Part shown: in pieces, positions 1 to 64,000 of the stretch | How positions within the stretch are numbered: the stretch's first letter is position 1 | How the letters are laid out: each line of letters opens with the position of its first letter | Assembly (NCBI RefSeq): GCF_003334785.1 | Contig: NZ_QOWV01000001.1 | Length of the DNA stretch: 64,000 nt | Direction: 5' to 3' (one strand) | Source of the DNA: Escherichia coli | GTDB lineage: Bacteria > Pseudomonadota > Gammaproteobacteria > Enterobacterales > Enterobacteriaceae | Made by a program: the position numbers and the translations under genes | The notes under the pieces: model-generated | Told to the model about the DNA's origin: nothing | Databases searched by the model: none | The model's input: the letters and a program-made list of their open reading frames with translations, nothing else

Positions 1-1025
1 AATTCCGCCTCACCACGTTGCGGATGGGCGAGCGGGGTTTCCATAAACGTTTTCAGACTGTCAGCTGCGCCAACAGCCTGGGCTTTAGCATGATAAAACG
101 TACCGAGATCGCGTAATGGCTGGAAAAACTCTGGCGCAAGGATCAGGGCCAGAAAACCCGCAGCCAGCGTCACACCGGTATCGTAGTGACCAAAATCCAG
201 CTCGCCGAGATAGGAAAAACCAAAGTAGACCGCCACCAGAGCAATTGACAGCGAGGTAAAAAATTCGAGAATGCCGGAGGATAAAAACGCCAGCCGTAGC
301 ACTTCCATTGTCCGTTGGCGGAAATCTTCCGAAGCAGAACGAATACTTTCAATTTCAGCTTCACCACGACCAAAAATACGCAATGTTTCCATGCCGCGCA
401 GGCGATCGAGGAAATGCCCACTTAAGCGAGCAAGAGCGAGAAAGTTACGTCGGTTAGCATCGGCAGCCCCCATTCCAACCAGCGCCATAAACAACGGAAT
501 TAACGGTGCAGTGCCCAGCAGAATGAGCGCCGCAGCCCAGTTAGAGGGGAAGATTGCCACCACAATCAGCAACGGCACCGACACTGCCAGCGCCATTTGC
601 GGCAGATAGCGTGCATAGTAATCATGCATATCGTCAATTTGCTCGAGTACCAGCGTCGCCCAGCTCCCCGCAGGTTTACCCTGAATCCACGCTGGCCCTG
701 CTTGTTGCAGACGGTCGAGAACCTGACGGCGGATGGCAAAGCGGATATGCTGCCCGGCGTGATAACCCACCCGTTCGCGTAACCAGACCACCCATGCGCG
801 CAGTACAAAGGTCAGAACCAGTAACGTAAAGGGAAGCAGCAGGGCTTCACGGGGAATATTCTCCATAATCATATGTTGCAGAATTCGCGCCATGAACCAG
901 GCCTGGGCAATGATCAATATGCCGCTCACAAAGCCCAGCAGACGAGAAATATTCAGCCAACGTTGGGAGATGACGCTTTGCTGTTTTAACCAGCGGGTTA
1001 ACTCTTTTTGACGAGATTTATTCAT
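1..1025 (-). CDS. cydD: CydD, glutathione/cysteine ABC exporter subunit (5' part of gene only; 3' end lies beyond window start)
   Basis: Minus-strand reading frame runs off the window edge; ATG at 1025 gives MNKSRQKELTRWLKQQSVISQRWLNISRLLGFVSG..., the membrane-spanning N-terminal half of CydD. Not in ORF track because it has no stop inside the window. Confidence 0.85.
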   Translation of the reverse strand, partial: MNKSRQKELTRWLKQQSVISQRWLNISRLLGFVSGILIIAQAWFMARILQHMIMENIPREALLLPFTLLVLTFVLRAWVVWLRERVGYHAGQHIRFAIRRQVLDRLQQAGPAWIQGKPAGSWATLVLEQIDDMHDYYARYLPQMALAVSVPLLIVVAIFPSNWAAALILLGTAPLIPLFMALVGMGAADANRRNFLALARLSGHFLDRLRGMETLRIFGRGEAEIESIRSASEDFRQRTMEVLRLAFLSSGILEFFTSLSIALVAVYFGFSYLGELDFGHYDTGVTLAAGFLALILAPEFFQPLRDLGTFYHAKAQAVGAADSLKTFMETPLAHPQRGEAE

Positions 1026-1089
1026 TGCACGCTTAGCAGGTGAGTTATCAGAATTATTTGCAGAGCAATGTTACAACGGGGAAAAAATA

Positions 1090-1120
1090 AAGGCGACCCA
1101 TAGTCGCATGGTGTCGCCTT
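1090..1120 (-). terminator. Intrinsic terminator downstream of trxB
   Basis: Inverted repeat ggcgacccat / atgg-t-gtcgcc (about 10 bp stem, one bulge); on the minus strand it is followed by a T-run (plus-strand A-run 1082-1089). Sits 28 bp past the trxB stop. Confidence 0.6.
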
Positions 1121-1147
1121 CTTTACTTTTGTTACTGATTTGTAAAA

Positions 1148-2230
<1,083 letters not shown>

Positions 2231-2657
2231 TCAAATTCTCCCGTCATTATCACCTCTGCTACTTAAATTTCCCGCTTTATAAGCCGATTAAATGATGAAT
2301 AAACGCCCCTGTTAATGAATATCTGGCATGTTGTACTAAAAATCGATGTTTTGCTTTGACAATCCCCTGGTGTTTTGCGAAAACATTCGAGGAAGAAAAA
2401 AAACAGTATTCTTATATGCGCATAACCATGCATGTAAATACCATGTTTACCGTGCTAGTGAAATCTACGTATGGCGTGGACAGACGCCATTCGTGATGTC
2501 GATAGCTGCCACAAGGCAACGGTCTTCTCACCGTAGACCCAGGCATTGCGCGCCGTGAATCTTCATGATTTCGGTCTATCGTGACGGGTAGCGACTCTGA
2601 ACAGTGATGTTTCAGGGTCAGACAGGAGTAGGGAAGGAATACAGAGAGACAATAATA

Positions 2658-3152
2658 ATGGTAGATAGCAAGAAGCGCCCTGGCAAAGATCTCGACCGTA
2701 TCGATCGTAACATTCTTAATGAGTTGCAAAAGGATGGGCGTATTTCTAACGTCGAGCTTTCTAAACGTGTGGGACTTTCCCCAACGCCGTGCCTTGAGCG
2801 TGTGCGTCGGCTGGAAAGACAAGGGTTTATTCAGGGCTATACGGCGCTGCTTAACCCCCATTATCTGGATGCATCACTTCTGGTATTCGTTGAGATTACT
2901 CTGAATCGTGGCGCACCGGATGTGTTTGAACAATTCAATACCGCTGTACAAAAACTTGAAGAAATTCAGGAGTGTCATTTAGTATCCGGTGATTTCGACT
3001 ACCTGTTGAAAACACGCGTGCCGGATATGTCAGCCTACCGTAAGTTGCTGGGGGAAACCCTGCTGCGTCTGCCTGGCGTCAATGACACACGGACATACGT
3101 TGTTATGGAAGAAGTCAAGCAGAGTAATCGTCTGGTTATTAAGACGCGCTAA
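2658..3152 (+). CDS. lrp: Leucine-responsive regulatory protein (AsnC/Lrp family)
   Basis: Track ORF 2604..3152 trimmed to ATG 2658 (MVDSKKRPGKDLDRIDRNILNELQKDGRISNVELSKRVGLSPTPCLERV...), 164 aa with N-terminal HTH. Divergent from trxB across a 544-bp intergenic region. Confidence 0.95.
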   Translation: MVDSKKRPGKDLDRIDRNILNELQKDGRISNVELSKRVGLSPTPCLERVRRLERQGFIQGYTALLNPHYLDASLLVFVEITLNRGAPDVFEQFNTAVQKLEEIQECHLVSGDFDYLLKTRVPDMSAYRKLLGETLLRLPGVNDTRTYVVMEEVKQSNRLVIKTR

Positions 3153-3192
3153 CACGGAACAGGTGCAAAATCGGCGTATTTTGATTACACTC

Positions 3193-3208
3193 CTGTTAAT
3201 CCATACAG
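3193..3208 (+). promoter_or_regulatory. LexA (SOS) box candidate upstream of ftsK
   Basis: CTGT-taatccat-ACAG matches the CTGT-N8-ACAG LexA consensus, 79 bp upstream of the ftsK start. ftsK is known to have an SOS-inducible (dinH) promoter. Confidence 0.6.
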
Positions 3209-3286
3209 CAACAGTACTGGGGTAACCTGGTACTGTTGTCCGTTTTAGCATCGGGCAGGAAAAGCCTGTAACCTGGAGAGCCTTTC

Positions 3287-6200
3287 TTGAGCCAGGAATA
3301 CACTGAAGACAAAGAAGTCACATTGACAAAGTTAAGTAGCGGCCGCCGCCTTCTGGAGGCGTTGCTGATCCTTATTGTCCTGTTTGCCGTCTGGTTGATG
3401 GCTGCCTTACTAAGCTTTAACCCTTCGGACCCCAGCTGGTCGCAAACGGCCTGGCATGAACCTATCCATAATTTAGGTGGGATGCCCGGTGCGTGGTTGG
3501 CAGATACGCTGTTCTTTATTTTTGGCGTGATGGCTTACACCATTCCCGTCATTATTGTCGGCGGTTGTTGGTTTGCCTGGCGTCATCAGTCCAGCGACGA
3601 ATACATTGATTATTTTGCCGTTTCGCTACGCATCATTGGCGTTTTGGCGCTCATCCTTACCTCCTGTGGTCTGGCGGCAATCAACGCTGACGATATCTGG
3701 TATTTTGCCTCCGGTGGCGTCATTGGCAGCTTACTAAGCACTACGCTACAACCACTGCTACACAGTAGCGGGGGAACTATTGCGCTGCTCTGCGTTTGGG
3801 CAGCGGGCCTGACGTTGTTCACCGGTTGGTCATGGGTGACCATTGCTGAAAAACTCGGCGGCTGGATTTTAAACATTCTCACCTTCGCCAGTAATCGTAC
3901 CCGTCGCGATGATACCTGGGTCGATGAAGATGAGTATGAAGACGACGAAGAGTATGAAGATGAAAATCACGGCAAACAGCATGAATCACGCCGTGCCCGT
4001 ATTCTTCGCGGCGCGCTAGCGCGTCGTAAACGGTTGGCGGAAAAATTCATTAATCCGATGGGGCGGCAAACAGACGCTGCGTTGTTCTCCGGTAAGCGGA
4101 TGGATGATGACGAAGAGATTACCTACACTGCACGCGGTGTGGCTGCCGACCCGGACGACGTCCTATTTTCGGGCAATCGTGCAACGCAGCCAGAATATGA
4201 CGAATACGATCCATTATTAAACGGTGCGCCAATTACCGAACCTGTCGCTGTAGCAGCTGCTGCTACCACGGCGACACAAAGCTGGGCTGCGCCGGTTGAA
4301 CCTGTGACTCAGACGCCGCCTGTTGCCTCTGTTGATGTTCCACCTGCGCAACCTACAGTAGCCTGGCAGCCTGTACCGGGTCCACAAACGGGAGAGCCGG
4401 TTATTGCTCCTGCACCGGAAGGTTACCCACAGCAGTCACAATATGCGCAGCCTGCAGTGCAATATAATGAGCCGCTGCAACAACCAGTACAGCCGCAGCA
4501 GCCGTATTATGCACCTGCAGCTGAACAACCTGCGCAACAGCCGTATTATGCCCCTGCGCCAGAACAACCGGTGGCAGGTAACGCCTGGCAAGCCGAAGAG
4601 CAGCAATCCACTTTTGCTCCACAGTCTACATACCAGACTGAGCAAACTTATCAGCAGCCAGCCGCTCAGGAGCCGTTGTACCAACAGCCGCAACCCGTTG
4701 AACAGCAGCCTGTTGTGGAGCCTGAACCCGTTGTAGAAGAGACAAAACCCGCGCGTCCGCCGCTTTACTACTTTGAAGAAGTTGAAGAGAAGCGAGCCCG
4801 TGAACGTGAACAACTTGCGGCCTGGTATCAACCGATTCCAGAACCGGTTAAAGAACCAGAACCGATCAAATCTTCGCTGAAAGCACCTTCTGTTGCAGCA
4901 GTACCTCCAGTAGAAGCCGCTGCCGCTGTTTCCCCGCTGGCATCTGGCGTGAAAAAAGCGACACTGGCGACGGGGGCTGCCGCAACCGTTGCCGCGCCAG
5001 TCTTCAGTCTGGCAAATAGCGGTGGACCGCGTCCTCAGGTCAAAGAGGGGATTGGTCCGCAGTTGCCACGACCGAAACGTATCCGCGTGCCAACTCGTCG
5101 TGAACTGGCGTCTTACGGTATTAAGCTGCCCTCACAGCGTGCGGCGGAAGAAAAAGCCCGTGAAGCCCAGCGCAATCAGTACGATTCTGGCGATCAGTAC
5201 AACGATGATGAAATCGATGCGATGCAGCAGGATGAACTGGCACGTCAGTTCGCCCAGACACAGCAGCAACGCTATGGCGAACAGTATCAACATGATGTGC
5301 CCGTAAACGCAGAAGATGCAGATGCTGCGGCAGAGGCTGAACTGGCTCGTCAGTTTGCGCAAACTCAACAACAACGTTATTCCGGCGAACAACCGGCTGG
5401 GGCGAATCCGTTCTCGCTGGATGATTTTGAATTTTCGCCAATGAAAGCGTTGCTGGATGATGGTCCACACGAACCGTTGTTTACGCCAATTGTTGAACCT
5501 GTACAGCAGCCGCAACAACCGGTTGCACCGCAGCAGCAATATCAGCAGCCGCAACAACCAGTTCCGCCGCAGCCGCAGTATCAGCAGCCACAACAGCCGG
5601 TTGCGCCGCAGCCACAATATCAGCAGCCGCAACAACCGGTTGCGCCACAGCAGCAATATCAGCAGCCGCAACAACCGGTTGCGCCGCAGCAGCAGTATCA
5701 GCAGCCACAACAGCCAGTTGCGCCACAACCGCAGGATACCCTGCTTCATCCGCTGTTGATGCGTAATGGCGACAGCCGTCCGTTGCATAAACCGACGACG
5801 CCGCTGCCTTCTCTGGATTTGCTGACACCGCCGCCGAGCGAAGTGGAGCCGGTAGATACCTTTGCGCTTGAACAAATGGCTCGCCTGGTGGAAGCGCGTC
5901 TGGCTGATTTCCGTATTAAAGCCGATGTCGTCAATTACTCTCCGGGGCCGGTTATCACTCGCTTTGAATTGAACCTGGCACCGGGCGTAAAAGCGGCGCG
6001 CATTTCTAACTTGTCACGGGACCTTGCCCGTTCACTTTCGACGGTGGCGGTGCGTGTCGTTGAAGTTATTCCTGGCAAACCCTATGTAGGTCTGGAGTTA
6101 CCGAATAAAAAACGACAAACCGTTTATCTGCGCGAAGTTTTGGATAACGCCAAATTCCGCGATAATCCGTCGCCATTAACCGTGGTGCTGGGTAAAGATA

Positions 6201-7276
6201 TCGCCGGTGAGCCGGTGGTTGCCGATCTGGCGAAAATGCCGCACTTGTTGGTTGCGGGGACTACCGGTTCCGGTAAATCTGTCGGTGTGAACGCGATGAT
6301 CCTGAGCATGCTTTATAAAGCACAGCCAGAAGATGTGCGTTTCATCATGATCGACCCGAAAATGCTGGAGCTTTCGGTTTATGAAGGCATTCCGCATCTG
6401 TTAACGGAAGTCGTTACTGATATGAAAGATGCCGCCAACGCGCTGCGCTGGTGTGTTAACGAGATGGAGCGTCGGTATAAACTGATGTCTGCGCTGGGTG
6501 TGCGTAATCTGGCGGGTTATAACGAAAAAATTGCTGAAGCCGATCGCATGATGCGTCCGATTCCAGACCCGTACTGGAAGCCGGGTGACAGTATGGATGC
6601 CCAGCATCCGGTGCTGAAAAAAGAACCATACATTGTGGTGTTGGTTGACGAATTTGCCGACCTGATGATGACGGTAGGTAAAAAAGTGGAAGAGCTGATA
6701 GCACGTCTGGCGCAAAAAGCCCGTGCCGCGGGTATCCACCTCGTACTGGCAACTCAGCGTCCATCGGTTGATGTTATTACTGGTCTGATTAAAGCGAATA
6801 TTCCGACCCGTATCGCCTTTACCGTATCCAGTAAGATTGACTCACGTACCATTCTTGATCAGGCTGGCGCGGAATCACTGCTGGGTATGGGGGATATGCT
6901 CTACTCTGGGCCGAACTCCACGTTGCCGGTACGTGTCCATGGTGCTTTTGTTCGCGATCAGGAAGTTCATGCCGTGGTGCAGGACTGGAAAGCGCGTGGT
7001 CGCCCACAGTATGTTGATGGCATCACCTCCGACAGCGAAAGCGAAGGTGGTGCGGGTGGTTTCGATGGCGCTGAAGAACTGGATCCGTTGTTCGATCAGG
7101 CGGTGCAGTTTGTCACTGAAAAACGCAAAGCGTCAATTTCTGGCGTACAGCGTCAGTTCCGCATTGGTTATAACCGTGCAGCGCGTATTATCGAACAGAT
7201 GGAAGCGCAGGGGATTGTCAGCGAACAGGGGCACAACGGTAATCGTGAAGTGCTGGCCCCACCGCCGTTTGACTAA
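3287..7276 (+). CDS. ftsK: DNA translocase FtsK
   Basis: 1329-aa ORF with TTG start as in track. N-terminal TM segments, long P/Q-rich linker, C-terminal motor with Walker A GTTGSGKS, then gamma domain. Confidence 0.96.
4496..4573 (+). repeat. Two imperfect 39-bp tandem copies inside ftsK linker (QQPYYAPA-x-EQP)
   Basis: Direct repeat cagccgtattatgc(a/c)cctgc...gaacaacc(t/g) read from sequence, in frame within ftsK. Confidence 0.6.
5234..5380 (+). repeat. Duplicated 42-bp motif ([14 protein letters not shown]) inside ftsK linker, copies at 5234-5275 and 5339-5380
   Basis: Two 14-aa identical peptide motifs encoded with synonymous differences (gaactggcacgtcagttcgcccagacacagcagcaacgctat vs gaactggctcgtcagtttgcgcaaactcaacaacaacgttat). 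Confidence 0.7.
5504..5734 (+). repeat. Six tandem 39-bp coding repeats in ftsK linker ([10 protein letters not shown](Q/P)QY)
   Basis: cagcagccgcaacaaccggttgcgccgcagcagcaatat unit repeated 6 times with minor variation. Explains the low-complexity antisense track ORFs 5132..5875 and 5481..5828. Confidence 0.85.
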
Positions 7277-7290
7277 CTAATGCATCGTAT

Positions 7291-7322
7291 GCCGGATAAG
7301 GCGCGGTAGCGTCGCATCCGGC
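7291..7322. repeat. REP (repetitive extragenic palindromic) element
   Basis: gccggataaggcg-cggtag-cgtcgcatccggc is the reverse-complement form of the E. coli REP consensus, 15 bp after the ftsK stop. Confidence 0.8.
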
Positions 7323-7434
7323 ACTCTATCAACTGAAAATTCAGTATTTTCTTCTTTCCTCAAGCTGATTATTAGCCTGGAATAGAGAGTAGAGGGAACT
7401 CCCGATCGGGAGTGACGTAATTTGAGGAATAATG

Positions 7435-8046
7435 ATGAAAAAAATTGCCATCACCTGTGCATTACTCTCAAGCTTAGTAGCAAGCAGCGTTTGGGCTGAT
7501 GCCGCAAGCGATCTGAAAAGCCGCCTGGATAAAGTCAGCAGCTTCCACGCCAGCTTCACACAAAAAGTGACTGACGGTAGCGGCGCGGCGGTGCAGGAAG
7601 GTCAGGGCGATCTGTGGGTGAAACGTCCAAACTTATTCAACTGGCATATGACACAACCTGATGAAAGCATTCTGGTTTCTGACGGTAAAACACTGTGGTT
7701 CTATAACCCGTTCGTTGAGCAAGCTACGGCAACCTGGCTGAAAGATGCCACCGGTAATACGCCGTTTATGCTGATTGCCCGCAACCAGTCCAGCGACTGG
7801 CAGCAGTACAATATCAAACAGAATGGCGATGACTTTGTCCTGACGCCGAAAGCCAGCAATGGCAATCTGAAGCAGTTCACCATTAACGTGGGACGTGATG
7901 GCACAATCCATCAGTTTAGCGCGGTGGAGCAGGACGATCAGCGCAGCAGTTATCAACTGAAATCCCAGCAAAATGGGGCTGTGGATGCAGCGAAATTTAC
8001 CTTCACCCCGCCGCAAGGCGTCACGGTAGATGATCAACGTAAGTAG
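7435..8046 (+). CDS. lolA: Periplasmic lipoprotein chaperone LolA
   Basis: 203 aa from second ATG ([21 protein letters not shown] signal peptide). Track ORF begins one codon earlier at 7432 (MMKK); either start is possible. Confidence 0.93.
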
Positions 8047-8056
8047 AGGCACCTGA

Positions 8057-9400
8057 GTGAGCAATCTGTCGCTCGATTTTTCGGATAATACTTTTCAACC
8101 TCTGGCCGCGCGTATGCGGCCAGAAAATTTAGCACAGTATATCGGCCAGCAACATTTGCTGGCTGCGGGGAAGCCGTTGCCGCGCGCTATCGAAGCCGGG
8201 CATTTACATTCTATGATCCTCTGGGGGCCGCCGGGTACCGGCAAAACAACTCTCGCTGAAGTGATTGCCCGCTATGCGAACGCTGATGTGGAACGTATTT
8301 CTGCCGTCACCTCTGGCGTGAAAGAGATTCGCGAGGCGATCGAGCGCGCCCGGCAAAACCGCAATGCAGGTCGCCGCACTATTCTTTTTGTTGACGAAGT
8401 TCACCGTTTCAACAAAAGCCAGCAGGATGCATTTCTGCCACATATTGAAGACGGCACCATCACTTTTATTGGCGCAACCACTGAAAACCCGTCGTTTGAG
8501 CTTAATTCGGCACTGCTTTCCCGTGCCCGTGTCTATCTGTTGAAATCCCTGAGTACAGAGGATATTGAGCAAGTACTAACTCAGGCGATGGAAGACAAAA
8601 CCCGTGGCTATGGTGGTCAGGATATTGTTCTGCCAGATGAAACACGACGCGCCATTGCTGAACTGGTGAATGGCGACGCGCGCCGGGCGTTAAATACGCT
8701 GGAAATGATGGCGGATATGGCCGAAGTCGATGATAGCGGTAAGCGGGTCCTGAAGCCTGAATTACTGACCGAAATCGCCGGTGAACGTAGCGCCCGCTTT
8801 GATAACAAAGGCGATCGCTTTTACGATCTGATTTCCGCACTGCATAAGTCGGTACGTGGTAGCGCACCCGATGCGGCGCTGTACTGGTATGCGCGAATTA
8901 TTACCGCTGGTGGCGATCCGTTATATGTCGCGCGTCGCTGTCTGGCGATTGCGTCTGAAGACGTCGGTAATGCCGATCCACGGGCGATGCAGGTGGCAAT
9001 TGCGGCCTGGGATTGCTTTACTCGCGTTGGCCCGGCGGAAGGTGAACGCGCCATTGCTCAGGCGATTGTTTACCTGGCCTGCGCGCCAAAAAGCAACGCT
9101 GTCTACACTGCGTTTAAAGCCGCGCTGGCCGATGCTCGCGAACGCCCGGATTATGACGTGCCGGTTCATTTGCGTAATGCGCCGACGAAATTAATGAAGG
9201 AAATGGGCTACGGGCAGGAATATCGTTACGCTCATGATGAAGCAAACGCTTATGCTGCCGGTGAGGTTTACTTCCCGCCGGAAATAGCACAAACACGCTA
9301 TTATTTCCCGACAAACAGGGGCCTTGAAGGCAAGATTGGCGAAAAGCTCGCCTGGCTGGCTGAACAGGATCAAAATAGCCCCATAAAACGCTACCGTTAA
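8057..9400 (+). CDS. rarA: Replication-associated recombination protein A (AAA+ ATPase)
   Basis: 447 aa, GTG start; Walker [10 protein letters not shown], Walker [11 protein letters not shown]. Confidence 0.95.
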
Positions 9401-9469
9401 TGTTATCGTTGCGGTAATGTTGTTACTGTATCCCTGTGGTCGCAGGCTGTGGCCACATCTCCCATTTAA

Positions 9470-10783
<1,314 letters not shown>

Positions 10784-10803
10784 TACCCAATTTTTCTGAA
10801 TCT

Positions 10804-10830
10804 AAAAAGCGCCTGCGGGCGCTTTTTTTG
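10804..10830 (+). terminator. Intrinsic terminator of serS
   Basis: agcgcc-tgcg-ggcgct hairpin followed by TTTTTTT, 21 bp after the serS stop. Confidence 0.85.
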
Positions 10831-10837
10831 TCTCCCT

Positions 10838-10851
10838 TTGATACCGAACAA
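10838..10851 (+). promoter_or_regulatory. FNR box candidate for dmsA promoter
   Basis: TTGAT-accg-AACAA matches FNR consensus TTGAT-N4-ATCAA with one mismatch; dmsABC is an FNR-activated anaerobic operon. About 170 bp upstream of dmsA ATG, implying a long leader. Confidence 0.55.
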
Positions 10852-11021
10852 TAATTACTCCTCACTTACACGTAATACTACTTTCGAGTGAAAATCTACC
10901 TATCTCTTTGATTTTCAAATTATTCGATGTATACAAGCCTATATAGCGAACTGCTATAGAAATAATTACACAATACGGTTTGTTACTGGAATCAATCGTG
11001 AGCAAGCTTGAGTGAGCCATT

Positions 11022-13466
11022 ATGAAAACGAAAATCCCTGATGCGGTATTGGCTGCTGAGGTGAGTCGCCGTGGTTTGGTAAAAACGACAGCGATCGGCG
11101 GCCTGGCAATGGCCAGCAGCGCATTAACATTACCTTTTAGTCGGATTGCGCACGCTGTCGATAGCGCCATTCCAACAAAATCAGACGAAAAGGTTATCTG
11201 GAGCGCCTGTACAGTTAACTGTGGTAGTCGCTGCCCGCTACGTATGCACGTCGTGGACGGTGAAATCAAATATGTCGAAACGGACAATACCGGCGATGAC
11301 AATTACGACGGCCTGCACCAGGTTCGCGCCTGCCTGCGTGGGCGTTCCATGCGTCGCCGTGTCTACAATCCGGACCGCCTGAAATATCCGATGAAACGAG
11401 TCGGGGCGCGCGGTGAAGGCAAATTCGAGCGCATTAGCTGGGAAGAAGCCTACGACATCATCGCGACCAATATGCAGCGCCTGATCAAAGAGTACGGCAA
11501 CGAGTCTATCTATCTGAACTATGGCACCGGTACGCTGGGCGGCACCATGACCCGCTCCTGGCCGCCGGGAAATACCCTGGTCGCGCGGCTGATGAACTGC
11601 TGCGGCGGCTATCTGAACCATTACGGCGACTACTCCTCCGCGCAAATTGCGGAAGGTTTGAACTATACCTACGGCGGCTGGGCAGATGGCAACAGCCCGT
11701 CGGATATCGAAAACAGTAAGCTGGTAGTGCTGTTTGGTAATAACCCTGGCGAAACGCGAATGAGTGGCGGTGGGGTGACTTACTATCTTGAACAGGCACG
11801 CCAGAAATCTAATGCCCGCATGATCATCATCGATCCGCGCTATACCGACACCGGTGCCGGGCGCGAAGATGAGTGGATCCCTATTCGTCCGGGAACAGAT
11901 GCCGCACTGGTTAACGGTCTGGCGTACGTCATGATCACTGAAAACCTGGTGGATCAGGCATTCCTCGATAAATATTGCGTTGGCTACGATGAGAAAACCC
12001 TGCCAGCCAGTGCGCCGAAAAATGGCCACTATAAAGCTTATATTCTGGGTGAAGGGCCAGATGGCGTGGCTAAAACGCCGGAATGGGCCTCGCAAATCAC
12101 TGGTGTTCCGGCAGACAAAATCATCAAATTGGCTCGTGAAATCGGTAGTACCAAACCGGCGTTTATCAGCCAGGGATGGGGCCCGCAGCGTCACGCTAAC
12201 GGTGAAATCGCAACCCGTGCTATCTCGATGCTGGCGATTCTGACCGGTAACGTTGGTATTAACGGAGGCAACAGCGGCGCGCGTGAAGGTTCATACAGCT
12301 TACCGTTTGTCCGTATGCCGACCTTGGAAAACCCGATCCAGACCAGCATTTCGATGTTTATGTGGACCGATGCCATTGAACGTGGCCCGGAAATGACGGC
12401 GCTGCGTGATGGTGTACGCGGGAAAGATAAGCTGGATGTGCCGATCAAAATGATCTGGAACTATGCCGGTAACTGCCTGATTAACCAGCATTCTGAAATC
12501 AACCGTACCCATGAAATCCTTCAGGATGATAAGAAGTGCGAGCTGATTGTGGTTATCGACTGCCACATGACCTCATCGGCGAAATATGCTGACATCCTGC
12601 TGCCTGACTGCACCGCTTCCGAACAGATGGACTTTGCGCTGGATGCATCCTGCGGGAATATGTCTTACGTGATTTTCAACGATCAGGTGATTAAACCGCG
12701 CTTTGAATGTAAGACCATCTATGAAATGACCAGCGAACTGGCAAAACGTCTTGGCGTTGAGCAACAGTTTACTGAAGGCCGTACCCAGGAAGAGTGGATG
12801 CGGCATCTGTATGCCCAGTCGCGGGAAGCGATTCCTGAACTGCCAACGTTTGAAGAGTTCCGCAAGCAGGGGATCTTTAAAAAGCGCGACCCACAAGGGC
12901 ATCACGTTGCTTATAAAGCCTTCCGTGAAGATCCGCAGGCAAACCCACTGACTACGCCATCGGGCAAAATTGAGATTTATTCGCAGGCGCTGGCTGACAT
13001 TGCCGCTACCTGGGAATTGCCTGAAGGCGATGTGATCGATCCACTGCCGATCTACACGCCGGGCTTTGAAAGTTATCAGGATCCGCTGAACAAACAGTAT
13101 CCGCTGCAGCTTACAGGTTTCCACTATAAATCTCGCGTTCACTCAACTTACGGCAACGTTGATGTGCTGAAAGCGGCTTGCCGTCAGGAAATGTGGATCA
13201 ACCCGCTTGATGCCCAAAAACGCGGTATCCACAACGGCGATAAAGTCAGGATCTTTAACGATCGTGGTGAGGTTCATATTGAGGCGAAAGTGACGCCACG
13301 AATGATGCCGGGTGTGGTCGCACTGGGTGAAGGTGCCTGGTATGACCCGGATGCAAAACGTGTCGATAAGGGTGGTTGTATTAACGTACTGACCACTCAA
13401 CGTCCGTCTCCTCTCGCTAAGGGGAATCCGTCACATACAAACCTTGTTCAGGTTGAAAAGGTGTAA
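11022..13466 (+). CDS. dmsA: DMSO reductase catalytic subunit A (molybdopterin)
   Basis: 814 aa; twin-arginine signal (SRRGLVKTTAIGGLAMASSALTLPFSRIAHA); N-terminal Cys cluster CTVNCGSRCP. Confidence 0.96.
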   Translation: MKTKIPDAVLAAEVSRRGLVKTTAIGGLAMASSALTLPFSRIAHAVDSAIPTKSDEKVIWSACTVNCGSRCPLRMHVVDGEIKYVETDNTGDDNYDGLHQVRACLRGRSMRRRVYNPDRLKYPMKRVGARGEGKFERISWEEAYDIIATNMQRLIKEYGNESIYLNYGTGTLGGTMTRSWPPGNTLVARLMNCCGGYLNHYGDYSSAQIAEGLNYTYGGWADGNSPSDIENSKLVVLFGNNPGETRMSGGGVTYYLEQARQKSNARMIIIDPRYTDTGAGREDEWIPIRPGTDAALVNGLAYVMITENLVDQAFLDKYCVGYDEKTLPASAPKNGHYKAYILGEGPDGVAKTPEWASQITGVPADKIIKLAREIGSTKPAFISQGWGPQRHANGEIATRAISMLAILTGNVGINGGNSGAREGSYSLPFVRMPTLENPIQTSISMFMWTDAIERGPEMTALRDGVRGKDKLDVPIKMIWNYAGNCLINQHSEINRTHEILQDDKKCELIVVIDCHMTSSAKYADILLPDCTASEQMDFALDASCGNMSYVIFNDQVIKPRFECKTIYEMTSELAKRLGVEQQFTEGRTQEEWMRHLYAQSREAIPELPTFEEFRKQGIFKKRDPQGHHVAYKAFREDPQANPLTTPSGKIEIYSQALADIAATWELPEGDVIDPLPIYTPGFESYQDPLNKQYPLQLTGFHYKSRVHSTYGNVDVLKAACRQEMWINPLDAQKRGIHNGDKVRIFNDRGEVHIEAKVTPRMMPGVVALGEGAWYDPDAKRVDKGGCINVLTTQRPSPLAKGNPSHTNLVQVEKV

Positions 13467-13476
13467 GGAGTAACCG

Positions 13477-14094
13477 ATGACAACCCAGTATGGATTTTTT
13501 ATTGATTCCAGCCGTTGCACCGGTTGCAAAACCTGCGAGCTGGCCTGTAAAGACTACAAAGATTTGACGCCAGAAGTCAGCTTCCGCCGCATTTATGAAT
13601 ATGCTGGCGGCGACTGGCAGGAAGATAACGGTGTCTGGCACCAGAACGTGTTTGCCTACTATCTGTCGATTTCATGTAACCACTGCGAAGATCCGGCTTG
13701 TACTAAAGTCTGCCCGAGCGGTGCGATGCATAAACGTGAAGATGGTTTTGTTGTGGTCGATGAAGATGTGTGCATTGGCTGCCGCTACTGCCATATGGCT
13801 TGCCCGTATGGCGCACCGCAATATAACGAAACGAAAGGCCATATGACCAAATGCGATGGTTGTTATGACCGTGTTGCGGAGGGTAAAAAGCCGATCTGTG
13901 TTGAATCTTGTCCGCTGCGGGCGCTGGATTTCGGCCCTATCGACGAGCTGCGTAAAAAACATGGCGATCTGGCGGCCGTTGCGCCGTTGCCGCGAGCTCA
14001 CTTTACCAAACCGAATATTGTGATCAAACCCAATGCCAATAGCCGCCCGACCGGGGATACCACTGGCTATCTGGCAAACCCGAAGGAGGTGTGA
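13477..14094 (+). CDS. dmsB: DMSO reductase iron-sulfur subunit B
   Basis: 205 aa; four ferredoxin-type Cys clusters (CTGCKTCELAC..., CNHCEDPACTKVCP, CIGCRYCHMACP, CDGC...CVESCP). Confidence 0.96.
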   Translation: MTTQYGFFIDSSRCTGCKTCELACKDYKDLTPEVSFRRIYEYAGGDWQEDNGVWHQNVFAYYLSISCNHCEDPACTKVCPSGAMHKREDGFVVVDEDVCIGCRYCHMACPYGAPQYNETKGHMTKCDGCYDRVAEGKKPICVESCPLRALDFGPIDELRKKHGDLAAVAPLPRAHFTKPNIVIKPNANSRPTGDTTGYLANPKEV

Positions 14095-14095
14095 G

Positions 14096-14959
14096 ATGGG
14101 AAGTGGATGGCATGAATGGCCGCTGATGATCTTCACGGTCTTCGGGCAATGTGTAGCAGGTGGTTTTATCGTTCTGGCTTTGGCGCTGCTCAAAGGCGAC
14201 CTGCGAGCAGAAGCCCAGCAGCGTGTTATCGCCTGCATGTTTGGTTTATGGGTGCTGATGGGCATTGGCTTTATCGCCTCTATGCTCCATCTTGGTTCAC
14301 CAATGCGCGCTTTTAACTCGCTCAACCGGGTAGGGGCTTCAGCACTCAGTAACGAAATCGCCAGCGGTTCGATCTTTTTTGCCGTAGGCGGCATCGGCTG
14401 GTTGCTGGCAATGCTGAAAAAGCTGTCACCGGCATTGCGTACGCTGTGGCTGATAGTGACGATGGTTCTTGGCGTCATCTTTGTCTGGATGATGGTGCGT
14501 GTGTATAACAGCATTGATACCGTTCCGACCTGGTACAGCATCTGGACGCCGATGGGCTTCTTCCTGACGATGTTTATGGGCGGCCCGTTACTGGGTTACC
14601 TGTTGTTGAGTCTGGCTGGCGTCGATGGCTGGGCGATGCGTCTGCTGCCAGCAATTTCTGTACTGGCACTGGTAGTGAGTGGCGTGGTGTCAGTGATGCA
14701 GGGCGCAGAGCTGGCGACTATTCATAGTTCTGTGCAGCAGGCCGCAGCGCTGGTGCCGGACTATGGTGCGCTGATGTCCTGGCGGATCGTGCTTTTGGCC
14801 GTTGCCCTGTGCTTGTGGATTGCACCACAGCTAAAAGGTTATCAGCCTGCGGTTCCGCTACTTTCTGTATCATTCATTCTGCTTCTGGCAGGGGAATTAA
14901 TCGGTCGCGGCGTATTCTATGGTTTGCATATGACCGTGGGGATGGCCGTCGCAAGCTAA
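14096..14959 (+). CDS. dmsC: DMSO reductase membrane anchor subunit C
   Basis: 287 aa from ATG 14096 (MGSGWHEWPLMIFTVFGQCVAGGFIVLALA...); track ORF 14033 start is a 21-codon extension overlapping dmsB. Polytopic hydrophobic protein. Confidence 0.94.
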   Translation: MGSGWHEWPLMIFTVFGQCVAGGFIVLALALLKGDLRAEAQQRVIACMFGLWVLMGIGFIASMLHLGSPMRAFNSLNRVGASALSNEIASGSIFFAVGGIGWLLAMLKKLSPALRTLWLIVTMVLGVIFVWMMVRVYNSIDTVPTWYSIWTPMGFFLTMFMGGPLLGYLLLSLAGVDGWAMRLLPAISVLALVVSGVVSVMQGAELATIHSSVQQAAALVPDYGALMSWRIVLLAVALCLWIAPQLKGYQPAVPLLSVSFILLLAGELIGRGVFYGLHMTVGMAVAS

Positions 14960-14966
14960 TCATAAC

Positions 14967-15000
14967 AACCGGGGTTTCGGCCCCGGTTCTCTTTTATTTC
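14967..15000 (+). terminator. Intrinsic terminator of dmsABC
   Basis: aaccgggg-tttcgg-ccccggtt hairpin followed by tctcttttatttc. The T-tract overlaps the last codons of convergent ycaC. Confidence 0.8.
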
Positions 15001-15620
15001 TGCTTCGTTAACGTGTCATAACTGGTCATCAAATTACGATAATCAGGAATGTGGTTAGAGAACAACGTCGCCAGTCCTTCAATATCATTACGCCAGTCGC
15101 GATGCAGCTCGCACGCCACGCCGAACCATGTCATCAATTGCGCACCAGCTTGCGACAAGCGATCCCATGCCGAATGCCGGGTAATTTCATTAAAGGTCCC
15201 TGACGCGTCAGTCACGACAAAGACGTCAAACCCTTCTTCAATGGCTGAAAGCGCCGGGAATGCCACGCAAACTTCGGTTACCACACCGGCAATAATTAAC
15301 TGTTTTTTACCTGTCGCTTTGACAGCTTTTACAAAATCTTCGTTATCCCAGGCGTTAATATTTCCCGGGCGAGCAATGTAAGGTGTATCGGGGAATTGTG
15401 CTTTCAGTTCTGGAACTAATGGGCCGTTAGGACCGGTTTCAAAACTGGTGGTAAGAATAGTTGGTAAGTTGAAATACTTAGCCAGGTCACCCAGCGCCAG
15501 CACGTTATTTTTAAACTTATCGGGTTCGATATCCCGTACAAGGGAAAGTAAACCAGCCTGGTGATCAACAAGCAAAACGGCAGCATCATTTTTATCAAGA
15601 CGAACATACGGTTTGGTCAT
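14994..15620 (-). CDS. ycaC: Isochorismatase-family cysteine hydrolase YcaC
   Basis: 208 aa MTKPYVRLDKNDAAVLLVDHQAGLL...; isochorismatase-like fold signature with catalytic Cys in VTEVCVAFPAL. Confidence 0.92.
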   Translation of the reverse strand: MTKPYVRLDKNDAAVLLVDHQAGLLSLVRDIEPDKFKNNVLALGDLAKYFNLPTILTTSFETGPNGPLVPELKAQFPDTPYIARPGNINAWDNEDFVKAVKATGKKQLIIAGVVTEVCVAFPALSAIEEGFDVFVVTDASGTFNEITRHSAWDRLSQAGAQLMTWFGVACELHRDWRNDIEGLATLFSNHIPDYRNLMTSYDTLTKQK

Positions 15621-15933
15621 CCTCTTCTCCTTTCGAGAGTCAGTGGTACGTCTGAAATCGATCAGACGCGATGCATTGCTCTGAAAGCATAGACGGGAAA
15701 TATGAGTTTGCTGTGACCATGAAATTTTTCGACTGAACGAAGCGTATGAAATTTGTGTTAGTTCAATAAAAACAATCAGATGAGACTAATCATCTCTTCA
15801 GCATTAGCGTTATGAATGAGTAATATAAATCGATAATACCGCCGCTGGGATATCGCGTATTTTCACCCATTGACAATGTTTTTGGCGGTGGCATGATGCG
15901 CATGAAATTTGAACTTCCTCACGGTTTTAATTC

Positions 15934-17082
15934 ATGTCCACGTATACCCAGCCTGTCATGCTTTTGCTGTCTGGCCTGCTTTTGTTGACTCTGGCGATTG
16001 CGGTGTTAAATACACTCGTGCCGCTTTGGCTCGCCCAGGAACACATGTCCACATGGCAGGTAGGCGTTGTCAGCTCATCCTATTTTACCGGCAACCTTGT
16101 CGGTACATTGCTGACAGGGTATGTCATTAAGCGCATTGGCTTTAACCGCAGCTATTATCTGGCCTCCTTCATTTTTGCCGCTGGCTGTGCCGGCCTTGGC
16201 CTGATGATTGGATTCTGGAGCTGGTTGGCTTGGCGTTTTGTCGCGGGCGTCGGCTGTGCCATGATTTGGGTGGTTGTTGAGAGCGCGCTGATGTGCAGTG
16301 GGACGTCACGTAACCGTGGGCGTTTGCTTGCTGCGTATATGATGGTTTATTACGTGGGAACGTTTTTAGGCCAGTTACTGGTCAGCAAAGTTTCAACCGA
16401 GCTGATGTCCGTATTGCCGTGGGTTACAGGTTTGACGTTGGCAGGGATCTTACCGCTGTTGTTTACGCGTGTGCTGAATCAGCAGGCTGAAAACCATGAT
16501 TCGACGTCAATTACGTCAATGCTAAAACTCCGTCAGGCGCGGCTTGGCGTGAATGGCTGCATTATCTCAGGAATCGTTCTGGGATCTCTATATGGCCTGA
16601 TGCCGCTGTACCTCAATCACAAAGGGGTGAGCAATGCCAGCATTGGTTTCTGGATGGCGGTACTGGTCAGTGCGGGTATCCTTGGACAATGGCCGATTGG
16701 ACGTCTGGCGGATAAGTTTGGTCGACTGCTGGTGTTGCGTGTTCAGGTCTTTGTCGTCATTCTCGGCAGTATCGCGATGCTTAGCCAGGCGGCGATGGCC
16801 CCAGCGTTATTCATCCTCGGTGCCGCTGGCTTTACGCTATATCCGGTGGCGATGGCATGGGCTTGCGAGAAAGTTGAACATCATCAACTGGTGGCGATGA
16901 ACCAGGCCTTACTGTTGAGCTATACTGTGGGAAGTCTGCTTGGCCCGTCATTTACCGCTATGCTAATGCAGAATTTCTCCGATAATTTATTGTTTATCAT
17001 GATCGCCAGCGTATCGTTTATCTATTTGCTGATGCTGCTGCGCAACGCCGGTCATACGCCGAAACCCGTTGCTCACGTGTAA
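15934..17082 (+). CDS. ycaD: MFS transporter YcaD
   Basis: 382 aa, about 12 predicted hydrophobic segments, typical MFS organisation. Confidence 0.92.
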
Positions 17083-17091
17083 ATGAATTCA

Positions 17092-17132
17092 AGCAGAGTG
17101 TGAACTTACTGTTTCACACTCTGCTTTTTTGT
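17092..17132 (+). terminator. Intrinsic terminator of ycaD
   Basis: agcagagtgtgaa-cttactgt-ttcacactctgct (13-bp stem) followed by TTTTTTGTTTC. Lies inside the spurious N-extension of the track ORF 17100..18722. Confidence 0.85.
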
Positions 17133-17291
17133 TTCTTCTATCTGACTTGCTTTATTCCAAATTTTATTCGTTTAAAAATAAAATGTGCAGCAGGTTATAA
17201 TTTTGCATTTCGCTATTTCCGCACTTCTTATTTGCCGCGCATAATCCCTCGTTTTACAGATGCCCCTTTAATTTTGGCGAAGGATTTGTCT

Positions 17292-18722
17292 ATGGCTGGG
17301 AATGTTCAGGAAAAACAGTTGCGATGGTACAACATTGCGCTGATGTCTTTTATCACTGTCTGGGGTTTTGGCAACGTTGTTAATAACTATGCCAACCAGG
17401 GGCTGGTGGTTGTTTTTTCATGGGTGTTTATCTTTGCACTCTATTTCACACCTTATGCGCTAATTGTTGGTCAGTTAGGCTCGACCTTCAAAGATGGGAA
17501 GGGCGGGGTCAGTACCTGGATTAAACACACGATGGGACCCGGACTGGCTTATCTCGCCGCGTGGACCTACTGGGTGGTGCATATTCCCTATCTGGCACAA
17601 AAACCCCAGGCAATTCTGATTGCGCTCGGTTGGGCGATGAAAGGCGACGGTTCGCTAATCAAAGAATATTCAGTCGTAGCGTTACAGGGGTTAACGCTGG
17701 TGCTGTTTATCTTCTTTATGTGGGTTGCTTCACGCGGTATGAAATCGCTGAAAATCGTCGGTTCTGTGGCAGGGATTGCTATGTTTGTTATGTCGCTCCT
17801 GTATGTGGCGATGGCGGTAACCGCGCCTGCAATTACTGAAGTGCATATTGCGACCACAAACATTACCTGGGAAACGTTCATTCCTCATATCGACTTTACC
17901 TACATTACCACTATTTCAATGCTGGTTTTCGCGGTTGGCGGAGCAGAGAAGATTTCTCCTTACGTTAATCAAACGCGCAACCCAGGAAAAGAATTTCCAA
18001 AAGGGATGTTATGCCTGGCGGTGATGGTTGCGGTTTGTGCCATTCTGGGCTCGCTGGCGATGGGGATGATGTTTGATTCGCGTAATATCCCGGATGACTT
18101 AATGACCAACGGTCAGTATTACGCCTTTCAGAAGCTGGGCGAGTATTACAACATGGGTAATACTTTAATGGTGATTTACGCCATTGCGAATACCCTGGGA
18201 CAAGTAGCGGCGCTGGTATTCTCGATTGATGCCCCGCTTAAAGTGCTATTAGGTGATGCTGACAGCAAATATATTCCAGCCAGTTTATGTCGTACCAACG
18301 CTTCTGGTACGCCCGTTAATGGCTATTTTCTGACCCTGGTACTGGTGGCGATTCTGATTATGCTGCCGACTCTCGGCATTGGTGATATGAACAATCTCTA
18401 TAAATGGCTGTTGAACCTTAATTCGGTAGTGATGCCGCTGCGTTATTTATGGGTATTTGTTGCATTTATTGCAGTCGTTCGCTTGGCGCAGAAATATAAA
18501 CCAGAATATGTCTTTATTCGTAATAAGCCTCTGGCAATGACCGTCGGGATTTGGTGTTTTGCCTTTACCGCCTTTGCCTGTTTGACGGGGATCTTCCCGA
18601 AAATGGAAGCCTTCACTGCAGAGTGGACCTTCCAGTTGGCGCTGAATGTTGCAACGCCGTTTGTGCTGGTAGGATTAGGACTGATATTCCCGCTGCTGGC
18701 GCGTAAAGCGAATAGTAAATAA
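17292..18722 (+). CDS. ycaM: Putative amino acid/APC-family permease YcaM
   Basis: 476 aa from ATG 17292 (MAGNVQEKQLRWYNIALMSF...). The track start at 17100 would read through the ycaD terminator and an AT-rich promoter-like region. Confidence 0.9.
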   Translation: MAGNVQEKQLRWYNIALMSFITVWGFGNVVNNYANQGLVVVFSWVFIFALYFTPYALIVGQLGSTFKDGKGGVSTWIKHTMGPGLAYLAAWTYWVVHIPYLAQKPQAILIALGWAMKGDGSLIKEYSVVALQGLTLVLFIFFMWVASRGMKSLKIVGSVAGIAMFVMSLLYVAMAVTAPAITEVHIATTNITWETFIPHIDFTYITTISMLVFAVGGAEKISPYVNQTRNPGKEFPKGMLCLAVMVAVCAILGSLAMGMMFDSRNIPDDLMTNGQYYAFQKLGEYYNMGNTLMVIYAIANTLGQVAALVFSIDAPLKVLLGDADSKYIPASLCRTNASGTPVNGYFLTLVLVAILIMLPTLGIGDMNNLYKWLLNLNSVVMPLRYLWVFVAFIAVVRLAQKYKPEYVFIRNKPLAMTVGIWCFAFTAFACLTGIFPKMEAFTAEWTFQLALNVATPFVLVGLGLIFPLLARKANSK

Positions 18723-19631
18723 TTATTGTGGTCGGTGACGCTGACTCTGGCAGATCTGACCCGTTTTTACATAATCGAGAAATGCGCGCAAGCCGCAGGA
18801 CATATACTGGCGGTTTGGATAATAGATCTGGAAGCCTGGACGCTCTGTGCTCCAGTCTTCCAGTACACATTCTAAACGACCAGTATCAAGGTACTCCTTG
18901 ATCTGTTCATAGAGCAGATACCCGATACCAGCACCCATCAAAACGGCCTCCAGTTCAGCATCAACATCATCCAGAATGATATTTCCTGCGACAGCAATTT
19001 CCAGCTCCTTTGCAAATTGCCAGTGGAAAGGTTTGCCGCTGGGATAACGAAAAACAACACATTGATGATTAAGCAGATCATGAGGATGGCGGGGTTTGCC
19101 ATATCTTGCAAAGTACTCTGGCGTTGCTGCTACACATAATTTCACTGGCGGGCCGATCGCCACGCTGATCATATCTTTTTCGACGATGCAACTAAGTCGA
19201 ACGCCAGCGTCAAAGCCCTGTTGGACGATATCGACAAGAGAGTCGTCAGTTGTGAGCTCGACTTTAATATCAGGATATTCACGTGTGAAACCAACCAGTA
19301 AAGACATTAAAAATATACGTGCAGCTACCCGGGCGGCATTGATTTTGAGCGTTCCTGTCGGTGTCAGACGAAAATCATTCATCTCATCTAACATGATCTG
19401 AATTTCGTCGAAAGCTGGGCGCAATCGTTCATAGAGATTAGAACCCGCTTCCGTTAACGATACGCTTCGGGTTGTCCGATTGAATAAGCGAATTTTAAGA
19501 CGTTGTTCCAGTGTTTTAATACTATGGCTAATGGCGGACGAGGATAAGCCTAACTCATCGCCCGCTGCACGAAAGCTTTGATTACGGGCCACGGCAAAGA
19601 AAGTGGCAAAGTCAGACATATTCATCCGCAT
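18723..19631 (-). CDS. ycaN: LysR-type transcriptional regulator YcaN
   Basis: 302 aa; N-terminal HTH (FRAAGDELGLSSSAISHSIKTLEQRL) and LysR substrate-binding domain. Stop codon abuts the ycaM stop with zero spacer. Confidence 0.92.
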   Translation of the reverse strand: MRMNMSDFATFFAVARNQSFRAAGDELGLSSSAISHSIKTLEQRLKIRLFNRTTRSVSLTEAGSNLYERLRPAFDEIQIMLDEMNDFRLTPTGTLKINAARVAARIFLMSLLVGFTREYPDIKVELTTDDSLVDIVQQGFDAGVRLSCIVEKDMISVAIGPPVKLCVAATPEYFARYGKPRHPHDLLNHQCVVFRYPSGKPFHWQFAKELEIAVAGNIILDDVDAELEAVLMGAGIGYLLYEQIKEYLDTGRLECVLEDWSTERPGFQIYYPNRQYMSCGLRAFLDYVKTGQICQSQRHRPQ

Positions 19632-19654
19632 TAGTGAAAATCCTTCATTAACTC

Positions 19655-19680
19655 ATCCTGAATCATCACGTTTACAGGAT
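19655..19680. promoter_or_regulatory. Inverted repeat ATCCTG-N14-CAGGAT in ycaN/ycaK divergent promoter region (candidate LysR-type operator)
   Basis: Perfect 6-bp arms read from sequence, 24 bp upstream of the ycaN start and 51 bp upstream of the ycaK start. LysR-type regulators typically bind dyads in the divergent region. Function is inferred, not known to me. Confidence 0.35.
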
Positions 19681-19730
19681 TATGCCGCCTGCGTAAAGTG
19701 CGCTCCAGAACTTAACGTGGAGGTAAAATT

Positions 19731-20321
19731 ATGCAGTCTGAACGTATTTATTTGGTATGGGCCCATCCTCGTCATGATTCATTGACCGCACATATTGCTG
19801 ATGCGATCCATCAGCGGGCAATGGAGCGGAAAATACAGGTGACGGAACTCGATTTATATCGGCGTAATTTCAACCCAGTGATGACGCCGGAAGATGAACC
19901 AGACTGGAAGAATATGGATAAACGTTATTCTCCAGAGGTTCATCAGCTTTATTCAGAGCTGCTTGAACATGACACGTTAGTGGTGGTTTTTCCTCTCTGG
20001 TGGTACAGCTTCCCGGCAATGCTAAAAGGATATATTGACAGAGTATGGAATAATGGGCTGGCTTATGGAGATGGGCACAAATTACCATTCAATAAAGTTC
20101 GTTGGGTGGCGCTGGTTGGAGGAGACAAAGAATCATTTGTCCAGATGGGCTGGGAAAAAAATATAAGCGATTATTTAAAAAATATGTGCAGTTATCTTGG
20201 TATTGAAGATGCCGATGTCACTTTCTTGTGTAATACAGTGGTATTCGATGGGGAAGAACTTCACGCGAGCTATTATCAGTCGTTATTATCTCAGGTACGG
20301 GATATGGTAGATGCACTATAA
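19731..20321 (+). CDS. ycaK: Flavodoxin-like NAD(P)H dehydrogenase (quinone)-family protein YcaK
   Basis: 196 aa MQSERIYLVWAHPRHDSLTAHIADAI...; flavodoxin_2-like fold. Confidence 0.9.
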   Translation: MQSERIYLVWAHPRHDSLTAHIADAIHQRAMERKIQVTELDLYRRNFNPVMTPEDEPDWKNMDKRYSPEVHQLYSELLEHDTLVVVFPLWWYSFPAMLKGYIDRVWNNGLAYGDGHKLPFNKVRWVALVGGDKESFVQMGWEKNISDYLKNMCSYLGIEDADVTFLCNTVVFDGEELHASYYQSLLSQVRDMVDAL

Positions 20322-20357
20322 GATGTGTTAAAAACGCTGTAGCAGAATGAAGCGCGG

Positions 20358-20393
20358 AATAAAAAAGCGGCAACTCAATAAAGTTGCCGCTTT
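20358..20393 (-). terminator. Intrinsic terminator of pflA (structurally bidirectional, also follows ycaK)
   Basis: agcggcaac-tcaataaa-gttgccgct 9-bp stem; T-run on the minus strand (plus A-run 20360-20365), TTT on plus side. Confidence 0.75.
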
Positions 20394-20402
20394 ACGGGGA
20401 AA

Positions 20403-21143
20403 TTAGAACATTACCTTATGACCGTACTGCTCAAGAATGCCTTTCACGCGTTCCATGGTCTCTTTCTTCGGTGGTTTAACACCGTCGAGTTTGTACTCTT
20501 CACCCATTGCCACCCATTTGTGTTTGCCCAGCTCGTGGTAGGGGAGAAGCTCGATTTTCTCAACGTTGCCCATATCACGGGTAAATTCACCGAGGCGATG
20601 CGCTGAATCGTCATCGTCAGACCAGCCTGGGACAACAACGTAGCGGATCCACACCTTCACATTTTTGTTCGCCAGATATTTAGCGAACTCCAGCGTGCGG
20701 TGGTTGGAAACTCCAACCAGATTTTGGTGGATCTCGTCGTTCATCTGTTTGAGATCGAGCATTACCAGGTCGGTTACTTCCAGCAGTTCATCAATCACCG
20801 GATCGTAACGACGAACAAAACCGTTGGTGTCCAGACAGGTATGAATGCCTTCTTTTTTGCAGGCGCGGAACCAGTCACGAACAAACTCAGCTTGCAGGAT
20901 TGCTTCACCGCCGGATGCGGTAACGCCGCCGCCGGAAGCGTTCATAAAGTGGCGATAGGTCACCACTTCCTTCATCAAATCTTCAACGGTAACTTCTTTA
21001 CCGCCATGCGTGTCCCAGGTGTCGCGGTTATGACAATACAGGCAGCGCATCAGGCAGCCCTGGAAAAAGGTGATAAAGCGAATACCTGGGCCGTCTACGG
21101 TTCCACAGGATTCAAAGGAGTGAATGCGACCAATAACTGACAT
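20403..21143 (-). CDS. pflA: Pyruvate formate-lyase activating enzyme (radical SAM)
   Basis: 246 aa from ATG 21143 ([23 protein letters not shown]...); radical-SAM CxxxCxxC motif CLMRCLYC. Track ORF adds 9 upstream codons. Confidence 0.95.
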
Positions 21144-21264
21144 TGCGGTGTTTCTCCAGATGTGGCCCATCTGAGGCCGTGTTGGTGCGCAGCTCGAAGG
21201 CTACGTCGAGTCTGTTTTGGCAGTCACCTTAAAGTATAGATAGCTGACAAAAAAGGCTCTCGCG

Positions 21265-21293
21265 CTAAAAAAGGCCCCACTTTCGTGGAGCCT
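21265..21293 (-). terminator. Intrinsic terminator of pflB
   Basis: On the minus strand GGCUCCAC-GAAA-GUGGGGCC (8 bp with one G.U) followed by UUUUUU, 42 bp after the pflB stop. Confidence 0.8.
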
Positions 21294-21334
21294 TTATTGT
21301 ACGCTTTTTACTGTACGATTTCAGTCAAATCTAA

Positions 21335-23617
<2,283 letters not shown>

Positions 23618-23671
23618 GTAACACCTACCTTCTTAAGTGGATTTTTTATTTACTGCGTACTTCGACAACCA

Positions 23672-24529
23672 TTAATGGTGGTCGTTTTCACGCAGGTAAA
23701 TGACCCAGTATGTCAACCCAACCAACAAACCACCACCGATAATGTTGCCGATCGTAACCGGAATCAGGTTATCAGTGATGAAATTCATCACGGTCAGGTG
23801 AGAAAAATTTTCCGGTGCAGAACCGACTGCGGTCCAAAATTCCGGGGATGCGAAGTCGCGGATTACAATACCCATCGGGATCATAAACATGTTTGCGATA
23901 CTGTGCTCAAAACCGCTGGCAACAAACATCGCGACCGGCAGCACCATAATGAACGCTTTGTCCATCAGGCTGCGGCCAGAATAACTCATCCATACTGCCA
24001 GACATACCATCAGGTTTGCCAGGATACCAAGACAGACGGCCTCAATAAAAGTATGGTGCACTTTGTGGTCGGCGGTTTGTAGGACGTTTAGTCCCCATTG
24101 ACCATTTGCGGTCATATACTCGCCGGAAAGCCACATTAAAAGTACAAACAGCAGTGCGCCGACCAGGTTGCCAAAATAGACATTTAGCCAGTTTTTCGCC
24201 AACTGACCCCAGGTGATGCGCCCACTCGCCTTAGCAACAACAATCAACACGGTGGAAGTAAAGAGATCGGCTCCGCAGACAACACAAAGAATCAGCCCCA
24301 GAGAGAAGCAAATGCCGCCAACCAGTTTTGCCATGCCGAAGGGCATTGTGCCTGTGCCAGTGGTTGCTGTGATATAGAAGACGAATGCGATTGAGATGAA
24401 AACACCGGCGGTAATCGCCAGATAGAAAGTCTTAAGCGGATGTTTCGTTGCTTTATAGACACCCGCCTCTTCGGCCACTTTGGCCATTGCAGCAGGAAGT
24501 AAAAGATCAAAAGGGTTGTCAGCTTTCAC
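23672..24529 (-). CDS. focA: Formate channel FocA (FNT family)
   Basis: 285 aa from GTG at 24529 (fMet-KADNPFDLLLPAAMAKVAEEAG...). Track ORF 23672..24703 extends 58 codons upstream into the promoter region; GTG start follows established annotation. Confidence 0.9.
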   Translation of the reverse strand: MKADNPFDLLLPAAMAKVAEEAGVYKATKHPLKTFYLAITAGVFISIAFVFYITATTGTGTMPFGMAKLVGGICFSLGLILCVVCGADLFTSTVLIVVAKASGRITWGQLAKNWLNVYFGNLVGALLFVLLMWLSGEYMTANGQWGLNVLQTADHKVHHTFIEAVCLGILANLMVCLAVWMSYSGRSLMDKAFIMVLPVAMFVASGFEHSIANMFMIPMGIVIRDFASPEFWTAVGSAPENFSHLTVMNFITDNLIPVTIGNIIGGGLLVGLTYWVIYLRENDHH

Positions 24530-24589
24530 ACTAACTCTCTCTTTATTAAGTCGGCGACGAGATACTAACAAAGCATTATAGATGAGAAA

Positions 24590-24603
24590 TTGATATAGAT
24601 CAT
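24590..24603. promoter_or_regulatory. FNR box candidate in focA-pflB promoter region
   Basis: TTGAT-atag-ATCAT, one mismatch to TTGAT-N4-ATCAA, 61 bp upstream of the focA start in a very AT-rich 400-bp regulatory region. Confidence 0.6.
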
Positions 24604-24934
24604 ATCTCGCCTGGCTTATAGGCCCGTAACTCGCATGGTTTTTATGCAAATACGGAGTAAATATTTGATTATCCAAATAAAAATAAATTTTAAAAATTAA
24701 CAAATGAGTTGAATTTTTTCCGCATCCTCCGCTAAAACAGTTAATTAAAAGGGAGCATCAGGCGAATAAAGTAACAATATCGATCGTATTTATTAAATAC
24801 AAATTACCGATATTTAACCTTATAATTACAATTATTTTATTAATGCAAATATATGTAAAGCGGGGCATTAAAAAAACGCCCCGTAATATAACTCAGACTA
24901 ATCATTAAGCCTACATTGCGTAGGCTATTTGATT

Positions 24935-26695
24935 TTATTTTGCCCAGAATGCTGCTTTGGCGCGCTGCAGCTTTTCGTAGGCCTTCAACAACGACTGATG
25001 TGCAGCAAACGCGTGCAGATCGCTATCTACCGGTTGCAGGCCGTAAAACGCCGCTTCGCCGCTCATTGCCGCACTGGCGGCTTCTACGGCATCTGCGCCG
25101 TACATGCGAACAAACGCATTCAGATATTGCAGCGGCTGGCGATCTTCTTCCTGTGCCAGTAATAACAACGTTTGCAGGCAGCGATAATAGTTGGCGCGTT
25201 CCGGACTAAATACTGATGAGTTAAACTCCATCGTCCATTCGGTCCAGACCAGAGCCTGTTCCAGATCGCCACCAGCCAGCGCCAGCATGGCTTTTAATTC
25301 ACCGATACGCAGGGTGTACCAACCGTTATCCGACCCGGTCGCCAGACCCAACAGCTCACGCACGCGGGTAAAGTCATCAAAACCTTCTTCATCCAGTTGC
25401 TCGATGAGGTTCAGGTAATCTTCTTTTTCCCACTCGCTGCCTGGTAGCGAAAGAATCGTTTCACGTAAATGGCTGCCCATACTGTTATTCGCGAGCCACA
25501 GATCTTCAGCCGGATAAATATCGGACATGCCAGGCACGATAATACGGCAAGCATAAACGCCCAGATGCTCGTAATCGGCAATATAAACTTCTTTATCTTC
25601 TTTGTTGAAGATAGCCATCAGTGTGGCGAACTCTTCTTCCGTGGTGCCGGAGAAATTCCAGTCCACAAACGGATAATCGGCATCCTGCTTGAACAGGTCC
25701 CAGGAGATTAAACCGCTGGAATCGATAAAGTGCGTTTCGAGGTTGGTATGTTCAGCGACTTCTTCATCATCGAAGGTTGGCGGAGTAAACACATCCAAAT
25801 CTTTCAGGCCACGACCTTGCAGCAGCTCGGTCACGGTACGTTCCAGTGCTACGCCAAAATCAGGATGCGCACCGAAAGAGGCAAAGCAGGTACCGTTAGC
25901 AGGATTGAACAGTACCACGCAAATCACCGGATACTGGCCGCCAAGCGAACCGTCATAAGCGAAGATTGGGAAACCCTCCGCTTCCAGCGTTTCGATGGCT
26001 TCAACTACTGCTGGGTAACGCGCCAGCACGTCTGCCGGGATCTCTGGCAGGCTGATGCTTTCAGCAATAATGCGGTTTTTCACGTAGCGTTCGAAAACTT
26101 CAGACAATCCCTGAACGCGTGCTTCGTTGCGGGTATTACCTGCGGACATACCGTTGGAGACGTACAGGTTACCAATGATATTCATCGGAATATAAACGGT
26201 CTGATTGTCGGACTGACGCGTAAACGGCAGGCCGCAAATACCACGATCTTCGTTACCGGATTGTAGGTCAATCAGCATGCTGCCGGTCAGTTCATTCTCC
26301 GGATCATAAAACGCGCGCAGACGGTCATCGAGCAGCCCTTCTGGCACATCGTCATTTTCGGTCAGTGGGAACCATTTTTCGTTGGGATAATGCACGAACG
26401 GACCGTTGGCGATGGTTTCGCCCAGCCAGAAGTCCGCAAAAAAGTAGTTGGTTGAGAGACGCTCGAAATATTCACCGAGTGCAGAAGCCAGCGCCGCTTT
26501 CTTGGTTGCGCCTTTACCGTTGGTAAAACACAGTGCGCACTCTTTGTCGCGAATATGTACAGACCAGACGTTAGGCACGGGATTCAGCCAGGAGGCCTCT
26601 TCAATCTGAAAGCCGAGGTCTGAAAGTTTTTGCTGGAAGCGAGCGATGGAATCTTCCAGAGCGGCATCTTTGCCGGGGATAAATGTTTGCGTCAT
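24935..26695 (-). CDS. ycaO: YcaO-domain ATP-dependent protein (ribosomal protein S12 methylthiolation accessory factor)
   Basis: 586 aa from ATG 26695 (MTQTFIPGKDAALEDSIARFQQKL...); track ORF adds 11 codons upstream. Confidence 0.92.
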   Translation of the reverse strand: MTQTFIPGKDAALEDSIARFQQKLSDLGFQIEEASWLNPVPNVWSVHIRDKECALCFTNGKGATKKAALASALGEYFERLSTNYFFADFWLGETIANGPFVHYPNEKWFPLTENDDVPEGLLDDRLRAFYDPENELTGSMLIDLQSGNEDRGICGLPFTRQSDNQTVYIPMNIIGNLYVSNGMSAGNTRNEARVQGLSEVFERYVKNRIIAESISLPEIPADVLARYPAVVEAIETLEAEGFPIFAYDGSLGGQYPVICVVLFNPANGTCFASFGAHPDFGVALERTVTELLQGRGLKDLDVFTPPTFDDEEVAEHTNLETHFIDSSGLISWDLFKQDADYPFVDWNFSGTTEEEFATLMAIFNKEDKEVYIADYEHLGVYACRIIVPGMSDIYPAEDLWLANNSMGSHLRETILSLPGSEWEKEDYLNLIEQLDEEGFDDFTRVRELLGLATGSDNGWYTLRIGELKAMLALAGGDLEQALVWTEWTMEFNSSVFSPERANYYRCLQTLLLLAQEEDRQPLQYLNAFVRMYGADAVEAASAAMSGEAAFYGLQPVDSDLHAFAAHQSLLKAYEKLQRAKAAFWAK

Positions 26696-26824
26696 GAAAA
26701 TCACTTTAGTCGTACGGAAAGCGCGCAATAATACGGGTTTTATCTCAAAGGCGCTATCACCGCCGCCATGCCGATGAACTGTTGACTATGCTTTTAGCGG
26801 ATAAACCACGTTAAGAGCATAAAA

Positions 26825-27517
26825 ATGAAGGCGTTCGATCTCCACCGTATGGCATTTGATAAAGTGCCTTTTGATTTCCTTGGCGAAGTTGCACTACGTA
26901 GTCTTTATACCTTTGTACTGGTCTTTTTGTTCCTCAAAATGACCGGAAGACGCGGTGTGCGGCAGATGTCGCTGTTTGAAGTTTTAATCATTCTGACGCT
27001 GGGATCAGCGGCGGGAGATGTGGCGTTTTATGATGATGTGCCGATGGTCCCGGTACTTATCGTCTTTATTACTCTGGCGTTGTTATACCGCCTGGTAATG
27101 TGGTTGATGGCGCACAGTGAAAAACTGGAAGATCTTCTGGAAGGCAAGCCAGTTGTCATTATTGAAGATGGCGAGCTGGCCTGGTCGAAACTCAATAACT
27201 CCAACATGACGGAATTTGAGTTCTTTATGGAGCTACGATTGCGTGGCGTGGAGCAGCTGGGGCAGGTACGTCTGGCGATTCTCGAAACCAACGGGCAAAT
27301 CAGTGTCTATTTCTTTGAAGATGACAAGGTGAAACCGGGTTTACTTATTTTACCCAGTGATTGTACGCAGCGTTACAAAGTGGTGCCGGAGTCGGCGGAC
27401 TATGCCTGTATTCGTTGTAGTGAAATCATTCATATGAAAGCGGGGGAAAAACAATTATGTCCGCGCTGTGCAAATCCAGAATGGACGAAGGCAAGTCGGG
27501 CAAAACGGGTGACCTGA
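26825..27517 (+). CDS. ycaP: DUF421-family inner membrane protein YcaP
   Basis: 230 aa; hydrophobic N-terminal half; C-terminal CxxC...CxxC (CIRCSEIIHMKAGEKQLCPRC). Confidence 0.88.
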   Translation: MKAFDLHRMAFDKVPFDFLGEVALRSLYTFVLVFLFLKMTGRRGVRQMSLFEVLIILTLGSAAGDVAFYDDVPMVPVLIVFITLALLYRLVMWLMAHSEKLEDLLEGKPVVIIEDGELAWSKLNNSNMTEFEFFMELRLRGVEQLGQVRLAILETNGQISVYFFEDDKVKPGLLILPSDCTQRYKVVPESADYACIRCSEIIHMKAGEKQLCPRCANPEWTKASRAKRVT

Positions 27518-27715
27518 CAGTAAAAACATCGGCTTTTTGCTAATAATCCGAGAGATTCTTTTGTGTGATGCAAGCCACATTTTTGCCCTCAACGGTTTTA
27601 CTCATTGCGATGTGTGTCACTGAATGATAAAACCGATAGCCACAGGAATAATGTATTACCTGTGGTCGCAATCGATTGACCGCGGGTTAATAGCAACGCA
27701 ACGTGGTGAGGGGAA

Positions 27716-28804
27716 ATGGCTCAAATCTTCAATTTTAGTTCTGGTCCGGCAATGCTACCGGCAGAGGTGCTTAAACAGGCTCAACAGGAACTGCGCGACT
27801 GGAACGGTCTTGGTACGTCGGTGATGGAAGTGAGTCACCGTGGCAAAGAGTTCATTCAGGTTGCAGAGGAAGCCGAGAAGGATTTTCGCGATCTTCTTAA
27901 TGTCCCCTCCAACTACAAGGTATTATTCTGCCATGGCGGTGGTCGCGGTCAGTTTGCTGCGGTACCGCTGAATATTCTCGGTGATAAAACCACCGCAGAT
28001 TATGTTGATGCCGGTTACTGGGCGGCAAGTGCCATTAAAGAAGCGAAAAAATACTGCACGCCTAATGTCTTTGACGCCAAAGTGACTGTTGATGGTCTGC
28101 GCGCGGTTAAGCCAATGCGTGAATGGCAACTCTCTGATAATGCTGCTTATATGCATTATTGCCCGAATGAAACCATCGATGGTATCGCCATCGACGAAAC
28201 GCCAGACTTCGGCGCAGATGTGGTGGTCGCCGCTGACTTCTCTTCAACCATTCTTTCCCGTCCGATTGACGTCAGCCGTTATGGTGTAATTTACGCTGGC
28301 GCGCAGAAAAATATCGGCCCGGCTGGCCTGACAATCGTCATCGTTCGTGAAGATTTGCTGGGCAAAGCGAATATCGCGTGTCCGTCGATTCTGGATTATT
28401 CCATCCTCAACGATAACGGCTCCATGTTTAACACGCCGCCGACATTTGCCTGGTATCTATCTGGTCTGGTCTTTAAATGGCTGAAAGCGAACGGCGGTGT
28501 AGCTGAAATGGATAAAATCAATCAGCAAAAAGCAGAACTGCTATATGGGGTGATTGATAACAGCGATTTCTACCGCAATGACGTGGCGAAAGCTAACCGT
28601 TCGCGGATGAACGTGCCGTTCCAGTTGGCGGACAGTGCGCTTGACAAATTGTTCCTTGAAGAGTCTTTTGCTGCTGGCCTTCATGCACTGAAAGGTCACC
28701 GTGTGGTCGGCGGAATGCGCGCTTCTATTTATAACGCCATGCCGCTGGAAGGCGTTAAAGCGCTGACAGACTTCATGGTTGAGTTCGAACGCCGTCACGG
28801 TTAA
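27716..28804 (+). CDS. serC: Phosphoserine aminotransferase
   Basis: 362 aa [26 protein letters not shown]...; class V aminotransferase. Confidence 0.96.
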
Positions 28805-28823
28805 TGCCGAAATTTTGCTTAAT

Positions 28824-28858
28824 CCCCACAGCCAGCCTGTGGGGTTTTTATTTCTGTT
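28824..28858 (+). terminator. Terminator-like hairpin between serC and aroA (partial terminator/attenuator)
   Basis: ccccacag-ccagc-ctgtgggg 8-bp GC-rich stem followed by TTTTTATTTCTGTT, 17 bp before the aroA ATG. Confidence 0.7.
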
Positions 28859-28874
28859 GTAGAGAGTTGAGTTC

Positions 28875-30158
28875 ATGGAATCCCTGACGTTACAACCCAT
28901 CGCTCGTGTCGATGGCACTATTAATCTGCCCGGTTCCAAGAGCGTTTCTAACCGCGCTTTATTGCTGGCGGCATTAGCACACGGCAAAACAGTATTAACC
29001 AATCTGCTGGATAGCGATGACGTGCGCCATATGCTGAATGCATTAACAGCGTTAGGGGTAAGCTATACGCTTTCAGCCGATCGTACGCGTTGCGAAATTA
29101 TCGGTAACGGCGGTCCATTACACGCAGAAGGTGCCCTGGAGTTGTTCCTCGGTAACGCCGGAACGGCAATGCGTCCGCTGGCGGCAGCTCTTTGTCTGGG
29201 TAGCAATGATATTGTGCTGACCGGTGAGCCGCGTATGAAAGAACGCCCGATTGGTCATCTGGTGGATGCGCTGCGCCTGGGCGGGGCGAAGATCACTTAC
29301 CTGGAACAAGAAAATTATCCGCCGTTGCGTTTACAGGGCGGCTTTACTGGCGGCAACGTTGACGTTGATGGCTCCGTTTCCAGCCAATTCCTCACCGCAC
29401 TGTTAATGACTGCGCCTCTTGCGCCGGAAGATACGGTGATTCGTATTAAAGGCGATCTGGTTTCTAAACCTTATATCGACATCACACTCAATCTGATGAA
29501 GACGTTTGGTGTTGAAATTGAAAATCAGCACTATCAACAATTTGTCGTAAAAGGCGGGCAGTCTTATCAGTCTCCGGGTACTTATTTGGTCGAAGGCGAT
29601 GCATCTTCGGCTTCTTACTTTCTGGCAGCAGCAGCAATCAAAGGCGGCACTGTAAAAGTGACCGGTATTGGACGTAACAGTATGCAGGGTGATATTCGCT
29701 TTGCTGATGTGCTGGAAAAAATGGGCGCGACCATTTGCTGGGGCGATGATTATATTTCCTGCACGCGTGGTGAACTGAACGCTATTGATATGGATATGAA
29801 CCATATTCCTGATGCGGCGATGACCATTGCCACGGCGGCGTTATTTGCAAAAGGCACCACCACGCTGCGCAATATCTATAACTGGCGTGTTAAAGAGACC
29901 GATCGCCTGTTTGCGATGGCAACAGAACTGCGTAAAGTCGGCGCGGAAGTGGAAGAGGGGCACGATTACATTCGTATCACTCCTCCGGAAAAACTGAACT
30001 TTGCCGAGATCGCGACATACAATGATCACCGGATGGCGATGTGTTTCTCGCTGGTGGCGTTGTCAGATACACCAGTGACGATTCTTGATCCCAAATGCAC
30101 GGCCAAAACATTTCCGGATTATTTCGAGCAGCTGGCGCGGATTAGCCAGGCAGCCTGA
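28875..30158 (+). CDS. aroA: 3-phosphoshikimate 1-carboxyvinyltransferase (EPSP synthase)
   Basis: 427 aa [35 protein letters not shown]... Confidence 0.96.
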
Positions 30159-30201
30159 ATGAACAACGGGCAATAAATAGCCAAATCTTTCTTTATCAAA
30201 A

Positions 30202-30228
30202 CGTCGGCACATTGTCGGCGTTTTTTTT
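30202..30228 (+). terminator. Intrinsic terminator of serC-aroA operon
   Basis: RNA-level hairpin CGUCGGC-ACAUU-GUCGGCG (7 bp including two G.U pairs) followed by UUUUUUUU. At DNA level the arms look like a direct repeat. Confidence 0.6.
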
Positions 30229-30326
30229 CGGACCTTGTGAGTCATTTTGATTAATGGTAGCGTCGCTTGTCAATGTAAGTTGTTGATACATAATATTTAT
30301 ATATGATTAATCAACGGATGATTCAC

Positions 30327-31091
30327 ATGAAGAATACTAAATTACTGCTGGCGATTGCGACCTCTGCAGCATTACTGACAGGGTGTCAAAATACCCACGG
30401 TATTGATACCAATATGGCTATCAGCTCCGGTTTAAATGCCTATAAAGCAGCAACATTAAGCGATGCCGATGCAAAAGCGATTGCCAATCAGGGCTGTGCC
30501 GAAATGGACAGCGGCAATCAAGTCGCAAGTAAATCCAGCAAGTACGGTAAACGTCTGGCAAAAATCGCCAAAGCATTGGGTAACAATATTAATGGCACGC
30601 CGGTCAACTATAAGGTTTATATGACCAGCGACGTCAACGCATGGGCGATGGCGAACGGCTGTGTTCGTGTCTACAGTGGCCTGATGGACATGATGAATGA
30701 CAACGAAATTGAAGGCGTTCTGGGCCATGAACTGGGCCACGTCGCGTTGGGTCACTCGCTGGCTGAAATGAAAGCTTCTTATGCGATCGTTGCCGCACGC
30801 GATGCCATTTCAGCTACCAGCGGTGTGGCTTCCCAGCTTTCCCGCTCACAATTAGGTGATATCGCAGAAGGCGCTATCAATGCTAAATACTCCCGTGATA
30901 AAGAGTCCGAAGCAGATGATTTCTCCTTTGATCTGTTGAAGAAACGTGGCATCAGCACCCAGGGGCTGGTTGGCAGCTTTGAAAAACTGGCTAGCCTGGA
31001 TGGCGGTCGCACCCAGTCCATGTTTGACTCTCACCCACCATCAACAGAGCGTGCGCAACACATCCGTGATCGTATCGCCTCTGGTAAGTAA
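30327..31091 (+). CDS. ycaL: Lipoprotein M48-family metalloprotease YcaL
   Basis: 254 aa from ATG 30327 (MKNTKLLLAIATSAALLTGCQ...); lipobox LLTGC; HExxH zinc motif (HELGH). Confidence 0.9.
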   Translation: MKNTKLLLAIATSAALLTGCQNTHGIDTNMAISSGLNAYKAATLSDADAKAIANQGCAEMDSGNQVASKSSKYGKRLAKIAKALGNNINGTPVNYKVYMTSDVNAWAMANGCVRVYSGLMDMMNDNEIEGVLGHELGHVALGHSLAEMKASYAIVAARDAISATSGVASQLSRSQLGDIAEGAINAKYSRDKESEADDFSFDLLKKRGISTQGLVGSFEKLASLDGGRTQSMFDSHPPSTERAQHIRDRIASGK

Positions 31092-31263
31092 ATCATTGTC
31101 ATCTTTCGGGCTGGTCTTCTGCCAGCCCGCTATAATTGCGCAATAAATCCCCATCTGAATACAGACAAAACTGGTTTTTGCACACAACGTTAACGATTTG
31201 TGGCGTCGGCGCGTATAATGCGCGCGGTTATGTTAACGGTACGCCTGTTTTAAGGAGATAAAG

Positions 31264-31947
31264 ATGACGGCAATTGCCCCGGTTATTACCATTGATGGCC
31301 CAAGCGGTGCAGGGAAAGGCACCTTGTGTAAGGCTATGGCGGAAGCGTTGCAATGGCATCTGCTGGACTCGGGTGCAATTTATCGCGTACTGGCATTGGC
31401 GGCATTACATCACCATGTTGATGTTGCGTCGGAAGATGCGCTGGTACCGCTGGCATCCCATCTGGATGTACGTTTTGTGTCGACCAATGGCAATCTGGAA
31501 GTGATCCTCGAAGGGGAAGATGTCAGCGGCGAAATTCGTACTCAGGAAGTGGCGAATGCAGCTTCACAAGTCGCGGCATTCCCACGCGTTCGTGAAGCAT
31601 TATTGCGTCGCCAACGCGCGTTTCGCGAATTACCAGGTCTGATTGCCGATGGCCGCGACATGGGAACGGTGGTATTCCCTGATGCACCAGTGAAAATTTT
31701 CCTTGACGCCTCCTCGGAAGAACGTGCGCATCGCCGCATGCTACAGTTGCAGGAGAAGGGCTTTAGTGTTAACTTTGAGCGCCTTTTGGCCGAGATCAAA
31801 GAACGCGACGACCGCGATCGTAACCGAGCGGTAGCGCCACTGGTTCCGGCAGCCGATGCTTTAGTGTTGGATTCCACCACCTTAAGCATTGAGCAAGTGA
31901 TTGAAAAAGCGCTACAATACGCGCGCCAGAAATTGGCTCTCGCATAA
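31264..31947 (+). CDS. cmk: Cytidylate kinase
   Basis: 227 aa; P-loop GPSGAGKGT. Confidence 0.95.
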
Positions 31948-32057
31948 GCGACCGAATTTGCAGTACCCCCGTTGCAATGGAATGACAGCGGGTATGTTAA
32001 ACAACCCCATCCGGCATGGAGCCAGGTGGACGTTAAATATAAACCTGAAGATTAAAC

Positions 32058-33731
32058 ATGACTGAATCTTTTGCTCAACTCTTTGAAGAGTCCTTAAAAG
32101 AAATCGAAACCCGCCCGGGTTCTATCGTTCGTGGCGTTGTTGTTGCTATCGACAAAGACGTAGTACTGGTTGACGCTGGTCTGAAATCTGAGTCCGCCAT
32201 CCCGGCTGAGCAGTTCAAAAACGCCCAGGGCGAGCTGGAAATCCAGGTAGGTGACGAAGTTGACGTTGCTCTGGACGCAGTAGAAGACGGCTTCGGTGAA
32301 ACTCTGCTGTCCCGTGAGAAAGCTAAACGTCACGAAGCCTGGATCACGCTGGAAAAAGCTTACGAAGATGCTGAAACTGTTACCGGTGTTATCAACGGCA
32401 AAGTTAAGGGCGGCTTCACTGTTGAGCTGAACGGTATTCGTGCGTTCCTGCCAGGTTCTCTGGTAGACGTTCGTCCGGTGCGTGACACTCTGCACCTGGA
32501 AGGCAAAGAGCTTGAATTTAAAGTAATCAAGCTGGATCAGAAGCGCAACAACGTTGTTGTTTCTCGTCGTGCCGTTATCGAATCCGAAAACAGCGCAGAG
32601 CGCGATCAGCTGCTGGAAAACCTGCAGGAAGGCATGGAAGTTAAAGGTATCGTTAAGAACCTCACTGACTACGGTGCATTCGTTGATCTGGGCGGCGTTG
32701 ACGGCCTGCTGCACATCACTGACATGGCCTGGAAACGCGTTAAGCATCCGAGCGAAATCGTCAACGTGGGCGACGAAATCACTGTTAAAGTGCTGAAGTT
32801 CGACCGCGAACGTACCCGTGTATCCCTGGGCCTGAAACAGCTGGGCGAAGATCCGTGGGTAGCTATCGCTAAACGTTATCCGGAAGGTACCAAACTGACT
32901 GGTCGCGTGACCAACCTGACCGACTACGGCTGCTTCGTTGAAATCGAAGAAGGCGTTGAAGGCCTGGTACACGTTTCCGAAATGGATTGGACCAACAAAA
33001 ACATCCACCCGTCCAAAGTTGTTAACGTTGGCGATGTAGTGGAAGTTATGGTTCTGGATATCGACGAAGAACGTCGTCGTATCTCCCTGGGTCTGAAACA
33101 GTGCAAAGCTAACCCGTGGCAGCAGTTCGCGGAAACCCACAACAAGGGCGACCGTGTTGAAGGTAAAATCAAGTCTATCACTGACTTCGGTATCTTCATC
33201 GGCCTGGACGGCGGCATCGACGGCCTGGTTCACCTGTCTGACATCTCCTGGAACGTTGCAGGCGAAGAAGCAGTTCGTGAATACAAAAAAGGCGACGAAA
33301 TCGCTGCAGTTGTTCTGCAGGTTGACGCAGAACGTGAACGTATCTCCCTGGGCGTTAAACAGCTCGCAGAAGATCCGTTCAACAACTGGGTTGCTCTGAA
33401 CAAGAAAGGCGCTATCGTAACCGGTAAAGTAACTGCAGTTGACGCTAAAGGCGCAACCGTAGAACTGGCTGACGGCGTTGAAGGTTACCTGCGTGCTTCT
33501 GAAGCATCCCGTGACCGCGTTGAAGACGCTACCCTGGTTCTGAGCGTTGGCGACGAAGTTGAAGCTAAATTCACCGGCGTTGATCGTAAAAACCGCGCAA
33601 TCAGCCTGTCTGTTCGTGCGAAAGACGAAGCTGACGAGAAAGATGCAATCGCAACTGTTAACAAACAGGAAGATGCAAACTTCTCCAACAACGCAATGGC
33701 TGAAGCTTTCAAAGCAGCTAAAGGCGAGTAA
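32058..33731 (+). CDS. rpsA: 30S ribosomal protein S1
   Basis: 557 aa; six tandem S1 RNA-binding repeats; strongly biased codon usage. Confidence 0.97.
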
Positions 33732-33741
33732 TTCTCTGACT

Positions 33742-33772
33742 CTTCGGGATTTTTATTCCGAAGTTTGTTGAG
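33742..33772 (+). terminator. Candidate terminator after rpsA
   Basis: cttcgg-gatttttatt-ccgaag 6-bp stem followed by TTTGTTGAGTTT; weak structure. Confidence 0.4.
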
Positions 33773-33890
33773 TTTACTTGACAGATTGCAGGTTTCGTCC
33801 TGTAATCAAGCACTAAGGGCGGCTACGGCCGCCCTTAATCAATGCAGCAACAGCAGCCGCTTAATTTGCCTTTAAGGAACCGGAGGAATC

Positions 33891-34175
33891 ATGACCAAGT
33901 CAGAATTGATAGAAAGACTTGCCACCCAGCAATCGCACATTCCCGCCAAGACGGTTGAAGATGCAGTAAAAGAGATGCTGGAGCATATGGCCTCGACTCT
34001 TGCGCAGGGCGAGCGTATTGAAATCCGCGGTTTCGGCAGTTTCTCTTTGCACTACCGCGCACCACGTACCGGACGTAATCCGAAGACTGGCGATAAAGTA
34101 GAACTGGAAGGAAAATACGTTCCTCACTTTAAACCTGGTAAAGAACTGCGCGATCGCGCCAATATTTACGGTTAA
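33891..34175 (+). CDS. ihfB: Integration host factor beta subunit
   Basis: 94 aa [33 protein letters not shown]... Confidence 0.96.
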
Positions 34176-34201
34176 GTTTTTTACTCAAACTTGAACGAGA
34201 G

Positions 34202-34227
34202 AAAAGCACCTGTCGGGTGCTTTTTTC
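34202..34227 (+). terminator. Intrinsic terminator of ihfB
   Basis: agcacc-tgtcg-ggtgct hairpin followed by TTTTTT, 27 bp after the ihfB stop. Confidence 0.8.
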
Positions 34228-34382
34228 ATTTCTCTAATCTGGAACTGGAAGCTGCCTCGCAGAGTTTTGAACAGTTTTCACCCTTTCGTTAAATTCTTCT
34301 GAATATGCCTCGGGGAACGCAAAATTCCCACCAGACAACCGCTCAACAAAGTTGCACACTTTCCATAAACAGGGAGGGGTGC

Positions 34383-64000: not shown

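Follow-up and report, generated by a model that had tools for sequence, protein, structure and literature searches.

The LexA box at the proximal ftsK promoter of Escherichia coli and its conservation across Enterobacterales

The stretch of DNA analysed here (the window, 64,000 nucleotides of an Escherichia coli chromosome) carries two neighbouring genes on the plus strand: lrp, annotated at 2658–3152, and ftsK, the regulated gene, at 3287–7276 (1329 aa), with a spacer of 134 nt between the end of lrp and the TTG with which ftsK begins. The placement of that start is consistent across sources. The ORF list opens ftsK with TTG at 3287, RefSeq annotates the same start base, and the FtsK equivalog profile NF007615 matches the first 204 aa of the protein, beginning at profile position 1. 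TTG also stands at the estimated ftsK start in 46 of 48 Enterobacterales spacers, and in the alignments it lies with its Shine-Dalgarno sequence (GGAG at 3275–3278, TTG at 3287–3289; together 3275–3289, +) inside an initiation region, ACCTGGAGAGCCTTTCTTGAGCCAGGAA (3271–3297, +), that is almost unchanging across Enterobacterales. CCUGG and CCAGG in this region could pair, enclosing the Shine-Dalgarno sequence and the start codon; no covariation was seen for the stem, which says nothing either way because the block does not vary.

Several RefSeq genomes share a 1.1-kb stretch around the LexA box described below with 100% identity, and this stretch finds a match in every one of the 5,426 complete E. 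coli genomes; the flanking genes in matching E. coli genomes are annotated lrp and ftsK. Over the 161 nt compared with K-12 MG1655, window 3143–3303 equals 933,080–933,240 except for one base at 3303 (ftsK codon 6), and the lrp-ftsK spacer itself shows no difference between the two strains. Because of this identity, K-12 data map directly onto the window (window coordinate = NC_000913.3 minus 929,937). One of the RefSeq strains that are 100% identical around lrp-ftsK (NZ_CP025842.1, locus 28400–41100) has hok/gef, P2-like tail genes and IS600 after serS, and the window at the corresponding offset (from about 11000) reads pflB; given this difference in gene content, a prophage remnant that follows serS distinguishes the two strains.

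Gammaproteobacterial LexA boxes are imperfect palindromes of the form CTGT-N8-ACAG within a 20-bp consensus, TACTG(TA)5CAGTA. The spacer contains one such sequence. By direct reading, window 3193–3208 is CTGTTAATCCATACAG, a CTGT-N8-ACAG core, and the full LexA (SOS) 20-mer around it is TCCTGTTAATCCATACAGCA at 3191–3210 (no strand assigned; K-12 933,128–933,147), which agrees with the consensus at 14 of 20 positions. The core ends 79 bp before the ftsK TTG (3287 − 3208 = 79), just as the first-pass annotation had it. That the element is a LexA box is supported by four kinds of evidence: its sequence, its matrix score, its identity to a published box and its conservation.

The core motif taken alone carries little weight. 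The window has a single copy of the bare CTGT-N8-ACAG pattern where 0.70 would be expected, and at least one copy was present in 51 of 100 shuffled windows, a chance level that is not significant. These numbers favour the simplest rival explanation, namely that the element is a chance short palindrome in an A+T-rich intergenic spacer with no role in LexA binding. A stricter measure is a LexA weight matrix, which was symmetrised and built from 17 other published SOS boxes (PMC3009722 Table 4) with the ftsK box left out. With this matrix TCCTGTTAATCCATACAGCA scores 16.3 bits and is the top match of the 64-kb window, so the weight-matrix scoring proposed in the first-pass annotation came out in favour of the site. 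The score corresponds to P = 1.1e-6 per position, at which 64 kb would hold 0.07 such sites by chance and the 134-nt spacer 1.3e-4. On the side of chance, 16.3 bits was reached somewhere in 11 of 200 dinucleotide-shuffled windows, and the window holds one comparable match of 14.35 bits within pflB. The sequence by itself is therefore not conclusive without position and conservation, both of which are considered below. The pflB match, second best in the window, is TACTGTTTAGCCAGCCAGTC at 22146–22165, inside the minus-strand coding sequence of pflB (formate C-acetyltransferase); it is most likely a chance occurrence, since 0.22 such sites are expected per window.

The score also places the box among known SOS boxes. 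In a leave-one-out comparison the 17 known boxes score 7.2–27.9 bits, and the ftsK box falls just below that of uvrD and above those of dinG, dinB and polB, within the range of validated weak boxes. Its published heterology index (HI) of 9.2 lies below the value of about 15 under which validated boxes fall. The two halves of the palindrome are unequal: the second half-site had been described as the better match, which is borne out, if modestly, by scores of 9.04 bits for the right half and 6.95 bits for the left. The accompanying suggestion of a moderate-affinity site fits these data as well, but "the weak end of the regulon" describes the ftsK box better, considering its HI of 9.2, an induction of 1.5-fold and its low rank by matrix score.

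The position of the box relative to transcription is more informative. Two public data sets, Cappable-seq and SMRT-Cappable-seq, both from undamaged cells, put an ftsK start site at the A at window 3198 (+; K-12 933,135), inside the LexA box. In Cappable-seq it is the plus-strand start at U00096.2 932,358, and in SMRT-Cappable-seq the operon b0890 (ftsK alone) starts at 933,134. The offset of 777 between U00096.2 and version 3 was checked on the strongest neighbouring start, 931,551 (932,328 in version 3), which lies 267 nt before the lrp ATG, at what we take to be the lrp start position. The same start appears in the SMRT-Cappable-seq table as 932,327, so that table is apparently 0-based. Relative to the start at 3198, which belongs to the proximal ftsK promoter (ftsKp2, or dinH), the LexA 20-mer covers −7 to +13 and thus lies within the promoter of the regulated gene.

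The promoter hexamers around this start could be identified from conservation. The −10 hexamer is TACACT at 3186–3191 (+), with the start site 7 nt downstream. The hexamer and the LexA 20-mer share base 3191, where the one ends and the other begins; the hexamer is TACACT in 47 of 48 aligned spacers and TATACT in the remaining one. Further upstream, the −35-like hexamer GTGCAA (3163–3168, +) is GTGCAA in 39 of 48 spacers and ATGCAA in 7 of 48, always 17 bp from the −10 hexamer, with variable sequence between the two. We infer that GTGCAA is the −35 element. It lies inside a longer block, GGTGCAAAA (3162–3170, +), that is kept across the whole order at the fixed 17-bp distance from TACACT and is read here as the −35 region; some other factor could bind this block, as its conservation exceeds what is needed of a hexamer that fits the −35 consensus at 3 of 6 positions. 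Together the ftsKp2 hexamers fit the sigma-70 consensus at 7 of 12 positions, a match that falls outside the threshold of a simple promoter/terminator scan and explains why that scan reported no sigma-70 promoter near the box. A second arrangement was considered, in which TTGATT (3181–3186) and TACAGC (3204–3209), 17 bp apart, would place the box between −35 and −10. It was rejected because TTGATT is not conserved and because both start data sets give +1 at 3198, not near 3216.

Another plus-strand start lies upstream, at about 2993 inside lrp (Cappable-seq, U00096.2 932,153), and is preceded by TTGAAG (2957–2962), 17 bp and TAGTAT (2980–2985). It is probably ftsKp1, the dispensable distal promoter within lrp.

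Immediately downstream of the box the transcript can form an RNA hairpin (3208–3239, +), which corresponds to +11 to +42 of the ftsKp2 transcript and lies 56–87 nt after the lrp stop. Three lines of evidence converge on it: the minimum free energy fold, covariation and a Term-seq 3′ end. In the conserved helix 3212–3221 pairs with 3226–3235. Compensatory changes occur at each of the 10 conserved pairs in a set of 34 distinct Enterobacterales sequences, with 98.2% of cells able to pair; this covariation was equalled by none of 500 shuffles, and controls with slid positions collapse. About 9% of cells are G-U pairs, which indicates that the plus-strand RNA is what folds. The Term-seq data (PMC7815308 supplement) place a Rho-independent 3′ end at the foot of the stem, K-12 933,176 or window 3239. 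SMRT-Cappable-seq nevertheless contains full-length ftsK transcripts that begin at 3198, and in Moellerella, where lrp and ftsK have been separated (see below), the hairpin stays with lrp. An Rfam scan of 3000–3400 returned only a sub-threshold, meaningless snoRNA match, leaving the hairpin without an Rfam family. On the simplest reading it probably acts for lrp, as a leaky terminator or a protector of the 3′ end, and also lies in the ftsKp2 leader. A more elaborate and rather doubtful idea is that the box and the hairpin form a composite module: SOS derepression would then yield full-length ftsK mRNA together with a hairpin RNA of about 42 nt or an attenuated fraction, and the hairpin would set the share of lrp read-through and of dinH transcription that reaches ftsK.

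Conservation of the box was followed at two depths. Within the species, all 5426 complete E. coli genomes carry the box and its immediate flanks, a 36-mer, unchanged. Beyond it, 120 loci were drawn from a species-level genome collection, with the conserved codons at the end of lrp as the anchor. Of the 49 Enterobacterales loci with ftsK downstream, 47 have a box of at least 12.8 bits (12.8–21.1), 36–57 nt after the lrp stop. Another 62 loci belong to Vibrionales, Pasteurellales, Alteromonadales, Aeromonadales or unclassified bins, and no site above 10 bits was found at the lrp-ftsK junction in any of them (Pasteurellales have essentially no lrp-ftsK spacer, and the scan there covered the 300 nt that follow the lrp stop). 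The LexA motif is established to be the same in these four orders. The ftsK LexA site is thus order-specific: it extends across Enterobacterales and is missing from the lrp-ftsK junction of the four other orders.

These observations, with those on position, bear directly on the chance explanation. The box is the top-scoring match of the window and falls exactly over a measured start site, it is unchanged in 5426 E. coli genomes, and the same position is kept in 47 of 49 Enterobacterales species though adjoining spacer bases vary; in addition, ftsK expression has been published as LexA-dependent (PMC11228462). Conservation and position effectively refute a chance palindrome, which we regard as having almost no probability left.

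The pattern of substitution within the box is also what would be expected for LexA contacts. Across the Enterobacterales boxes TCCTG, A9/T10 and ATACAG are invariant, so that CTG and CAG are unchanging in the orthologous promoters, and substitutions occur only at position 6 (T or G, each of which is also found in known boxes) and at positions 7, 8, 11, 12, 19 and 20. The spacer alignment shows other conserved elements as well (GGTGCAAAA, TACACT, the hairpin, and the ribosome-binding region with the TTG), and this raises a second rival explanation: the block may be conserved for reasons unrelated to LexA, as a discriminator and initial transcribed sequence or as the sequence bordering the hairpin on its 5′ side; the palindrome would then be incidental or serve a factor other than LexA. 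Several features would suit such an origin, in that the box runs at its left end into the invariant −10, transcription starts within the box, G3208 and C3209 can pair in an extended E. coli stem, and the neighbouring non-LexA blocks GGTGCAAAA and TACACT are equally conserved. The details of the conservation argue for LexA nonetheless. First, CTG and CAG are fixed at a 10-bp separation while the centre varies, which is the pattern of the LexA motif. Second, a T-to-G change is tolerated at position 6, as in the ruvA and cho boxes. Third, many orthologous variants outscore the E. coli box for LexA, with scores of up to 21.1 bits. Fourth, the conserved helix proper begins at 3212, outside the box. 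Expression of ftsK after damage is, moreover, reduced by lexA3 (PMC11228462). Conservation for non-LexA reasons is accordingly judged very improbable, if somewhat less so than chance, and LexA binding remains the preferred reading of the block.

Two Enterobacterales loci depart from the general pattern. A Pantoea sp. symbiont of Nezara viridula is the sole Enterobacterales locus with normal spacing and a decayed box (TACACTTTCCTAAATTCGTACAAGT, in the region 20–60 nt after the lrp stop); the box may have decayed because a symbiont with a reduced genome has given up SOS control. In Moellerella wisconsensis an A+T-rich, apparently non-coding insert of about 800 bp (about 90–920 nt after the lrp stop) separates the lrp hairpin from ftsK. 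Neither the ancestral LexA box nor the ancestral −10 is intact at this locus, and the start codon of ftsK is ATG. This locus has a different LexA-like site, TACTGTGTTTTTAAACATAT (12.97 bits), 585 nt after the lrp stop.

The ftsK/dinH LexA box is already known, and the link between SOS and FtsK has been in the literature since the 1990s. Direct LexA binding at ftsK is reportedly the subject of primary papers by Lewis et al. (1994) and Wade et al. (2005), the latter said to be a LexA ChIP-chip study, and the original mapping of the ftsK promoters is attributed to Dorazi and Dewar (2000); binding is taken here from secondary citation. A 25-mer, ACTCCTGTTAATCCATACAGCAACA, has been published as the ftsK SOS box in a list of boxes upstream of UV-induced genes, and the window site matches it base for base (PMC3009722 Table 4). 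PMC6590174 likewise counts ftsK as a LexA-regulated gene for which an SOS box is known. Of its two promoters, the first, distal one is dispensable and lies inside the lrp reading frame, and the essential proximal one is the SOS promoter dinH (PMC4080785, citing Dorazi and Dewar, 2000; Wang and Lutkenhaus, 1998). In quantitative terms, the ftsK box has been assigned the heterology index of 9.2 noted above, AZT induces ftsK 1.5-fold and lexA3 lowers ftsK expression 1.7-fold, both effects being significant (P = 8e-17 is given; PMC11228462 Table 1). Ciprofloxacin likewise produces an early rise in ftsK, with a log2 fold change of up to 0.94 (PMC11002266). PMC9621596 names LexA and ftsK and gives no data on the ftsK box, and a literature search for comparative LexA-regulon papers mentioning ftsK gave nothing useful.

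The first-pass interpretation of the site as the LexA box of an SOS-inducible ftsK promoter is thus upheld by the identity with the published box, the HI of 9.2 and the LexA-dependent induction by AZT. The small induction of ftsK counts against a LexA operator, as does the 7/12 match of the promoter hexamers. Weighing all of this, with sequence, score, start-site position and conservation computed here and LexA dependence and damage induction taken from the literature, we identify the site with high confidence as the operator at which LexA acts on the proximal, SOS-inducible ftsK promoter (dinH = ftsKp2) of E. coli.

A mechanism consistent with these observations can be proposed. RNA polymerase would use the weak, highly conserved promoter GTGCAA-17 bp-TACACT and start at 3198. 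A LexA dimer on the imperfect palindrome at 3191–3210 would overlap the last base of the −10 and the start point and thereby hinder use of the promoter; we infer that steric occlusion is the mode of LexA repression at ftsKp2. DNA damage would activate RecA, LexA would cleave itself and vacate the operator, and ftsK transcription would rise. With a weak operator and a further promoter inside lrp, repression is expected to be partial, and for the same reasons basal ftsK expression persists and induction is small: ftsK, an essential gene, stays on without damage and is induced only about 1.5- to 2-fold.

The site ties the SOS response to FtsK, and thereby to chromosome dimer resolution and septum closure. 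Confirming the ftsK box brings no new biology. What is added here is the placement of the operator at base level over a measured start, the identification of the conserved promoter hexamers, and a phylogenetic boundary; these results are of use in annotation and give scans for LexA boxes a positive control.

The closest known system is the dinH/ftsKp2 operator of E. coli K-12, to which the window site is the same in sequence, position, gene and start site, with no difference in the element; that operator was reportedly described by Lewis et al. (1994), Wang and Lutkenhaus (1998) and Dorazi and Dewar (2000), whose work is cited via reviews. The weak boxes of dinB, polB, dinG and uvrD are similar to the ftsK box in matrix score (7–16.5 bits, leave-one-out), have published HI values of 8.5–13, and share with it partial repression and modest induction. 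Unlike them, the ftsK box controls an essential gene for cell division and DNA translocation, and ftsK also has an upstream LexA-independent promoter inside lrp; its induction is, together with that of lexA, the lowest in a published list (PMC11228462). The sulA (sfiA) box, the classical link between SOS and division, is likewise of the CTGT-N8-ACAG type and likewise precedes a division-related gene. It is a strong box (HI 5.4, 20-fold induction; PMC11228462) whose product inhibits division, whereas the ftsK box is weak and FtsK is needed for division and chromosome resolution.

Follow-up and report, generated by a model that had tools for sequence, protein, structure and literature searches.

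The linker of FtsK, a DNA translocase of Escherichia coli, is probably composed of conserved docking blocks and two disordered spacer zones that vary in length, with a 14-residue motif encoded twice in its centre that would serve as a pair of docking helices. FtsK couples closure of the septum to the unlinking of chromosomes, and its linker of about 650 residues is commonly written off as low in complexity and not conserved. That view is fair when all bacteria are considered but, judged by the alignments described below, it fails within the Enterobacterales. The gene itself, its proline/glutamine-rich unstructured linker and the differences in length that this linker shows from species to species are already on record, as is an indel of repeats in Salmonella. 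Taken as a whole, our description concerns a feature of a familiar kind in a gene that has been studied very thoroughly, and the duplicated helix motif is its one useful, testable lead.

The ftsK gene and the layout of its linker

The stretch of DNA analysed here, which we call the window, is 64,000 nucleotides long and contains the gene order lrp, ftsK, lolA, rarA. The ftsK coding sequence (3287-7276, plus strand) is a 3990-bp open reading frame of the E. coli K-12 type, with a TTG start and 1329 codons for amino acids, flanked by lrp upstream (2604-3152) and lolA downstream (7432-8046). The same two neighbours, on the same sides, are found in every E. coli locus that we fetched, and the RefSeq coding sequence in the 16 fetched loci starts at the equivalent of window position 3287. 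All of the 5426 complete E. coli genomes searched (5426/5426) match positions 4400-5800, a segment that is 100% identical to the ftsK gene (“DNA translocase FtsK”) of many RefSeq E. coli genomes. The sole family matched by segments of the linker is NCBIfam PRK10263 (“DNA translocase FtsK”), and a hydrophobic N-terminus and the Walker A motif GTTGSGKS are both visible in the translation. By its identity to annotated ftsK and by its neighbouring genes, the open reading frame is the E. coli orthologue of FtsK, a DNA translocase of the FtsK/SpoIIIE type.

Residues 180-817, which make up the linker, are 15% glutamine, 14% proline and 13% alanine (42% for the three together), and no Pfam family matches residues 180-820. 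A P/Q-rich linker in FtsK was reportedly described by Begg 1995, Bigot 2004 and Dubarry 2010, the latter two of which are also said to have mapped its function. According to one review, the linker is about 650 residues long, proline/glutamine-rich and unstructured, varies in length between species and is required for full chromosome-dimer resolution (PMC5357621), and parts of it interact with FtsZ, FtsQ, FtsL and FtsI (PMC5357621; PMC7794046). The FtsKL of that literature (PMC5357621) is the same region of the same gene as the one considered here; what we find in addition is that, within the Enterobacterales, it contains conserved blocks, including duplicated helices of the form ELARQFA...RY, together with two hypervariable repeat zones.

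This layout emerges from a scan of species-representative genomes, which gave 80 Enterobacteriaceae loci, 61 of them with a complete FtsK that could be aligned to the K-12 protein. When identity is taken over windows of 10 residues, islands with values of 0.7-1.0 cover most of residues 200-330, as well as residues 490-519, 580-625, 640-665 and 680-735. Two zones are poorly conserved and rich in gaps, one at approximately residues 340-485 (window identity 0.14-0.63, and 0.14-0.42 from residue 380 onwards) and the other at residues 740-817 (0.41-0.54). Each of these zones holds a tandem array, family (a) in the first and family (c) in the second.

The repeat arrays and their copy number

Family (a) (4496-4573, plus strand, residues 404-429) consists of two 39-bp units, at 4496-4534 and 4535-4573, which differ from one another at 7 nucleotides and encode QQPYYAPA(A/P)EQP(A/V). 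A preliminary description of this DNA had placed two units of this size here, and both TRF (period 39, 1.9 copies, score 117) and a second repeat search agree with it. Family (c) (5504-5737, plus strand, residues 740-817) lies directly N-terminal of the motor domain and consists of six 39-bp units of the form QQPQQPV(A/P)PQ(Q/P)Q(Y/D), for which TRF gives a period of 39, 5.7 copies, 88% matches and a score of 344. The six in-frame units starting at 5504 had likewise been described, with an end at 5734; this end needs to be moved to 5737, because the last unit has GAT (D) in place of TAT (Y) as its thirteenth codon. TRF also detects a super-period of 117 bp (3 units, 94%), and the two resulting blocks share 106/117 nucleotides. 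Judging from this pattern in the sequence, the super-period in K-12 is the trace of a recent duplication of three units.

The preliminary description had counted (a), (c) and the duplicated motif, which we call (b), as three distinct families. Three are indeed present at the positions given for them, but (a) and (c) may be of common ancestry, because both have 13-residue units that begin with QQP and because a unit resembling (c) abuts (a). Both families are also rich in P, Q and Y, and the abutting unit is a lone, degenerate 13-residue unit directly upstream of (a) (4467-4507, plus strand) with 71-83% identity to the in-register units of (c) in the repeat search. In an AF2 model of the whole linker, built on an alignment of 63 sequences, both arrays are coil, with pLDDT values of 34-37 over (a) and 38-43 over (c). 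They therefore combine the properties of a disordered spacer: a biased composition, no Pfam match and no confident AF2 structure.

To follow copy number within the species we fully read ftsK from 17 complete E. coli genomes, consisting of the window and 16 others chosen across the ranking of matches. The gene ranges from 3873 to 4158 bp (1290-1385 residues) in these genomes, with 2, 3 or 4 units of (a), including one allele with a partial unit, and 3-8 units of (c), where CFT073, SFAD3 and BCE049 have an additional partial unit of five residues, QQPQY. The claim that the tandem arrays vary in copy number between strains is therefore upheld for both, and this comparison excludes an invariant repeat number. 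All 17 E. coli alleles and the genes of the 62 species are in frame, and the indels in the arrays are of 39, 78 or 117 bp, or are partial units of 15/24 bp. For instance, RCAD0514 carries the K-12 allele: its initial 2.6 kb show 0 substitutions, and array (c) has lost exactly 117 bp (3 units) in a clean deletion, which is taken to be recent since the rest of these 2.6 kb is identical to K-12. Similar examples are CUWW10, with one more unit of (a) than K-12, and O157:H7, with one more unit of (c). As far as the sequences tell, all three differences are recent whole-unit events, and whole-unit changes in frame, that of RCAD0514 among them, support the earlier reading of the arrays as hotspots for slippage. 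A phase-variable contingency locus, with on/off switching, is ruled out since every indel is in frame.

In a wider search, a 480-bp query across array (c) could be aligned colinearly along 80% or more of its extent in 2352/5426 genomes and had an identity of at least 99% in 1473, with the remaining alignments breaking at the array, though BLAST colinearity of this kind is an indirect count rather than a census of the 5426 genomes. A published counterpart comes from Salmonella Enteritidis, where ftsK in two isolates shows an in-frame 84-bp indel corresponding to 2/9 repeats (P757-Q784), and where swapping the alleles left survival in egg white, the sole assay reported, unchanged (PMC6137255). 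The Salmonella indel is likewise an in-frame change of whole units and its site corresponds to array (c), whereas that report concerns another species and one strain pair and the present comparison gives ranges for E. coli, 2-4 units of (a) and 3-8 of (c), and covers 62 species. Array length may be neutral within its natural range, because this sole allele swap on record had no phenotype. The preliminary description was right about the variability of the arrays, but it understated the precedent, since variable P/Q-rich linkers are a known type and the Salmonella indel had been published (PMC6137255). Variation in copy number is itself ordinary, and knowledge of it has mainly practical value: the length of ftsK is an unstable trait, short-read assemblies apparently break at the arrays, and array indels in ftsK are not to be over-interpreted in comparative genomics.

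Beyond E. coli, the alignment columns of the arrays have an overall identity of 0.2-0.5 with gaps of 0.2-0.7 (62 sequences), and family (a), compared with the 61 other species, shows an identity of 0.23-0.42 and gaps of 0.08-0.39. When TRF was applied to 62 genes from as many species, in-frame arrays were found almost only in the two variable zones, built from lineage-specific units whose lengths include 13, 14, 15, 17 and 24 residues. The 13-residue units are those of Escherichia, Salmonella and Citrobacter, in 2-8 copies; Kosakonia has units of 14 residues, Superficieibacter of 15 and Cedecea of 17, and Klebsiella and Raoultella have YQPE-type units of 20, 24 or more residues, repeated about 2-7 times in the upstream zone. 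For roughly half the Enterobacter genes, and for several other genera among these 62 genes, TRF detected no array; Enterobacter linkers are some 100 residues shorter. The units of all genera are P/Q/A-rich, and nearly all of them have one or two tyrosines.

The central block and its duplicated motif

The conserved central block of the linker (4742-5503, plus strand, residues 486-739) lies between the two variable zones, and its stretch TKPARPP...GPHEPL has a constant length of 246 residues in each of the 13 E. coli proteins from our sample in which this exact anchor string occurs. Within it are the two 14-residue copies of motif (b), the first at 5234-5275 (residues 650-663) and the second at 5339-5380 (residues 685-698), both on the plus strand. 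In K-12 the two encode an identical peptide and differ at 8 nucleotides, all of them synonymous third positions (pS = 8/9, pN = 0/33), just as the preliminary description had it when it reported a motif encoded twice with synonymous differences. Two copies are present in 80/80 Enterobacteriaceae species, 30-42 residues apart, and over 81 genomes both keep L2, A3, Q5, F6, R13 and Y14 without exception, with the variation concentrated at positions 8, 9, 11 and 12. The spacer between the copies is variable (identity 0.34 over residues 670-679). Comparison of orthologues in the 81 genomes gives pS values of 0.63-0.68 and pN values of 0.06-0.14, the second copy being the more conserved of the two (pN 0.06), and each of the invariant residues is encoded by 2-5 synonymous codons across species.

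Synonymous saturation together with a conserved peptide shows that selection acts on the peptide of motif (b). On these comparisons the motif is a short island under purifying selection with variable, disordered flanks, and its duplication predates the Enterobacteriaceae. Two further suggestions made at the outset therefore gain support: that the duplicated motif is old, from the K-12 counts and the presence of both copies in every species, and that it is possibly functional, from the constraint seen in pN relative to pS. Recent gene conversion between the copies is unsupported, with a nucleotide identity of 0.785 within genomes and 0.760 between them and with K-12 copies that are saturated at synonymous sites.

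The same data bear on whether the motif might be conserved as an element of DNA or RNA (for example a binding site or internal promoter, an antisense transcript or an antisense reading frame), which we regard as extremely improbable. Long open reading frames do occur on the opposite strand (5121-5468, 5132-5875 and 5481-5828) and would be in keeping with such an element, yet the copies differ at 8/9 synonymous sites, orthologues have a pS of 0.63-0.68 against a pN of 0.06-0.14, synonymous codons are exchanged at each invariant residue, Rfam has no match in ftsK, and we saw no conserved nucleotide pattern independent of the plus-strand frame. Given synonymous saturation with an invariant peptide, and no Rfam match in ftsK, a cause at the level of DNA or RNA was rejected. 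The antisense reading frames over the repeats were also rejected as genes, as they are L/R-rich read-throughs of CAG/CCG-rich repeats.

Relatives of the block were found only among FtsK-like proteins in an exhaustive HMMER search of 1.84 billion representatives. A diverged form of the motif, L-x-x-Q-F-x-x-Q-Q-x-x-R-Y-G, is found in two copies in Proteus, Xenorhabdus and Pantoea and in a single copy in the sequences read from Providencia, Erwinia and Arsenophonus. When a 145-residue block was used to look for homologous proteins, nearly all matches were short pieces from the ends of contigs, unsuited to comparing orthologues. In the accessible literature we found no description of “ELARQFA” or of the block architecture, though older work on linker deletions may cover residues 640-700 and may thereby have already given them a role or ruled one out, and a search for FtsK linker motifs and AlphaFold found only the N-terminal contact between FtsK and FtsQ.

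Each copy of motif (b) is predicted to form the end of a helix with an acidic N-terminal half, helix 1 at 5195-5275 (residues 637-663) and helix 2 at 5309-5380 (residues 675-698), both on the plus strand. They were seen in the whole-linker model and in a second AF2 model of the block (residues 580-734, 74 sequences), with alignments that in both cases hold closely related sequences only. Helix 1 corresponds to residues 58-84 of the block model and 442-465 of the linker model (residues 640-663 of the protein), with a pLDDT of 79-88 over linker-model residues 441-460, and helix 2 to residues 96-119 and 478-501, with a pLDDT of 76-78. According to AF2 both are 24-27 residues long and end exactly at the RY of the motif. 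The pair has the highest confidence within the linker, though this is moderate (pLDDT 75-88), and there is no tertiary fold (pTM 0.19-0.22). A profile search of the PDB identified no structure related to the block, the best E-value of 0.11 being noise. The variable positions 8, 9, 11 and 12 lie on one helical face, and the variability moment of the motif comes to 0.58 at 100 degrees and to 0.04 at 160-180 degrees, a tendency that is suggestive only (permutation p = 0.085). The preliminary description had thus correctly seen a duplication, but it understated motif (b), which is also part of a conserved, helix-forming central block.

A proposed organisation of tethers and docking helices

Taken in order, the protein would consist of the membrane domain with a proximal conserved region, a first tether with (a), the central block of fixed length with several helices, the motif (b) pair among them, a second tether with (c), and the motor. 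The two arrays would be the present K-12 fillings of the tether zones, P/Q/A-rich, with a periodic tyrosine and without fixed structure, and they would presumably serve as tethers that join the central block with the membrane-proximal part at one end and with the DNA motor at the other. We infer from the pattern of whole-unit indels, and from how nearly identical the units are, that 39-bp units are gained and lost in frame, either by replication slippage or when such similar units recombine unequally. With turnover of whole units, the length of the spacers would therefore drift between strains, and the spacers would be rebuilt from other units in other genera.

Motif (b) itself would derive from an ancient duplication of a segment of approximately 25-35 residues, each copy giving a helix that is acidic and then amphipathic and ends in ...ELARQFAxxQQxRY-G, and selection at the level of the protein would keep the pair across the Enterobacterales. 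On the predicted structures, the helices are most likely a pair of helical short linear motifs for a putative cytoplasmic partner; they may bind it, or a pair of its protomers, as the cell divides or its chromosomes segregate. A bolder and more tentative proposal is that the helices and the other islands of the central block together make up an unrecognised docking module of FtsK, placed between two adjustable disordered tethers, which might bind a putative cytoplasmic factor that acts in division or organises the terminus. If this were true, the module would be the physical basis of the long-noted role of the linker in division and in the coupling of septation to segregation. With the hypervariable zones set aside, it is the central block of fixed length, with its strictly conserved pair of helices, that stands out, and the pair offers a small and precise target (eight residues) for testing the role of the linker in the division-segregation “checkpoint”.

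The helices could instead act inside FtsK, as an antiparallel hairpin or coiled coil, through a contact with the linker of a neighbouring subunit that aids hexamer assembly, or by docking on the motor domain so as to regulate it. The copies are always paired in the Enterobacteriaceae with a spacing constrained to 30-42 residues, the helices are amphipathic and of similar length, and positions 8-9 tend to match between the copies in each genus (QT/QT in E. coli, AT/AT in K. pneumoniae, QS/SS in Citrobacter), which would fit co-evolving surfaces. However, no tertiary packing is predicted with confidence by AF2 (pTM 0.19-0.22), the FtsK proteins of Erwinia and Arsenophonus apparently have a single copy, and the variable length of array (c), which separates the helices from the motor, argues against a fixed intramolecular dock, so that we consider an action within FtsK unlikely. 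More doubtful still is that the tyrosines of the arrays act as “stickers” in a P/Q background, mediating weak multivalent self-association of FtsK at the septum, for instance its clustering or condensation, with a valency tuned by copy number. Although the units differ in length and sequence between genera, nearly all keep one or two tyrosines and a P/Q/A-rich composition, which suggests selection on composition rather than purely neutral slippage, and the arrays are predicted to be disordered. Against this argument from composition stand the many Enterobacter species in which no array is detectable and the linker is some 100 residues shorter, the span of 3-8 units in natural E. coli alleles and the lack of an egg-white survival phenotype in the Salmonella allele swap (PMC6137255).

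For the arrangement that we favour, a docking pair between two tethers, comparable elements can be found in other proteins. Flexible P/Q-rich tethers of envelope and divisome proteins include the P/Q domain of ZipA, the C-terminal linker of FtsZ and the proline-rich spacer of TonB; such tethers run from a membrane anchor to a functional domain, are low in complexity, disordered and variable in length, and keep their composition while their sequence is poorly conserved. The FtsK spacers are like them in low complexity, disorder and variable length, but they are made of recent tandem units, show copy-number polymorphism within a species and flank an internal conserved block. A similar picture emerges for the helices. 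The C-terminal peptide of FtsZ is a helical short linear motif (MoRF) that binds FtsA, ZipA and others, and motif (b) resembles it in being a short conserved island within disorder, predicted to be helical, with invariant L, F, Y and R. It differs from the FtsZ peptide in having a partner that is putative, in being seen only in the Enterobacterales, and in its position, internal to the protein and in two copies about 35 residues apart.

Conserved islands within the linker

Though the P/Q-rich linker of FtsK (aa 180–817) is commonly called unconserved, the alignments point to several stretches that have changed very little. One of these covers residues 584–620 (nucleotides 5036–5146) and is the best-conserved segment of the whole linker. 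It contains a long invariant run that includes P-T-R-R-E-L and G-x-K-x-P-S-Q-R, and its invariant residues are retained in both of the distant sequences aligned, from Pantoea and Xenorhabdus. We found no description of a function for this segment in the literature. A further 30-residue stretch (aa 490–519; 4754–4843) is also a conserved island, with 95–97% identity in an alignment of 61 Enterobacteriaceae FtsK proteins, and the AlphaFold2 model of the whole linker places a predicted helix inside it, at residues 494–513.

An acidic-aromatic island of 28 residues (aa 708–735; 5408–5491) lies directly C-terminal of the second copy of the duplicated 14-residue helix motif (aa 650–663 and 685–698). 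In the alignment of Enterobacteriaceae FtsK sequences its F, S, P and K residues are invariant or nearly so. We take it to bear a loose resemblance to acidic-aromatic docking tails such as the C-terminus of SSB.

Matching residues in the duplicated helix motif

Among the 80 Enterobacteriaceae loci (L017–L096), the residues at the variable positions 8–9 of the helix motif tend to match between the two copies within a genus. The pairs are QT/QT (E. coli), AT/AT (K. pneumoniae), QS/SS (Citrobacter and Salmonella-like genomes) and AQ/AT (Enterobacter). Such matching could reflect either co-variation with a binding partner or occasional conversion of one copy by the other; the nucleotide data show no sign of recent conversion between the copies.

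Further repeats and database fragments

Further in-frame repeats occur elsewhere in the linker. A short acidic repeat with periods of 18 bp and 9 bp is found at residues 213–225 (3923–3960), and at the same position other genera carry repeats of their own (DEEYE, DEGEYED and others, in two to three copies). Within the first variable zone, a 17-residue segment that is single-copy in K-12 (aa 456–472; 4652–4702) has an additional tandem copy in strain MB07011, which would make it a fourth repeat of the linker, still nascent.

Many public “partial FtsK” proteins recovered in the homologue searches (P0001–P0091) begin or stop within the linker, and many of these fragments lie on short contigs (≤2.5 kb). 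The label “partial” is also attached to entries of roughly 580–670 residues from Providencia, Pantoea and Xenorhabdus (clusters of P0133, P0096 and P0110). These observations suggest that short-read assemblies are commonly broken by the linker arrays.

Other features of the window

Long antisense ORFs of 115, 247 and 115 aa run on the minus strand over the helix motif and the six-unit 39-bp array (5121–5875). Their translations are rich in L, R and W, and we regard these frames as apparent side effects of the CAG/CCG-rich repeats and not as genes. Elsewhere, and unrelated to the linker repeats, two sRNAs are matched at the Rfam gathering level: STnc130 (140 bits; 10797–10931, minus strand) and ES036/CssrF (53 bits; 54458–54500, plus strand).

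Follow-up and report, generated by a model that had tools for sequence, protein, structure and literature searches.

The stretch of DNA analysed here (the window) comprises 64,000 nucleotides of E. coli K-12-like DNA, in which the RefSeq gene order around the element of interest is ftsK (ending at 7276), lolA (7435-8046), rarA and serS. The spacer between ftsK and lolA is 158 nt long; it is 100% identical to that of E. coli strain MC1061, and every one of the 5,426 complete E. coli genomes has it. lolA has two neighbouring in-frame ATG codons, at 7432 and 7435; the current RefSeq annotation uses the one at 7435 (612 nt) and NC_000913.2 the one at 7432 (615 nt). Other genera mostly have a single lolA ATG, at the position of 7435. 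The features on which the following description is based are:

7378-7383, + strand: putative -10 hexamer TGGAAT, placed from the position of the transcription start site (TSS) and ending 8 nt before it

7391, + strand: proximal lolA TSS (U00096.2 936551), the A of GT[A]GAGGG, with a pyrimidine at -1 and a purine at +1

7398-7413, + strand: predicted stem-loop, with 5' arm ACUCCC (7398-7403), loop GAUC (7404-7407) and 3' arm GGGAGU (7408-7413)

7414-7417 (+24 to +27), + strand: GACG motif directly 3' of the stem, with 91-97% identity among 58 distinct Enterobacteriaceae leaders

7424-7429, + strand: Shine-Dalgarno (SD) sequence GAGGAA, read from the sequence, of which AGGAA (positions 2-6) is 97-100% conserved

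7435-8046, + strand: lolA coding sequence of 203 aa, from the RefSeq annotation of identical DNA and the list of open reading frames

The first position of the SD is G or A (57% G in the model-fitted leader alignment described below). Between the ftsK stop codon and the lolA promoter lies a REP-type imperfect inverted repeat (7290-7323, TGCCGGATAAGGCGC / GCGTCGCATCCGGCA), and it is here that the spacer differs most between E. coli strains. When Rfam was searched, sub-threshold matches to the REP-derived naRNA4 were obtained only at 7290-7352. No credible Rfam family was found over the palindrome described below, where three sub-threshold matches to eukaryotic snoRNA/lncRNA families (E 0.21-0.67) are attributed to chance.

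The sequence ACTCCCGATCGGGAGT at 7398-7413 is its own reverse complement and contains a GATC at 7404-7407. The symmetry stops at 16 bp, as the flanking A at 7397 and G at 7414 are unpaired. From the end of the palindrome it is 10 nt to GAGGAA and 22 nt to the RefSeq lolA ATG (7435). An earlier reading of this DNA, made from the sequence only (the sequence-only reading), had described a perfect 16-bp palindrome with a central GATC, located 22 bp before the lolA ATG and about 10 bp before GAGGAA; the sequence and coordinates that it gave are exact, and its distances hold when the RefSeq ATG at 7435 is used. The palindrome as such is within chance expectation. One perfect palindrome of at least 16 bp was seen in the 64-kb window versus 1.16 +/- 1.09 expected from first-order Markov shuffles, and 70% of these shuffles hold at least one. 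What places the element above chance is its location in a short conserved leader and the retention of its stem across genera. The 16-mer is single-copy in the window, even with three mismatches allowed. Six more perfect palindromes, each of 14 bp, are present in the window (1561-1574, 5352-5365, 6309-6322, 10081-10094, 32546-32559 and 47603-47616), and the number of palindromes of at least 14 bp, seven versus 4.7 +/- 2.3 expected, is not significant.

The position of the element relative to the start of transcription was taken from published Cappable-seq data (Ettwiller et al. 2016, PMC4782308), which contain a + strand TSS at U00096.2 936551 with a relative read score (RRS) of 4.165 and a log2 enrichment score of 3.72 for 5'-triphosphate ends. 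The RRS threshold in these data is 1.5 (~20 reads), and TSSs were clustered within 5 nt (+/-5 nt). Coordinates were mapped through lolA in NC_000913.2 (936592..937206) and NC_000913.3 (937372); the NC_000913.2 coordinates are those given in the supplement of Kim et al. 2012, which places ftsK at 932447..936436. The TSS corresponds to position 7391 and sits 7 nt upstream of the palindrome. The 5' UTR is therefore 44 nt long, and the palindrome occupies +8 to +23. TSS mapping had been proposed in the sequence-only reading as a way to see whether the element lies in the 5' UTR, and the published TSS places it there.

Orthologous loci carry TAnnnT-type hexamers, namely TAGAGT, TACATT, TACAGT and CAGAAT, at the same place as TGGAAT, 11-16 nt before the stem, and the promoter-hairpin-SD layout is conserved by eye as a module in the orthologues that have the hairpin. 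A simple sigma-70 scan of 7000-7600 gave no full -35/-10 consensus match, which is compatible with an activator-dependent promoter. The segment at 7340-7354 (TTCAGTATTTTCTTC, reverse complement AAGAAAATACTGA) bears a loose likeness to the RcsB-box consensus, and judged by its sequence it could be an Rcs-responsive element of lolA. This segment, which is conserved in Salmonella, has its centre ~44 nt before the TSS (7391). In papers that cite Tao et al. 2012, lolA is reported to be induced through Rcs.

Other + strand TSSs are located within the 3' end of ftsK, at 7022 (the strongest, RRS 8.66) and at 7198, and some lolA transcripts therefore carry the hairpin internally. Another + strand TSS, at 7482 inside lolA, is assigned to rarA in published Cappable-seq and TSS-seq data. 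Taken together, lolA and rarA appear to be served by several nested promoters. The SMRT-Cappable-seq and Salmonella Cappable-seq supplements searched contain no lolA entry. Two other candidate features of this region were considered and rejected: a SigmaE promoter with GGAACT at 7395-7400, which has no TCAAA-type -10 at the right distance and is not conserved by eye, and a micro-ORF GUG-ACG-UAA at 7412-7420, whose SD would overlap its start codon and which is not conserved.

The 44-nt leader is predicted to fold at -12.1 kcal/mol (z = -2.06), with the ACUCCC/GGGAGU stem included. The hairpin alone, a 6-bp stem with a 4-nt loop that forms part of the minimum free energy fold, contributes -9.8 kcal/mol and beats 99% of the shuffled versions of its 38-nt segment. 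Partition-function calculations give at least 98% pairing of the arms in the ensembles of transcripts starting at 7391, 7198 and 7022 (110-nt, 303-nt and 479-nt contexts, respectively). When either arm was scrambled in silico, the cost of opening the ribosome-binding site (RBS; 7422-7440) was usually raised by ~1-2.5 kcal/mol, although one arm mutant lowered it, and a compensatory arm swap returned it to the wild-type value in all three transcript contexts. The in-silico mutants weakly support an insulating role for the hairpin, by which the SD would be kept clear.

Variation within E. coli was counted using 40-nt megablast queries, in which a single mismatch within the palindrome is enough to leave no intact 28-nt seed. 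Of the 5,426 complete E. coli genomes, 3,900 (71.9%) have the K-12 form, and ~28% are without it. In 791 genomes the form is GCTCCCGGTCGGGAGT (A to G), which reads GCUCCC-GGUC-GGGAGU in the transcript, with a G.U closing pair, a GGUC loop and loss of the GATC. Another 469 genomes, Nissle 1917 and the type strain ATCC 11775 among them, have ACTCCCGATTGGGAGT, in which the loop is GAUU and the GATC is again lost. Other forms occur in ~266 complete genomes; example sequences were inspected. All the changes seen in E. coli fall in the loop or leave a wobble pair on the + strand. As far as these genome sequences can tell, E. coli can do without the Dam site and without the DNA symmetry, and the stem is kept. 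One GTDB E. coli representative (L005) has a GTTC loop, a variant that does not occur in the complete RefSeq genomes. In the soil isolate E. coli SC434 (NZ_LR778142.1, L093), 11 bp between the -10 hexamer and the hairpin (~95-115) are duplicated in tandem, ATAGAGAGTAG, a change that from its placement would shift or duplicate the TSS region.

The comparison across genera used 80 lolA loci from GTDB species representatives and nine more (ten in all were obtained via protein look-ups); Yersinia, Serratia, Pectobacterium and Proteus are outside the genera sampled. The CUCC(C)...(G)GGAG stem is kept by most of the Enterobacteriaceae sampled, and by Erwinia, Pantoea and Izhakiella. It was found in Escherichia, Citrobacter, Salmonella, Klebsiella, Raoultella and Kosakonia, and further in Phytobacter, Kluyvera, Pluralibacter, Pseudocitrobacter and Franconibacter. 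The predicted stability of the orthologous hairpins ranges from -6.4 to -13.1 kcal/mol. The stem ends 21-24 nt before the ATG in most genera and 28-32 nt before it in Erwinia, Pantoea, Pluralibacter gergoviae, Raoultella terrigena and Enterobacter sp. 10-1. The loops are 3, 4, 5 or 7 nt long and their sequences are unrelated across genera. Among the genera sampled the GAUC loop occurs in Escherichia only, and no GATC was found at this position in any of the others (e.g. Citrobacter, Salmonella, Klebsiella, Kosakonia, Kluyvera and Erwinia).

The stem itself varies in several ways. The outermost pair is A-U, G.U or G-C across genera and is often unpaired. The Salmonella stem, GCUCCU/GGGAGU, has one U.G pair, and in that of Franconibacter pulveris, UUCCCG/CGGGAA, a C-G pair is replaced by U-A. 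The arrangement is UCCCUG-N4-CAGGGA in Erwinia amylovora and Pantoea, CCCG-CUUAU-CGGG in Erwinia billingiae, and CUCC-C-GCGCC-AUGAC-GGCGC-A-GGAG in Izhakiella. The Klebsiella/Kosakonia-type forms, CTCCCG-N3-CGGGAG, are exact inverted repeats. Overall, the spacing between the CUCC and GGAG blocks of the orthologues is 5, 6, 7, 8 or 17 nt, and the bases between the blocks stay self-complementary. It is chiefly this combination of variable spacing and self-complementary intervening bases that speaks for a hairpin and against an operator with two half-sites.

The hairpin is not present in all the genera sampled. In Enterobacter and Leclercia the stem is reduced to CCC/GGG, and in the sampled loci of Trabulsiella, Buttiauxella agrestis, Cedecea, Mangrovibacter and Mixta no hairpin was found. 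In Buttiauxella izardii (L062, 1449-1503) and Enterobacteriaceae ESL0689 (L097, 270-300), ftsK ends ~13-30 nt before lolA. This gap leaves no room for a promoter or a hairpin, and lolA in these two must consequently be co-transcribed with ftsK or transcribed from promoters internal to ftsK. Several Enterobacter loci (L042, L048, L054, L056 and others; ~1431-1450) have a strong GC hairpin, GCCTGCCTTCGGGCAGG, directly upstream of the lolA -10-like hexamer, possibly the terminator of ftsK or a structural element that has moved. The sequence-only reading had proposed conservation of the palindrome in other enterics as a check, and its loss as part of what would count against it. The outcome is divided: the perfect palindrome and its GATC are not conserved (~28% of the complete E. 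coli genomes lack the K-12 form and no other genus sampled has the GATC), whereas the underlying stem is. The RNA hairpin in the 5' UTR, which it had offered as one of two possibilities, gains from these results, with a TSS at 7391 upstream of it and a stem that is kept across genera as the loop changes.

To what extent the stem is conserved as a structure was evaluated by covariation. A plain MAFFT alignment misaligns the 5' arm, as the loop length varies, and pair counts were taken instead from an alignment fitted to a covariance model; 20 ungapped leaders of Escherichia, Citrobacter and Salmonella served to build the model, and 67 leaders were aligned at E <=0.5. Since this alignment is fitted to the structure of the model, its pair counts are biased. 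Standard pairs make up 86.1% of the cells in the model-fitted alignment versus 84.6% in shuffles, 22 of 500 of which reach the observed value, and the covariation score in the same alignment is 0.089 versus 0.075, with 41 of 500 reaching it. With arms that hardly vary, formal covariation in the model-fitted alignment of lolA leaders does not reach significance. Two stem pairs never vary, and the outermost pair is unpaired in 30 of the 54 distinct sequences. Conservation is 98% at CC (+11, +12) and GG (+19, +20), and 55% and 29% at loop positions +14 and +15. In the alignment of Escherichia, Citrobacter and Salmonella, variation is concentrated at the outermost pair (column 8), at three of the loop's four positions and at position 13 of the 5' arm (C/U, the U.G change). 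On the model-fitted alignment the stem appears to be conserved mainly as sequence, and its pairing is not demonstrated separately from the conservation of its sequence. The GACG motif matches the SD in conservation and exceeds the outer stem pairs. By pairing with the loop, it can form an alternative hairpin in Klebsiella-type leaders, GCGUC/GACGC, that exposes GGGAGU; in E. coli K-12 this alternative is limited to 2-3 bp, and Salmonella lacks it.

Nearly invariant arms would also be seen if they were conserved for their sequence. GGGAG(U)GACG and CUCC would then be recognised in trans, for instance by an sRNA, an RNA-binding protein or the ribosome, or would simply belong to a stretch of promoter and leader that evolves slowly, and their complementarity would be secondary or accidental. 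The non-significant covariation suits this explanation, as do the 91-98% conservation of GG (+19, +20) and GACG (+24 to +27), level with the SD, the SD-like character of GGGAG, and the display of GGGAGU in a loop that the Klebsiella-type alternative hairpin would provide; one 16-bp palindrome per window is, moreover, the chance level. We consider it possible but doubtful. The bases between the blocks vary in number (5-17 nt) and identity and yet are self-complementary, as in the 5-bp GCGCC/GGCGC inner helix of Izhakiella, which lies within an intervening segment of 17 nt, and the UG/CA inner bases of Erwinia and Pantoea, and the polymorphisms of E. coli are outside the stem or G.U-compatible. 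The CsrA CLIP-seq supplements searched are without lolA, and the 2-3 bp of the alternative hairpin in K-12 also count against it. A CsrA binding site was rejected as a candidate in its own right, as the GGA is in the stem of the dominant hairpin and not in its loop and lolA is missing from those supplements; a model that couples CsrA with the alternative hairpin is feasible only in Klebsiella-type leaders, the alternative having 2-3 bp in E. coli and not being conserved in Salmonella, and it was dropped as the main model.

Other alternatives place the function in the double helix or in the end of a transcript. According to one, a dimeric transcription factor would bind the inverted repeat at +8 to +23 and block or modulate the proximal lolA promoter. 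The perfect inverted repeat of K-12 lies just downstream of the TSS, which is the classical roadblock position and makes the element similar to lacO1-like operators; the half-sites CTCCC and GGGAG are conserved, and the Rcs response of lolA transcription, as given in a citing paper, would be in keeping with transcriptional control. However, the half-site spacing that is fixed in operators of dimeric repressors is not fixed among the orthologues: the blocks are 5, 6, 7, 8 or 17 nt apart, and dimeric operators rarely tolerate such change. The symmetry is broken by RNA-compatible changes of the G.U type in 791 E. coli genomes, in Klebsiella and in Salmonella, and RcsB boxes are normally found upstream of the -35. 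The consensus CTCCC-N4-GGGAG is not known to belong to any E. coli regulator. The element is therefore probably not an operator, and the operator proposed in the sequence-only reading, with its spacing of 5 to 17 nt and its symmetry lost in many lineages, is disfavoured as unlikely. Even less can be said for a Dam-sensitive site at which the methylation state of the GATC would modulate lolA expression or protein binding, as it does at pap and agn43/flu. The GATC is in a regulatory region, as in those systems, and is exactly central in the K-12 palindrome, but it is a single site with no known competing protein, the K-12 form is missing from ~28% of E. coli genomes (the GATT and GGTC variants, in 469 and 791 genomes, have no GATC), and it is absent from every other genus sampled. 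Searches of the accessible literature gave nothing that links lolA with GATC or Dam in bacteria. A regulatory role for the Dam site that the sequence-only reading had pointed out is effectively refuted by the lack of conservation of the GATC both within E. coli and in other genera. It is similarly very improbable that the stem ends the ftsK transcript or terminates transcription prematurely in the lolA leader. A GC-rich 6-bp stem in an intergenic position downstream of ftsK would fit a terminator or attenuator, but the sequence that follows it (GACGUAAUUUG) has no U-tract, a scan of 7000-7600 gave 0 terminator-like sites, and the stem is downstream of the lolA -10 and TSS; lolA is also not among the entries listed in the 3'-end-mapping supplements of Adams 2021, which is weak evidence, since those listings may be incomplete. 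Finally, the element resembles REP elements in being an intergenic E. coli palindrome, and a genuine REP-type repeat lies 75 nt upstream, but the lolA 16-mer is single-copy, has no Rfam or REP match and is tied to lolA in other genera.

The preferred explanation is that 7398-7413 is the DNA image of a cis-acting hairpin in the lolA mRNA that would affect the accessibility of the RBS, the stability of the mRNA, or both. From the predicted folds and the comparison of orthologues, we give this explanation a probability of roughly 0.55. Selection would have acted on the CUCC(C)/(G)GGAG stem rather than on the 16-bp symmetry, and the K-12-type loop would happen to be the self-complementary GAUC, with the perfect symmetry and the GATC arising as by-products. 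By locking the C-rich and G-rich segments of the leader together, the hairpin would spare the nearby SD from other pairings. It would perhaps also be an obstacle to 5'-end-dependent attack by RNase E, and LolA output would then be set after transcription, by the SD-shielding or the RNase E route. Leader hairpins reportedly block RNase E scanning (Richards and Belasco 2019), and such an obstacle role is plausible here. Several observations speak against the hairpin explanation: the covariation is not significant and the outermost pair is often unpaired, Enterobacter and Leclercia have kept no more than CCC/GGG, several genera lose the hairpin although lolA is essential there too, one arm mutant lowered the cost of opening the RBS, the 5' end has seven unpaired nt, and the GACG motif, which is as conserved as the stem, is left unexplained.

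Among known systems, the hairpin of the lolA leader is most readily compared to the ompA 5' hairpin and similar leaders that impede RNase E. They share a short GC-rich hairpin near the 5' end, an unstructured SD downstream of it, conservation in enterics and, presumably, an action in cis. They differ in that the lolA hairpin starts at +8, after 7 unpaired nt, and that of the ompA type starts within ~2-4 nt of the 5' end; the lolA hairpin therefore does not lie at the 5' terminus in the ompA manner, with its TSS at 7391 clustered to +/-5 nt. The classical ompA-type 5' stabiliser tolerates fewer than seven unpaired 5' nt. The lolA hairpin is, in addition, lost in several genera and is known from its sequence and predicted fold. 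Searches of the accessible literature returned no description of a lolA leader hairpin, and searches for the lolA promoter and mRNA returned nothing relevant to bacteria. In summary, the element is an ordinary small leader hairpin, like many conserved ones in enterobacterial mRNAs, and is neither a methylation switch nor a terminator.

A more elaborate version of the hairpin explanation, to which we assign little probability, is that the stem-loop and the invariant GACG together would be a recognition module for an RNA-binding protein or an sRNA that couples LolA synthesis to the status of the envelope. No trans-acting partner was found, the CsrA CLIP-seq supplements containing no entry for lolA. 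If such a module were real, a post-transcriptional layer would be added to the transcriptional induction by Rcs.

LolA is an essential lipoprotein chaperone and a component of a drug-target pathway. In the literature that we reached, induction of transcription by way of Rcs is the only control of lolA to be described. Both the perfect symmetry and the Dam site of the K-12 element are lineage-specific accidents, and in this respect the practical value of the present check is mostly negative. With a conserved leader hairpin, basal LolA output would have a simple determinant in cis, and if the hairpin were the docking site of a regulator, it would be of moderate interest for the field of envelope biogenesis.

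Follow-up and report, generated by a model that had tools for sequence, protein, structure and literature searches.

The serS terminator and the FNR-activated dmsA promoter of Escherichia coli: a known layout conserved across enteric bacteria

The P1 promoter of Escherichia coli dmsABC is described as a class II promoter that is activated by FNR, repressed by NarL and dependent on ModE, and it serves as a standard model of its class. Myers et al. (2013; PMC3688515) chose dmsABC to illustrate direct activation by FNR, placing the site at -41.5 and assigning the operon to 'Category 1 direct activation', and in the data of Federowicz et al. (2014; PMC3974632) dmsABC has an Fnr-bound region, 939,760-940,277, with the labels 'Activation' and 'Known'. 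A requirement for ModE in the regulation of dmsABC is stated in the title of McNicholas et al. (1998), and NarL protection has been described as spanning both the FNR and the RNA polymerase sites of the dmsA promoter. The DNA analysed here carries this same locus, with the same sequence, the same FNR site, the same -41.5 position and the same ChIP occupancy, and we found no difference from the known P1; an FNR-regulated dmsA promoter beside the serS terminator is already textbook knowledge. Our sole addition is a survey of 77 loci, which reveals a fixed spacing between the FNR box and the -10 hexamer and a gap of 7-11 nt between terminator and box, and for the promoter itself the consequences go little beyond confirmation.

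The window, by which we mean the whole 64-kb stretch of DNA that was analysed, is E. coli K-12-like, with serS followed by dmsABC. The 401 bases around the feature recur with 100% identity in many complete E. coli genomes, where they lie between annotated serS and dmsA; in MG1655 the gene order is rarA, serS, dmsA, dmsB, dmsC, ycaC, and coordinates in that genome (NC_000913.3) equal the window coordinate plus 929,937. The GC content of the intergenic region is 36.6%, compared with 50.9% for the whole window. The features considered below are as follows, in window coordinates.

9491-10783, plus strand: serS coding sequence (serine-tRNA ligase), the upstream gene, ending with its stop codon; from the open reading frame list and the RefSeq annotation of identical E. 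coli DNA
10797-10931, minus strand: full-length covariance-model match to Rfam RF02084 'STnc130', a predicted Salmonella sRNA
10804-10829, plus strand: serS intrinsic terminator, a hairpin with stem arms 10804-10813 and 10818-10827 around the loop TGCG (10814-10817), and a T run at 10823-10829
10806-10825, no strand assigned: 20-bp attachment core of a P2-family (Peduoviridae) prophage, from split queries and the attL and attR sequences
10830-10837, plus strand: spacer GTCTCCCT, 8 nt, from the T run to the FNR box
10838-10851, plus strand: FNR binding site TTGATaccgAACAA, centre 10844.5 (-41.5 from the predicted start), from motif, conservation and published ChIP
10856-10903, plus strand: NarL-type heptamers TACTCCT (10856-62), TACTACT (10876-82, a relaxed match) and TACCTAT (10897-903)
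10874-10879, plus strand: -10 hexamer AATACT of dmsA P1, conserved as NATACT, with TAATACT nearly invariant in the alignment
10886, plus strand: predicted transcription start (G), from the -10 position and the published -41.5 position of the site
10886-11021, plus strand: predicted dmsA 5' leader, 136 nt long with 34.6% GC, in which no RNA structure is significant or conserved
10908-10920, plus strand: second TTGAT motif TTGATTTTCAAAT, in an inverted repeat confined to Escherichia
10925-10948, no strand assigned: putative ModE-type operator palindrome CGATGTATA-caagcc-TATATAGCG, conserved across genera, centre about +51 from the predicted start
10998-11016, plus strand: pre-start block GTGAGCAA...GAGTGAG (ribosome-binding region), from the 25-genus alignment
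11022-13466, plus strand: dmsA coding sequence (DMSO reductase subunit A, with Tat signal peptide), from the open reading frame list and RefSeq annotation

Species-representative genomes were scanned with the N-terminus of DmsA as query, resulting in 80 loci, in nearly all of which serS lies directly upstream of dmsA, and in 77 usable intergenic regions from the Enterobacteriaceae. Five conserved blocks were evident in an alignment of 25 genera: the hairpin with its T run, the FNR half-sites, the -10 hexamer, the palindrome at 10925-10948 and the block preceding the ATG at 10998-11016. Read as TTGATACCGAACAA at 10838-10851, the box has one mismatch to TTGAT-N4-ATCAA (9/10 specified positions), and its half-sites TTGA and CAA are invariant across the 25 genera. 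NATACT starts exactly 36 nt from the start of the box in 73 of the 77 loci, an offset from which +1 falls at 10886 and the centre of the FNR site at -41.5, the geometry of a class II promoter. The distance from box to ATG ranges from 125 to 259 nt among the loci and leader length is therefore not conserved, so that the spacing between box and -10 hexamer is fixed while the leader drifts in length.

Published occupancy data place FNR and RNA polymerase at the same position. The supplement of Myers et al. (2013; PMC3688515) gives FNR peaks at 939,992 and 940,035, and for sigma70 a peak at 940,050 with a value of 30.8 under aerobic and 447.5 under anaerobic conditions. Under our own conversion from U00096.2 (coordinate minus 929,160), by which the sigma70 peak of serS in that study precedes its ATG by about 50 bp, these correspond to window positions 10832 and 10875 for FNR and 10890 for sigma70; they bracket the box centre at 10844.5 and the predicted start, and the FNR and anaerobic sigma70 peaks lie within about 30 bp of the box. 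The Fnr-bound region of Federowicz et al. (2014) covers the box. A sequence-only reading of this DNA had taken the box starting at 10838 for the FNR site of the dmsA promoter, with the dmsA ATG about 170 bp further on, and had named FNR ChIP-seq as a check and a lack of FNR occupancy as the result that would speak against it. The start position agrees with the sequence and the ATG lies 171 nt past the end of the box, while the assignment to the dmsA promoter is in line with the published -41.5 position and with two ChIP datasets that place FNR here. The bare motif occurs in the 64 kb at chance frequency (three sites against 2.4 expected with at most one mismatch, and 35 against 33 with at most two), and the meaning of the box must for that reason come from its context; its significance derives from its position, its conservation over 77 loci and the published ChIP data.

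Given these results, we consider it very probable (roughly 0.93) that the box and the -10 hexamer constitute the class II FNR-activated P1 promoter of dmsA, located 8 bp past the serS terminator, with sites for NarL, ModE and an sRNA explaining the conserved parts of the leader. Under anaerobiosis, an FNR dimer would bind TTGATaccgAACAA, overlapping the -35 region, and would recruit sigma70 RNA polymerase to the AATACT hexamer; transcription would then begin at about 10886 and produce the 136-nt leader. The start at 10886 is a prediction from this geometry together with the -41.5 position of Myers et al. (2013) and, at ChIP resolution, the sigma70 peak. The NarL-type heptamers are spaced about 20 bp apart and overlap the core promoter, and in a pattern search the strict form TACYYMT matched twice within 238 bp, compared with 0.5 matches per kb over the whole window. 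Individually they are candidate NarL sites, and their placement around the core promoter would give nitrate repression. A search of the serS-dmsA intergenic region with the IHF consensus WATCAANNNNTTR returned 0 matches.

The element upstream of the box resembles the Rho-independent terminators of enterobacterial housekeeping genes in its G+C stem, its tetraloop, its U7 tract and its distance from the stop codon. The hairpin, AAAAAGCGCC-TGCG-GGCGCTTTTT (10804-10827), forms together with its T7 a canonical intrinsic terminator 20 nt past the serS stop, and its stem consists of a 5-bp G+C core lengthened by A-U pairs around a 4-nt loop. The RNA folds at -16.3 kcal/mol (z = -3.8), and none of 200 shuffled sequences was equally stable. 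All 77 Enterobacteriaceae loci carry AAGCGCC-N4(5)-GGCGC followed by 6-9 T, with T7 in 63 of them; the stem is invariant in 25/25 aligned sequences and the loop is variable. RNAalifold applied to the intergenic alignment recovered the terminator as the only conserved structure, with nine pairs and no compensatory changes. What sets it apart from housekeeping terminators is that the stem keeps exactly the same sequence throughout about 25 genera, free of compensatory changes, whereas loop and flanks vary, and that the hairpin is flanked by an A run, which makes it terminator-like on the opposite strand as well. A simple terminator scan of the region did not report the hairpin; this is probably a limitation of the tool, as the stem, lengthened by A-T pairs, takes in a portion of the T run, and the null result was set aside because folding and conservation clearly show a terminator. 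In the 3'-end tables of Adams 2021, which hold aerobic data, the serS ends among the entries listed are internal only, with none at the hairpin. The terminator would end serS transcription and would thereby stop constitutive serS transcription from entering an oxygen-regulated promoter, a role in insulation that we infer from the arrangement. Across these approximately 25 genera the fixed stem and T run enclose a 4-nt loop with about 20 different sequences, and the third-codon positions of serS, like the hairpin flanks, vary around the invariant stem.

The adjacency of terminator and box, the central claim of the sequence-only reading, is present in the sequence, apart from a correction of one base: the T tract had been placed as ending at 10830, which is a G, and the run ends at 10829. 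The two elements had also been said to abut immediately, and here the adjacency stands but contact does not, as 8 bp separate them. The conservation that had been proposed as a check is likewise seen, with hairpin, box and -10 geometry kept across the Enterobacteriaceae loci. In 75 of the 77 loci the box, searched as TTGA-N7-CAA, starts 7-11 nt past the T run, and in two Cedecea-like loci it starts 39 nt past it. The layout is thus real and conserved across enteric bacteria, and it is ordinary known biology. The two exceptions are Cedecea neteri and Enterobacter sp. Cy-643 (loci L080 and L081), where the intergenic region measures about 345 bp; they represent a natural case of a promoter set apart from the terminator, and our regular expression gave no -10 hexamer match there.

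A closer coupling of the two elements, compatible with the roles described above, can also be envisaged, in which the terminator doubles as a part of the promoter. FNR activating region 1 contacts the C-terminal domain of the RNA polymerase alpha subunit, and at class II promoters this domain contacts A/T-rich DNA just upstream of the activator. The T7 (-63 to -57) could be that contact DNA, with the close spacing maintained by selection, and the invariant terminator as a whole (stem plus T7, -82 to -57) would then be a dual-use element whose T run is the docking DNA for the alpha C-terminal domain. If true, this would explain both the invariance of the stem across about 25 genera and the spacing of 7-11 nt. 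It is consistent with the 6-9 T present in all 77 loci, ending 7-11 nt before the box in 75, with a stem and T run that stay invariant while serS third-codon positions and the loop vary freely, and with the title of Lamberg & Kiley (2000), according to which the dmsA promoter needs FNR activating region 1. However, termination already demands an invariant T run, the gap varies by 4 nt, and terminators routinely adjoin promoters in compact intergenic regions; in addition, the 39-nt gap in the two Cedecea-like loci implies that the promoter works without abutment. We therefore regard both selection on the spacing and a docking function of the T run as unlikely, and an ordinary terminator followed by the class II promoter P1 as the better account.

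The hairpin has a further role as a site of prophage integration. Attachment sites of P2-family phages are found at conserved hairpins and gene 3' ends, and the site described here shares with them a duplicated 20-bp core and an integrase gene adjoining attR, differing in that the core is the serS terminator hairpin and not a tRNA gene. The query sequence falls into two pieces in 353 of 5426 complete E. coli genomes (about 6%), and these pieces overlap on the hairpin. Strain Ecol_867 carries a P2-family prophage of about 38 kb between serS and dmsA, with genes for an integrase, Cox, Ogr and P2-type capsid and tail. Its attL reads ...AAAGCGCCTGCGGGCGCTTT/aagtag and its attR ...acgtt/AAAGCGCCTGCGGGCGCTTTttttgtctccctTTGAT..., which defines the core as window positions 10806-10825; the same short core is thus present at both ends of an integrase-carrying prophage. 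In the type strain of E. albertii the junction is the same, and so is the integrase, at 99.7% identity; besides the window, the observation of this site covers positions 19917-20030 of locus L082, 1650-1700 of L083 and 1640-1830 of L005. A search for the attP of a free phage in viral contigs and phage records returned only prophage-type records that include the host dmsA. As the terminator hairpin is the attachment core, lysogeny alters the T run after serS: attL retains only TTT past the serS hairpin, and the full T7 stands beside the FNR box at attR. The P2-like prophages consequently rebuild the same upstream promoter context at attR and shorten the T run on the serS side.

On the opposite strand, the match to RF02084 reaches 140.1 bits against a gathering score of 55 (E 3e-25), far above the threshold and over the full length of the model. 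Taken at face value, 10931-10797 would encode the sRNA STnc130 on the minus strand, running antisense to the promoter of dmsA and the first part of its leader and ending at the hairpin as a bidirectional terminator. The minus strand does have UUUUU past the hairpin, and its fold has a z score of -2.7, which comes mostly from the hairpin. The record of this candidate argues otherwise: the supplement of Sittka 2008 places STnc130 (serS/dmsA) in class V, as a computational candidate for which each of the two libraries gave 0 cDNA reads and the Northern blot showed 'no detectable transcript', and a later paper still refers to it only as a 'putative sRNA'. No promoter-like site was detected on the minus strand in 10600-11200. 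The invariant alignment columns within the range of the match all belong to the terminator, the FNR box or the -10 hexamer, and the RF02084 model contains almost no structure beyond the terminator. An sRNA gene is improbable here; most likely the match is not a real RNA gene, and the family models the serS terminator and the dmsA promoter DNA, that is, content conserved for the opposite strand.

The leader was where the sequence-only reading had looked for further regulation. Its claim of a long leader with an AT-rich segment agrees with the 136 nt predicted from the conserved -10 hexamer and with a GC content well below that of the window. Moco riboswitches occur upstream of some molybdoenzyme operons, and a leader of this length on such an operon, in which TTGAT recurs at 10908 within an 8-bp inverted repeat, could in principle be a structured cis-regulatory RNA or hold a second FNR site. 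Folding of the leader, which the same reading had suggested, gave a z score of -1.29, not unusually stable, and RNAalifold on the intergenic alignment found no conserved pairs in it. A plus-strand Rfam search with permissive filters yielded no family at its gathering score and no Moco riboswitch, and the distance from box to ATG varies widely between genera. On these grounds a Moco riboswitch or other structured leader was rejected. The second TTGAT motif is indeed present at 10908-10912 on the plus strand, but the importance attached to it finds no support, as the motif departs from the FNR consensus at more than two positions and is conserved in Escherichia alone; as a second FNR site it was likewise rejected. 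Either version, a structured leader or a second FNR site, now appears highly improbable. A search for small ORFs in the leader found only non-conserved ones that lie on the minus strand or overlap, none of them credible. The inverted repeat that includes the second TTGAT is a perfect one, TGAAAATC at 10889-10896 and GATTTTCA at 10910-10917 (leader +4 to +32), and is found in Escherichia only.

In the explanation that we favor, P1 as a class II FNR promoter with an unstructured leader, the leader would be long because it carries regulatory sites acting at the DNA and RNA levels, those of NarL, ModE and an sRNA, and not because it folds into a riboswitch. The palindrome at 10925-10948 is of the same 24-bp type as the ModE operators of modABC and moaABCDE: relative to CGnTATATA-N6-TATATAnCG it has one substitution at dmsA, compared with two at modA and one at moaA, and within the window it is the only match with at most four substitutions. 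It is probably the ModE operator of dmsABC, at about +51, and as such would provide molybdate control. The dmsA site differs from the modABC and moaABCDE operators in lying within the transcribed leader, some 51 nt past the predicted start. This is an odd position for an activator that is reported to be necessary for expression.

The last conserved block lies in the ribosome-binding region. In Salmonella, pairing of the sRNA AdiZ with dmsA has been validated by the compensatory mutations G-22C and C46G (PMC12746102), and the E. coli block at 10998-11016 is, as judged from sequence comparison, homologous to the AdiZ pairing site in the Salmonella dmsA 5'UTR. It would accordingly be an RNA-level site for an sRNA, AdiZ, as in Salmonella. 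In loci of the Leclercia and Kosakonia type the pre-start block reads TTGTGAGCAATCAA, an FNR-like palindrome with two mismatches.

The notion that the box is a chance match and that the intergenic region has the true dmsA promoter at another position, for which the chance-level frequency of the motif and another sigma70-like match overlapping the box (TTGTCT-16-AATAAT, 10828-10855) might be cited, can be given next to no weight, being contradicted by two independent ChIP datasets, by the published -41.5 assignment and by a box-to--10 geometry fixed across 73 loci, and the overlapping match was rejected as a promoter, since shuffled sequences predict one such match and its -35 hexamer TTGTCT is not conserved. 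Elsewhere in the window, TTGATATAGATCAT at 24590-24603 has one mismatch to the FNR consensus and lies, by coordinate conversion, about 9 bp from the focA-pflB FNR peak of Myers et al. (2013) at 953,741 (U00096.2); it is probably a known focA/pfl FNR site. Another FNR-like motif with one mismatch, TTGAACATCATCAA, is located at 16874-16887.

Follow-up and report, generated by a model that had tools for sequence, protein, structure and literature searches.

How are the transcripts of two convergent genes brought to an end when only a few tens of base pairs separate their stop codons, and does the single hairpin lying in such a gap serve one of the genes or both? This question is raised by the junction between ycaC and dmsC, the last gene of the FNR-dependent, anaerobically expressed dmsABC operon, in Escherichia coli. 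A sequence-only reading of this locus had named the hairpin the dmsABC terminator, described it as overlapping the 3′ coding end of ycaC and proposed that the same structure, read on the minus strand, could help to terminate ycaC. Here, we followed up these proposals in a 64-kb stretch of E. coli DNA (the window, meaning the whole stretch analysed), making use of hairpin and tail statistics, genome comparisons and published maps of RNA 3′ ends.

Organization of the dmsC/ycaC junction

Positions 14000–16000 of the window are identical to E. coli K-12 MG1655, the window coordinate being the MG1655 coordinate minus 929937, and gene names were taken from the RefSeq annotation of this identical E. 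coli DNA. According to this annotation, serS, dmsA, dmsB and dmsC lie in this order on the plus strand, followed by ycaC on the minus strand and then by ycaD. The dmsC coding sequence occupies 14096–14959 on the plus strand and ends, in annotation and sequence alike, with a TAA stop codon at 14957–14959, and ycaC (208 amino acids; 14994–15620, minus strand; open reading frame list and RefSeq annotation) ends with a TAA that reads TTA on the plus strand at 14994–14996. Reading the sequence directly, we found the two genes to be convergent and separated by a gap of 34 bp (14960–14993) with a single palindrome inside.

The window is not MG1655 itself, as indicated by scattered single-base differences (e.g. 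at 3303, 17258 and 17795), and consecutive mismatches to MG1655 from about position 57071 onward suggest an indel. The segment 14600–15400 is matched at 100% in some other E. coli strains.

The palindrome, AACCGGGGT-TTCG-GCCCCGGTT, lies at 14967–14988 and can be read on both strands, its GC core CCGGGG (14969–14974) pairing with CCCCGG (14981–14986). Five bases (14989–14993) separate the stem from the ycaC stop codon, which thus starts 6 bp after the last stem base, exactly as the sequence-only reading had it. On the opposite side, a 7-nt spacer (14960–14966, not assigned to a strand) lies between the dmsC stop codon and the stem and, read on the minus strand, opens the ycaC tail as G-U-U-A-U-G-A. 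No part of the stem-loop lies in coding sequence.

A GC-rich hairpin far beyond chance expectation

Using a terminator scan, the hairpin was called on both strands, with 9 pairs and a 4-nt loop on the plus strand and with 8 pairs and a 6-nt loop on the minus strand. The stem includes 6 G:C pairs and the bare hairpin has a calculated dG of −15.3 (plus) and −13.9 (minus) kcal/mol, as befits the GC-rich stem-loop of an intrinsic terminator. When RNA folding was performed in a 51-nt context, the plus strand reached −15.9 kcal/mol (z −3.9), which none of 200 shuffles matched or bettered, and the minus strand reached −16.9 kcal/mol (z −3.2), matched or bettered by 2 of 200.

Across the 64-kb window, perfect hairpins of at least 8 bp with at least 6 G:C pairs occur 11 times, compared with 1.4 ± 1.1 in 30 dinucleotide shuffles, and hairpins of the same class followed by a T-rich tail occur 7 times, compared with 0.17 in the shuffles. 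Perfect GC-rich hairpins of this class are so far above the shuffled background that almost all of them must be real signals, and most of those in the window adjoin gene ends. By our own arithmetic, the chance of finding such a hairpin in one given 34-bp gap is <1e-3. The dmsC/ycaC hairpin is therefore real and far beyond chance.

U-rich tails on the two strands

The quality of the tails was evaluated with a d'Aubenton-Carafa-type weighting, the scores of which serve solely for comparison with the background of the window (mean 0.69; 99th percentile 2.98). Since the two A:U pairs closing the base of the stem can be counted as tail, scoring started at the GC core.

In the dmsABC direction, the hairpin is followed by the U-rich tail CTCTTTTATTTCTGC (14989–15003, plus strand), which overlaps the ycaC stop, Lys208 and Gln207 codons and appears on the minus strand as an A-rich tract upstream of the hairpin. 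Within it, CTCTTTTATTTCT (14989–15001, plus strand) spans the ycaC stop codon, Lys208 AAA (14997–14999) and two bases of Gln207 CAG, so that the earlier placement of the T tract over the last two ycaC codons agrees with the sequence in covering the stop, Lys208 and part of Gln207. The proposed overlap of the terminator with the ycaC coding end accordingly holds for the T tract and fails for the stem-loop, which is intergenic. Counted from the GC core, the plus-strand tail UUCUCUUUUAUU contains U at 9 of 12 positions and scores 3.25 (99.5th percentile of the window).

In the ycaC direction, the tail counted from the GC core is UUGUUAUGAUUA (14957–14968, minus strand), an interrupted U-rich tract overlapping the dmsC stop codon, with U at 7 of 12 positions and a score of 2.90 (98.8th percentile of the window). 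The first 8 nt past the GC core contain 6 U residues on the plus strand (UUCUCUUU) and 5 on the minus strand (UUGUUAUG), where the run is interrupted. The U tract expected of an intrinsic terminator is present on both strands, the minus strand being borderline; the dmsABC direction is the more canonical one and the tail in the ycaC direction is not poor.

Published 3′ ends at the foot of the hairpin

To see where transcripts end at the junction, we consulted the curated MG1655 3′ ends in supplementary file 1 of the Term-seq study of Adams et al. 2021 (eLife, PMC7815308). This table lists a 'primary' 3′ end of ycaC at 944900 (minus strand; average of 130,079 reads) for LB at OD600 2.0 and another at 944901 (minus strand; 51,903 reads) on its third sheet, which, judging from the sheet order, corresponds to M63 glucose; both are also flagged 'antisense' for dmsC (PMC7815308). 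Converted to window coordinates, these ends lie at 14963 and 14964 on the minus strand, that is 3–4 nt past the full stem, 6–7 nt past the GC core and 4–5 nt before the dmsC stop codon, giving ...CCCCGGUUGUU(A)-3′ as the terminus of ycaC mRNA. Each sequence string of the table comprises 61 nt, the 3′ end being nucleotide 51, whereas the table caption speaks of '40 bp upstream and 10 bp downstream'; checked against the coordinates, position 1 of the ycaC string is window position 15013 and position 51 is window position 14963.

These data bear out the proposed contribution of the hairpin to the end of ycaC. Further minus-strand 3′ ends within dmsABC are absent from the curated table, and ycaC transcripts extending well into dmsC, which would have spoken against the proposal, are likewise not seen in this list, in which read-through is not quantified. 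The LB OD 0.4 sheet contains no ycaC 3′ end, and plus-strand 3′ ends near dmsC are absent from all three conditions, all of them aerobic (PMC7815308). The table provides curated ends, each of which documents 3′-end formation and not termination as such. The missing dmsC 3′ end is expected, since dmsABC expression is anaerobic and FNR-dependent and all three cultures were aerobic.

Neither ycaC nor dmsC occurs in the supplement of bioRxiv 10.1101/2022.10.23.513370 or in the TERMITe supplements. A literature search for anaerobic termination-site mapping covering dmsA returned nothing, and one for 'dmsABC terminator' returned no relevant paper by title.

Conservation of the junction element

The junction element was found in 5424 of 5426 complete E. 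coli genomes, in which it occupies a median of 1 and at most 2 places per genome. Its 36-nt core (14964–14999) is identical in 4042 of these 5424 genomes, carries one mismatch in 1374 and more in 8. Membership in a REP or other repeat family was considered and rejected on account of this single-copy occurrence, and an Rfam scan of 14500–15700 (E ≤ 10) yielded no family, the best E-value being 4.3 and the scores 10–17 bits against gathering scores of 45–218.

Among five sampled alleles the stem is invariant with the sole exception of the loop-closing pair, which is U.G in the window but has become U-A in one of the alleles and C-G in L004, a divergent Escherichia lineage, all of them pairable; a formal covariation test would for this reason be uninformative. 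Changes are also seen in the tails: a common E. coli allele carries a 1-nt G insertion in the spacer 14960–14966, that is in the minus-strand tail (UUGUUACUGAUUA), and another allele has a T-to-G change in the plus-strand tail.

Beyond E. coli, the comparison comprised the three loci with a dmsC/ycaC junction (L004, L005 and L006) among the best 80 YcaC matches. The hairpin and its adjoining U tract are also kept in the Escherichia lineage and in Citrobacter sedlakii. In the latter, the core is the same and the loop different, the hairpin directly follows the ycaC stop codon with the U tract abutting it on the dmsC side, and a REP-like palindrome is located between the hairpin and dmsC. The C. 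werkmanii gap between the two genes is filled with REP-like elements and contains the hairpin in decayed form, so that the hairpin is not indispensable. These arrangements suggest that the association of the element with ycaC is at least as close as that with dmsC. The designation 'dmsABC terminator' is consequently one-sided: the hairpin and its tail are present as described, the dmsABC half is a prediction from sequence, and the comparative data tie the hairpin to ycaC, since in C. sedlakii it stays beside the ycaC stop codon and is separated from dmsC by the REP-like palindrome.

The same search revealed that YcaC (14994–15620) shares 85–91% amino acid identity with proteins of Pseudomonas, Marinobacter, Burkholderiales, Vogesella, Geobacter and others. 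Only three enteric genomes are among the best 80 matches, loci L007–L083 being mostly non-enteric orthologs. Such identity across non-enteric bacteria points to unusually high conservation, or to horizontal spread, of a hydrolase without a known substrate.

Several genomes carry a disrupted junction. In strain MSB1_1A (L002, ~1896–2606), an IS200C copy with an annotated tnpA interrupts the plus-strand T tract directly behind ...CCGGTTCTCTTT, corresponding to window position ~14994/14995, and splits the hairpin off from the ycaC stop codon. In strain HCP17S3_I4 (L092, 551–2445), IS421 and IS1A transposase genes separate dmsC from ycaC, and the match to the hairpin is broken in two at window position ~14977, in the hairpin loop. 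In strain OkiPb01695 (L089, ~400–410), a deletion runs from the 3′ end of dmsB through the whole of dmsC and into the hairpin, whose left arm is lost; the deletion junction reads ...GGCGCTGGAT|TTCGGCCCCGGTT, the endpoint lies in the hairpin loop and ycaC is left without the hairpin. About 65 of the 5424 genomes cover <80% of the 36-nt core, and the dmsC/ycaC gap looks like a recurrent target of IS insertion or rearrangement.

Related terminators and convergent gene pairs

Three of the six convergent gene pairs in the window share one hairpin, namely dmsC/ycaC, ycaK/pflA (hairpin 20364–20393; gap 81 bp) and pepN/ssuB (hairpin 63304–63333; gap 42 bp). In each case a single perfect palindrome stands between the two genes. 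A good U tract is, however, found on one strand only in ycaK/pflA (scores of 0.02 versus 3.22) and pepN/ssuB (0.33 versus 3.09), which makes dmsC/ycaC the most symmetrical of the three shared hairpins; it is also the only one with a tail entering coding sequence. Among the remaining pairs, gloC/aspC has separate terminators and REPs, and neither ycaM/ycaN, which abut with a 0-nt gap (18722/18723), nor ycbJ/elyC, whose coding sequences overlap by 24 nt (42685–42708), has a shared hairpin. Since no space for a terminator is left in the latter two pairs, each transcript must have its end within the gene opposite.

The 3′ end of pepN has been mapped at its own hairpin (MG1655 993275; PMC7815308). 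This end is located 5 nt past a 12-bp hairpin (window 63304–63338) whose tail, GGAAUUUACC, contains no U tract (score 0.33); such a tract is found solely towards ssuB. Of 18 'primary' ends in one sampled portion of the Term-seq table, 7 additionally carry the label antisense to a convergent neighbour (PMC7815308).

The ycaD terminator (17091–17126; Term-seq end at MG1655 947069) resembles the dmsC/ycaC element in combining a GC-rich stem with a U tract just past a stop codon and in having its mapped 3′ end a few nucleotides into the tail. It differs in its 14-bp stem, its uninterrupted U run (score 4.47), an end 8 nt past the stem and its single direction of action, whereas the dmsC/ycaC element has a shorter stem and weaker tails (3.25 and 2.90), adjoins two genes and lies 5–7 nt from both stop codons.

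Another likeness is found in bidirectional terminators between convergent genes, which are prevalent in E. coli according to papers citing Ju et al. 2019. In this SEnd-seq class (Ju, Li & Liu 2019), exemplified by ynaJ-uspE, a short convergent gap likewise contains one hairpin that is read both ways, a tract that is A-rich upstream of the hairpin on one strand serves the opposite strand as U tract, and the two RNAs have the hairpin as their region of overlap. The dmsC/ycaC junction shares the defining arrangement of convergent genes with one hairpin between them (dmsC ending at 14959 on the plus strand and ycaC at 14994 on the minus strand). It differs from the ynaJ-uspE class in that its tails are reasonably U-rich, so that classical intrinsic termination may suffice, and in that dmsABC is conditionally silent and the ycaC end forms nevertheless, the ycaC end being the only one mapped. 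A further parallel is provided by the hairpin-protected ends of Dar & Sorek 2018 (PMC6061677), which likewise show a sharp 3′ end a few nucleotides past a stable stem-loop; the mechanism set out there requires downstream Rho-dependent termination, which for ycaC is hypothetical.

Formation of the ycaC 3′ end

The mapped end could in principle arise in a different manner, with the hairpin acting as a true terminator only for dmsABC, the ycaC transcripts stopping farther on (e.g. by Rho) and their RNA being trimmed by 3′–5′ exonucleases back to 14963/14964. An end just 3–4 nt past the full stem, behind a tail interrupted by G and A, fits such processing, and trimming of Rho-terminated transcripts to stable stem-loops has been described (PMC6061677). 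The pepN end from the same dataset, located past a hairpin without a U tract, shows that hairpin-defined ends without canonical tails occur. The RNA downstream of the ycaC hairpin is moderately richer in C than in G (C/G of 1.6 in the first 78 nt), a composition that is mildly suggestive only as an indicator of Rho and is so on both strands. Against processing, the UUGUUAU tail counted from the GC core scores higher than all but 1.2% of the window background, and the end lies 6–7 nt past this core, near the canonical position. The bicyclomycin table (LB, OD 0.5) moreover lists no Rho-termination region at 9448xx–9450xx, which weighs little given that no ycaC 3′ end was detected in that culture (PMC7815308). 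An end position a few nucleotides past a stem cannot by itself separate termination from trimming; on the whole of this evidence we regard the processing explanation as unlikely.

For the ynaJ-uspE bidirectional terminator, a collision model has been proposed (bioRxiv 10.1101/2022.10.23.513370). Applied to the present locus, the hairpin would be a pause site at which dmsABC and ycaC polymerases meet head-on and are dislodged by trailing polymerases. The short convergent gap, the single hairpin and the overlapping 3′ regions agree with this class; the U-rich tails on both strands, however, set the locus apart from elements that have been characterized as 'not resembling intrinsic terminators'. 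Furthermore, the ycaC end forms in aerobic LB and M63, where no dmsC end was detected and dmsABC is expected to be near silent, and an oncoming polymerase is therefore not needed, which makes collision a very improbable cause. That the palindrome is a product of chance, a member of a REP-like repeat family or a protein-binding site without any role in transcript ends has next to no probability: nothing specific speaks for it apart from the REP-like palindromes that adjoin the hairpin in Citrobacter, the chance expectation is very low and an RNA 3′ end has been mapped at the hairpin foot. The chance or repeat reading is effectively refuted by this Term-seq end together with the copy number of the element.

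A probable two-way terminator

Taken together, these results make it likely that the dmsC/ycaC hairpin is one bidirectional intrinsic terminator and, at the same time, a 3′-protective structure for both convergent mRNAs. On the plus strand, RNA polymerase leaving dmsC would synthesize AACCGGGGU-UUCG-GCCCCGGUU and then CUCUUUUAUUU; upon folding of the hairpin, the weak rU:dA hybrid would melt and dmsABC RNA would end at ~14993–14997, a position predicted to coincide with the ycaC stop codon. On the minus strand, polymerase leaving ycaC would produce the complementary hairpin followed by UUGUUAU and release its transcript at 14964/14963, where the published Term-seq ends are found. The dmsABC and ycaC mRNAs would consequently overlap by ~30 nt, comprising the hairpin and both tails. 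A hairpin left at the 3′ end of an mRNA protects it against 3′–5′ exonucleases. Untranslated read-through on either strand would probably be removed by Rho.

Counting against the two-way terminator model are the absence of plus-strand 3′ ends from the aerobic Term-seq data, the decay of the hairpin in C. werkmanii, the interruption of the ycaC tail and an end 3–4 nt past the stem that also fits exonuclease trimming. In addition, a reporter system revealed strong repression, exerted by the ribosome, of a terminator placed this near to a stop codon (PMC4824070). With both stop codons lying 5–7 nt from the stem, termination efficiency may therefore be modest, and by analogy with that system termination at the dmsC/ycaC hairpin may be leaky or translation-sensitive. 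A stronger version of this idea, which we consider quite improbable, is that the site acts as a translation-sensitive two-way valve and not as a fixed stop. A ribosome terminating on either mRNA would then cover part of the 5′ arm of the hairpin, and termination each way would be tuned by how closely translation trails transcription. If true, antisense read-through between a respiratory operon of anaerobic cells and a hydrolase gene of stationary phase would vary with conditions.

Implications

Overall, the dmsC/ycaC hairpin is an ordinary member of a well-described class, and the ycaC 3′ end is already contained in a public dataset. The 3′ boundary of ycaC mRNA is fixed at 14963/14964 and that of dmsABC is predicted at ~14993–14997, which is of little import beyond annotation and contributes a further member to a class known from genome-wide work in E. 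coli. As a naturally asymmetric pair, in which dmsABC is silent in air, the junction could nevertheless be a convenient natural setting in which to ask whether an oncoming polymerase is required at bidirectional terminators, and what effect the nearness of a stop codon has on termination.

Follow-up and report, generated by a model that had tools for sequence, protein, structure and literature searches.

The stop codons of ycaM, a permease gene, and ycaN, a gene for a LysR-type regulator, face each other with no base between them, and this junction most plausibly reflects the way the locus came together and not a regulatory device built for the purpose. We put the probability of this explanation at about 0.7; it comprises the insertion of a gene module directly behind ycaM and transcript ends that are probably diffuse and aided by Rho. 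The analysis covers a 64,000-nt stretch of Escherichia coli DNA (the window), whose coordinates map onto E. coli K-12 MG1655 from 929,938 onward, together with gene orders in related genomes, allele structure within the species and a sample of other convergent gene pairs.

The ycaM and ycaN stop codons abut

Reading the sequence places the ycaM stop codon at 18720-18722 on the + strand and that of ycaN at 18723-18725 on the - strand, leaving zero intergenic bases. Across the junction the + strand reads CGT AAA GCG AAT AGT AAA TAA, followed immediately by TTA TTG TGG. The features at the junction are:

17292..18722, + strand: ycaM (b0899), APC-family permease of 476 aa, stop codon TAA at 18720-18722
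18723..19631, - strand: ycaN (b0900), LysR-type regulator of 302 aa, stop codon TAA, which appears as TTA on the + strand, at 18723-18725
18718..18727, no strand assigned: perfect palindrome of 10 bp, AATAATTATT, with the junction at its centre and the stop codon of both strands inside it

The same boundary is given by the open reading frame listing (a + frame ending at 18722 and a - frame at 18723..19631) and by the RefSeq annotation of MG1655, where ycaM (b0899, 947229-948659) and ycaN (b0900, 948660-949568) have adjoining coordinates; in the RefSeq annotation of NCTC9100 the two genes likewise abut. Homologues agree with both gene ends. The alignment of YcaM with its Firmicutes and enterobacterial relatives reaches its final residues, and YcaN, at 302 aa, compares with 295-307 aa in its ten intact closest relatives. 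The zero-base abutment that the original prediction described is therefore confirmed by sequence, reading frames, annotation of both strains and homologues. The reading that one coding end is wrong and that a true spacer is present is effectively refuted, as the reading frames fix the stop codons, homologues support both frames to their ends and RefSeq annotates several strains independently.

The final conserved residue of YcaN is K289 of the motif LRAFLDYVK, some 13 codons ahead of the stop, and the tail TGQICQSQRHRPQ, which makes up the last ~12 residues, shows no conservation among relatives. An abnormal lengthening of YcaN through read-through into the junction was nevertheless rejected, its length falling inside the range of the relatives. 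We also found no support for the idea that the last ycaM codons were made by the junction, as the YcaM C-terminus RKANSK agrees in length and pattern with the Firmicutes consensus KKxNxK. A role for the palindrome as a recombination or binding site is similarly unsupported: it is mostly a consequence of TAA meeting TTA, which dictates six of its ten bases, and the two further matching pairs would arise by chance about 1 time in 16, which is not statistically notable. At one ycaN locus (L014) the gene is frameshifted and split.

Convergent genes without a spacer are common in E. coli

Abutting convergent stops are a common layout in E. coli, so that the rarity implied by the original prediction is not borne out. 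We sampled four independent 50-kb stretches of MG1655 (200 kb), chosen irrespective of ycaM-ycaN, which contain 37 convergent pairs; the spacer is zero or negative in 7 of these and at most 10 nt in 14. About one in five convergent pairs thus lacks a spacer, and the abutment of ycaM and ycaN is already present in the standard K-12 annotation. A preprint that lists 704 convergent pairs in E. coli likewise had to remove those at zero or negative distance.

Several K-12 pairs share the geometry of ycaM-ycaN, with stops adjacent or overlapping and without an intergenic terminator: ybdL-ybdM (from our sample, with a spacer of exactly 0 nt), emtA-ycgR (1 nt), fepE-fepC (-4), ycbJ-elyC (-24; this is the second such pair inside the window, overlapping by 24 nt) and cho-ves (-41). 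The ycaM-ycaN pair differs from them only in having a likely origin, an insertion, that we can trace.

A ycaN-ycaK module was probably inserted behind ycaM

Relatives of ycaM and relatives of ycaN lie in different gene neighbourhoods. In a Salmonella assembly (L087) and on two contigs with enterobacterial synteny (L090 and L097), ycaD and ycaM are followed by pflA on the opposite strand, with neither ycaN nor ycaK present. The ycaM-pflA spacers at these three loci fold into hairpins (dG of -16, -29.6 and -22.6 kcal/mol, respectively, for the segments folded), and their nucleotide homology to E. coli ycaM ends at window positions 18701-18705 and resumes at pflA. The closest relatives of ycaN, found in genera that include Limnobaculum, Rahnella, Cedecea and Serratia, are paired instead with a divergent partner:

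19731..20321, + strand: ycaK, encoding an NAD(P)H oxidoreductase and divergent from ycaN, with which it forms the putative inserted module

This divergent ycaN-ycaK pair is present at all 11 of the closest ycaN loci (L004-L014), while ycaM, ycaD and pflA are found within 4 kb at none of them (0/11). In this the pair resembles the familiar arrangement of a LysR regulator with a divergent target gene, as ycaN and ycaK are likewise divergent, are separated by a 99-nt spacer and stay together in the closest relatives. In contrast, ycaM falls outside the conserved module, and the adjacency of ycaM and ycaN is specific to E. coli. Base composition also sets the module apart: GC3 is 0.58-0.61 in ycaD, pflA and pflB but 0.41 in ycaK and 0.44 in ycaN.

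Because ycaM faces pflA elsewhere, and because relatives of ycaN carry ycaK and never ycaM, we infer an insertion in the E. coli lineage, in which the low-GC3 ycaN-ycaK module probably landed right behind the ycaM stop and displaced the old terminator. The direction of the event, insertion as opposed to loss, is deduced from parsimony over the three ycaM-pflA lineages together with composition.

Three allele states occur within E. coli

The locus is variable among E. coli strains, which carry either the full locus, or ycaM with a remnant of ycaN, or neither gene. The following features define the variable segment and its left border:

17133..20360, no strand assigned: strain-variable segment ycaM-ycaN-ycaK, absent from about 1,070 of 5,426 complete E. 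coli genomes
17091..17132, + strand: intrinsic terminator of ycaD, a 14-bp stem with a T-run, found by consensus scan and by a Term-seq end; the variable island begins directly after it

The island-free allele has its breakpoint at 17132/17133, and the measured Term-seq 3' end of ycaD, at MG1655 947069 (PMC7815308 supplement), corresponds to window position 17132. In a deletion allele found in about 1,000 genomes, a ycaN 3' remnant of exactly 111 nt is retained behind ycaM. This deletion is probably a single event, since the two genomes examined share one breakpoint; retention of the remnant is also what one would expect if it served ycaM as a functional 3' UTR or terminator. Across about 4,350 E. 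coli genomes the junction itself hardly varies, at a within-species divergence too low to speak for or against selection.

The junction has no convincing intrinsic terminator

No convincing intrinsic terminator is found at the ycaM/ycaN junction. The terminator consensus scan gave no match near 18720, and Rfam returned nothing at the junction, either at gathering thresholds over the whole window or at an E-value of at most 1 over 18300-19200. An inverted-repeat search with folding of both strands around the junction gave nothing significant, its sole yield being a weak hairpin that folds no better than shuffled sequence. This hairpin and the strong one at the far end of the module are:

18731..18770, + strand: weak hairpin with an interrupted stem (GGUCGG...CUGACC), then CGUUUUUAC; it falls within the ycaN tail codons that are not conserved
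20364..20393, no strand assigned: strong hairpin in the ycaK-pflA interval, with A-runs and T-runs at its sides and 13 pairs on the - strand in the consensus scan; terminator for pflA

The element at 18731-18770 is the sole terminator-like one within ~500 nt past the ycaM stop. Its dG is -10.9 to -11.1 kcal/mol, a stability equalled by 59 of 200 shuffled sequences (z = -0.4), and the hairpin with its U5 tract was missed by the consensus scan. Equally good hairpin-U candidates occur at a background of 2.2 per kb per strand, a rate at which chance alone would put one within 50 nt of ~10% of stops. On the ycaN side nothing terminator-like occurs for ~750 nt past the stop. Strong folding is seen instead in the ycaM-pflA spacers of relatives, in the ycaD hairpin (17091-17126) and in the one at 20364-20393, where the folded 81-nt segment has a dG of -23.3 kcal/mol (z = -3.3).

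The boundary structure of a bidirectional terminator, a G+C-rich hairpin set between an A-run and a T-run, is likewise absent from the ycaM/ycaN boundary. The pair resembles bidirectional terminators with collision-assisted termination in being convergent, so that head-on encounters between polymerases are possible in principle. As outlined by Wang et al. (bioRxiv 10.1101/2022.10.23.513370), the SEnd-seq model of Ju et al. 2019 needs a boundary hairpin to fix the site of collision and suits highly expressed pairs best, whereas ycaM-ycaN has no spacer, no significant hairpin and apparently low expression. The Term-seq supplementary files of Adams et al. that were searched mention only the ycaD end at 947069 and have no entry for ycaM or ycaN, which low expression could explain as well as diffuse termination.

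Transcripts probably end diffusely, with a plausible contribution from Rho

Composition points to Rho as a plausible alternative route to termination, most clearly downstream of ycaM:

18843..19022, + strand: C-rich, G-poor tract in the RNA of ycaM read-through, which is antisense to ycaN; by composition a candidate rut region for Rho loading

In 80-nt windows starting at 18843-18943 on the + strand, the fraction of C is 0.29-0.34 and that of G 0.14-0.17, with C/G reaching 2.45; a C/G of at least 2 occurs in just 3% of antisense-of-CDS windows of the region. The tract thus has the C-rich, G-poor composition over ~80 nt of untranslated RNA that is sought in Rho targets, and Rho-dependent termination of ycaM read-through is plausible on this ground. 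The ycaN side is weaker, with C/G of 1.4-1.6 just past the stop and values of at least 2 only ~640 nt downstream. Suppression of untranslated or antisense transcription is described as a general principle of Rho action, and the situation here is similar: beyond either stop any RNA runs antisense and is not translated, and it includes a tract rich in C and poor in G.

We picture the history of the locus as follows. The older resident, ycaM, would originally have stood opposite pflA across a spacer with a strong hairpin. A LysR module, consisting of ycaN and the divergent, target-like ycaK, would then have landed directly behind the ycaM stop and displaced that hairpin, with ycaN ending, after 13 tail codons that are not conserved, at the first stop in frame, the TTA half of the TAATTA palindrome. 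With the stops thus back to back, neither gene has an intergenic terminator and each 3' UTR must run antisense into its partner. Transcription would most probably end diffusely, with Rho acting on the untranslated antisense RNA; past the ycaM stop this RNA would offer the C-rich, G-poor tract 120-300 nt downstream, past the ycaN stop RNA that is only moderately C-rich, and the weak hairpin with its U5 tract may assist termination of ycaM. On this history the locus illustrates the birth of a junction, a LysR-oxidoreductase module having come to lie exactly behind a resident stop codon with removal of the hairpin terminator. What this adds is modest and evolutionary in kind, although the locus may serve as a natural test case for termination and antisense transcription after an insertion.

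Transcript overlap and alternative readings

The original prediction that no room is left for a terminator between the stops, and that any 3' UTR must be antisense to the partner gene, holds good: the second point follows from the zero spacer, and overlapping ycaM and ycaN transcripts are already listed in a published map. ExcludonFinder (NAR 2025, PMC12288877) places the pair among 165 MG1655 convergent pairs with overlapping transcripts, and Table 1 of that paper gives overlap in at least 50% of 58 MG1655 transcriptomes. As neighbours on opposite strands with facing 3' ends, ycaM and ycaN have the layout of convergent excludons, a concept that stems from Listeria and underlies the E. coli map (PMC12288877), and their transcripts necessarily overlap; in ycaM-ycaN, however, the overlap is a trivial result of zero spacing.

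The overlap could nonetheless be functional, through the transcriptional interference that the original prediction suggested: colliding RNA polymerases, together with cleavage of the duplex by RNase III, would let permease and LysR regulator suppress each other, and this coupling would maintain the zero spacer. Zero spacing does guarantee overlap whenever both genes are transcribed, and excludon pairs as a class show reciprocal single-cell expression and higher synteny (PMC12288877). Yet the ExcludonFinder list includes 12 of the 14 sampled pairs with a spacer of at most 10 nt; a short spacer by itself is almost enough to predict a place on it, and such a place therefore tells little about function. 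The ycaM-ycaN synteny is moreover confined to E. coli and Shigella and is lost in ~39% of complete E. coli genomes, ycaM expression looks low (a single RNA-seq value of 7), which would make collisions rare, and a ycaN-deletion study (PMC9068703) that reports altered expression of the neighbours ycaC, ycaD and focA does not name ycaM among them. A selected coupling of this kind seems to us improbable. Only a little more credible, and still unlikely, is that ycaM has an intrinsic terminator of its own embedded in ycaN, with the hairpin at 18731-18762 and U5 at 18765-18769 doubly coding the non-conserved C-terminal tail of YcaN. This hairpin is the only hairpin-plus-U-tract candidate over the ~500 nt past the stop, it starts 9 nt beyond it in tail codons free to vary, and the ycaN remnant of the deletion allele keeps it unchanged; however, its stem closes a large loop, itself partly structured, with only six pairs, its folding energy (dG of -11 kcal/mol) is matched by shuffles, its presence this close to a stop carries the ~10% chance expectation given above, the consensus scan missed it, and the searched Term-seq files have no entry for ycaM.

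Two further readings have ycaM RNA continuing into ycaK. The gene order would suit a noncontiguous operon, since ycaM (+) and ycaK (+) flank the opposite-strand ycaN (-), and no strong terminator follows the ycaM stop before the hairpin at 20364-20393 is reached; RNA from ycaM could then cross ycaN in antisense and join permease and oxidoreductase on one molecule with the regulator silenced. Against this, ExcludonFinder (PMC12288877) reports only three E. coli cases, of which ycaM-ycaN-ycaK is not one, and 900 nt of untranslated RNA should be prone to termination by Rho, given the C-rich, G-poor tract at 18843-19022, leaving the arrangement highly improbable in our view. We give similarly little credence to a dual use of the sequence, whereby induction of ycaM would lead to read-through, its extent set by Rho together with the weak hairpin-U5, that silences ycaN and reaches into ycaK as a conditional noncontiguous ycaM-ycaK transcript. 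Were it true, a recently inserted regulator module would have been rewired by that transcript.

Gene layout at the ycaM/ycaN junction

The window is E. coli K-12 sequence; its coordinates correspond one-to-one with MG1655 (start 929,938), differing at nine single bases over the first 50 kb. The genes discussed here are as follows.

15934-17082, plus strand, ycaD
17292-18722, plus strand, ycaM (APC-family permease)
18723-19631, minus strand, ycaN (LysR-type regulator)
19731-20321, plus strand, ycaK (NAD(P)H oxidoreductase)
20403-21143, minus strand, pflA

At the junction the plus strand reads ...AAT AGT AAA TAA/TTA TTG TGG..., where TAA (18720-18722) ends ycaM and TTA (18723-18725) is the ycaN stop codon in reverse complement. 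The abutting ends are identical in the RefSeq annotation of MG1655 and other strains, and both are credible, since YcaM aligns with its relatives up to its last residues (the tail RKANSK fits the Firmicutes consensus KKxNxK) and YcaN, at 302 aa, falls inside the 295-307 aa span of its intact closest relatives. The zero-base abutment originally noted is borne out by sequence, annotation and homologues alike. A 10-bp palindrome centred on the junction (AATAATTATT, 18718-18727) is mostly an automatic consequence of TAA/TTA. At the other end of ycaM, the 540-aa mechanical ORF begins at GTG 17100 and shares sequence with the ycaD terminator; aligned homologues favour the annotated ATG at 17292, and a promoter-like sequence match (TTAAAA, 18-nt spacer, TATAAT) lies at 17172-17201.

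Frequency of convergent pairs without a spacer

In the MG1655 annotation we took four 50-kb stretches at coordinates fixed beforehand and counted every plus-strand gene followed by a minus-strand gene. Among the 37 convergent pairs, 14 have a spacer of at most 10 nt and 7 a spacer of zero or less, so that about one fifth lack a spacer.

Sampled MG1655 convergent pairs with spacer of zero or less (nt)
fepE-fepC, -4
ybdL-ybdM, exactly 0
ymfI-ymfJ, -63
tfaP-tfaE, -29
ymgM-cvrA, -129
cho-ves, -41
nudG-ynjH, -35

The ycaM-ycaN layout is thus ordinary rather than unusual. A 2026 preprint gives 704 convergent pairs for E. coli and excludes zero and negative distances from its controls. Elsewhere in the window, ycbJ (plus) and elyC (minus) converge with a 24-nt overlap (42685-42708), tighter than ycaM-ycaN, and are also in the published excludon list.

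Strain variation of the locus

The locus is variable within E. coli, as counted across 5,426 complete genomes.

Alleles among 5,426 complete E. coli genomes
Full ycaM-ycaN-ycaK locus, 3,318
ycaM and a 111-nt ycaN 3' remnant, then pflA (e.g. O157:H7), ~1,040
ycaD directly followed by pflA, ~1,070

The variable island spans 17133-20360 (GC 45%, against 51% for the window), beginning directly downstream of the ycaD terminator (3' end at 17132 by Term-seq; PMC7815308) and ending at a hairpin common to ycaK and pflA. In the remnant allele (E. coli loci L002, 5837-5876, and L085) 40 nt of filler precede the pflA hairpin; as this filler is unlike the K-12 sequence after ycaK, a simple deletion in the K-12 form does not account for the allele. 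In E. coli 2017-02-1CC, IS1 stands in place of ycaM, homology to the window restarting 10 nt into the ycaN tail (breakpoint 18733) with YcaN at 300 aa, and in strain YPE10 IS1 lies within ycaN; from these two IS1 cases, the locus is a recurrent target of rearrangement.

Origin of the junction

The sole addition of the present analysis is a plausible history of this junction. In a Salmonella enterica assembly (L087) and two contigs of enterobacterial synteny (L090 and L097), ycaD and ycaM are followed by opposite-strand pflA, with neither ycaN nor ycaK, and a hairpin follows ycaM in each (folded segments of dG -16 (z = -1.4), -29.6 and -22.6 kcal/mol). Nucleotide homology between E. coli ycaM and these relatives stops at ~18701-18705 and restarts at pflA. 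The nearest ycaN relatives, at 59-74% identity, come from Limnobaculum, a Caballeronia isolate, Rahnella, Cedecea, Serratia, two Enterobacter sp. isolates and Symbiopectobacterium. Each of them adjoins a divergent ycaK, and ycaM, ycaD and pflA are absent within 4 kb in every case. GC3 is 0.44 in ycaN and 0.41 in ycaK, versus 0.58-0.61 in ycaD, pflA and pflB. The parsimonious reading of these observed gene orders, from which we infer the direction of change, is that the E. coli lineage acquired a ycaN-ycaK module by insertion right after the ycaM stop. Such an insertion would have replaced the old hairpin between ycaM and pflA, and the incoming ycaN would extend through a non-conserved 13-codon tail to its first in-frame stop.

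Transcript ends and termination

The argument that a junction lacking room for a terminator places each transcript end inside the partner gene is logically right, and agrees with published transcript overlap: Table 1 of ExcludonFinder already catalogues ycaM-ycaN as one of 165 convergent pairs whose transcription overlaps in 50% or more of 58 MG1655 RNA-seq sets (PMC12288877). A consensus scan recovered no terminator near the junction. Searching both 3' ends for hairpins with a permissive scan gave a single weak plus-strand candidate past the ycaM stop (hairpin 18731-18762 followed by CGUUUUUAC, dG ~-11 kcal/mol) and, on the ycaN side, no terminator-like element over ~750 nt past the stop. This hairpin-U5 element could possibly be a doubly coded ycaM terminator. 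Its fold is no more stable than that of shuffled sequence (z = -0.4), and candidates of matching quality occur at 2.2 per kb per strand across the window, so that chance alone would place one within 50 nt of ~10% of stops.

The RNA beyond the ycaM stop contains a C-rich, G-poor tract (18843-19022; maximum C/G 2.45, a ratio of at least 2 being reached in merely 3% of antisense-of-CDS windows here), a candidate Rho loading site by composition. RNA beyond the ycaN stop is initially no more than moderately C-rich (C/G 1.4-1.6). Neither gene has an entry among the Term-seq supplementary tables searched (PMC7815308), and ycaM is very low in one published RNA-seq value. Our best guess is that termination is diffuse and mainly Rho-dependent, leaving weakly expressed, mutually antisense 3' ends.

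A noncontiguous operon, in which ycaM transcription would run over antisense ycaN and on into ycaK, is possible; ycaM-ycaK is not among the three E. coli noncontiguous operons of ExcludonFinder (PMC12288877). That transcriptional interference couples permease and regulator, making the pair a functional excludon (opposite-strand genes with overlapping transcripts), is speculation. Its catalogue listing tells little about function, because tight packing alone nearly predicts listing (12 of the 14 sampled pairs with spacers of at most 10 nt are listed; PMC12288877). Against such coupling, the adjacency occurs only in E. coli and Shigella and is missing from ~39% of complete E. coli genomes, polymerase collisions would be infrequent given low expression, and the changed neighbours named in a ycaN deletion paper are ycaC, ycaD and focA, with ycaM absent from them (PMC9068703).

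Further observations

Apart from a few enterobacterial sequences at 83-92% identity, YcaM has its nearest homologues in Paenibacillus, Brevibacillus and Clostridium (63-72%), which suggests that the gene passed between Firmicutes and enterobacteria long ago. One aligned homologue (P0019 in alignment A1) is near-identical to E. coli YcaM over ~200 central residues and strongly divergent at both ends; a recombinant or a chimeric assembly probably accounts for it. The Salmonella ycaM (GCA_006829485.1) encodes 420 aa, ~50 residues being missing at roughly window 18278-18431, and the same locus carries the sopD effector gene between pflA and pflB. Two Rfam matches exceed their gathering scores: sRNA STnc130 (140 bits, 10797-10931, minus strand, between serS and dmsA) and ES036/CssrF (53 bits, 54458-54500, plus strand). 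The ycaK 3' UTR (20322-20402) includes a strong hairpin at 20364-20393, and 'ycaK.3UTR' is listed as an RNA interaction partner in a RIL-seq study (PMC8175672).

What the first reader, a model, noticed from the sequence alone, without database searches (positions are those of the whole stretch)
19632..19730. Candidate operator dyad in the ycaN-ycaK divergent region of an uncharacterised LysR module
The 99-bp divergent spacer contains a perfect ATCCTG-N14-CAGGAT inverted repeat (19655-19680). YcaN is a LysR-type regulator divergently transcribed from ycaK and convergent with the permease ycaM, the classic layout for a LysR regulator controlling its neighbour. The ligand and regulon are, to my knowledge, not established, so this is the least-characterised small module in the window.
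Basis: inference. Interest (0 to 1): 0.45.

Follow-up and report, generated by a model that had tools for sequence, protein, structure and literature searches.

The report
ycaN-ycaK control region: wrong dyad
The flagged inverted repeat exists but is no better than chance and is not conserved; the likely binding site of the LysR regulator YcaN is an ordinary, strongly conserved TGA-N7-TCA box 20 bases to its left, in front of a quinone-reductase-like gene.

Summary
The window is E. coli ycaD-ycaM-ycaN<>ycaK-pflA. The 99-bp spacer (19632-19730) and the perfect ATCCTG-N14-CAGGAT repeat (19655-60 / 19675-80) are exactly as described. Such a repeat is not unusual: 26% of shuffled spacers and 34% of all 99-nt windows of the 64 kb contain one.

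In 19 non-redundant orthologous ycaN<>ycaK spacers the repeat is perfect only in E. coli and its nearest named relative. The median is 2 of 6 complementary pairs.

Other spacer elements are invariant or nearly so:
- a TGA-N7-TCA (T-N11-A) LysR box at 19635-19647;
- a sigma-70 -35/-10 pair for ycaK (TTTACA 19671-76, TAAAGT 19694-99).

The box centre lies about -65 from the predicted ycaK start, the usual position of a LysR recognition site. ycaN<>ycaK is a conserved two-gene module with a 97-102 bp spacer. ycaM is not part of it.

Published YcaN ChIP-exo shows no peak here, and the ligand is still unknown.

Verdict: an ordinary LysR divergent control region. The specific dyad is coincidental, but the module-level idea is sound. 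Low-to-moderate interest.

The parts
18723..19631 (-). ycaN, LysR-type transcriptional regulator (302 aa)
   Evidence: ORF. LysR-family NCBIfam matches (best YafC, AaeR, GcvA, all below their equivalog cut-offs). Orthologs at 61-85% identity carry HTH_1 + LysR_substrate domains.
19731..20321 (+). ycaK, NAD(P)H oxidoreductase of the Flavodoxin_2 / NQO1-NQO2-like family (196 aa); the likely regulated target
   Evidence: NCBIfam PRK09739 equivalog, 354 bits against a cut-off of 162. PDB relatives are quinone reductases. It is divergent from the ycaN ortholog in every locus examined.
19632..19730 (.). 99-bp divergent spacer
   Evidence: Spacer length is 97-102 bp in 14 orthologs and 99 bp in L091 and L092.
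19655..19680 (.). It is real but at chance level and not conserved as a dyad. It lies at about -51 to -26 of the predicted ycaK promoter, where a LysR activation site would be expected.
19635..19647 (.). TGAA-N5-TTCA (core TGA-N7-TCA = T-N11-A): proposed YcaN recognition site, centred at 19641, about -65 from the predicted ycaK start and 4-16 nt upstream of the ycaN start codon
   Evidence: TGA and TCA are invariant and complementary in 19/19 spacers while the 7 central bases vary. The box is at the same offset in 40 of 80 YcaN-like loci across Proteobacteria. It is the only strong PWM match in the 64 kb: 33.7 bits against 10.8 for the next.
19641..19645 (-). Probable ycaN Shine-Dalgarno (AAGGA on the - strand), inside the variable centre of the box
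   Evidence: Read from the sequence. Inference.
19654..19663 (.). Second conserved block (consensus CATCTCAAAT; E. coli CATCCTGAAT), at about -47. Candidate part of an activation site.
   Evidence: Column conservation. The role is inferred.
19671..19676 (+). Predicted -35 of the ycaK promoter (TTTACA)
   Evidence: Promoter scan. T19671, T19672 and C19675 are invariant in 19/19.
19694..19699 (+). Predicted -10 of the ycaK promoter (TAAAGT, 17-nt spacer). The implied transcription start is near 19706.
   Evidence: Promoter scan. T19694, A19695 and T19699 are invariant in 19/19. The start position is inferred, with no experimental start site.
19679..19684 (-). Candidate -10 of the ycaN promoter (CATAAT on the - strand; GATAAT in most orthologs; TGAGATAAT in many distant homologs).
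   Evidence: Conservation of A19682 (19/19), T19683 (18/19) and A19679 (17/19). GGATTATC(T/A)CA recurs in distant loci. Inference: no -35 was found, and the promoter scan did not call it.
19719..19723 (+). ycaK Shine-Dalgarno GGAGG
   Evidence: Read from the sequence.

Best explanation
This is a conventional LysR-type divergent control region.

YcaN most likely recognises the conserved TGA-N7-TCA (T-N11-A) box at 19635-19647. This box sits about 65 bp upstream of the predicted ycaK transcription start and inside the ycaN 5' leader.

From there a YcaN oligomer would reach a weaker, poorly symmetric activation site over about -50 to -25. From this site it would control the ycaK sigma-70 promoter (TTTACA-17-TAAAGT).

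Binding would also hinder the overlapping ycaN promoter and leader, giving autoregulation. The effector is unknown. By analogy it may be a quinone, carbonyl or other electrophile linked to the reductase's substrate.

The ATCCTG-N14-CAGGAT symmetry itself is a coincidence of the E. coli lineage. Its right arm is made of the end of the ycaK -35 and part of the probable ycaN -10.

Shown: the sequence features, their conservation and the synteny. Inferred: binding by YcaN, the transcription starts, the direction of regulation and the effector.
For: - The module ycaN<>ycaK, with a 97-102 bp spacer, is conserved in Enterobacterales, Pseudomonas and Janthinobacterium despite different flanks.
- Alignment anchored on the ycaN start codon is gap-free for about 70 nt. 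TGA (19635-37) and TCA (19645-47) are invariant in 19/19 while the centre varies. T19671, T19672 and C19675, and T19694, A19695 and T19699, are invariant; these are the key -35 and -10 positions. Columns 19701-19709 are essentially unconserved.
- The promoter scan finds TTTACA-17-TAAAGT on the + strand. The box centre 19641 is then about -65.
- The same box is at the same offset in 40 of 80 YcaN-like loci.
- The recognition-helix residues S32, A33, S35 and H36 are invariant in the protein alignment.
- The LysR model (a recognition site with T-N11-A, plus an activation site near -35) is described in the papers read.
- CrgA, a full-length PDB relative of YcaN (E 3e-29), activates a divergent quinone-reductase gene, mdaB, through T-N11-A sites and represses itself.
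- There is a single strong PWM site in the 64 kb.
Against: - There is no direct binding evidence. Published ChIP-exo with YcaN-8myc in glucose M9 lists six weak peaks (signal/noise 1.06-4.45). None is at ycaN/ycaK and none carries the box.
- The published ycaN-deletion RNA-seq text reports changes in ycaC, ycaD and focA, not ycaK.
- The centre of the box doubles as the ycaN ribosome-binding site, so part of the block's conservation could be translational.
- No experimental transcription start was available.
- No clear second (activation) box could be defined from sequence.
- The ycaK promoter matches 9 of 12 consensus positions, so YcaN could be a repressor rather than an activator.
Confidence: 0.68

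Rival explanations
1. One reading: ATCCTG-N14-CAGGAT is itself the YcaN operator, with each arm contacted by one subunit.
For: The repeat is perfect. It lies between the divergent genes, over the predicted -35 region. It is retained in the three closest relatives: 6/6 in P. corydidari, and 5/6 in the 85%-identical metagenomic ortholog and in P. cyperus.
Against: - It is at chance level.
- It is not conserved as a dyad in 15 of 19 spacers, and there are no compensatory changes. C19675 is invariant while its partner is G in only 4 of 19.
- In the close relatives the 14-nt gap is as conserved as the arms, so nothing singles out the arms.
- The arm centres are about 20 bp apart, which does not fit the one-turn T-N11-A geometry of a LysR dimer.
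- The conservation of the right arm is explained by promoter elements.
Confidence: 0.07
2. The dyad region is part of the low-affinity activation site of YcaN. It is functionally bound, but its symmetry is irrelevant.
For: It spans about -51 to -26 of the predicted promoter, where LysR activation sites lie. Partially conserved blocks sit at 19654-63 and 19677-84. Activation sites are known to be poorly symmetric and hard to predict.
Against: No T-N11-A-like repeat of the box could be found there. The conserved bases can be explained by the two core promoters alone. This reading is compatible with, and included in, the best explanation.
Confidence: 0.45
3. The conserved 19632-19652 block is conserved for translation or leader function of ycaN mRNA, or for another regulator such as Nac, rather than as a YcaN site.
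For: The centre encodes the ycaN Shine-Dalgarno. The paper read says ycaK is a predicted Nac target. No YcaN ChIP-exo peak was found here.
Against: - The invariant bases are the symmetric arms TGA/TCA, not the Shine-Dalgarno centre, which varies (AATCC, AATCT, TTTTC, GTTAT, GCATC).
- The box follows the regulator gene into unrelated genomes and into paralogs paired with different target genes. That argues for the co-inherited regulator as the binder.
- A 3-4 bp RNA stem would be too weak to matter (-2 kcal/mol as DNA).
Confidence: 0.12

Closest known systems
CrgA / mdaB of Neisseria meningitidis (LysR regulator divergent from an NADPH quinone oxidoreductase gene)
   Same: YcaN matches CrgA (PDB 3hhg) over its full length by sequence (E 3.4e-29). 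In both, a LysR gene is divergent from a flavin quinone-reductase-type gene. T-N11-A motifs lie in a short intergenic region that overlaps the regulator's -10 and the target's -35. CrgA autorepresses and activates mdaB, and its direct effector is unidentified.
   Different: YcaK belongs to the Flavodoxin_2 / PRK09739 family and did not match a named MdaB model in the searches. CrgA has two footprinted 30-bp sites and forms octamers. Here only one clear box is seen, and the oligomeric state and binding are untested.
Classical LysR recognition-site / activation-site architecture (BenM, CbnR, DntR, OccR)
   Same: There is a symmetric T-N11-A recognition site near -65, a weaker site towards -35, and divergent overlapping promoters. 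Here TGA-N7-TCA is centred about 65 bp upstream of the predicted ycaK start.
   Different: The arm sequence is TGA/TCA rather than, for example, the ATAC/GTAT of BenM. The activation sites are not identifiable from sequence. Nothing has been tested biochemically.
YcaN as described in E. coli systems studies (Gao et al. 2021, PMC8464067; Rodionova et al. 2022, PMC9068703)
   Same: It is the same protein. It is classed as a LysR regulator of adjacent y-genes, with unknown role and ligand.
   Different: Those studies name PycaC and PycaD as targets and list six weak ChIP-exo peaks elsewhere. Neither reports a site in the ycaN-ycaK spacer or the TGA-N7-TCA box. The comparative evidence here points to ycaK as the conserved partner.

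Membership tests
LysR-type regulator recognition site (proposed box 19635-19647) | T-N11-A motif with dyad symmetry around the T and the A | tested here: met
   TGAA-N5-TTCA. T19635/A19647, G19636/C19646 and A19637/T19645 are complementary in 19/19 orthologs. Motif definition.
LysR-type regulator recognition site (proposed box 19635-19647) | Position near -65 of the regulated promoter, in a divergent region shared with the regulator gene | tested here: inconclusive
   This is met only relative to a predicted promoter (TTTACA-17-TAAAGT), whose key bases are invariant. No experimental start site was available.
LysR-type regulator recognition site (proposed box 19635-19647) | Conservation with the regulator across orthologs | tested here: met
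   Present in 19/19 orthologous spacers and at the same offset in 40/80 related loci.
LysR-type regulator recognition site (proposed box 19635-19647) | Physical binding by the cognate regulator | not testable with these tools
   Published ChIP-exo in glucose M9 shows no peak at this locus, and all six peaks are weak.
LysR-type regulator recognition site (proposed box 19635-19647) | Second, weaker activation site close to -35 | tested here: inconclusive
   Conserved blocks exist at 19654-63 and 19677-84, but no recognisable second box. They overlap core promoter elements.
   The dyad is 26 bp overall and the arm centres are 20 bp apart, against the geometry described.
   6/6 in 2 of 19 spacers, median 2/6, and the inner pair complementary in 4/19.
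   Probability of at least one such repeat is 0.26 in shuffles and 0.34 in real 99-nt windows.
YcaK = NAD(P)H oxidoreductase PRK09739 (Flavodoxin_2, NQO-like) | Score above the curated equivalog cut-off | tested here: met
   354.3 bits against a cut-off of 162. PDB relatives are quinone reductases.

The most novel reading that the evidence does not exclude
YcaN-like regulators form a widespread proteobacterial LysR subfamily. They carry a fixed-geometry TGA-N7-TCA box 3 nt from their own start codon. Each is wired to one divergent NAD(P)H-dependent reductase: YcaK-type quinone reductase, PRK06180-type SDR, or Ahr-like aldehyde reductase. On this reading they are one conserved quinone/carbonyl-electrophile sensing switch with a shared, still unknown class of effector. 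In E. coli it is a dispensable module of about 1.6 kb, present in 61% of complete genomes. A much less likely extra possibility is that the E. coli-lineage ATCCTG/CAGGAT symmetry is a newly evolved site for a second factor.
Probability: 0.3. Interest if true: 0.4.

Novelty: new member of a known kind. Interest (0 to 1): 0.22.

Why it matters
YcaN is one of the E. coli LysR regulators that still has no ligand, no defined site and no agreed target. The comparative result gives a precise, cheap experiment: EMSA or a footprint on 19620-19710, with point mutations in TGA/TCA compared with mutations in the ATCCTG/CAGGAT arms. It also redirects attention from ycaC/ycaD and the weak ChIP-exo peaks to ycaK as the conserved partner. 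Finally, it suggests a screen of quinones, aldehydes and other electrophiles as inducers. The expected outcome is a textbook LysR circuit, so the gain is annotation rather than a new principle.

Tried and rejected
- **Chance test of the dyad:** not significant.
- **Hairpin or RNA role:** the structure is weak. The dyad lies upstream of the predicted ycaK start, and its right arm lies upstream of the candidate ycaN start. The only Rfam match is a sub-threshold snoRNA hit.
- **Variation within E. coli:** uninformative, since the spacer is 99% or more identical in 3277 of 3328 genomes.
- **Genome-contig scan with the YcaN alignment:** Only 4 close orthologs came back, so the closer ones were fetched one at a time. 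L092 turned out to be E. coli itself and was excluded as a duplicate.
- **Second T-N11-A box or activation site by eye and by column conservation:** candidates such as ATT-N11-AAT (19647-19663) and T19683-N11-A19695 are either asymmetric or explained by promoter elements. None was adopted.
- **PWM scan for extra YcaN boxes near ycaC, ycaD or focA within the 64 kb:** none found.
- **Box in the six published ChIP-exo peaks:** the first fetch used the wrong coordinate version, because the paper uses U00096.2. After correcting the coordinates, none of the peaks holds the box or the dyad.
- **Supplementary DEG tables of the ycaN-deletion RNA-seq:** not held, so the ycaK expression change could not be read.

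Full report
**What is in the window**

ORF listing and similarity searches identify this stretch as E. coli:
- ycaD: 15934-17082, + strand
- ycaM: about 17292-18722, + strand
- ycaN: 18723-19631, - strand, 302 aa, LysR family
- ycaK: 19731-20321, + strand, 196 aa
- pflA and pflB

YcaK scores 354 bits on the NCBIfam equivalog PRK09739, 'NAD(P)H oxidoreductase' (cut-off 162). Its solved relatives are NQO1/NQO2-type quinone reductases. YcaN matches only generic LysR models, all below their equivalog cut-offs. Its best solved relatives are an uncharacterised regulator (3mz1), CrgA of Neisseria meningitidis (3hhg) and AphB.

**Checking the observation**

The spacer 19632-19730 is 99 bp. ATCCTG (19655-60) and CAGGAT (19675-80) are perfectly complementary with a 14-nt gap, so the coordinates and sequence are right.

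The repeat is not unusual:
- 26% of 5000 dinucleotide-preserving shuffles of the spacer contain at least one perfect 6-nt inverted repeat with a gap of 20 nt or less.
- 34% of all 99-nt windows of this 64-kb sequence do too.
- As a hairpin it is weak, and nothing in Rfam matches.

**Comparative test**

I collected YcaN orthologs at 61-85% protein identity. They came from Pseudocitrobacter (2), a Budviciaceae isolate, Hafnia, Shimwellia, Serratia, Pectobacterium, Leminorella, Pantoea, an AP025685 genome, Rahnella, Cedecea (2), Enterobacter sp. Ag1 and one metagenomic contig. I added three more distant homologs (52-56%) from Pseudomonas and Janthinobacterium that also have a YcaK neighbour.

In every case a Flavodoxin_2 gene is divergent from the regulator. 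The spacer measured 97-102 bp in the orthologous loci, although all other neighbours differ. ycaM is present in none of them.

Within E. coli the locus has three forms:
- the full ycaM-ycaN-ycaK (3324 of 5426 complete genomes);
- ycaM plus a 111-bp ycaN remnant, with no spacer or ycaK (O157:H7);
- ycaD directly next to pflA.

So ycaN<>ycaK is the conserved unit, which supports the idea that the regulator controls its divergent neighbour. ycaM does not belong to it.

Anchored on the ycaN start codon, the spacers align without gaps for about 70 nt.
- 6/6 positions only in E. coli and P. corydidari;
- 5/6 in two others;
- a median of 2/6.

The commonest form is ATCTCA...CAGAAT. C19675 is invariant while its partner is G in only 4 of 19, and there are no compensating changes. 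In the close relatives that keep the arms, the 14-nt gap is equally conserved, so nothing singles out the arms.

**What is conserved instead**

Four features stand out:
- TGA (19635-37) and TCA (19645-47) are invariant and mutually complementary in 19/19, around a variable 7-nt centre. This is a T-N11-A LysR box.
- T19671, T19672 and C19675 are invariant, as are T19694, A19695 and T19699. These are the diagnostic positions of a TTTACA-17-TAAAGT sigma-70 promoter facing ycaK. The promoter scan calls it independently.
- ATTAT (19679-83) reads (G/C)ATAAT on the ycaN strand and is a candidate ycaN -10.
- A block at 19654-63 is moderately conserved.

Columns just downstream of the predicted -10 (19701-19709) carry almost no information, so the conservation is not simply slow divergence.

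With a start about 7 nt after the -10 (about 19706), the box centre (19641) falls at about -65. That is the usual position of a LysR recognition site.

A PWM of the box finds one strong site in the whole 64 kb: 33.7 bits, against 10.8 for the next.

**Reach of the motif**

In the 80 YcaN-like loci returned by the genome scan (41-69% identity; alpha-, beta- and gamma-proteobacteria), 40 carry TGA-N7-TCA at exactly the same offset, 3 nt from the regulator's start codon.

Of 25 such loci examined, about 22 are divergent from a short-chain dehydrogenase. Two of those were confirmed as PRK06180-type oxidoreductases. One further locus is divergent from an Ahr-like aldehyde reductase.

The box therefore travels with the regulator rather than with a particular target gene. 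This argues that the regulator is what binds it. The theme of single NAD(P)H-dependent reductase partners hints at quinone, carbonyl or other electrophile effectors (inference).

The residues of the recognition helix (S32, A33, S35, H36) are invariant among the orthologs.

**Literature**
- YcaN-8myc ChIP-exo in glucose M9 gave six weak peaks (cspE, ynjB, yobF, ung, rho, yihQ; signal/noise 1.06-4.45) and none at ycaN/ycaK (PMC8464067).
- After correcting for the older coordinate version, none of those peaks contains the box or the dyad. Sites at yfiD, yihP and yobF also appear in the lists of other factors.
- The ycaN-deletion RNA-seq paper reports ycaC down and ycaD and focA up, gives the role as 'unknown', and does not report ycaK (PMC9068703).
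- A 2024 review still lists the ligand as unknown (PMC11495319).

So there is no direct evidence for binding in this spacer. The absence of a ChIP peak under one uninduced condition, with a weakly expressed native-locus tag, is weak negative evidence.

**Mechanism proposed (confidence about 0.68)**

YcaN binds the TGA-N7-TCA box and contacts a weaker site over about -50 to -25. From there it controls the ycaK promoter in response to an unidentified effector. It also limits its own expression, because the box lies in the ycaN leader and the two core promoters interdigitate.

The closest characterised analogue is CrgA/mdaB. There a LysR regulator, a full-length sequence relative of YcaN, activates a divergent quinone-reductase gene and represses itself through T-N11-A sites.

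The direction of regulation is uncertain. The ycaK promoter already matches 9 of 12 consensus positions, so repression is possible.

**Verdict**

What is really there is an ordinary LysR control region whose probable recognition site lies 20 nt to the left of the flagged repeat. This is a new member of a known kind. It is useful for annotating an orphan E. coli regulator and would not surprise a specialist.

Noticed in passing
window 17292-20321; L093, L094: E. coli has three forms of this locus. The full ycaM-ycaN-ycaK is in 3324 of 5426 complete genomes. O157:H7-type strains have ycaM plus a 111-bp ycaN remnant, with the spacer and ycaK deleted. SYNB1934 (Nissle-type) has ycaD directly next to pflA. 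The ycaN-ycaK pair therefore behaves as a dispensable indel unit.
   Followed up: partly
window 18700-20350: Several E. coli strains carry IS1, IS5, IS903 or ISKpn26 insertions that split ycaN or ycaK. Many truncated YcaN clusters exist in E. coli and Shigella, which suggests frequent inactivation.
   Followed up: no
window 18722/18723: The stop codons of the convergent genes ycaM and ycaN abut with no intergenic base. The pair is listed as a convergent 'excludon' (overlapping transcription) in PMC12288877.
   Followed up: partly
window 18723-19631 (YcaN residues about 206-207 and the C-terminus): E. coli YcaN lacks three residues after F206; 14 of the 15 aligned orthologs have them, and Pseudocitrobacter corydidari (P0018) shares the same gap. 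E. coli YcaN also has its own C-terminal tail.
   Followed up: no
L006-L078 (loci): 40 of 80 YcaN-like LysR loci from alpha-, beta- and gamma-proteobacteria carry TGA-N7-TCA 3 nt from the regulator's start codon. Many also have a second motif, GGATTATC(T/A)CA, about 40 nt in; on the regulator strand this reads as an extended -10, TGAGATAAT. About 22 of 25 examined are divergent from an SDR oxidoreductase.
   Followed up: partly
window 19679-19696 and 19728-19740: Direct repeat ATTATGCCGCCTG / ATTATGCAGTCTG; the second copy holds the ycaK start codon. The first copy opens a 4-codon mini-ORF (ATG CCG CCT GCG TAA) that lies upstream of the predicted ycaK start. Probably chance.
   Followed up: no
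PMC8464067, supplementary Dataset S4: The ChIP-exo coordinates are in the older U00096.2 numbering (offsets about +778, +1977 and +1981 to NC_000913.3). One row in the YfeD list labels a site at 939919 as 'ycaN', although that coordinate is several kb from ycaN.
   Followed up: partly
window 17100-18722: The mechanical ORF for ycaM starts at GTG 17100 (540 aa). The annotated ycaM is 476 aa, starting at ATG 17292.
   Followed up: no

Follow-up and report, generated by a model that had tools for sequence, protein, structure and literature searches.

A mapped FNR operator and a putative IHF core in the regulatory region of the Escherichia coli focA-pflB operon

Two FNR boxes had been predicted from sequence in the DNA upstream of focA-pflB, and they were found to differ in kind. 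The stronger one (site 1, 24590-24603) is the established, already mapped FNR operator of the focA-pflB promoter P6 (FNR-1), and the weaker one (site 2, 24665-24678) is most likely not an FNR operator, the conserved part of the latter probably representing an IHF core rather than an FNR box, as judged from its sequence and conservation. Taken as a whole, we consider this reading likely. Positions are those of the window, which is the whole 64-kb stretch of DNA that was analysed. The focA-pflB control region is a classic anaerobic promoter of E. coli, and site 1 is already known and included in genome-wide FNR site lists, so that its recognition here adds nothing new.

Results and discussion

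The focA-ycaO spacer

Window positions 20063-27563 were found to correspond to positions 950000-957500 of NC_000913.3 (E. coli K-12 MG1655), with 0 mismatches over the 7.5 kb compared, which confirms the predicted assignment to the focA-pflB regulatory region. A window coordinate equals the NC_000913.3 coordinate minus 929,937, and the older U00096.2 numbering used in papers equals NC_000913.3 minus 777. When 24400-25000 was compared by megablast, all 5,426 complete E. coli genomes matched, with annotated focA and ycaO. The gene order in MG1655 is pflA, pflB, focA and ycaO, and both the list of open reading frames and the MG1655 annotation place focA, encoding a formate channel, at 23672-24529 on the minus strand, with a GTG start at 24529 and a product beginning with VKADNPFDL. 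It is the first gene of the regulated operon and is followed downstream by pflB (21335-23617, minus strand), and the ycaO reading frame lies from 24935 onward on the minus strand, with its stop at 24935. The spacer between the GTG start of focA and the stop of ycaO comprises 405 bp (24530-24934), with a GC content of 0.23-0.32 across 24600-24900 (in 100-bp windows) compared to approximately 0.5 in the flanking genes. The original prediction of a 400-bp AT-rich spacer was thereby borne out, and both of the strings it named were present, exact and on the plus strand, at 24590-24603 and 24665-24678.

The upstream edge of the regulatory spacer is the 3' UTR of ycaO, for which RNA folding predicted two hairpins on the minus strand (24900-24934 and 24861-24883, together spanning 24861-24934) with a fold energy of -30.1 kcal/mol (z = -4.9), and these hairpins would be expected to form a terminator. 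An Rfam scan of the spacer gave as its sole result a DapZ-like match in this 3' UTR; membership of DapZ (RF02551), a family of 3'-UTR-derived sRNAs, was rejected as the match is sub-threshold (25.3 bits compared to a gathering score of 56, E 0.053), and it most likely reflects a resemblance in shape only.

Regions enriched for H-NS, at 24011-24693 and 24815-25497, flank or cover the AT-rich spacer according to the anaerobic H-NS ChIP-chip table of Myers et al., and there is a small inconsistency with Table S6 of the same study, in which the focA FNR site overlaps no nucleoid-protein enrichment.

FNR site 1 is the operator of P6

Site 1 (centre 24596.5) reads TTGATATAGATCAT on the plus strand and ATGATCTATATCAA on the focA-sense strand, and agrees with the FNR consensus TTGAT-N4-ATCAA at nine of the ten half-site positions. 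Counting the bare consensus TTGATN4ATCAA with at most one mismatch gave 3 occurrences in the window compared to 2.4 expected, which is not significant alone, and as this count was uninformative a weight matrix was used instead. The matrix was symmetric and was built from the 62 ChIP-bound FNR sites of Table S6 of Myers et al. (2013), with the focA site left out. Site 1 scored 16.8 bits and ranked first in the 64-kb window, the runner-up reaching 11.3 bits; such a score was reached in 10% of simulated 64-kb sequences and in 0.15% of simulated 405-bp spacers of the same composition. The same scan, which the original prediction had proposed as a check, placed site 2 at -1.7 bits and rank 575 in the window, and so upheld the first of the two predicted boxes and not the second.

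The same 14-mer is listed for focA at 953750 (U00096.2), corresponding to window 24590, under an FNR ChIP-seq peak in Table S6 of Myers et al. (PatSer 14.37, ln p -12.86; PMC3688515). The peak centre, given as 953741 or 953746 (window 24581-24586), lies 10-15 bp from the centre of site 1, and the peak was called by three ChIP-seq callers, by ChIP-chip and in an earlier ChIP-chip study (PMC3688515); Grainger et al. likewise report focA among the FNR targets. In Table 1 of Myers et al., focA-pflB is assigned to Category 1, which comprises operons under direct activation by FNR; its top site is located at -40.5 relative to the transcription start site (TSS), both sigma70 occupancy and expression are increased anaerobically, and Table S12 gives an aerobic-versus-anaerobic expression ratio of 0.145, the direction of which we infer from Table 1 (PMC3688515). 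In addition, when compared to the induced lac promoter, a cloned "pflB promoter" fragment that starts with its forward primer at window 24639, and does not include site 2, was weaker in air (4.9-fold) and stronger under anaerobic conditions (2.5-fold), which is consistent with site 1 and P6 being sufficient for anaerobic induction.

For phylogenetic footprinting, a FocA scan of a species-representative genome collection yielded 80 Enterobacteriaceae loci, and the 431 bp upstream of focA were aligned for 76 of these together with the window (77 sequences). In the 76 species, the half-sites of site 1 showed identities of 1.00 and 0.995, with variation confined to two positions of the N4 spacer (0.76 and 0.71). 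In all of the species the site lay between -67.5 and -69.5 relative to the focA start, and it was always the best FNR match. Site 1 thus combines a consensus and weight-matrix match, a position of the -41.5 type and conserved half-sites with in vivo occupancy and FNR-dependent expression, the last two resting on published data. The strong FNR match predicted at 24590-24603 is accordingly well founded, given its score, its ChIP occupancy and the conservation of its half-sites.

Two further matches in the window concern other genes. The fourth-best match to the matrix (10.6 bits), TTGATACCGAACAA at 10838-10851 upstream of dmsA, falls on the FNR ChIP-seq peak that Myers et al. report for dmsA (939992 in U00096.2, window 10832) and is a second known FNR operator within the window. 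The sequence TTGATGTCGGGCAA at 35893-35906 (11.05 bits) corresponds to site 965053 near ycaI in Table S6 of Myers et al., where it is predicted and not ChIP-bound, and thus represents a good FNR motif without occupancy.

Promoters and start sites

The centre of site 1 is at -40.5 of the TSS given by Myers et al., which places the P6 start at approximately window 24556 and gives a 27-nt leader. Judging from the spacing to this start, the -10 hexamer of the FNR-dependent P6 would be TAGTAT (24562-24567, minus strand), and a perfect TATAAT hexamer (24575-24580, minus strand) just upstream of a TSS at 24566 marks an overlapping, P6A-like promoter; the two hexamers are 100% and 99.8% conserved in the 76 species, respectively. 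Kaiser and Sawers reportedly described overlapping promoters, P6 and P6A, in 1997, and the TATAAT promoter matches this description. The TSS-seq data of Kim et al. (2012) contain a single focA TSS, at 953726 (U00096.2; window 24566); the UTR is given as 37 nt long, and the sequence upstream of the start ends in ...TATAATGCTTTGTTA. This start is the one seen aerobically, and site 1 is centred at -30.5 relative to it, over its -35 region. A full-text literature search for four 14-mers gave no match, and searches for P6/P7 wording gave nothing useful.

A further sigma70 promoter-like sequence, TTTACA-17-AATAAT (24831-24859, minus strand; TSS near 24824), was found by consensus scan with 10 of 12 matching positions and is our candidate for P7; the same hexamers were assigned to focA-pflB by RNA polymerase genomic SELEX by Shimada et al. 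(2014). Two anaerobically induced focA peaks are present in the sigma70 ChIP-seq data of Myers et al. (953695-953697 and 954032-954040 in U00096.2; PMC3688515), which correspond to window ~24537 and ~24872-24880 and are approximately 340 bp apart. The second promoter would accordingly be situated ~270-330 bp upstream of P6, and not 75 bp. The position of P7 was derived from the consensus scan together with the SELEX promoter and the sigma70 ChIP peaks, with an uncertainty of tens of bases. The hexamers of the far-upstream promoter are poorly conserved outside Escherichia (0.58 and 0.45, 76 species), and no other strong FNR-like site was found near it, the best remaining match in the spacer scoring 3.7 bits at 24883. 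With the second promoter this far upstream, site 2 would lie between the promoters, where an architectural protein fits and a class II FNR site does not.

A conserved block at the far-upstream end of the spacer, TATATTACGGGGC (24878-24890, minus strand), consists of a -10-like hexamer that continues into the 5' arm of the second ycaO 3' UTR hairpin. It is ~94% conserved in 76 Enterobacteriaceae, is located beneath the sigma70 ChIP-seq peak at 24872-24880, which is anaerobically induced, and may serve as a promoter element, as a terminator element or as both. In E. coli KFu015 (NZ_CP147130.1), a river-water strain, a 768-bp IS1 is inserted in the focA-ycaO spacer at window 24859-24867, with a 9-bp target duplication, AAGCGGGGC. 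The insertion falls at the -35 hexamer of the far-upstream promoter, within the hairpin, and cuts both of these off from the ArcA/IHF/FNR region.

ArcA sites in the spacer

The Lynch-Lin consensus for the ArcA box is [A/T]GTTAATTA[A/T], and an exact match to it, AGTTAATTAA, was found at 24739-24748 on the plus strand, at ~-188 from P6. Its identity averages 0.91 over 24738-24747 (nine of the ten box positions, 76 species), and it lies within the ArcA motif that was predicted for 953895-953909 (U00096.2; window 24735-24749) by Federowicz et al. (2014). Further upstream, Tables S1-S4 of Park et al. (2013) list a site of four direct repeats with 16.7 bits, TAATAAAATAATTGTAATTATAAGGTTAAATATCGGTAATTTGTATTTAATAAA (953949-954002 in U00096.2; window 24789-24842, minus strand), under an ArcA ChIP peak at ~window 24805. 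The listed sequence agrees with that of the window, and the stretch shows at least two TGTTA-like repeats with 11-bp phasing under a ChIP peak, as is characteristic of an ArcA-P direct-repeat site. The other ArcA peak of Park et al., focA1 (~window 24386), is located inside focA and is without a motif.

The general picture of a multi-promoter region controlled by FNR, ArcA and IHF, as originally put forward, was right in outline: the published data include an FNR ChIP-seq peak with a weight-matrix site, ArcA ChIP peaks with a direct-repeat site, and at least two promoter regions bound by sigma70.

Site 2 is probably an IHF core

Site 2, the "weaker half-site" of the original prediction, reads TTGATTATCCAAAT on the plus strand and ATTTGGATAATCAA on the sense strand, and contains one perfect FNR half-site only. 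Approximately six positions per simulated spacer score as high as site 2 or higher, and eight do so in the real spacer. Furthermore, a 405-bp spacer would be expected to contain 1.3 TTGAT/ATCAA pentamers, and 73% of the simulated spacers contain at least one. The match of site 2 to the FNR motif is thus no better than a chance match. The centre of the FNR ChIP-seq peak is on the side of site 1 that faces away from site 2, with no pull towards the latter at a resolution too coarse to separate the two sites. In the 76 species, the proximal half ATCAA is conserved at 0.93, the supposed spacer at 0.80 and the distal half at 0.61, and the conservation contrast computed with an FNR mask at site 2 is -0.03 (rank 226 of 391). 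A position of -40.5 would apply to site 2 only with respect to a hypothetical start near 24631, where the table of Kim et al. (2012), with its single focA start at 24566, has no focA TSS. The low score, a distal half less conserved than the spacer and an unshifted peak leave the weaker FNR box predicted at 24665-24678 unsupported, and FNR most probably does not use this sequence as an operator.

On the minus strand, a sequence matching the IHF core consensus WATCAANNNNTTR exactly, AATCAAATATTTA (24658-24670), includes the TTGAT of site 2. No other exact match occurs in the spacer, and there are 6 in the 64-kb window compared to 2.4 expected; the core is centred at ~-108 from the P6 TSS. Conservation in the 76 species amounts to 0.93 for WATCAA, 0.43 for N4 and 1.00 for TTR, i.e. 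only the specified positions of the core are conserved. Of the 77 sequences, 56 retain the exact core, with 18 different N4 variants, and most of the sequences without it deviate at just one or two specified positions; the conservation contrast computed with an IHF mask ranks 3 of 392 in the spacer. As conservation follows the IHF mask and not the FNR mask, site 2 was assigned to a putative IHF core. Strong IHF sites carry a 5' A/T-rich element upstream of the core, and an A/T tract, TTTAAAATTTATTTTT (24679-24694, minus strand), is located just upstream of the core on the sense strand with a mean conservation of 0.97 (76 species). The combination of an exact core and an upstream A/T tract suggests that the tract belongs to the IHF site. 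Sirko and co-workers are said to have footprinted, in 1993, a single IHF site in the focA-pflB regulatory region. In the anaerobic IHF ChIP-chip table of Myers et al., none of the regions begins or ends within 953300-954399 (U00096.2), and the same authors mark the focA FNR site as lying outside IHF enrichment (PMC3688515).

Directly after the IHF core, and overlapping its TTR, the sequence TACTCCG (24653-24659, minus strand) is conserved as TACNCCG in many genera. It matches the NarL/NarP heptamer, the consensus of which is TACYYMT, at six of seven positions. The focA-pflB operon is nitrate-repressed, and TACTCCG may be linked to this repression.

Alternative readings of site 2

It is conceivable, and in our judgement unlikely, that both sites are genuine FNR operators and that site 2 is a weak FNR-2, either serving a P7 that starts ~41 bp downstream (~24631) or acting as an upstream tandem site 74-75 bp, or ~7 helical turns, from site 1. 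FNR sites are reportedly associated with both P6 and P7 in work from the Sawers laboratory, and Table 1 of Myers et al. counts "2" FNR sites for focA-pflB at a relaxed threshold, the location of the second being unstated (PMC3688515). A start near 24631 would agree with two features found at a suitable distance downstream of site 2, a weak -10-like ATAAAA and a conserved block, AAAACCA, but the TSS table of Kim et al. (2012) speaks against it, and the second sigma70 peak is ~250 bp further upstream. The fermentative Fnr region of Federowicz et al. (2014) is broad (window 24246-24877), but the ChIP-seq peak centre of Myers et al. is not displaced towards site 2. The perfect half-site is 93% conserved, and a few genera have an overlapping FNR-like 14-mer of 11.3 bits, TTGATAATCAACAA, three bases over from site 2; against this stand the chance-level score, the non-consensus distal half with its lower conservation than the supposed spacer, and an invariant TTA that lies outside the FNR 14-mer and is part of the IHF core.

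The same bases have also been predicted as an ArcA motif, GTAAATATTTGATTA (24657-24671), by a FIMO-type search (p 1.6e-5) and lie inside an ArcA ChIP region (supplementary tables of Federowicz et al., 2014), so that site 2 might be part of one of several ArcA-P direct-repeat sites in the spacer, given that ArcA is known to bind at several positions there (Park et al., 2013). The prediction is a weak one. Both repeat elements of GTAAATATTTGATTA deviate from TGTTA, and Park et al. have no ArcA motif at this position, their motif-bearing peak being the one at ~24805 and focA1 being motifless; the conserved WATCAA....TTA together with the upstream A/T tract fits IHF better, and we hold the ArcA reading to be very improbable. 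Somewhat less improbable, and still doubtful, is a composite element at 24655-24680, in which a single FNR half-site overlaps with an IHF core and a weak ArcA repeat. If this were the case, IHF would compete with a second FNR dimer (or with ArcA-P) ~108-116 bp upstream of P6, FNR at site 2 would be on the same helical face as FNR-1 at a distance of 74-75 bp, and an oxygen- or pyruvate-dependent switch would be added to the known architecture. That the pentamer is a functionless chance occurrence in AT-rich DNA is what the pentamer frequencies in simulated spacers would allow, but the 70 bp around site 2 (24655-24725) rank with the best conserved DNA of the spacer and show a position-specific pattern in the 76 species; it follows that this stretch is functional whether or not it is bound by FNR, and a chance origin is scarcely credible.

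Proposed mechanism

Under the favoured reading, with site 1 as FNR-1 and site 2 as an IHF core, the [4Fe-4S] FNR dimer binds the near-palindromic site 1 in the absence of oxygen, ~41 bp upstream of the P6 start. Overlapping the -35 region and presumably contacting RNA polymerase, it would activate P6 as a class II activator. As the dimer would also sit at -30.5 of the overlapping TATAAT promoter, its binding should additionally shift initiation from that promoter (TSS 24566) to P6, probably by occlusion. IHF would bind at the site 2 core and bend the DNA, and this bend could bring ArcA-P bound upstream (24739-24748 and 24789-24842) towards the complex of FNR and RNA polymerase by looping.

Comparison with known systems

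The use of a weight matrix together with phylogenetic footprinting separated a real operator (16.8 bits, invariant half-sites) from a look-alike (-1.7 bits, wrong conservation pattern), and the lesson for annotation is that an FNR box should not be assigned on the basis of a single TTGAT in AT-rich DNA. When compared to the P6 FNR site of focA-pflB in E. coli K-12 (953750-953763 in U00096.2, 954527-954540 in NC_000913.3, 24590-24603 here), site 1 is identical in sequence and position and likewise equal in its distance from the TSS (-40.5/-41.5), i.e. without any difference, and the two are the same site. The yfiD (grcA) promoter has two FNR sites 53 bp apart, both of which pass the threshold, with PatSer values of 17.25 and 13.87 (Myers et al., Table S6; PMC3688515). 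In focA, by contrast, one site passes the threshold and site 2 is far below it, so that there is no resemblance at the sequence level to the tandem arrangement of yfiD.

In the narG promoter, FNR is positioned at -41.5, IHF near -110 to -125 and NarL near -200. With site 2 read as an IHF core, focA-pflB would have a similar layout, comprising a class II FNR site, a predicted IHF core at ~-108 and a phosphorylated response regulator upstream. The counterpart of NarL would be ArcA, at ~-188 and at -233 to -286, and focA-pflB differs from narG in employing ArcA rather than NarL, in having an additional overlapping TATAAT promoter (TSS 24566), and in having a second, far-upstream promoter.

Follow-up and report, generated by a model that had tools for sequence, protein, structure and literature searches.

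Watson et al. 2020 (PMC7550191) found that Met82 of uL16 carries a backbone thioamide, situated near the peptidyl-transferase centre, and Rice et al. 2026 (PMC13063428) have established through gene deletion and reconstitution in vitro that this thioamide is installed by Escherichia coli YcaO (EcYcaO). Specifically, the thioamide is lost in the ΔycaO strain, and purified MBP-EcYcaO requires Na2S, MgCl2 and ATP to thioamidate full-length uL16, sulfide being a non-physiological sulfur source in this reaction (PMC13063428). EcYcaO binds uL16 with a Kd of about 10 nM and neither binds nor modifies peptides of 11-24 residues; the folded protein is recognised without a partner or leader peptide, and the orthologues from K. 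pneumoniae and P. aeruginosa behave likewise on uL16 (PMC13063428). The ΔycaO strain grows like the wild type.

Here we describe the ycaO gene in a 64,000-nucleotide stretch of E. coli DNA (the window), covering, from the sequence, gene identity, domains, active-site residues, acidity, likely terminator, absence of partner genes and synteny pattern. In the preliminary description of this DNA ycaO was presented as a stand-alone gene next to an anaerobic locus, with the implied puzzle of how a YcaO protein acts without partners. This puzzle is already answered, since EcYcaO thioamidates uL16 Met82 by recognising the folded protein directly (PMC13063428), and the gene, its structure, the absence of partners and the uL16 substrate are all published. 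We are highly confident that positions 24935-26695 hold the ordinary E. coli housekeeping ycaO, a lone transcript whose product thioamidates Met82 of folded uL16 without an adjacent partner, and we found no evidence that contradicts this explanation.

The ycaO gene and its product

The minus-strand open reading frame starts with ATG at 26695 and ends with TAA at 24935-24937, and its translation in the window is a 586-residue protein (Table 1). RefSeq annotation of the identical E. coli stretch gives the same ycaO coordinates, and the region, which is 100% identical to E. coli genomes, is present in all 5426 complete E. coli genomes. The product is 100% identical over 586 residues to crystallised E. 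coli YcaO (PDB 4Q84/4Q85/4Q86), and its sequence is that of the nucleotide-bound crystal structures. It scores 917.2 bits on the NCBIfam equivalog model for EcYcaO (NF040716, "YcaO_for_S12"; cutoff 700) and 574.8 bits on the YcaO superfamily model TIGR00702 (cutoff 75.65). An alternative TTG start at 26728 (597 residues) was rejected: the extension falls in a conserved promoter-like block that carries indels in other genera, and the crystallised protein begins at the ATG. For the same reason, i.e. promoter-like DNA with indels between genera 5' of the ATG, the reading frame cannot extend far upstream.

Table 1. Positions of the features in and around ycaO (window numbering)
Feature	Position	Strand	Description and basis
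ycaO coding sequence	24935..26695	-	586 codons and TAA; PDB identity, NF040716 score
YcaO ATP/Mg-binding catalytic domain	25523..26521	-	residues 59-391; Pfam PF02624, E = 4e-75
YcaO_C (TPR-like) C-terminal domain	24953..25477	-	residues 407-581; Pfam PF18381, E = 3.5e-65
First hairpin after the stop	24908..24926	-	7-bp stem AGCCUAC/GUAGGCU, 5-nt loop; lacks a U-run on the ycaO strand
Second hairpin	24861..24883	-	CGGGGCGUU/AAUGCCCCG, 9 bp with extension; likely intrinsic terminator of ycaO
Sigma-70 promoter-like site	24831..24859	-	TTTACA-17-AATAAT, just past the second hairpin; sigma-70 scan; belongs to focA-pflB, not ycaO
FNR-like box	24590-24603	.	TTGATATAGATCAT; focA regulatory region, context outside ycaO
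Conserved block 5' of the ycaO start	26709..26758	-	GATAGC..AAAACCCGTATTATTGCGCGCTTTCC; read as the ycaO promoter

Residues S71, E75, E78, N187, E199, E202 and R286, which we take from the EcYcaO structure paper to form the ATP/Mg2+ site, are all found in the encoded protein. Among these, E202 alone is confirmed by Rice et al. (PMC13063428), who report that E202A lowers activity; E202 and the 12 interface residues that they mutated are found here at the published numbers. The C-terminal domain serves in dimerisation and is a possible uL16-binding surface (PMC13063428). Moreover, the protein is markedly acidic, with a calculated pI of 4.38 and 92 acidic versus 42 basic residues, in agreement with the acidity (pI about 4.4), complementary to basic uL16, that Rice et al. 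take as the mark of uL16-directed YcaOs (PMC13063428). Identity ranges between 81 and 99% among 80 Enterobacterales loci and is 67% to a Pasteurellaceae cluster representative.

Neighbourhood, transcript end and upstream region

The genes around ycaO are ordered pflA, pflB and focA (all on the minus strand), ycaO, and then ycaP, serC and aroA (plus strand), and each of the 5426 complete E. coli genomes has ycaO in this place, flanked by focA-pflB-pflA and ycaP. The placement of ycaO between ycaP and the FNR-controlled focA promoter region, given in the preliminary description, holds. The ycaO-focA and ycaO-ycaP spacers (405 and 129 bp, respectively) hold no enzyme-size reading frame, and no gene, tfuA included, separates ycaO from the neighbours identified. 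In the 80 Enterobacterales loci the gaps on either side of ycaO measure 114-573 bp and therefore leave no room for a partner enzyme. Genes for E1-like, ThiF-like, dehydrogenase or TfuA proteins were absent from the ycaO flanks of these loci, as were an E1-like/Ocin-ThiF partner, a dehydrogenase and a Cys/Ser/Thr-rich precursor peptide from both the window and the 80 loci, and E. coli lacks a TfuA homologue (PMC13063428). That ycaO stands alone, as had been claimed, consequently holds for the window and for the 80 loci.

The ycaO-focA-pflB-pflA order is kept in 72 of the 80 loci, where serC/ycaP and focA-pflB-pflA account fully for the flanks, and it was also noted across Gammaproteobacteria by Watson et al. 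(PMC7550191). Of 79 loci, 34 lack ycaP. Five loci retain ycaO and showed no focA-pfl match over about 6 kb of sequence downstream; in three of these the downstream genes were identified as LacI/ABC-transporter genes or ycaD-serS-rarA. Likewise, the neighbours of four distant ycaO orthologues are unrelated and include no TfuA, ThiF or OsmC gene. Since ycaO stays where focA-pfl is missing, the linkage looks like inherited backbone synteny and not a functional operon.

Both hairpins that had been reported after the stop lie on the ycaO-sense strand, and the gene looks monocistronic, as had been suggested. The 98 nt 3' of the stop fold at -30.1 kcal/mol compared to -17.05 ± 3.04 for 200 shuffled sequences (z = -4.29), and none of the shuffles was as good. 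The sequence of the first hairpin is poorly conserved between genera. A stem-loop followed by a T-rich tail (at least 5 T among the next 9 nt) is present no more than 170 nt from the ycaO stop in 68 of 72 loci from related genera, with 45 distinct stem arms, and the hairpin at 24861-24883 is likely the intrinsic terminator. Its U-tail is degenerate in E. coli (CUUUACAUAUAUUU), and some read-through from ycaO into focA may occur. The TTTACA/AATAAT hexamers beyond it are listed for the focA/ycaO spacer as a constitutive RpoD promoter that drives focA-pflB (PMC3946193). As a bare motif the FNR-like box does not exceed chance (3 matches in the window, 2.4 expected), but it lies within a spacer block that is conserved to at least 90% across 72 loci; it is the sole such box in the area, 330 bp past the ycaO stop and inside the focA promoter.

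The small reading frames in both spacers were also compared, as had been proposed, and neither a conserved one attributable to ycaO nor a partner gene emerged among the 80 loci. From 72 ycaO-focA spacers 540 reading frames of at least 12 aa were clustered. Three E. coli frames on this side were rejected: two (36 aa, 24868..24758; 21 aa, 24905..24840) survive intact in 2 of 72 loci, the aligned length being no multiple of three in most loci, and a plus-strand one (21 aa, 24635..24700) likewise survives in just 2 of 72. A fourth frame, of 12 codons (24603..24565), is kept intact by 61 of the 72 loci, but it overlaps the FNR box and the focA promoter; its retention is explained by the regulatory DNA that it overlies, and it was rejected as a ycaO partner. 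On the ycaP side (26696-26824) recurrent strings, e.g. VRKARN(N/D)TGF, fall in differing frames between genera because the promoter block there is conserved as DNA and not as coding sequence. No Rfam match with E ≤ 1 was present in 24500-26900; two Rfam hits at gathering score lie elsewhere in the window, both far from ycaO.

In the block 5' of the start conservation reaches at least 90% for the core motifs (ATAGC, CGTAT, GCGC and TTT) in 81 sequences, among which are genera without ycaP. The block was not flagged by the sigma-70 scan and has no Rfam match; we infer that it is the ycaO promoter, with a putative -10 element TATTAT (26728-26733) followed by a GC-rich discriminator (26721-26727). 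Such an arrangement may place ycaO under growth-rate/ppGpp control together with ribosome synthesis, a weaker suggestion than the OsmC reading given below; direct evidence for ppGpp control of ycaO did not turn up in the literature search.

Proposed mechanism and alternative explanations

EcYcaO is an ATP-dependent enzyme that activates the peptide backbone; it binds folded uL16, encoded by rplP about 2.5 Mb away and outside the window, through a large acidic surface and draws the uL16 loop into its active site. By analogy with other YcaO enzymes, a sulfide equivalent would then attack the Met82 backbone carbonyl, and the resulting hemiorthoamide would be O-phosphorylated by ATP, with elimination of phosphate yielding the thioamide. 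EcYcaO can do without an adjacent partner or precursor, its substrate being not a leader-bearing peptide but a conserved protein whose tertiary structure is recognised, and since uL16 is encoded elsewhere in the genome ycaO has no neighbouring partner.

RefSeq and NCBIfam name EcYcaO an S12 methylthiotransferase accessory factor, i.e. a helper of the radical-SAM enzyme RimO in methylthiolation of Asp88 of uS12. In the work of Strader et al. 2011, in so far as it is summarised in PMC13063428, YcaO co-purified with tagged uS12 and uS12 modification fell from 99% to 84% in ΔycaO. It is this drop, as given in that summary, on which the S12 accessory-factor annotation rests. This modest change might come about indirectly, via altered ribosomes; RimO by itself modifies a uS12 peptide in vitro, modification is abolished completely in ΔrimO, and AlphaFold3 interface scores for EcYcaO with uS12 (0.31) and with RimO (0.16) are not confident (PMC13063428). 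Together with the position of rimO, which is not near ycaO in the window, these data make a RimO accessory function improbable, and the database name is probably misleading.

The synteny with focA-pflB-pflA, in Enterobacterales as well as across Gammaproteobacteria (PMC7550191), would be expected if ycaO were tied to anaerobic formate metabolism and co-regulated with these genes. We consider such a tie very unlikely given the five loci that retain ycaO without a focA-pfl match and the different neighbours of distant orthologues. A terminator-like stem-loop and separate focA promoters (PMC3946193) also lie between ycaO and focA, focA-pfl is transcribed independently of ycaO according to Sawers 2005 as cited in PMC7550191, and Watson et al. 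saw the thioamide in ribosomes of aerobic cultures (PMC7550191). As to the question raised earlier of anaerobic regulation, there is no FNR-like box 5' of ycaO, we found no sign that ycaO depends on anaerobiosis, and a literature search on ycaO, FNR and focA added nothing to the work of Watson et al. (PMC7550191). It is even harder to credit that ycaO marks a cryptic RiPP/thiopeptide-type cluster with an overlooked precursor and partner, despite the flagging of ycaO loci by genome-mining tools, the thiopeptide BGC predictions in a 2026 study of E. coli C91 in which the siderophore signal was down 61% in ΔycaO (PMC12837419), and the 12-codon frame kept in most loci. EcYcaO scores 43.7 bits on the TOMM cyclodehydratase model TIGR03604, far below the cutoff of 219.25, the flanks of the 80 loci hold no fitting enzyme gene, the small frames directly 3' of ycaO in E. 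coli are almost never intact elsewhere, and the retained one overlies the focA FNR box and promoter. The degree of identity within Enterobacterales and to Pasteurellaceae is, moreover, what one expects of a housekeeping enzyme whose substrate is fixed and not of a RiPP enzyme.

An orphan YcaO without precursor or partner can accordingly be a protein-modifying housekeeping enzyme and not a cryptic natural-product gene, and ycaO provides a calibration point for other orphan YcaO genes.

Comparison with other YcaO systems

EcYcaO shares ATP-dependent backbone O-to-S exchange on a folded protein with the methanogen YcaO that thioamidates a McrA glycine (TIGR03266; e.g. MJ1094, PDB 6PE3) and is usually paired with TfuA. 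The two have a common core (EcYcaO residues 175-306 align at E = 7e-4), but EcYcaO reaches only 39.1 bits on TIGR03266 against a cutoff of 365, carries the additional YcaO_C/TPR domain of about 175 residues and has no tfuA nearby; the methanogen enzyme takes short McrA peptides whereas EcYcaO requires folded uL16 (PMC13063428). With the azoline-forming TOMM cyclodehydratases (SagD/BalhD/TruD/LynD type) it has in common the ATP-binding YcaO fold, with weak matches to the TruD and MusD structures, and the presumed mechanism of amide O-phosphorylation. Unlike these, EcYcaO comes without an E1-like/Ocin-ThiF partner, RRE, precursor peptide or dehydrogenase. Azoline-forming YcaOs have a Pro-rich C-terminal motif, whereas EcYcaO ends in ...AKAAFWAK.

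A closer likeness was reached by a representative-sequence search, the first protein search having given close Enterobacterales relatives only. In Halobacteriovorax and relatives an OsmC-like domain is fused to YcaO (TIGR03549), and the portion made up of YcaO and YcaO_C shares 54% identity with EcYcaO and scores 867 bits on the equivalog model of the latter (cutoff 700); the fusions are acidic (pI 4.4-5.3) like EcYcaO. They differ by about 147 extra N-terminal residues that make up the OsmC-like domain. Pfam scanning found no OsmC domain in EcYcaO, which scores 682 bits on TIGR03549 (cutoff 900) and matches profile positions 148-722 only. All 120 of 120 fusion proteins have the same three cysteines in the OsmC-like domain, and two of these cysteines align with the canonical OsmC/Ohr cysteine pair; these features suggest that the fusions contain their own persulfide carrier or redox guard. 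Because close EcYcaO orthologues are fused to a domain with three invariant cysteines, it is conceivable, if rather unlikely, that in E. coli an OsmC-family thiol protein acting in trans is the physiological sulfur donor for uL16 thioamidation. We found no discussion of the fusion in the literature searched, and it gives the question of sulfur delivery in vivo a definite candidate that can be tested.

Finally, the protein encoded here is UniProt P75838 (PDB 4Q84/4Q85/4Q86), in which Rice et al. 2026 recognised the uL16 Met82 thioamidase, with no difference in gene, locus or neighbours.

Identity and genomic setting of ycaO

The stand-alone gene beside focA-pflB-pflA is well characterised, and its function is already known, having been published in 2026. 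Its product, EcYcaO, carries the Pfam domains YcaO (residues 59-391) and YcaO_C (residues 407-581), scores 917 bits against the NCBIfam equivalog NF040716 ("YcaO_for_S12", cutoff 700), of whose group it is the founding member, and is identical at every residue to the crystallised protein (PDB 4Q84/4Q85/4Q86). The coordinates and gene identity given in the preliminary description are correct. E202 and 12/12 published interface residues are present at the numbers of Rice et al. 2026 (PMC13063428), and the calculated pI of 4.38 fits the acidity used there to recognise uL16-directed YcaOs. The window is E. coli chromosomal DNA. The 2.6 kb around ycaO is 100% identical to many complete E. coli genomes, and the ycaO region was found in 5426/5426 complete E. 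coli assemblies. Neighbour coordinates were taken from the annotation of an identical K-12-type record and converted to window positions (Table).

Table. Features of the ycaO region and other matches in the window
Feature	Position	Strand	Source or remark
STnc130 sRNA	10797-10931	-	Rfam match at gathering score, 140 bits; between serS and dmsA
FNR-like box	10838-10851		adjoins STnc130 match
pflA	20403-21143	-	annotation of identical record
pflB	21335-23617	-	annotation of identical record
focA	23672-24529	-	annotation of identical record; GTG start
12-codon ORF, MIYINFSSIMLC	24603..24565	-	small-ORF comparison
FNR-like box, TTGATATAGATCAT	24590-24603		focA/ycaO spacer
Sigma-70 promoter-like site, TTTACA-17-AATAAT	24831-24859	-	promoter scan; directly after second hairpin
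Second hairpin	24861-24883	-	3' of ycaO stop
First hairpin	24908-24926	-	3' of ycaO stop
ycaO	24935-26695	-	annotation of identical record; ORF of 586 residues
Upstream block, GATAGC..AAAACCCGTATYATTGCGCGCTTT	26709-26758	-	directly upstream of ycaO start
ycaP	26825-27517	+	annotation of identical record
serC	27716-28804	+	annotation of identical record
aroA	28875-30158	+	annotation of identical record
ES036/CssrF sRNA	54458-54500	+	Rfam match at gathering score, 53 bits; between gloC and aspC

Candidate transcription signals on either side of ycaO

The two hairpins noted earlier are present within 98 nt 3' of the ycaO stop, and this segment folds well below its shuffles (-30.1 kcal/mol vs -17.05 +/- 3.04, z = -4.29; 200 dinucleotide-preserving shuffles). 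In a consensus scan the first hairpin is terminator-like only on the plus strand, where no gene runs towards it, and of the two the second is more likely to terminate ycaO transcription, despite its degenerate U-tail in E. coli. The comparative data settle the question of a ycaO terminator: a stem-loop with a T-rich tail (≥6 bp, ≥4 GC pairs, then ≥5 T in 9 nt) lies at most 170 nt from the stop in 68/72 related genera, with 45 different stem arms and, in Enterobacteriaceae, the same preceding TATATTAC anchor. The hexamers of the sigma-70 promoter-like site are listed by Shimada et al. 2014 (PMC3946193) as a constitutive RpoD promoter of focA-pflB, so that terminator and promoter stand nearly back to back. 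Within the spacer, the 200 bp proximal to the promoter, FNR-like box included, are at least 90% conserved and the ycaO-proximal part is not. Together, these observations bear out the monocistronic look ascribed to ycaO, and indicate that most of the focA/ycaO spacer is focA regulatory DNA. In E. coli KFu015, a river-water isolate, this spacer (window equivalent 24530-24934) carries an IS1A element (locus L082, 984-1681).

Upstream, the core motifs of the block next to the ycaO start are at least 90% conserved among 81 Enterobacterales sequences, and the block is kept also in genera that lack ycaP. From its sequence it reads as a -10 element, TATTAT, with the GC-rich discriminator TGCGCGC after it; it gave no Rfam match and was not flagged by the sigma-70 scan. 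Discriminators of this GC-rich type are a hallmark of promoters that respond to the stringent response or to growth rate, and the block might place ycaO under such control. Our literature search returned no direct evidence for this.

Synteny, partner genes and small ORFs

In a comparison set of 80 Enterobacterales loci from one scan of genome contigs (YcaO 81-99% identical; tblastn with the window's proteins as queries) the order serC-(ycaP)-ycaO-focA-pflB-pflA is kept in nearly all. ycaP is missing in 34/79 loci. Gaps measure 312-573 bp to focA, 114-373 bp to ycaP and, in the 34 loci without ycaP, 194-472 bp to serC, and a partner enzyme cannot fit into them, in agreement with the lack of a visible partner gene noted in the preliminary description. 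In two Citrobacter loci (L005, L006) the serC-ycaO gap is ~445 bp, longer than the median for the remaining ycaP-less loci (~310 bp); ycaP would by far not fit into it, and it could represent unrelated sequence or what is left after a deletion.

The small-ORF comparison revealed no conserved ORF attributable to ycaO. Among 540 small ORFs from 72 downstream spacers, the two nearest ycaO in E. coli (36 and 21 aa) are intact in just 2/72 loci, and the sole widely kept one is the 12-codon ORF (61/72 loci). Since this ORF spans focA promoter DNA and its ATG falls within the FNR-like box, regulatory constraint is the simplest reason for its conservation; divergence by codon position is 0.11/0.065/0.19, which over only 13 codons does not decide the matter. 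Apparently conserved upstream peptides were rejected as coding because their reading frame changes between genera, which places the conservation at the DNA level. No Rfam family matched around ycaO at E ≤ 1.

Five loci with ~6 kb of downstream sequence gave no focA-pfl match and keep ycaO; three of these were examined, and downstream of ycaO they carry either a LacI-type regulator with ABC-transporter genes or ycaD-serS-rarA. As the contexts of more distant ycaO orthologues are also unrelated, the position next to focA-pfl is best taken as backbone synteny and not as a functional link. Watson et al. 2020, who pointed out this synteny, likewise judged the functions unrelated, because they had prepared their ribosomes from cells grown aerobically and because focA-pfl has its own, independent transcription (PMC7550191).

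Thioamidation of uL16 and comparison with other YcaO families

In the same study a ribosome map at 2.0 Å showed a backbone thioamide at Met82 of uL16, and YcaO was named the prime candidate for it (PMC7550191). In the proteome-wide AlphaFold3 screen of Rice et al., 3/4403 proteins scored confidently (uL16, uL29 and YcaO itself), and of these uL16 alone had a loop in the YcaO active site; the thioamide is missing from delta-ycaO ribosomes, and thioamidation is incomplete with ATP-site variants (PMC13063428). Purified MBP-EcYcaO thioamidated full-length uL16 only with Na2S, MgCl2 and ATP; binding (~10 nM) required folded uL16, 11-24-residue peptides failed, and the K. pneumoniae and P. aeruginosa orthologues behaved in the same way (PMC13063428). 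The substrate is a conserved protein whose gene, rplP, does not lie in the window, which explains why ycaO has no partner or precursor nearby. The earlier designation as an S12 methylthiotransferase accessory factor goes back to a small drop in uS12 modification (99% to 84%); in vitro RimO acts on its own, and the interfaces predicted for YcaO with uS12 and with RimO are not confident (PMC13063428). Lower siderophore production by a delta-ycaO strain, reported in 2026 (PMC12837419), is most simply read as pleiotropy.

A search of representative proteins identified P0123, a 729-aa OsmC-YcaO-YcaO_C fusion (Pfam; locus L085, 6001-8190) with 54% identity across the whole of EcYcaO. It passes TIGR03549, the "OsmC domain/YcaO domain" family (1153 bits, cutoff 900), against which EcYcaO scores 682 bits over profile positions 148-722, and its YcaO part passes NF040716 (867 bits, cutoff 700). 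A follow-up search listed 120 distinct fusions; the named carriers are Halobacteriovorax, Bacteriovorax and related Bacteriovoracaceae/Bdellovibrionales, and most others are metagenomic contigs. C50, C59 and C112 of the OsmC part are invariant in 120/120, and in an alignment with OsmC-family proteins of solved structure C50 and C112 fall on the canonical cysteines. The YcaO part of the fusions is as acidic as EcYcaO (pI 4.4-5.3). We found no discussion of this fusion in Rice et al. (PMC13063428) or in the literature searched. Judged from domain composition, the OsmC domain is possibly a built-in sulfur-relay or redox partner; the fusion hints that an OsmC-family thiol protein could deliver or protect sulfur, a reading that we consider rather improbable.

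A TOMM cyclodehydratase identity was rejected for EcYcaO (43.7 vs cutoff 219; no partner, no precursor). According to Rice et al., TfuA is absent from E. coli (PMC13063428). EcYcaO works like the YcaOs that thioamidate methanogen McrA, yet falls outside their family (39 vs cutoff 365) and differs from it in acting without TfuA, in having the extra YcaO_C domain and in needing a folded substrate.

Follow-up and report, generated by a model that had tools for sequence, protein, structure and literature searches.

The element at positions 28824-28858 of the Escherichia coli DNA analysed here is very probably a Rho-independent terminator within the serC-aroA operon, constitutive in its action and only partial (leaky). 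It forms a statistically significant structure that is conserved in a strand-specific manner as RNA, and it is accompanied by neither an internal promoter signal nor an antiterminator. Because the terminator sits inside an operon, it must be leaky. A leaky terminator between serC and aroA has already been part of the E. coli literature since the 1980s-90s; what is new here is the comparative sequence evidence only, comprising covariation, a G·U bias and a conserved interruption of the U-tract among 79 Enterobacteriaceae species.

Gene context and anatomy of the hairpin

The 64-kb window, i.e., the whole stretch of DNA that was analysed, is part of the E. coli chromosome, and a 501-nt segment round the hairpin matches all complete E. 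coli genomes searched (5426/5426), many of them at 100% identity. The first gene of the operon, serC, which encodes phosphoserine/phosphohydroxythreonine aminotransferase, occupies positions 27716-28804 on the plus strand, with its TAA stop codon at 28802-28804. The distal gene, aroA, which encodes EPSP synthase, lies on the same strand at 28875-30158. Both genes were assigned from the list of open reading frames and the RefSeq annotation, which for serC was that of identical E. coli DNA. The spacer between them is 70 nt long, is 100% identical to positions 958742-958811 of K-12 MG1655 (929937 is added to a window coordinate to obtain the NC_000913.3 coordinate) and carries no annotation in the RefSeq records. 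Among 5435 matches to the serC-aroA junction, five come from records that carry a plasmid label, and two copies are present in a few genomes.

In the 3′ direction the gene order in the window is aroA-ycaL-cmk-rpsA, and the serC-aroA linkage has been described as the remnant of an older gyrA-serC-(pheA/hisHb/tyrA)-aroA-cmk-rpsA supraoperon (PMC1173090). According to a 2025 study aroA is cotranscribed with serC, and targeting of the serC leader by GcvB makes the serC and aroA mRNAs drop jointly (PMC11878033). A consensus scan reveals no sigma-70-like promoter on the plus strand between 28029 and 29511, so that both the 3′ two-thirds of the serC gene and the stretch from the hairpin to aroA are free of such a site. 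Upstream of serC, the same type of scan gives a candidate operon promoter, ATGATA-17-AATAAT, at 27624-27652 on the plus strand (a 9/12 match), and a CRP-like sequence, TGTGA-N6-CCACA, can be read at 27565-27580. These two sites could plausibly correspond to the CRP-controlled promoter that has been published for serC.

The element reads CCCCACAG-CCAGC-CTGTGGGG-TTTTTATTTCTGTT. Its hairpin (28824-28844, plus strand) starts 19 nt past the serC stop codon, following a poorly conserved 5′ flank at 28805-28823, and consists of the 5′ arm CCCCACAG (28824-28831), a 5-nt loop CCAGC (28832-28836) and the 3′ arm CTGTGGGG (28837-28844), all on the plus strand. The two arms pair through eight Watson-Crick pairs, six of which are G-C, and constitute a perfect 8-bp inverted repeat in the DNA. 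The stem is followed without gap by TTTTTATTTC, of which the U-tract TTTTTATTT (28845-28853, plus strand) is interrupted by an A at its sixth position and is the expected release site for terminated serC transcripts. Further downstream on the plus strand, the purine-rich sequence GAGAGTTGAG (28862-28871), located 4-13 nt before the aroA ATG, is the probable ribosome-binding region of aroA.

A 39-nt RNA segment containing the hairpin folds with an energy of -14.1 kcal/mol (z = -3.27), a stability that is reached by 0 of 200 dinucleotide shuffles, and in the consensus scan the hairpin is the strongest terminator-like site between 26.5 and 31.5 kb. The 8-bp GC-rich stem and U-tract that a preliminary description had placed at 28824-28858 are thus confirmed by the sequence, the consensus scan and the fold, and the end at 28858 indeed lies 17 nt before the aroA ATG. 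Its placement between two co-transcribed genes likewise agrees with the annotation of the reading frames as serC and aroA and with the cotranscription stated in PMC11878033. The element displays the sequence and structural characteristics of an intrinsic terminator: a G+C-rich hairpin with a stem in the range of ~5-14 bp and a short loop, a U-rich tract of ~7-9 nt within 0-2 nt of the stem base, and a location 3′ of a gene on the strand that is transcribed, combined with a structure that is selected at the RNA level.

A second intrinsic terminator, AAAACGTCGGCA-CAT-TGTCGGCGTTTTTTTT, is found by sequence and fold at the distal end of the operon (30198-30228, plus strand). With its upstream A-tract and uninterrupted run of eight T residues, this distal terminator looks stronger than the internal one, which has no upstream A-tract and a U-tract broken by an A at position 6. 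As a consequence of these two features, the efficiency of the internal terminator is not readable from its sequence.

The number of comparable sites in the window was used to assess chance. Terminator-like sites, defined by a perfect stem of at least 8 bp with at least six G-C pairs, a loop of 3-8 nt and at least five T residues in eight, occur 11 times on the two strands of the 64-kb window (about seven distinct sites), as against 0.225 times per dinucleotide-preserving shuffle. A chance origin does not explain the serC-aroA hairpin. The element has a single match in the window when up to three mismatches are permitted, and a median of one place per E. coli genome; as a single-copy element it is not a REP/BIME or other dispersed palindromic repeat. 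The window-wide control scan also brought up perfect G+C-rich hairpins at 14967-14988 and 50854-50875 that are terminator-like on both strands, and which are candidate bidirectional terminators.

Conservation across the Enterobacteriaceae

The conservation of the element was analysed at the best 80 loci from a SerC protein scan of 100,044 species genomes. These loci all belong to the Enterobacteriaceae, encode SerC proteins that are 84-99% identical, and represent Escherichia, Salmonella, Citrobacter, Enterobacter, Klebsiella/Raoultella, Kosakonia, Kluyvera, Cedecea, Buttiauxella, Siccibacter, Mangrovibacter and other genera. At all 80 of them aroA is located directly 3′ of serC, and the 77 spacers that were extracted measure 64-85 nt. 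The distance from the serC stop codon to the hairpin is confined to 14-22 nt in all species aligned.

In an alignment of 79 sequences, the eight stem pairs are standard in 99.1% of the cells, and compensatory changes affecting both sides of a pair are present at five of the eight pairs (43 cells), including changes from A-U to G-C at the fifth and seventh pairs. The observed covariation is not reached on any measure in 500 shuffles, and sliding the 3′ partner by one to three columns lowers the pairing to 43-59% of the cells. Although the 79 species possess 20 distinct stem sequences and 57 distinct loops, the mean folding energy is still -14.6 kcal/mol. The T-run always begins at the base of the stem; its first five nucleotides are all T in 57 of the 79 species, and at least six T residues are present within the first eight nucleotides after the stem in 73 of the 79, with the consensus TTTTTATT.

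Conservation is unevenly distributed over the spacer. The majority fractions among the 79 species amount to 0.88 and 0.92 for the two stem arms and 0.91 for the T-tract; in the loop they drop to 0.69 and in the 5′ flank to 0.59, and the purine-rich probable ribosome-binding region of aroA has a majority fraction of 0.87. The retention of stem and T-tract while the loop and the 5′ flank drift has the signature of an intrinsic terminator acting in plus-strand RNA. Non-Watson-Crick cells in the stem are G·U in 31 cases and A·C in one, and this strong excess of G·U over A·C means that pairing is selected in the plus-strand RNA, and not in a DNA palindrome or an antisense transcript. The comparison thus indicates that the arrangement of serC, terminator and aroA is maintained across the whole family Enterobacteriaceae.

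Most genera other than Escherichia have a U-rich sequence, TTTTTTTCAT, just 5′ of the stem (alignment columns 25-34, corresponding to window positions 28814-28823), and Escherichia has TTTGCTTAAT at the same position. Since the flank is U-rich and lacks the A-tract that is often present upstream of terminators, the site is unidirectional.

The aligned sequences also differ at the start of aroA (alignment columns 96-114). In Mangrovibacter, Cedecea, Buttiauxella and relatives (loci L051, L058, L065-L071, L074, L076-L078 and L082) the start reads ATGCTGGAATCC instead of ATGGAATCC, with a CTG at the position of the E. coli ATG and a new ATG located 3 nt upstream, resulting in an N-terminal extension of one residue. 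In Siccibacter, Atlantibacter and loci L066 and L079 the start reads ATGCAGGAATCC. One of the contigs in the set, CACSKA010000002.1 (L030), is labelled 'Chryseobacterium sp. 18061', and encodes a SerC protein that is 89% identical to that of E. coli, followed by a serC-terminator-aroA spacer of the Enterobacteriaceae type. It closely resembles a contig of 'Citrobacter sp. 18056' (L022) from the same project; mislabelling or contamination of the Chryseobacterium record is probable.

Of 5427 E. coli records, 4074 share an identical spacer, and in the three variant records that were examined the hairpin is unchanged, with the substitutions confined to the 5′ flank. The spacer is disrupted in only about 3 of the 5427 records. 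In one strain, P31_YH1_02.21 (NZ_CP085063.1, L083), a copy of IS200C is present directly after the U-tract of both operon terminators, at L083 positions 2546-3253 and from 4634 onwards; the insertion points correspond to window positions 28852/28853 and 30228/30229. The junctions read GGGGTTTTTATT abutting GTGCACAGAAAACCCCCAGC at the internal terminator and GGCGTTTTTTTT abutting GTGCACAGAAAACCCCCAGC at the distal one, which suggests that the 3′ side of intrinsic terminators is a target of IS200C. At the right end of the internal copy, a hairpin followed by ATATTTATTT is formed anew immediately 5′ of aroA, placing the aroA gene of this strain behind extra terminator-like hairpins.

Probable termination at the hairpin and alternative explanations

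In vivo termination at the hairpin, and its efficiency, are points that we infer from the features described above or take from earlier reports. RNA polymerase would start upstream of serC, pass the serC stop codon and, some 20 nt beyond it, synthesise the G+C-rich hairpin, followed by the U-tract. Folding of the hairpin in the RNA exit channel would coincide with occupation of the active site by the weak rU:dA hybrid, and the majority of the complexes would free a monocistronic serC mRNA ending in UUUUU(AUUU), the 3′ end of which would also be shielded by the hairpin. A minority of the polymerases would continue into aroA, which would thus be expressed by read-through, and would halt at the stronger terminator at 30198-30228. 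From one promoter, the cell would thereby obtain serC message in a fixed excess over that of aroA, a ratio that would suit a high-flux enzyme of serine and pyridoxal phosphate synthesis as opposed to an enzyme of the shikimate pathway that is in lower demand.

These expectations accord with earlier work on the operon. Duncan and Coggins reportedly sequenced the 'mixed-function' serC-aroA operon in 1986 (Biochem J) and are said to have noted the terminator element. Man, Pease and Winkler (J Bacteriol, 1997) reportedly established by RNase T2 protection that 80-90% of the serC (pdxF) transcripts are single-gene mRNAs, and are said to have explained these mRNAs by probable Rho-independent termination in the serC-aroA interval; the cotranscripts reportedly end at another Rho-independent terminator, located downstream of aroA. 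In the same work, regulation by CRP-cAMP and Lrp was reportedly found at initiation in the conditions tested, with both transcripts changing together. The lowering of aroA relative to serC that was proposed in the preliminary description should hold, in view of the covariation among 79 species, the cotranscription of the two genes and the reported proportion of single-gene serC transcripts. None of the full-text papers that were searched describes the serC-aroA terminator.

The alternative that survives best is a regulated attenuator, in which read-through would vary with conditions, by means of an antiterminator, the position of a ribosome near the end of serC at its stop codon, an sRNA acting together with Hfq, or NusA/NusG/ppGpp, and would adjust the AroA:SerC ratio. 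An antiterminator or other competing fold is absent from the minimum-energy and centroid folds of 28700-28856; the hairpin is still predicted in a sequence extended upstream by 125 nt of serC coding sequence, and no alternative partner is found in this 3′ coding region. The 19 nt between the serC stop codon and the stem is too short for a leader ORF, and none is present upstream of the stem. Neither an antiterminator or sensing domain nor a leader ORF with regulatory codons, as would characterise a regulated attenuator, is therefore found, and Rfam gives no matches in the region of 26.5-31.5 kb at E values up to 1. In addition, no part of the spacer is less conserved than the 5′ flank, and the regulation reported by Man et al. 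(1997) is exerted at initiation, through CRP and Lrp. On the other hand, a terminating ribosome would come close to a hairpin that starts 19 nt past the serC stop codon (14-22 nt in all species), the break in the U-tract (TTTTTATT), which is itself conserved, could be the mark of an efficiency that is tuned and modulable, and serC is a target of GcvB (PMC11878033). Taken together, these observations make a regulated attenuator improbable.

The spacer was also considered for control of aroA translation. In the minimum-energy fold of the E. coli spacer the terminator stem is extended by pairing of the 5′ flank with the ribosome-binding region of aroA. Sequestration of the Shine-Dalgarno sequence by the flank was nevertheless rejected, as the pairing probability across the 79 species is 0.19, versus 0.20 for shuffled flanks, which equally argues against a regulated attenuator of this kind. 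A weak local hairpin, UUUCUG/UAGAGA, is present at window positions 28851-28866, in which the distal part of the U-tract pairs with the purine-rich ribosome-binding region of aroA. Across species, the mean pairing probability of the GAGAG motif is 0.74, and its partner is mostly nearby U-rich sequence, not the 5′ flank. This pairing probably follows unavoidably from the juxtaposition of U-rich and purine-rich sequence.

With no antiterminator, leader peptide or Rfam family, the element reads as a constitutive partial terminator, and it looks like a fixed divider of transcript levels and not like a condition-sensing switch. The preliminary description had also proposed the hairpin as a candidate point of differential regulation, a proposal that does not find a basis in an antiterminator, a leader ORF, a conserved 5′ flank or an Rfam family. 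A plain terminator leaves two features unexplained, namely that the interruption in the U-tract is conserved and that the distance from the serC stop codon is kept within a narrow range of 14-22 nt. Both features are compatible with selection for a particular, incomplete efficiency. The same two features, the interrupted tract (UUUUUAUU) and the narrow stop distance, underlie a further reading in which the terminator is a tuned and modulable valve, with read-through depending on the ribosome that terminates at the serC stop codon or on NusA/NusG/ppGpp. We consider this reading a long shot; if it were true, the AroA:SerC ratio would link the capacity of the aromatic pathway to translation status.

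Less likely still is that the hairpin acts only in RNA stability or processing, as a block to exonucleases after endonucleolytic cleavage of the serC-aroA transcript, so that processing, and not termination, would be the source of the serC-only RNAs. Protection of an mRNA is a property of any stable 3′ hairpin, and the flanks of this one are U-rich and single-stranded, resembling sites of the RNase E type. The curated Term-seq tables of Adams et al. (2021), which cover growth in LB to OD 0.4 and 2.0 and in M63 glucose, contain no entry naming serC or aroA, and list neither a 3′ end at 958770-958809 nor a Rho-dependent region there; these tables hold only the dominant ends, 882-1175 per condition, so that the absence is weak negative evidence against termination at the hairpin. 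The lack of a dominant end in this one dataset would fit a stability element. However, a pure exonuclease barrier does not need a T-run at its stem, whereas at least six T residues in the first eight nucleotides are kept in 73 of 79 species, and the complete canonical anatomy of a terminator is present.

That the perfect 8-bp inverted repeat is a protein-bound palindrome in the DNA (an operator or recombination site) or a chance repeat is scarcely credible, since the 31 to 1 ratio of G·U to A·C reflects strand-specific RNA pairing, on the grounds of which the operator reading was rejected, the half-sites change by compensation into 20 stem variants without preserving a recognition motif, and a single-copy hairpin of which 0.2 are expected per window shows covariation that 0 of 500 shuffles match.

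Biological meaning and comparison with known systems

As a leaky terminator, the element would explain how one promoter can serve two pathways of very different enzyme demand, i.e., the synthesis of serine and pyridoxal phosphate, in which SerC takes part, and the synthesis of chorismate, which involves AroA, the target of glyphosate. Stoichiometry that is set by a leaky terminator within an operon would have a clean textbook example here, and the operon has been so understood for decades. In practice, when aroA or serC expression is engineered, or the polarity of insertions in serC is interpreted, it should be taken into account that most transcription is expected to stop at this terminator.

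The closest known system is the terminator of the E. coli K-12 serC (pdxF)-aroA operon, which has the same locus, the same sequence and the same proposed role, with most transcription stopping after serC. The two elements are identical, and we take the hairpin described here to be the intercistronic Rho-independent terminator of that operon. The rplL-rpoB attenuator and the rpsU-dnaG terminator T1 are constitutive intra-operon partial terminators of E. coli. Like the serC-aroA element, they consist of a hairpin and a U-tract between co-transcribed genes, and make the stoichiometry unequal under a single promoter, with no ligand being sensed. They belong to other operons and share no sequence with the serC-aroA element; a further difference is that serC and aroA function in different biosynthetic pathways, within a mixed-function operon. 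The leader attenuators trpL, pheL and hisL resemble the serC-aroA element in having an intrinsic terminator upstream of a biosynthetic gene. In these systems, however, the terminator is combined with a leader peptide rich in regulatory codons and with mutually exclusive antiterminator and terminator folds, whereas the serC-aroA element has no leader ORF in its 19-nt flank, no alternative fold and no match to an Rfam leader.

Follow-up and report, generated by a model that had tools for sequence, protein, structure and literature searches.

Stem-loops at the extreme 5' end of an mRNA, such as those of the ompA and papA leaders, reportedly stabilise the transcript, and are said to have been described as such by Emory, Bouvet and Belasco in 1992. 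At the 3' end, intrinsic terminators are recognised by a G-C-rich stem-loop followed by a U-tract, and leaky members of this class lie within operons. A further class comprises stable stem-loops devoid of U-tract with a steady-state 3' end immediately downstream, where Rho terminates further along and the hairpin merely shields the trimmed end (Dar and Sorek 2018, PMC6061677). For the hairpin in the rpsA-ihfB spacer of Escherichia coli, a literature search retrieved no paper dissecting the element or the coincidence of a transcription start site (TSS) with its stem base; public datasets already list its 3' end, fold and TSS.

We examined this hairpin within a window, i.e. the whole 64,000-nt stretch of E. 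coli DNA that was analysed. The window genes cmk, rpsA, ihfB and ycaI are the same as in E. coli K-12; their identities were checked against the MG1655 annotation, and window positions were converted into NC_000913.3 positions by adding 929937. The features of the locus are as follows.

32058-33731, + strand: rpsA coding sequence (ribosomal protein S1), from the open reading frame and annotation; the stop codon ends at 33731.
33742-33763, + strand: first hairpin of the rpsA 3'UTR, terminator-like with a U-rich tail, from scan and fold.
33778-33806, + strand: ihfB promoter as read from the sequence, with -35 TTGACA (33778-33783), a 17-bp spacer and -10 TGTAAT (33801-33806).
33784-33808, + strand: inverted repeat that forms the third hairpin of the rpsA 3'UTR RNA and takes up the spacer and -10 element within the ihfB promoter (fold, -13.3 kcal/mol, z -7.6).
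33814-33837, + strand: the RNA hairpin under study, a 10-bp stem with 7 G-C pairs in its core and a UACG tetraloop, from sequence and fold.
33814-33815, + strand: main ihfB TSS, the first base of the stem, from three TSS datasets.
33838-33842, + strand: a group of mapped RNA 3' ends with 33840 (MG1655 963777) as the main position, from Term-seq, TRS and SMRT-Cappable-seq.
33862, + strand: second, weaker ihfB TSS, 3' of the hairpin (Cappable-seq 963022 (v2), RRS 112).
33891-34175, + strand: ihfB coding sequence (IHF beta subunit), from the open reading frame and annotation; ATG at 33891.
34199-34228, + strand: canonical ihfB intrinsic terminator, used for comparison, from the scan; Term-seq 3' end 964165 corresponds to 34228.

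The first-pass annotation had described a perfect 9-bp stem at 33815-33836 without a following T-run, and these claims were borne out along with the distance that it gave to the ihfB start codon. The inner nine pairs read aagggcggc-tacg-gccgccctt, 54 nt lie between this stem and the ATG, and a tenth pair formed by T33814 and A33837 extends the stem. The 12 nt 3' of the hairpin are aatcaatgcagc; counted from the G-C core the tail is UUAAUCAAU, with 4 U in 9 positions and a longest run of 2, and counted from the full stem it is AUCAAUGCA, so that the U-tract of an intrinsic terminator is lacking. The UUAAUCAAU tail is AU-rich and unpaired in the predicted fold. The G-C-rich stem-loop of an intrinsic terminator is present, as the 22 nt have a predicted RNA fold of -18.8 kcal/mol, which becomes -21.1 kcal/mol in a 33-nt context (z-scores -4.2 and -5.5). 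None of 200 shuffles of the hairpin folded as stably, and its energy was likewise reached by 0/200 shuffles of the 159-nt rpsA-ihfB spacer. Perfect hairpins with a stem of at least 9 bp were about ten times commoner in the 64-kb window (18 listings at 11 loci) than in shuffles (1.4 +/- 1.4), most of them being obvious terminators. Further perfect hairpins of at least 9 bp without a T-run after them were seen at window positions 8101-8124, 20364-20393, 57611-57634 and 63304-63333. An Rfam search at a permissive E-value returned no family for the hairpin, the sole overlap being a partial PhrS match whose 16.8 bits fall short of the gathering score, 37.

In the predicted fold of the entire 109-nt rpsA 3'UTR (33732-33840), four hairpins follow one another (-49.9 kcal/mol, z -7.5). 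The first, 11 nt past the rpsA stop, consists of CTTCGGGATTTTTATTCCGAAG followed by TTTGTTGAG with a tail to 33772, and an RNA 3' end at it is absent from all three 3'-end datasets. The third, GATTGCAGG-TTTCGT-CCTGTAATC, has a counterpart in Citrobacter werkmanii (L006) that is a perfect 10-bp palindrome, and Enterobacter sp. Ag1 (L004) carries a different inverted repeat at the same place, between TTGTAT and TATAAA; this repeat may function as an operator, or else as a hairpin in the RNA of the rpsA 3'UTR. Besides, a TAATCAA direct repeat stands on both sides of the hairpin under study (33803-33809 and 33836-33842).

A dominant RNA 3' end lies just past this hairpin in published maps. Term-seq recorded 963777 (+) with 9,925 reads in LB at OD 0.4 and 5,221 in M63 (Adams et al. 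2021, PMC7815308), which is comparable to the ihfB terminator in the same study (8,916 and 2,842 reads, respectively). The end is absent from the LB OD 2.0 list (PMC7815308), a stage at which rpsA transcription is low, and this stationary-phase absence fits with falling rpsA transcription and not with an origin at the ihfB promoter. Its Rho score of 1.34 places it outside Rho regions, so that it is Rho-independent by published data, and its intrinsic-terminator score is 14.4 where the threshold is 3 (PMC7815308). The TRS study found peaks at 963776-963779 and classed them as a terminus of rpsA inside its transcription unit, drew the same stem (-21.1), counted only 2 U, and gave R = 0.97-0.99 on a scale on which an R of 0 denotes full read-through (PMC10687069). 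In SMRT-Cappable-seq (PMC6131387), 109 reads from TSS 961720 end at 963777, 67 read past it and 9 stop within 50 bp, and from TSS 961861 38 end there and 15 read past; 963777 is labelled 'novelTTS' and rpsA|ihfB read-through variants are present. As these full-length primary reads join the rpsA promoters to 963777, the 3' end was assigned to rpsA-promoter transcripts, of which about 60-70% stop at 33840 and the remainder enter ihfB.

The distance to the main 3' end is 3 nt if measured from the full stem and 6 nt if measured from the G-C core, compared with 8 nt at the ihfB terminator, and the ends at 33839-33842 lie 5-8 nt past the core and 2-5 nt past the extended stem, where about 7-9 is expected of an intrinsic terminator. 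The proposal that the hairpin is something other than a terminator is not supported in view of a dominant, Rho-insensitive rpsA 3' end with such an intrinsic-terminator score, and we infer that the 33840 ends arise from termination rather than from cleavage and trimming.

The same hairpin marks the beginning of another transcript. Kim et al. (2012) mapped the ihfB TSS to 962974 (U00096.2), i.e. window 33814, with a 5'UTR of 77 nt; Cappable-seq placed it at 962975 (v2), i.e. 33815, with an RRS of 365; and SMRT-Cappable-seq contains a transcript from 963751 to 964164 that covers ihfB alone (PMC6131387). The TTGACA-17-TGTAAT promoter lies upstream of the hairpin at a position that agrees with the mapped TSS, and it is kept in 9 of 11 Enterobacteriaceae spacers and in the group of E. 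coli, Citrobacter and Kluyvera. A consensus promoter scan of the spacer found none, as it requires an A at the second -10 position, where TGTAAT has a G. The first-pass annotation had assigned ihfB a promoter of its own in the spacer, and the three TSS datasets together with these elements confirm it. It had also called for TSS mapping, and its reading would have failed had the hairpin lain untranscribed upstream of all ihfB TSSs; the published maps instead put the main start at the first base of the stem, a coincidence unnoticed earlier, and the hairpin is transcribed. As the promoter is upstream of the hairpin and transcription starts at 33814/33815, the ihfB mRNA begins with the stem, within the ~0-2 nt of the primary 5' end that defines a 5'-terminal stem-loop.

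The second TSS precedes the ihfB ATG by 29 nt, and the transcripts that start there do not carry the hairpin, which shows that ihfB is not reliant on the hairpin-capped transcript alone. No recognisable -10 or -35 was seen for this TSS, which lies 8 nt 3' of CAACAGCAG (33848-33856), a stretch opposite which every non-Escherichia spacer shows an alignment gap. A sigma-38 'ihfBp2' is mentioned in the literature.

Conservation across enterics, another check that had been suggested, revealed a conserved structure. Each of the 5,426 complete E. coli genomes contains the region, and 4,756 carry an exact copy of a 60-nt probe centred on the hairpin; a single non-identical variant was inspected, and its change is at 33845, outside the stem. 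Among 11 Enterobacteriaceae spacers, AGGGCGGCT(A/T)CGGCCGCCCTT is invariant and the flanks are divergent. One dominant hairpin was present in each rpsA-ihfB spacer (60-182 nt) of 33/33 Enterobacterales species, and in Yersinia, Rahnella and Budvicia, where the spacer is 60 nt, it stands directly 3' of the rpsA stop codon. These 33 hairpins comprise 24 distinct sequences, each stem position is occupied by 3-6 canonical pair types, G-U included, and UNCG or GNRA tetraloops make up 20 of the 33 loops. In 21 of the 24 distinct hairpins the sense strand has the more stable fold, and in none does the antisense. The covariation count (100% pairing) is partly circular as each hairpin was chosen as the best of its spacer, and the shuffle test serves as independent control: observed energies were matched by only 7 of 6,600 shuffles of the 33 spacers. 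Across the order, then, pairing is retained as the sequence changes, along with G-U pairs and RNA tetraloops, and these comparisons indicate that what is under selection is a structure of the sense-strand RNA rather than a DNA operator. Apart from the hairpin, a ACGGTAGTT(T/A)AG motif is conserved between it and the ihfB Shine-Dalgarno in Enterobacterales outside Enterobacteriaceae (loci L017, L019, L022-L027, L031-L033 and L042).

The outgroups Aeromonas, Vibrio, Halopseudomonas and Pseudoalteromonas possess a canonical A-tract/stem/U-tract terminator after rpsA, whose core in Aeromonas (GGGCGGC/GCCGCCC) is the same as that of the E. coli hairpin. The tail in close relatives of E. coli is U-richer (UUGUUUAAU) than its UUAAUCAAU. 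From these comparisons, the E. coli hairpin appears to descend from the intrinsic terminator of rpsA, the U-tract of which would have decayed within Enterobacterales.

Taken as a whole, we regard it as probable that the hairpin plays a dual role, acting as a leaky terminator and 3' barrier for rpsA and as the 5'-terminal stem-loop of a monocistronic ihfB mRNA, the role being set by where transcription began. For transcripts from the rpsA (and cmk) promoters, the hairpin would form the end of the rpsA mRNA as a leaky Rho-independent terminator with a decayed U-tract, stopping the larger share of them and letting the others proceed into ihfB, and on the rpsA mRNA so formed it may act as a barrier against 3' exonucleases. 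For transcripts from the ihfB promoter, the monocistronic mRNA would open with the stem and no unpaired 5' nucleotide, and a 5' end capped in this manner should impede RppH and 5'-end-dependent RNase E, as in leaders of the ompA/papA type. By analogy with those leaders, the stem may thereby stabilise the ihfB mRNA.

The main rival to the terminator reading is processing, in which RNase E would cut the AU-rich single strand 3' of the stem in an rpsA-ihfB co-transcript and PNPase or RNase II would trim the product back to the hairpin, thus uncoupling a stable rpsA mRNA from the ihfB portion. The lack of a U-run and the 3-nt spacing between stem and 3' end, which speak against the dual role, are also compatible with exonuclease trimming, the UUAAUCAAU tail offers an AU-rich, unpaired target, and most 5'UTR 3' ends that are neither Rho-dependent nor intrinsic have been ascribed to processing by Adams et al. 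(PMC7815308). However, the high intrinsic-terminator score, the canonical terminators at the same position in the outgroups and the U-richer tail retained in relatives (UUGUUUAAU) all argue for termination, and we hold processing to be a rather unlikely origin of the 3' end and the uncoupling of the two messages to be just as doubtful. Of the two functions proposed by the first-pass annotation, RNA processing would lead to the same 3' end and is a possible if rather unlikely route to it; protein binding to the DNA found no support in view of the order-wide sequence divergence with kept pairing.

The dual role also admits an extension. With transcription from the ihfB promoter starting on the first base of a hairpin that works as a terminator, the RNAs made from this promoter may be terminated as well, at +26/+27, giving a tiny hairpin-only RNA and a self-attenuating promoter, in which case read-through and not initiation would set the IhfB output. 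We consider this decidedly unlikely. The signal of the ihfB TSS relative to the main rpsA promoter is 365 vs 319 in short-read Cappable-seq and 32 vs 337 in full-length SMRT data, a difference that is a hint and not evidence, as size selection disfavours the 413-nt transcript and confounds the comparison.

Termination by Rho downstream, with the hairpin merely shielding a trimmed 3' end, is very improbable even though the site matches the definition of the class (PMC6061677). The 3' end is flagged 'No' for a Rho termination region (PMC7815308) in keeping with its low Rho score, the 50 nt downstream hold 12 C and 12 G with no rut-like bias, the translated ihfB frame begins 51 nt from the 3' end, and a third of the transcripts run through ihfB to its own terminator. 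We give equally little credence to a DNA palindrome bound by a dimeric regulator or by IHF at ihfB promoter positions +1 to +24. The 22 nt invariant in the 11 Enterobacteriaceae amid variable flanks would suit such a site, as would the flanking TAATCAA repeats, the left copy of which is a one-mismatch IHF consensus (33804-33816), but IHF-like matches occur in the window at chance level (60 vs 53 expected), and this site was dropped as evidence. Across the order, pairing is kept despite sequence change, the G-U pairs and tetraloops favour the sense strand, and the hairpin is also found in species without the ihfB promoter block. An antisense-strand or DNA cruciform reading was rejected on the G-U pairs, the tetraloops and the sense/antisense energies.

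The favoured reading of a leaky terminator that doubles as a 5' stem-loop implies that one short spacer sets the ratio of a very abundant ribosomal-protein mRNA to a co-transcribed IHF beta message. This would be achieved by a weakened terminator passing about one third of the transcripts, along with a dedicated ihfB promoter placed upstream of that same terminator. One RNA structure serving as the 3' end for rpsA and the 5' cap for ihfB would be a tidy natural example. Nothing in this challenges current understanding, as each component can already be found, with its map position, in public datasets.

Among the known systems, the hairpin resembles REP/BIME elements in being a G-C-rich intergenic palindrome without U-tract, but it lacks the REP consensus, and such a repeat was rejected because the hairpin is single-copy (over 5,426 genomes, the median number of places per genome is 1). 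With the stem-loops of Dar and Sorek 2018 (PMC6061677) it shares stability, the absence of U and a precise steady-state 3' end right after the stem; unlike the Rho-dependent class, it shows no detectable dependence on Rho, it is not followed by a C-rich, G-poor segment, and a translated gene follows within 51 nt. The likeness to leaky intrinsic terminators within operons extends to the G-C-rich stem-loop, the 3' ends a few nucleotides downstream, Rho insensitivity and partial termination with the downstream gene still co-transcribed, and the orthologues outside Enterobacterales are canonical members of the intrinsic class; the differences are the UUAAUCAAU tail and a 3' end 6 nt from the G-C core instead of about 8. 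As in the 5' stabilising stem-loops of ompA and papA, nucleotide +1 or +2 of the primary transcript is already the first of the stem, with no single-stranded 5' segment, whereas the 5' stem of ihfB, to which stabilisation is ascribed by analogy, doubles as the terminator of the upstream gene.
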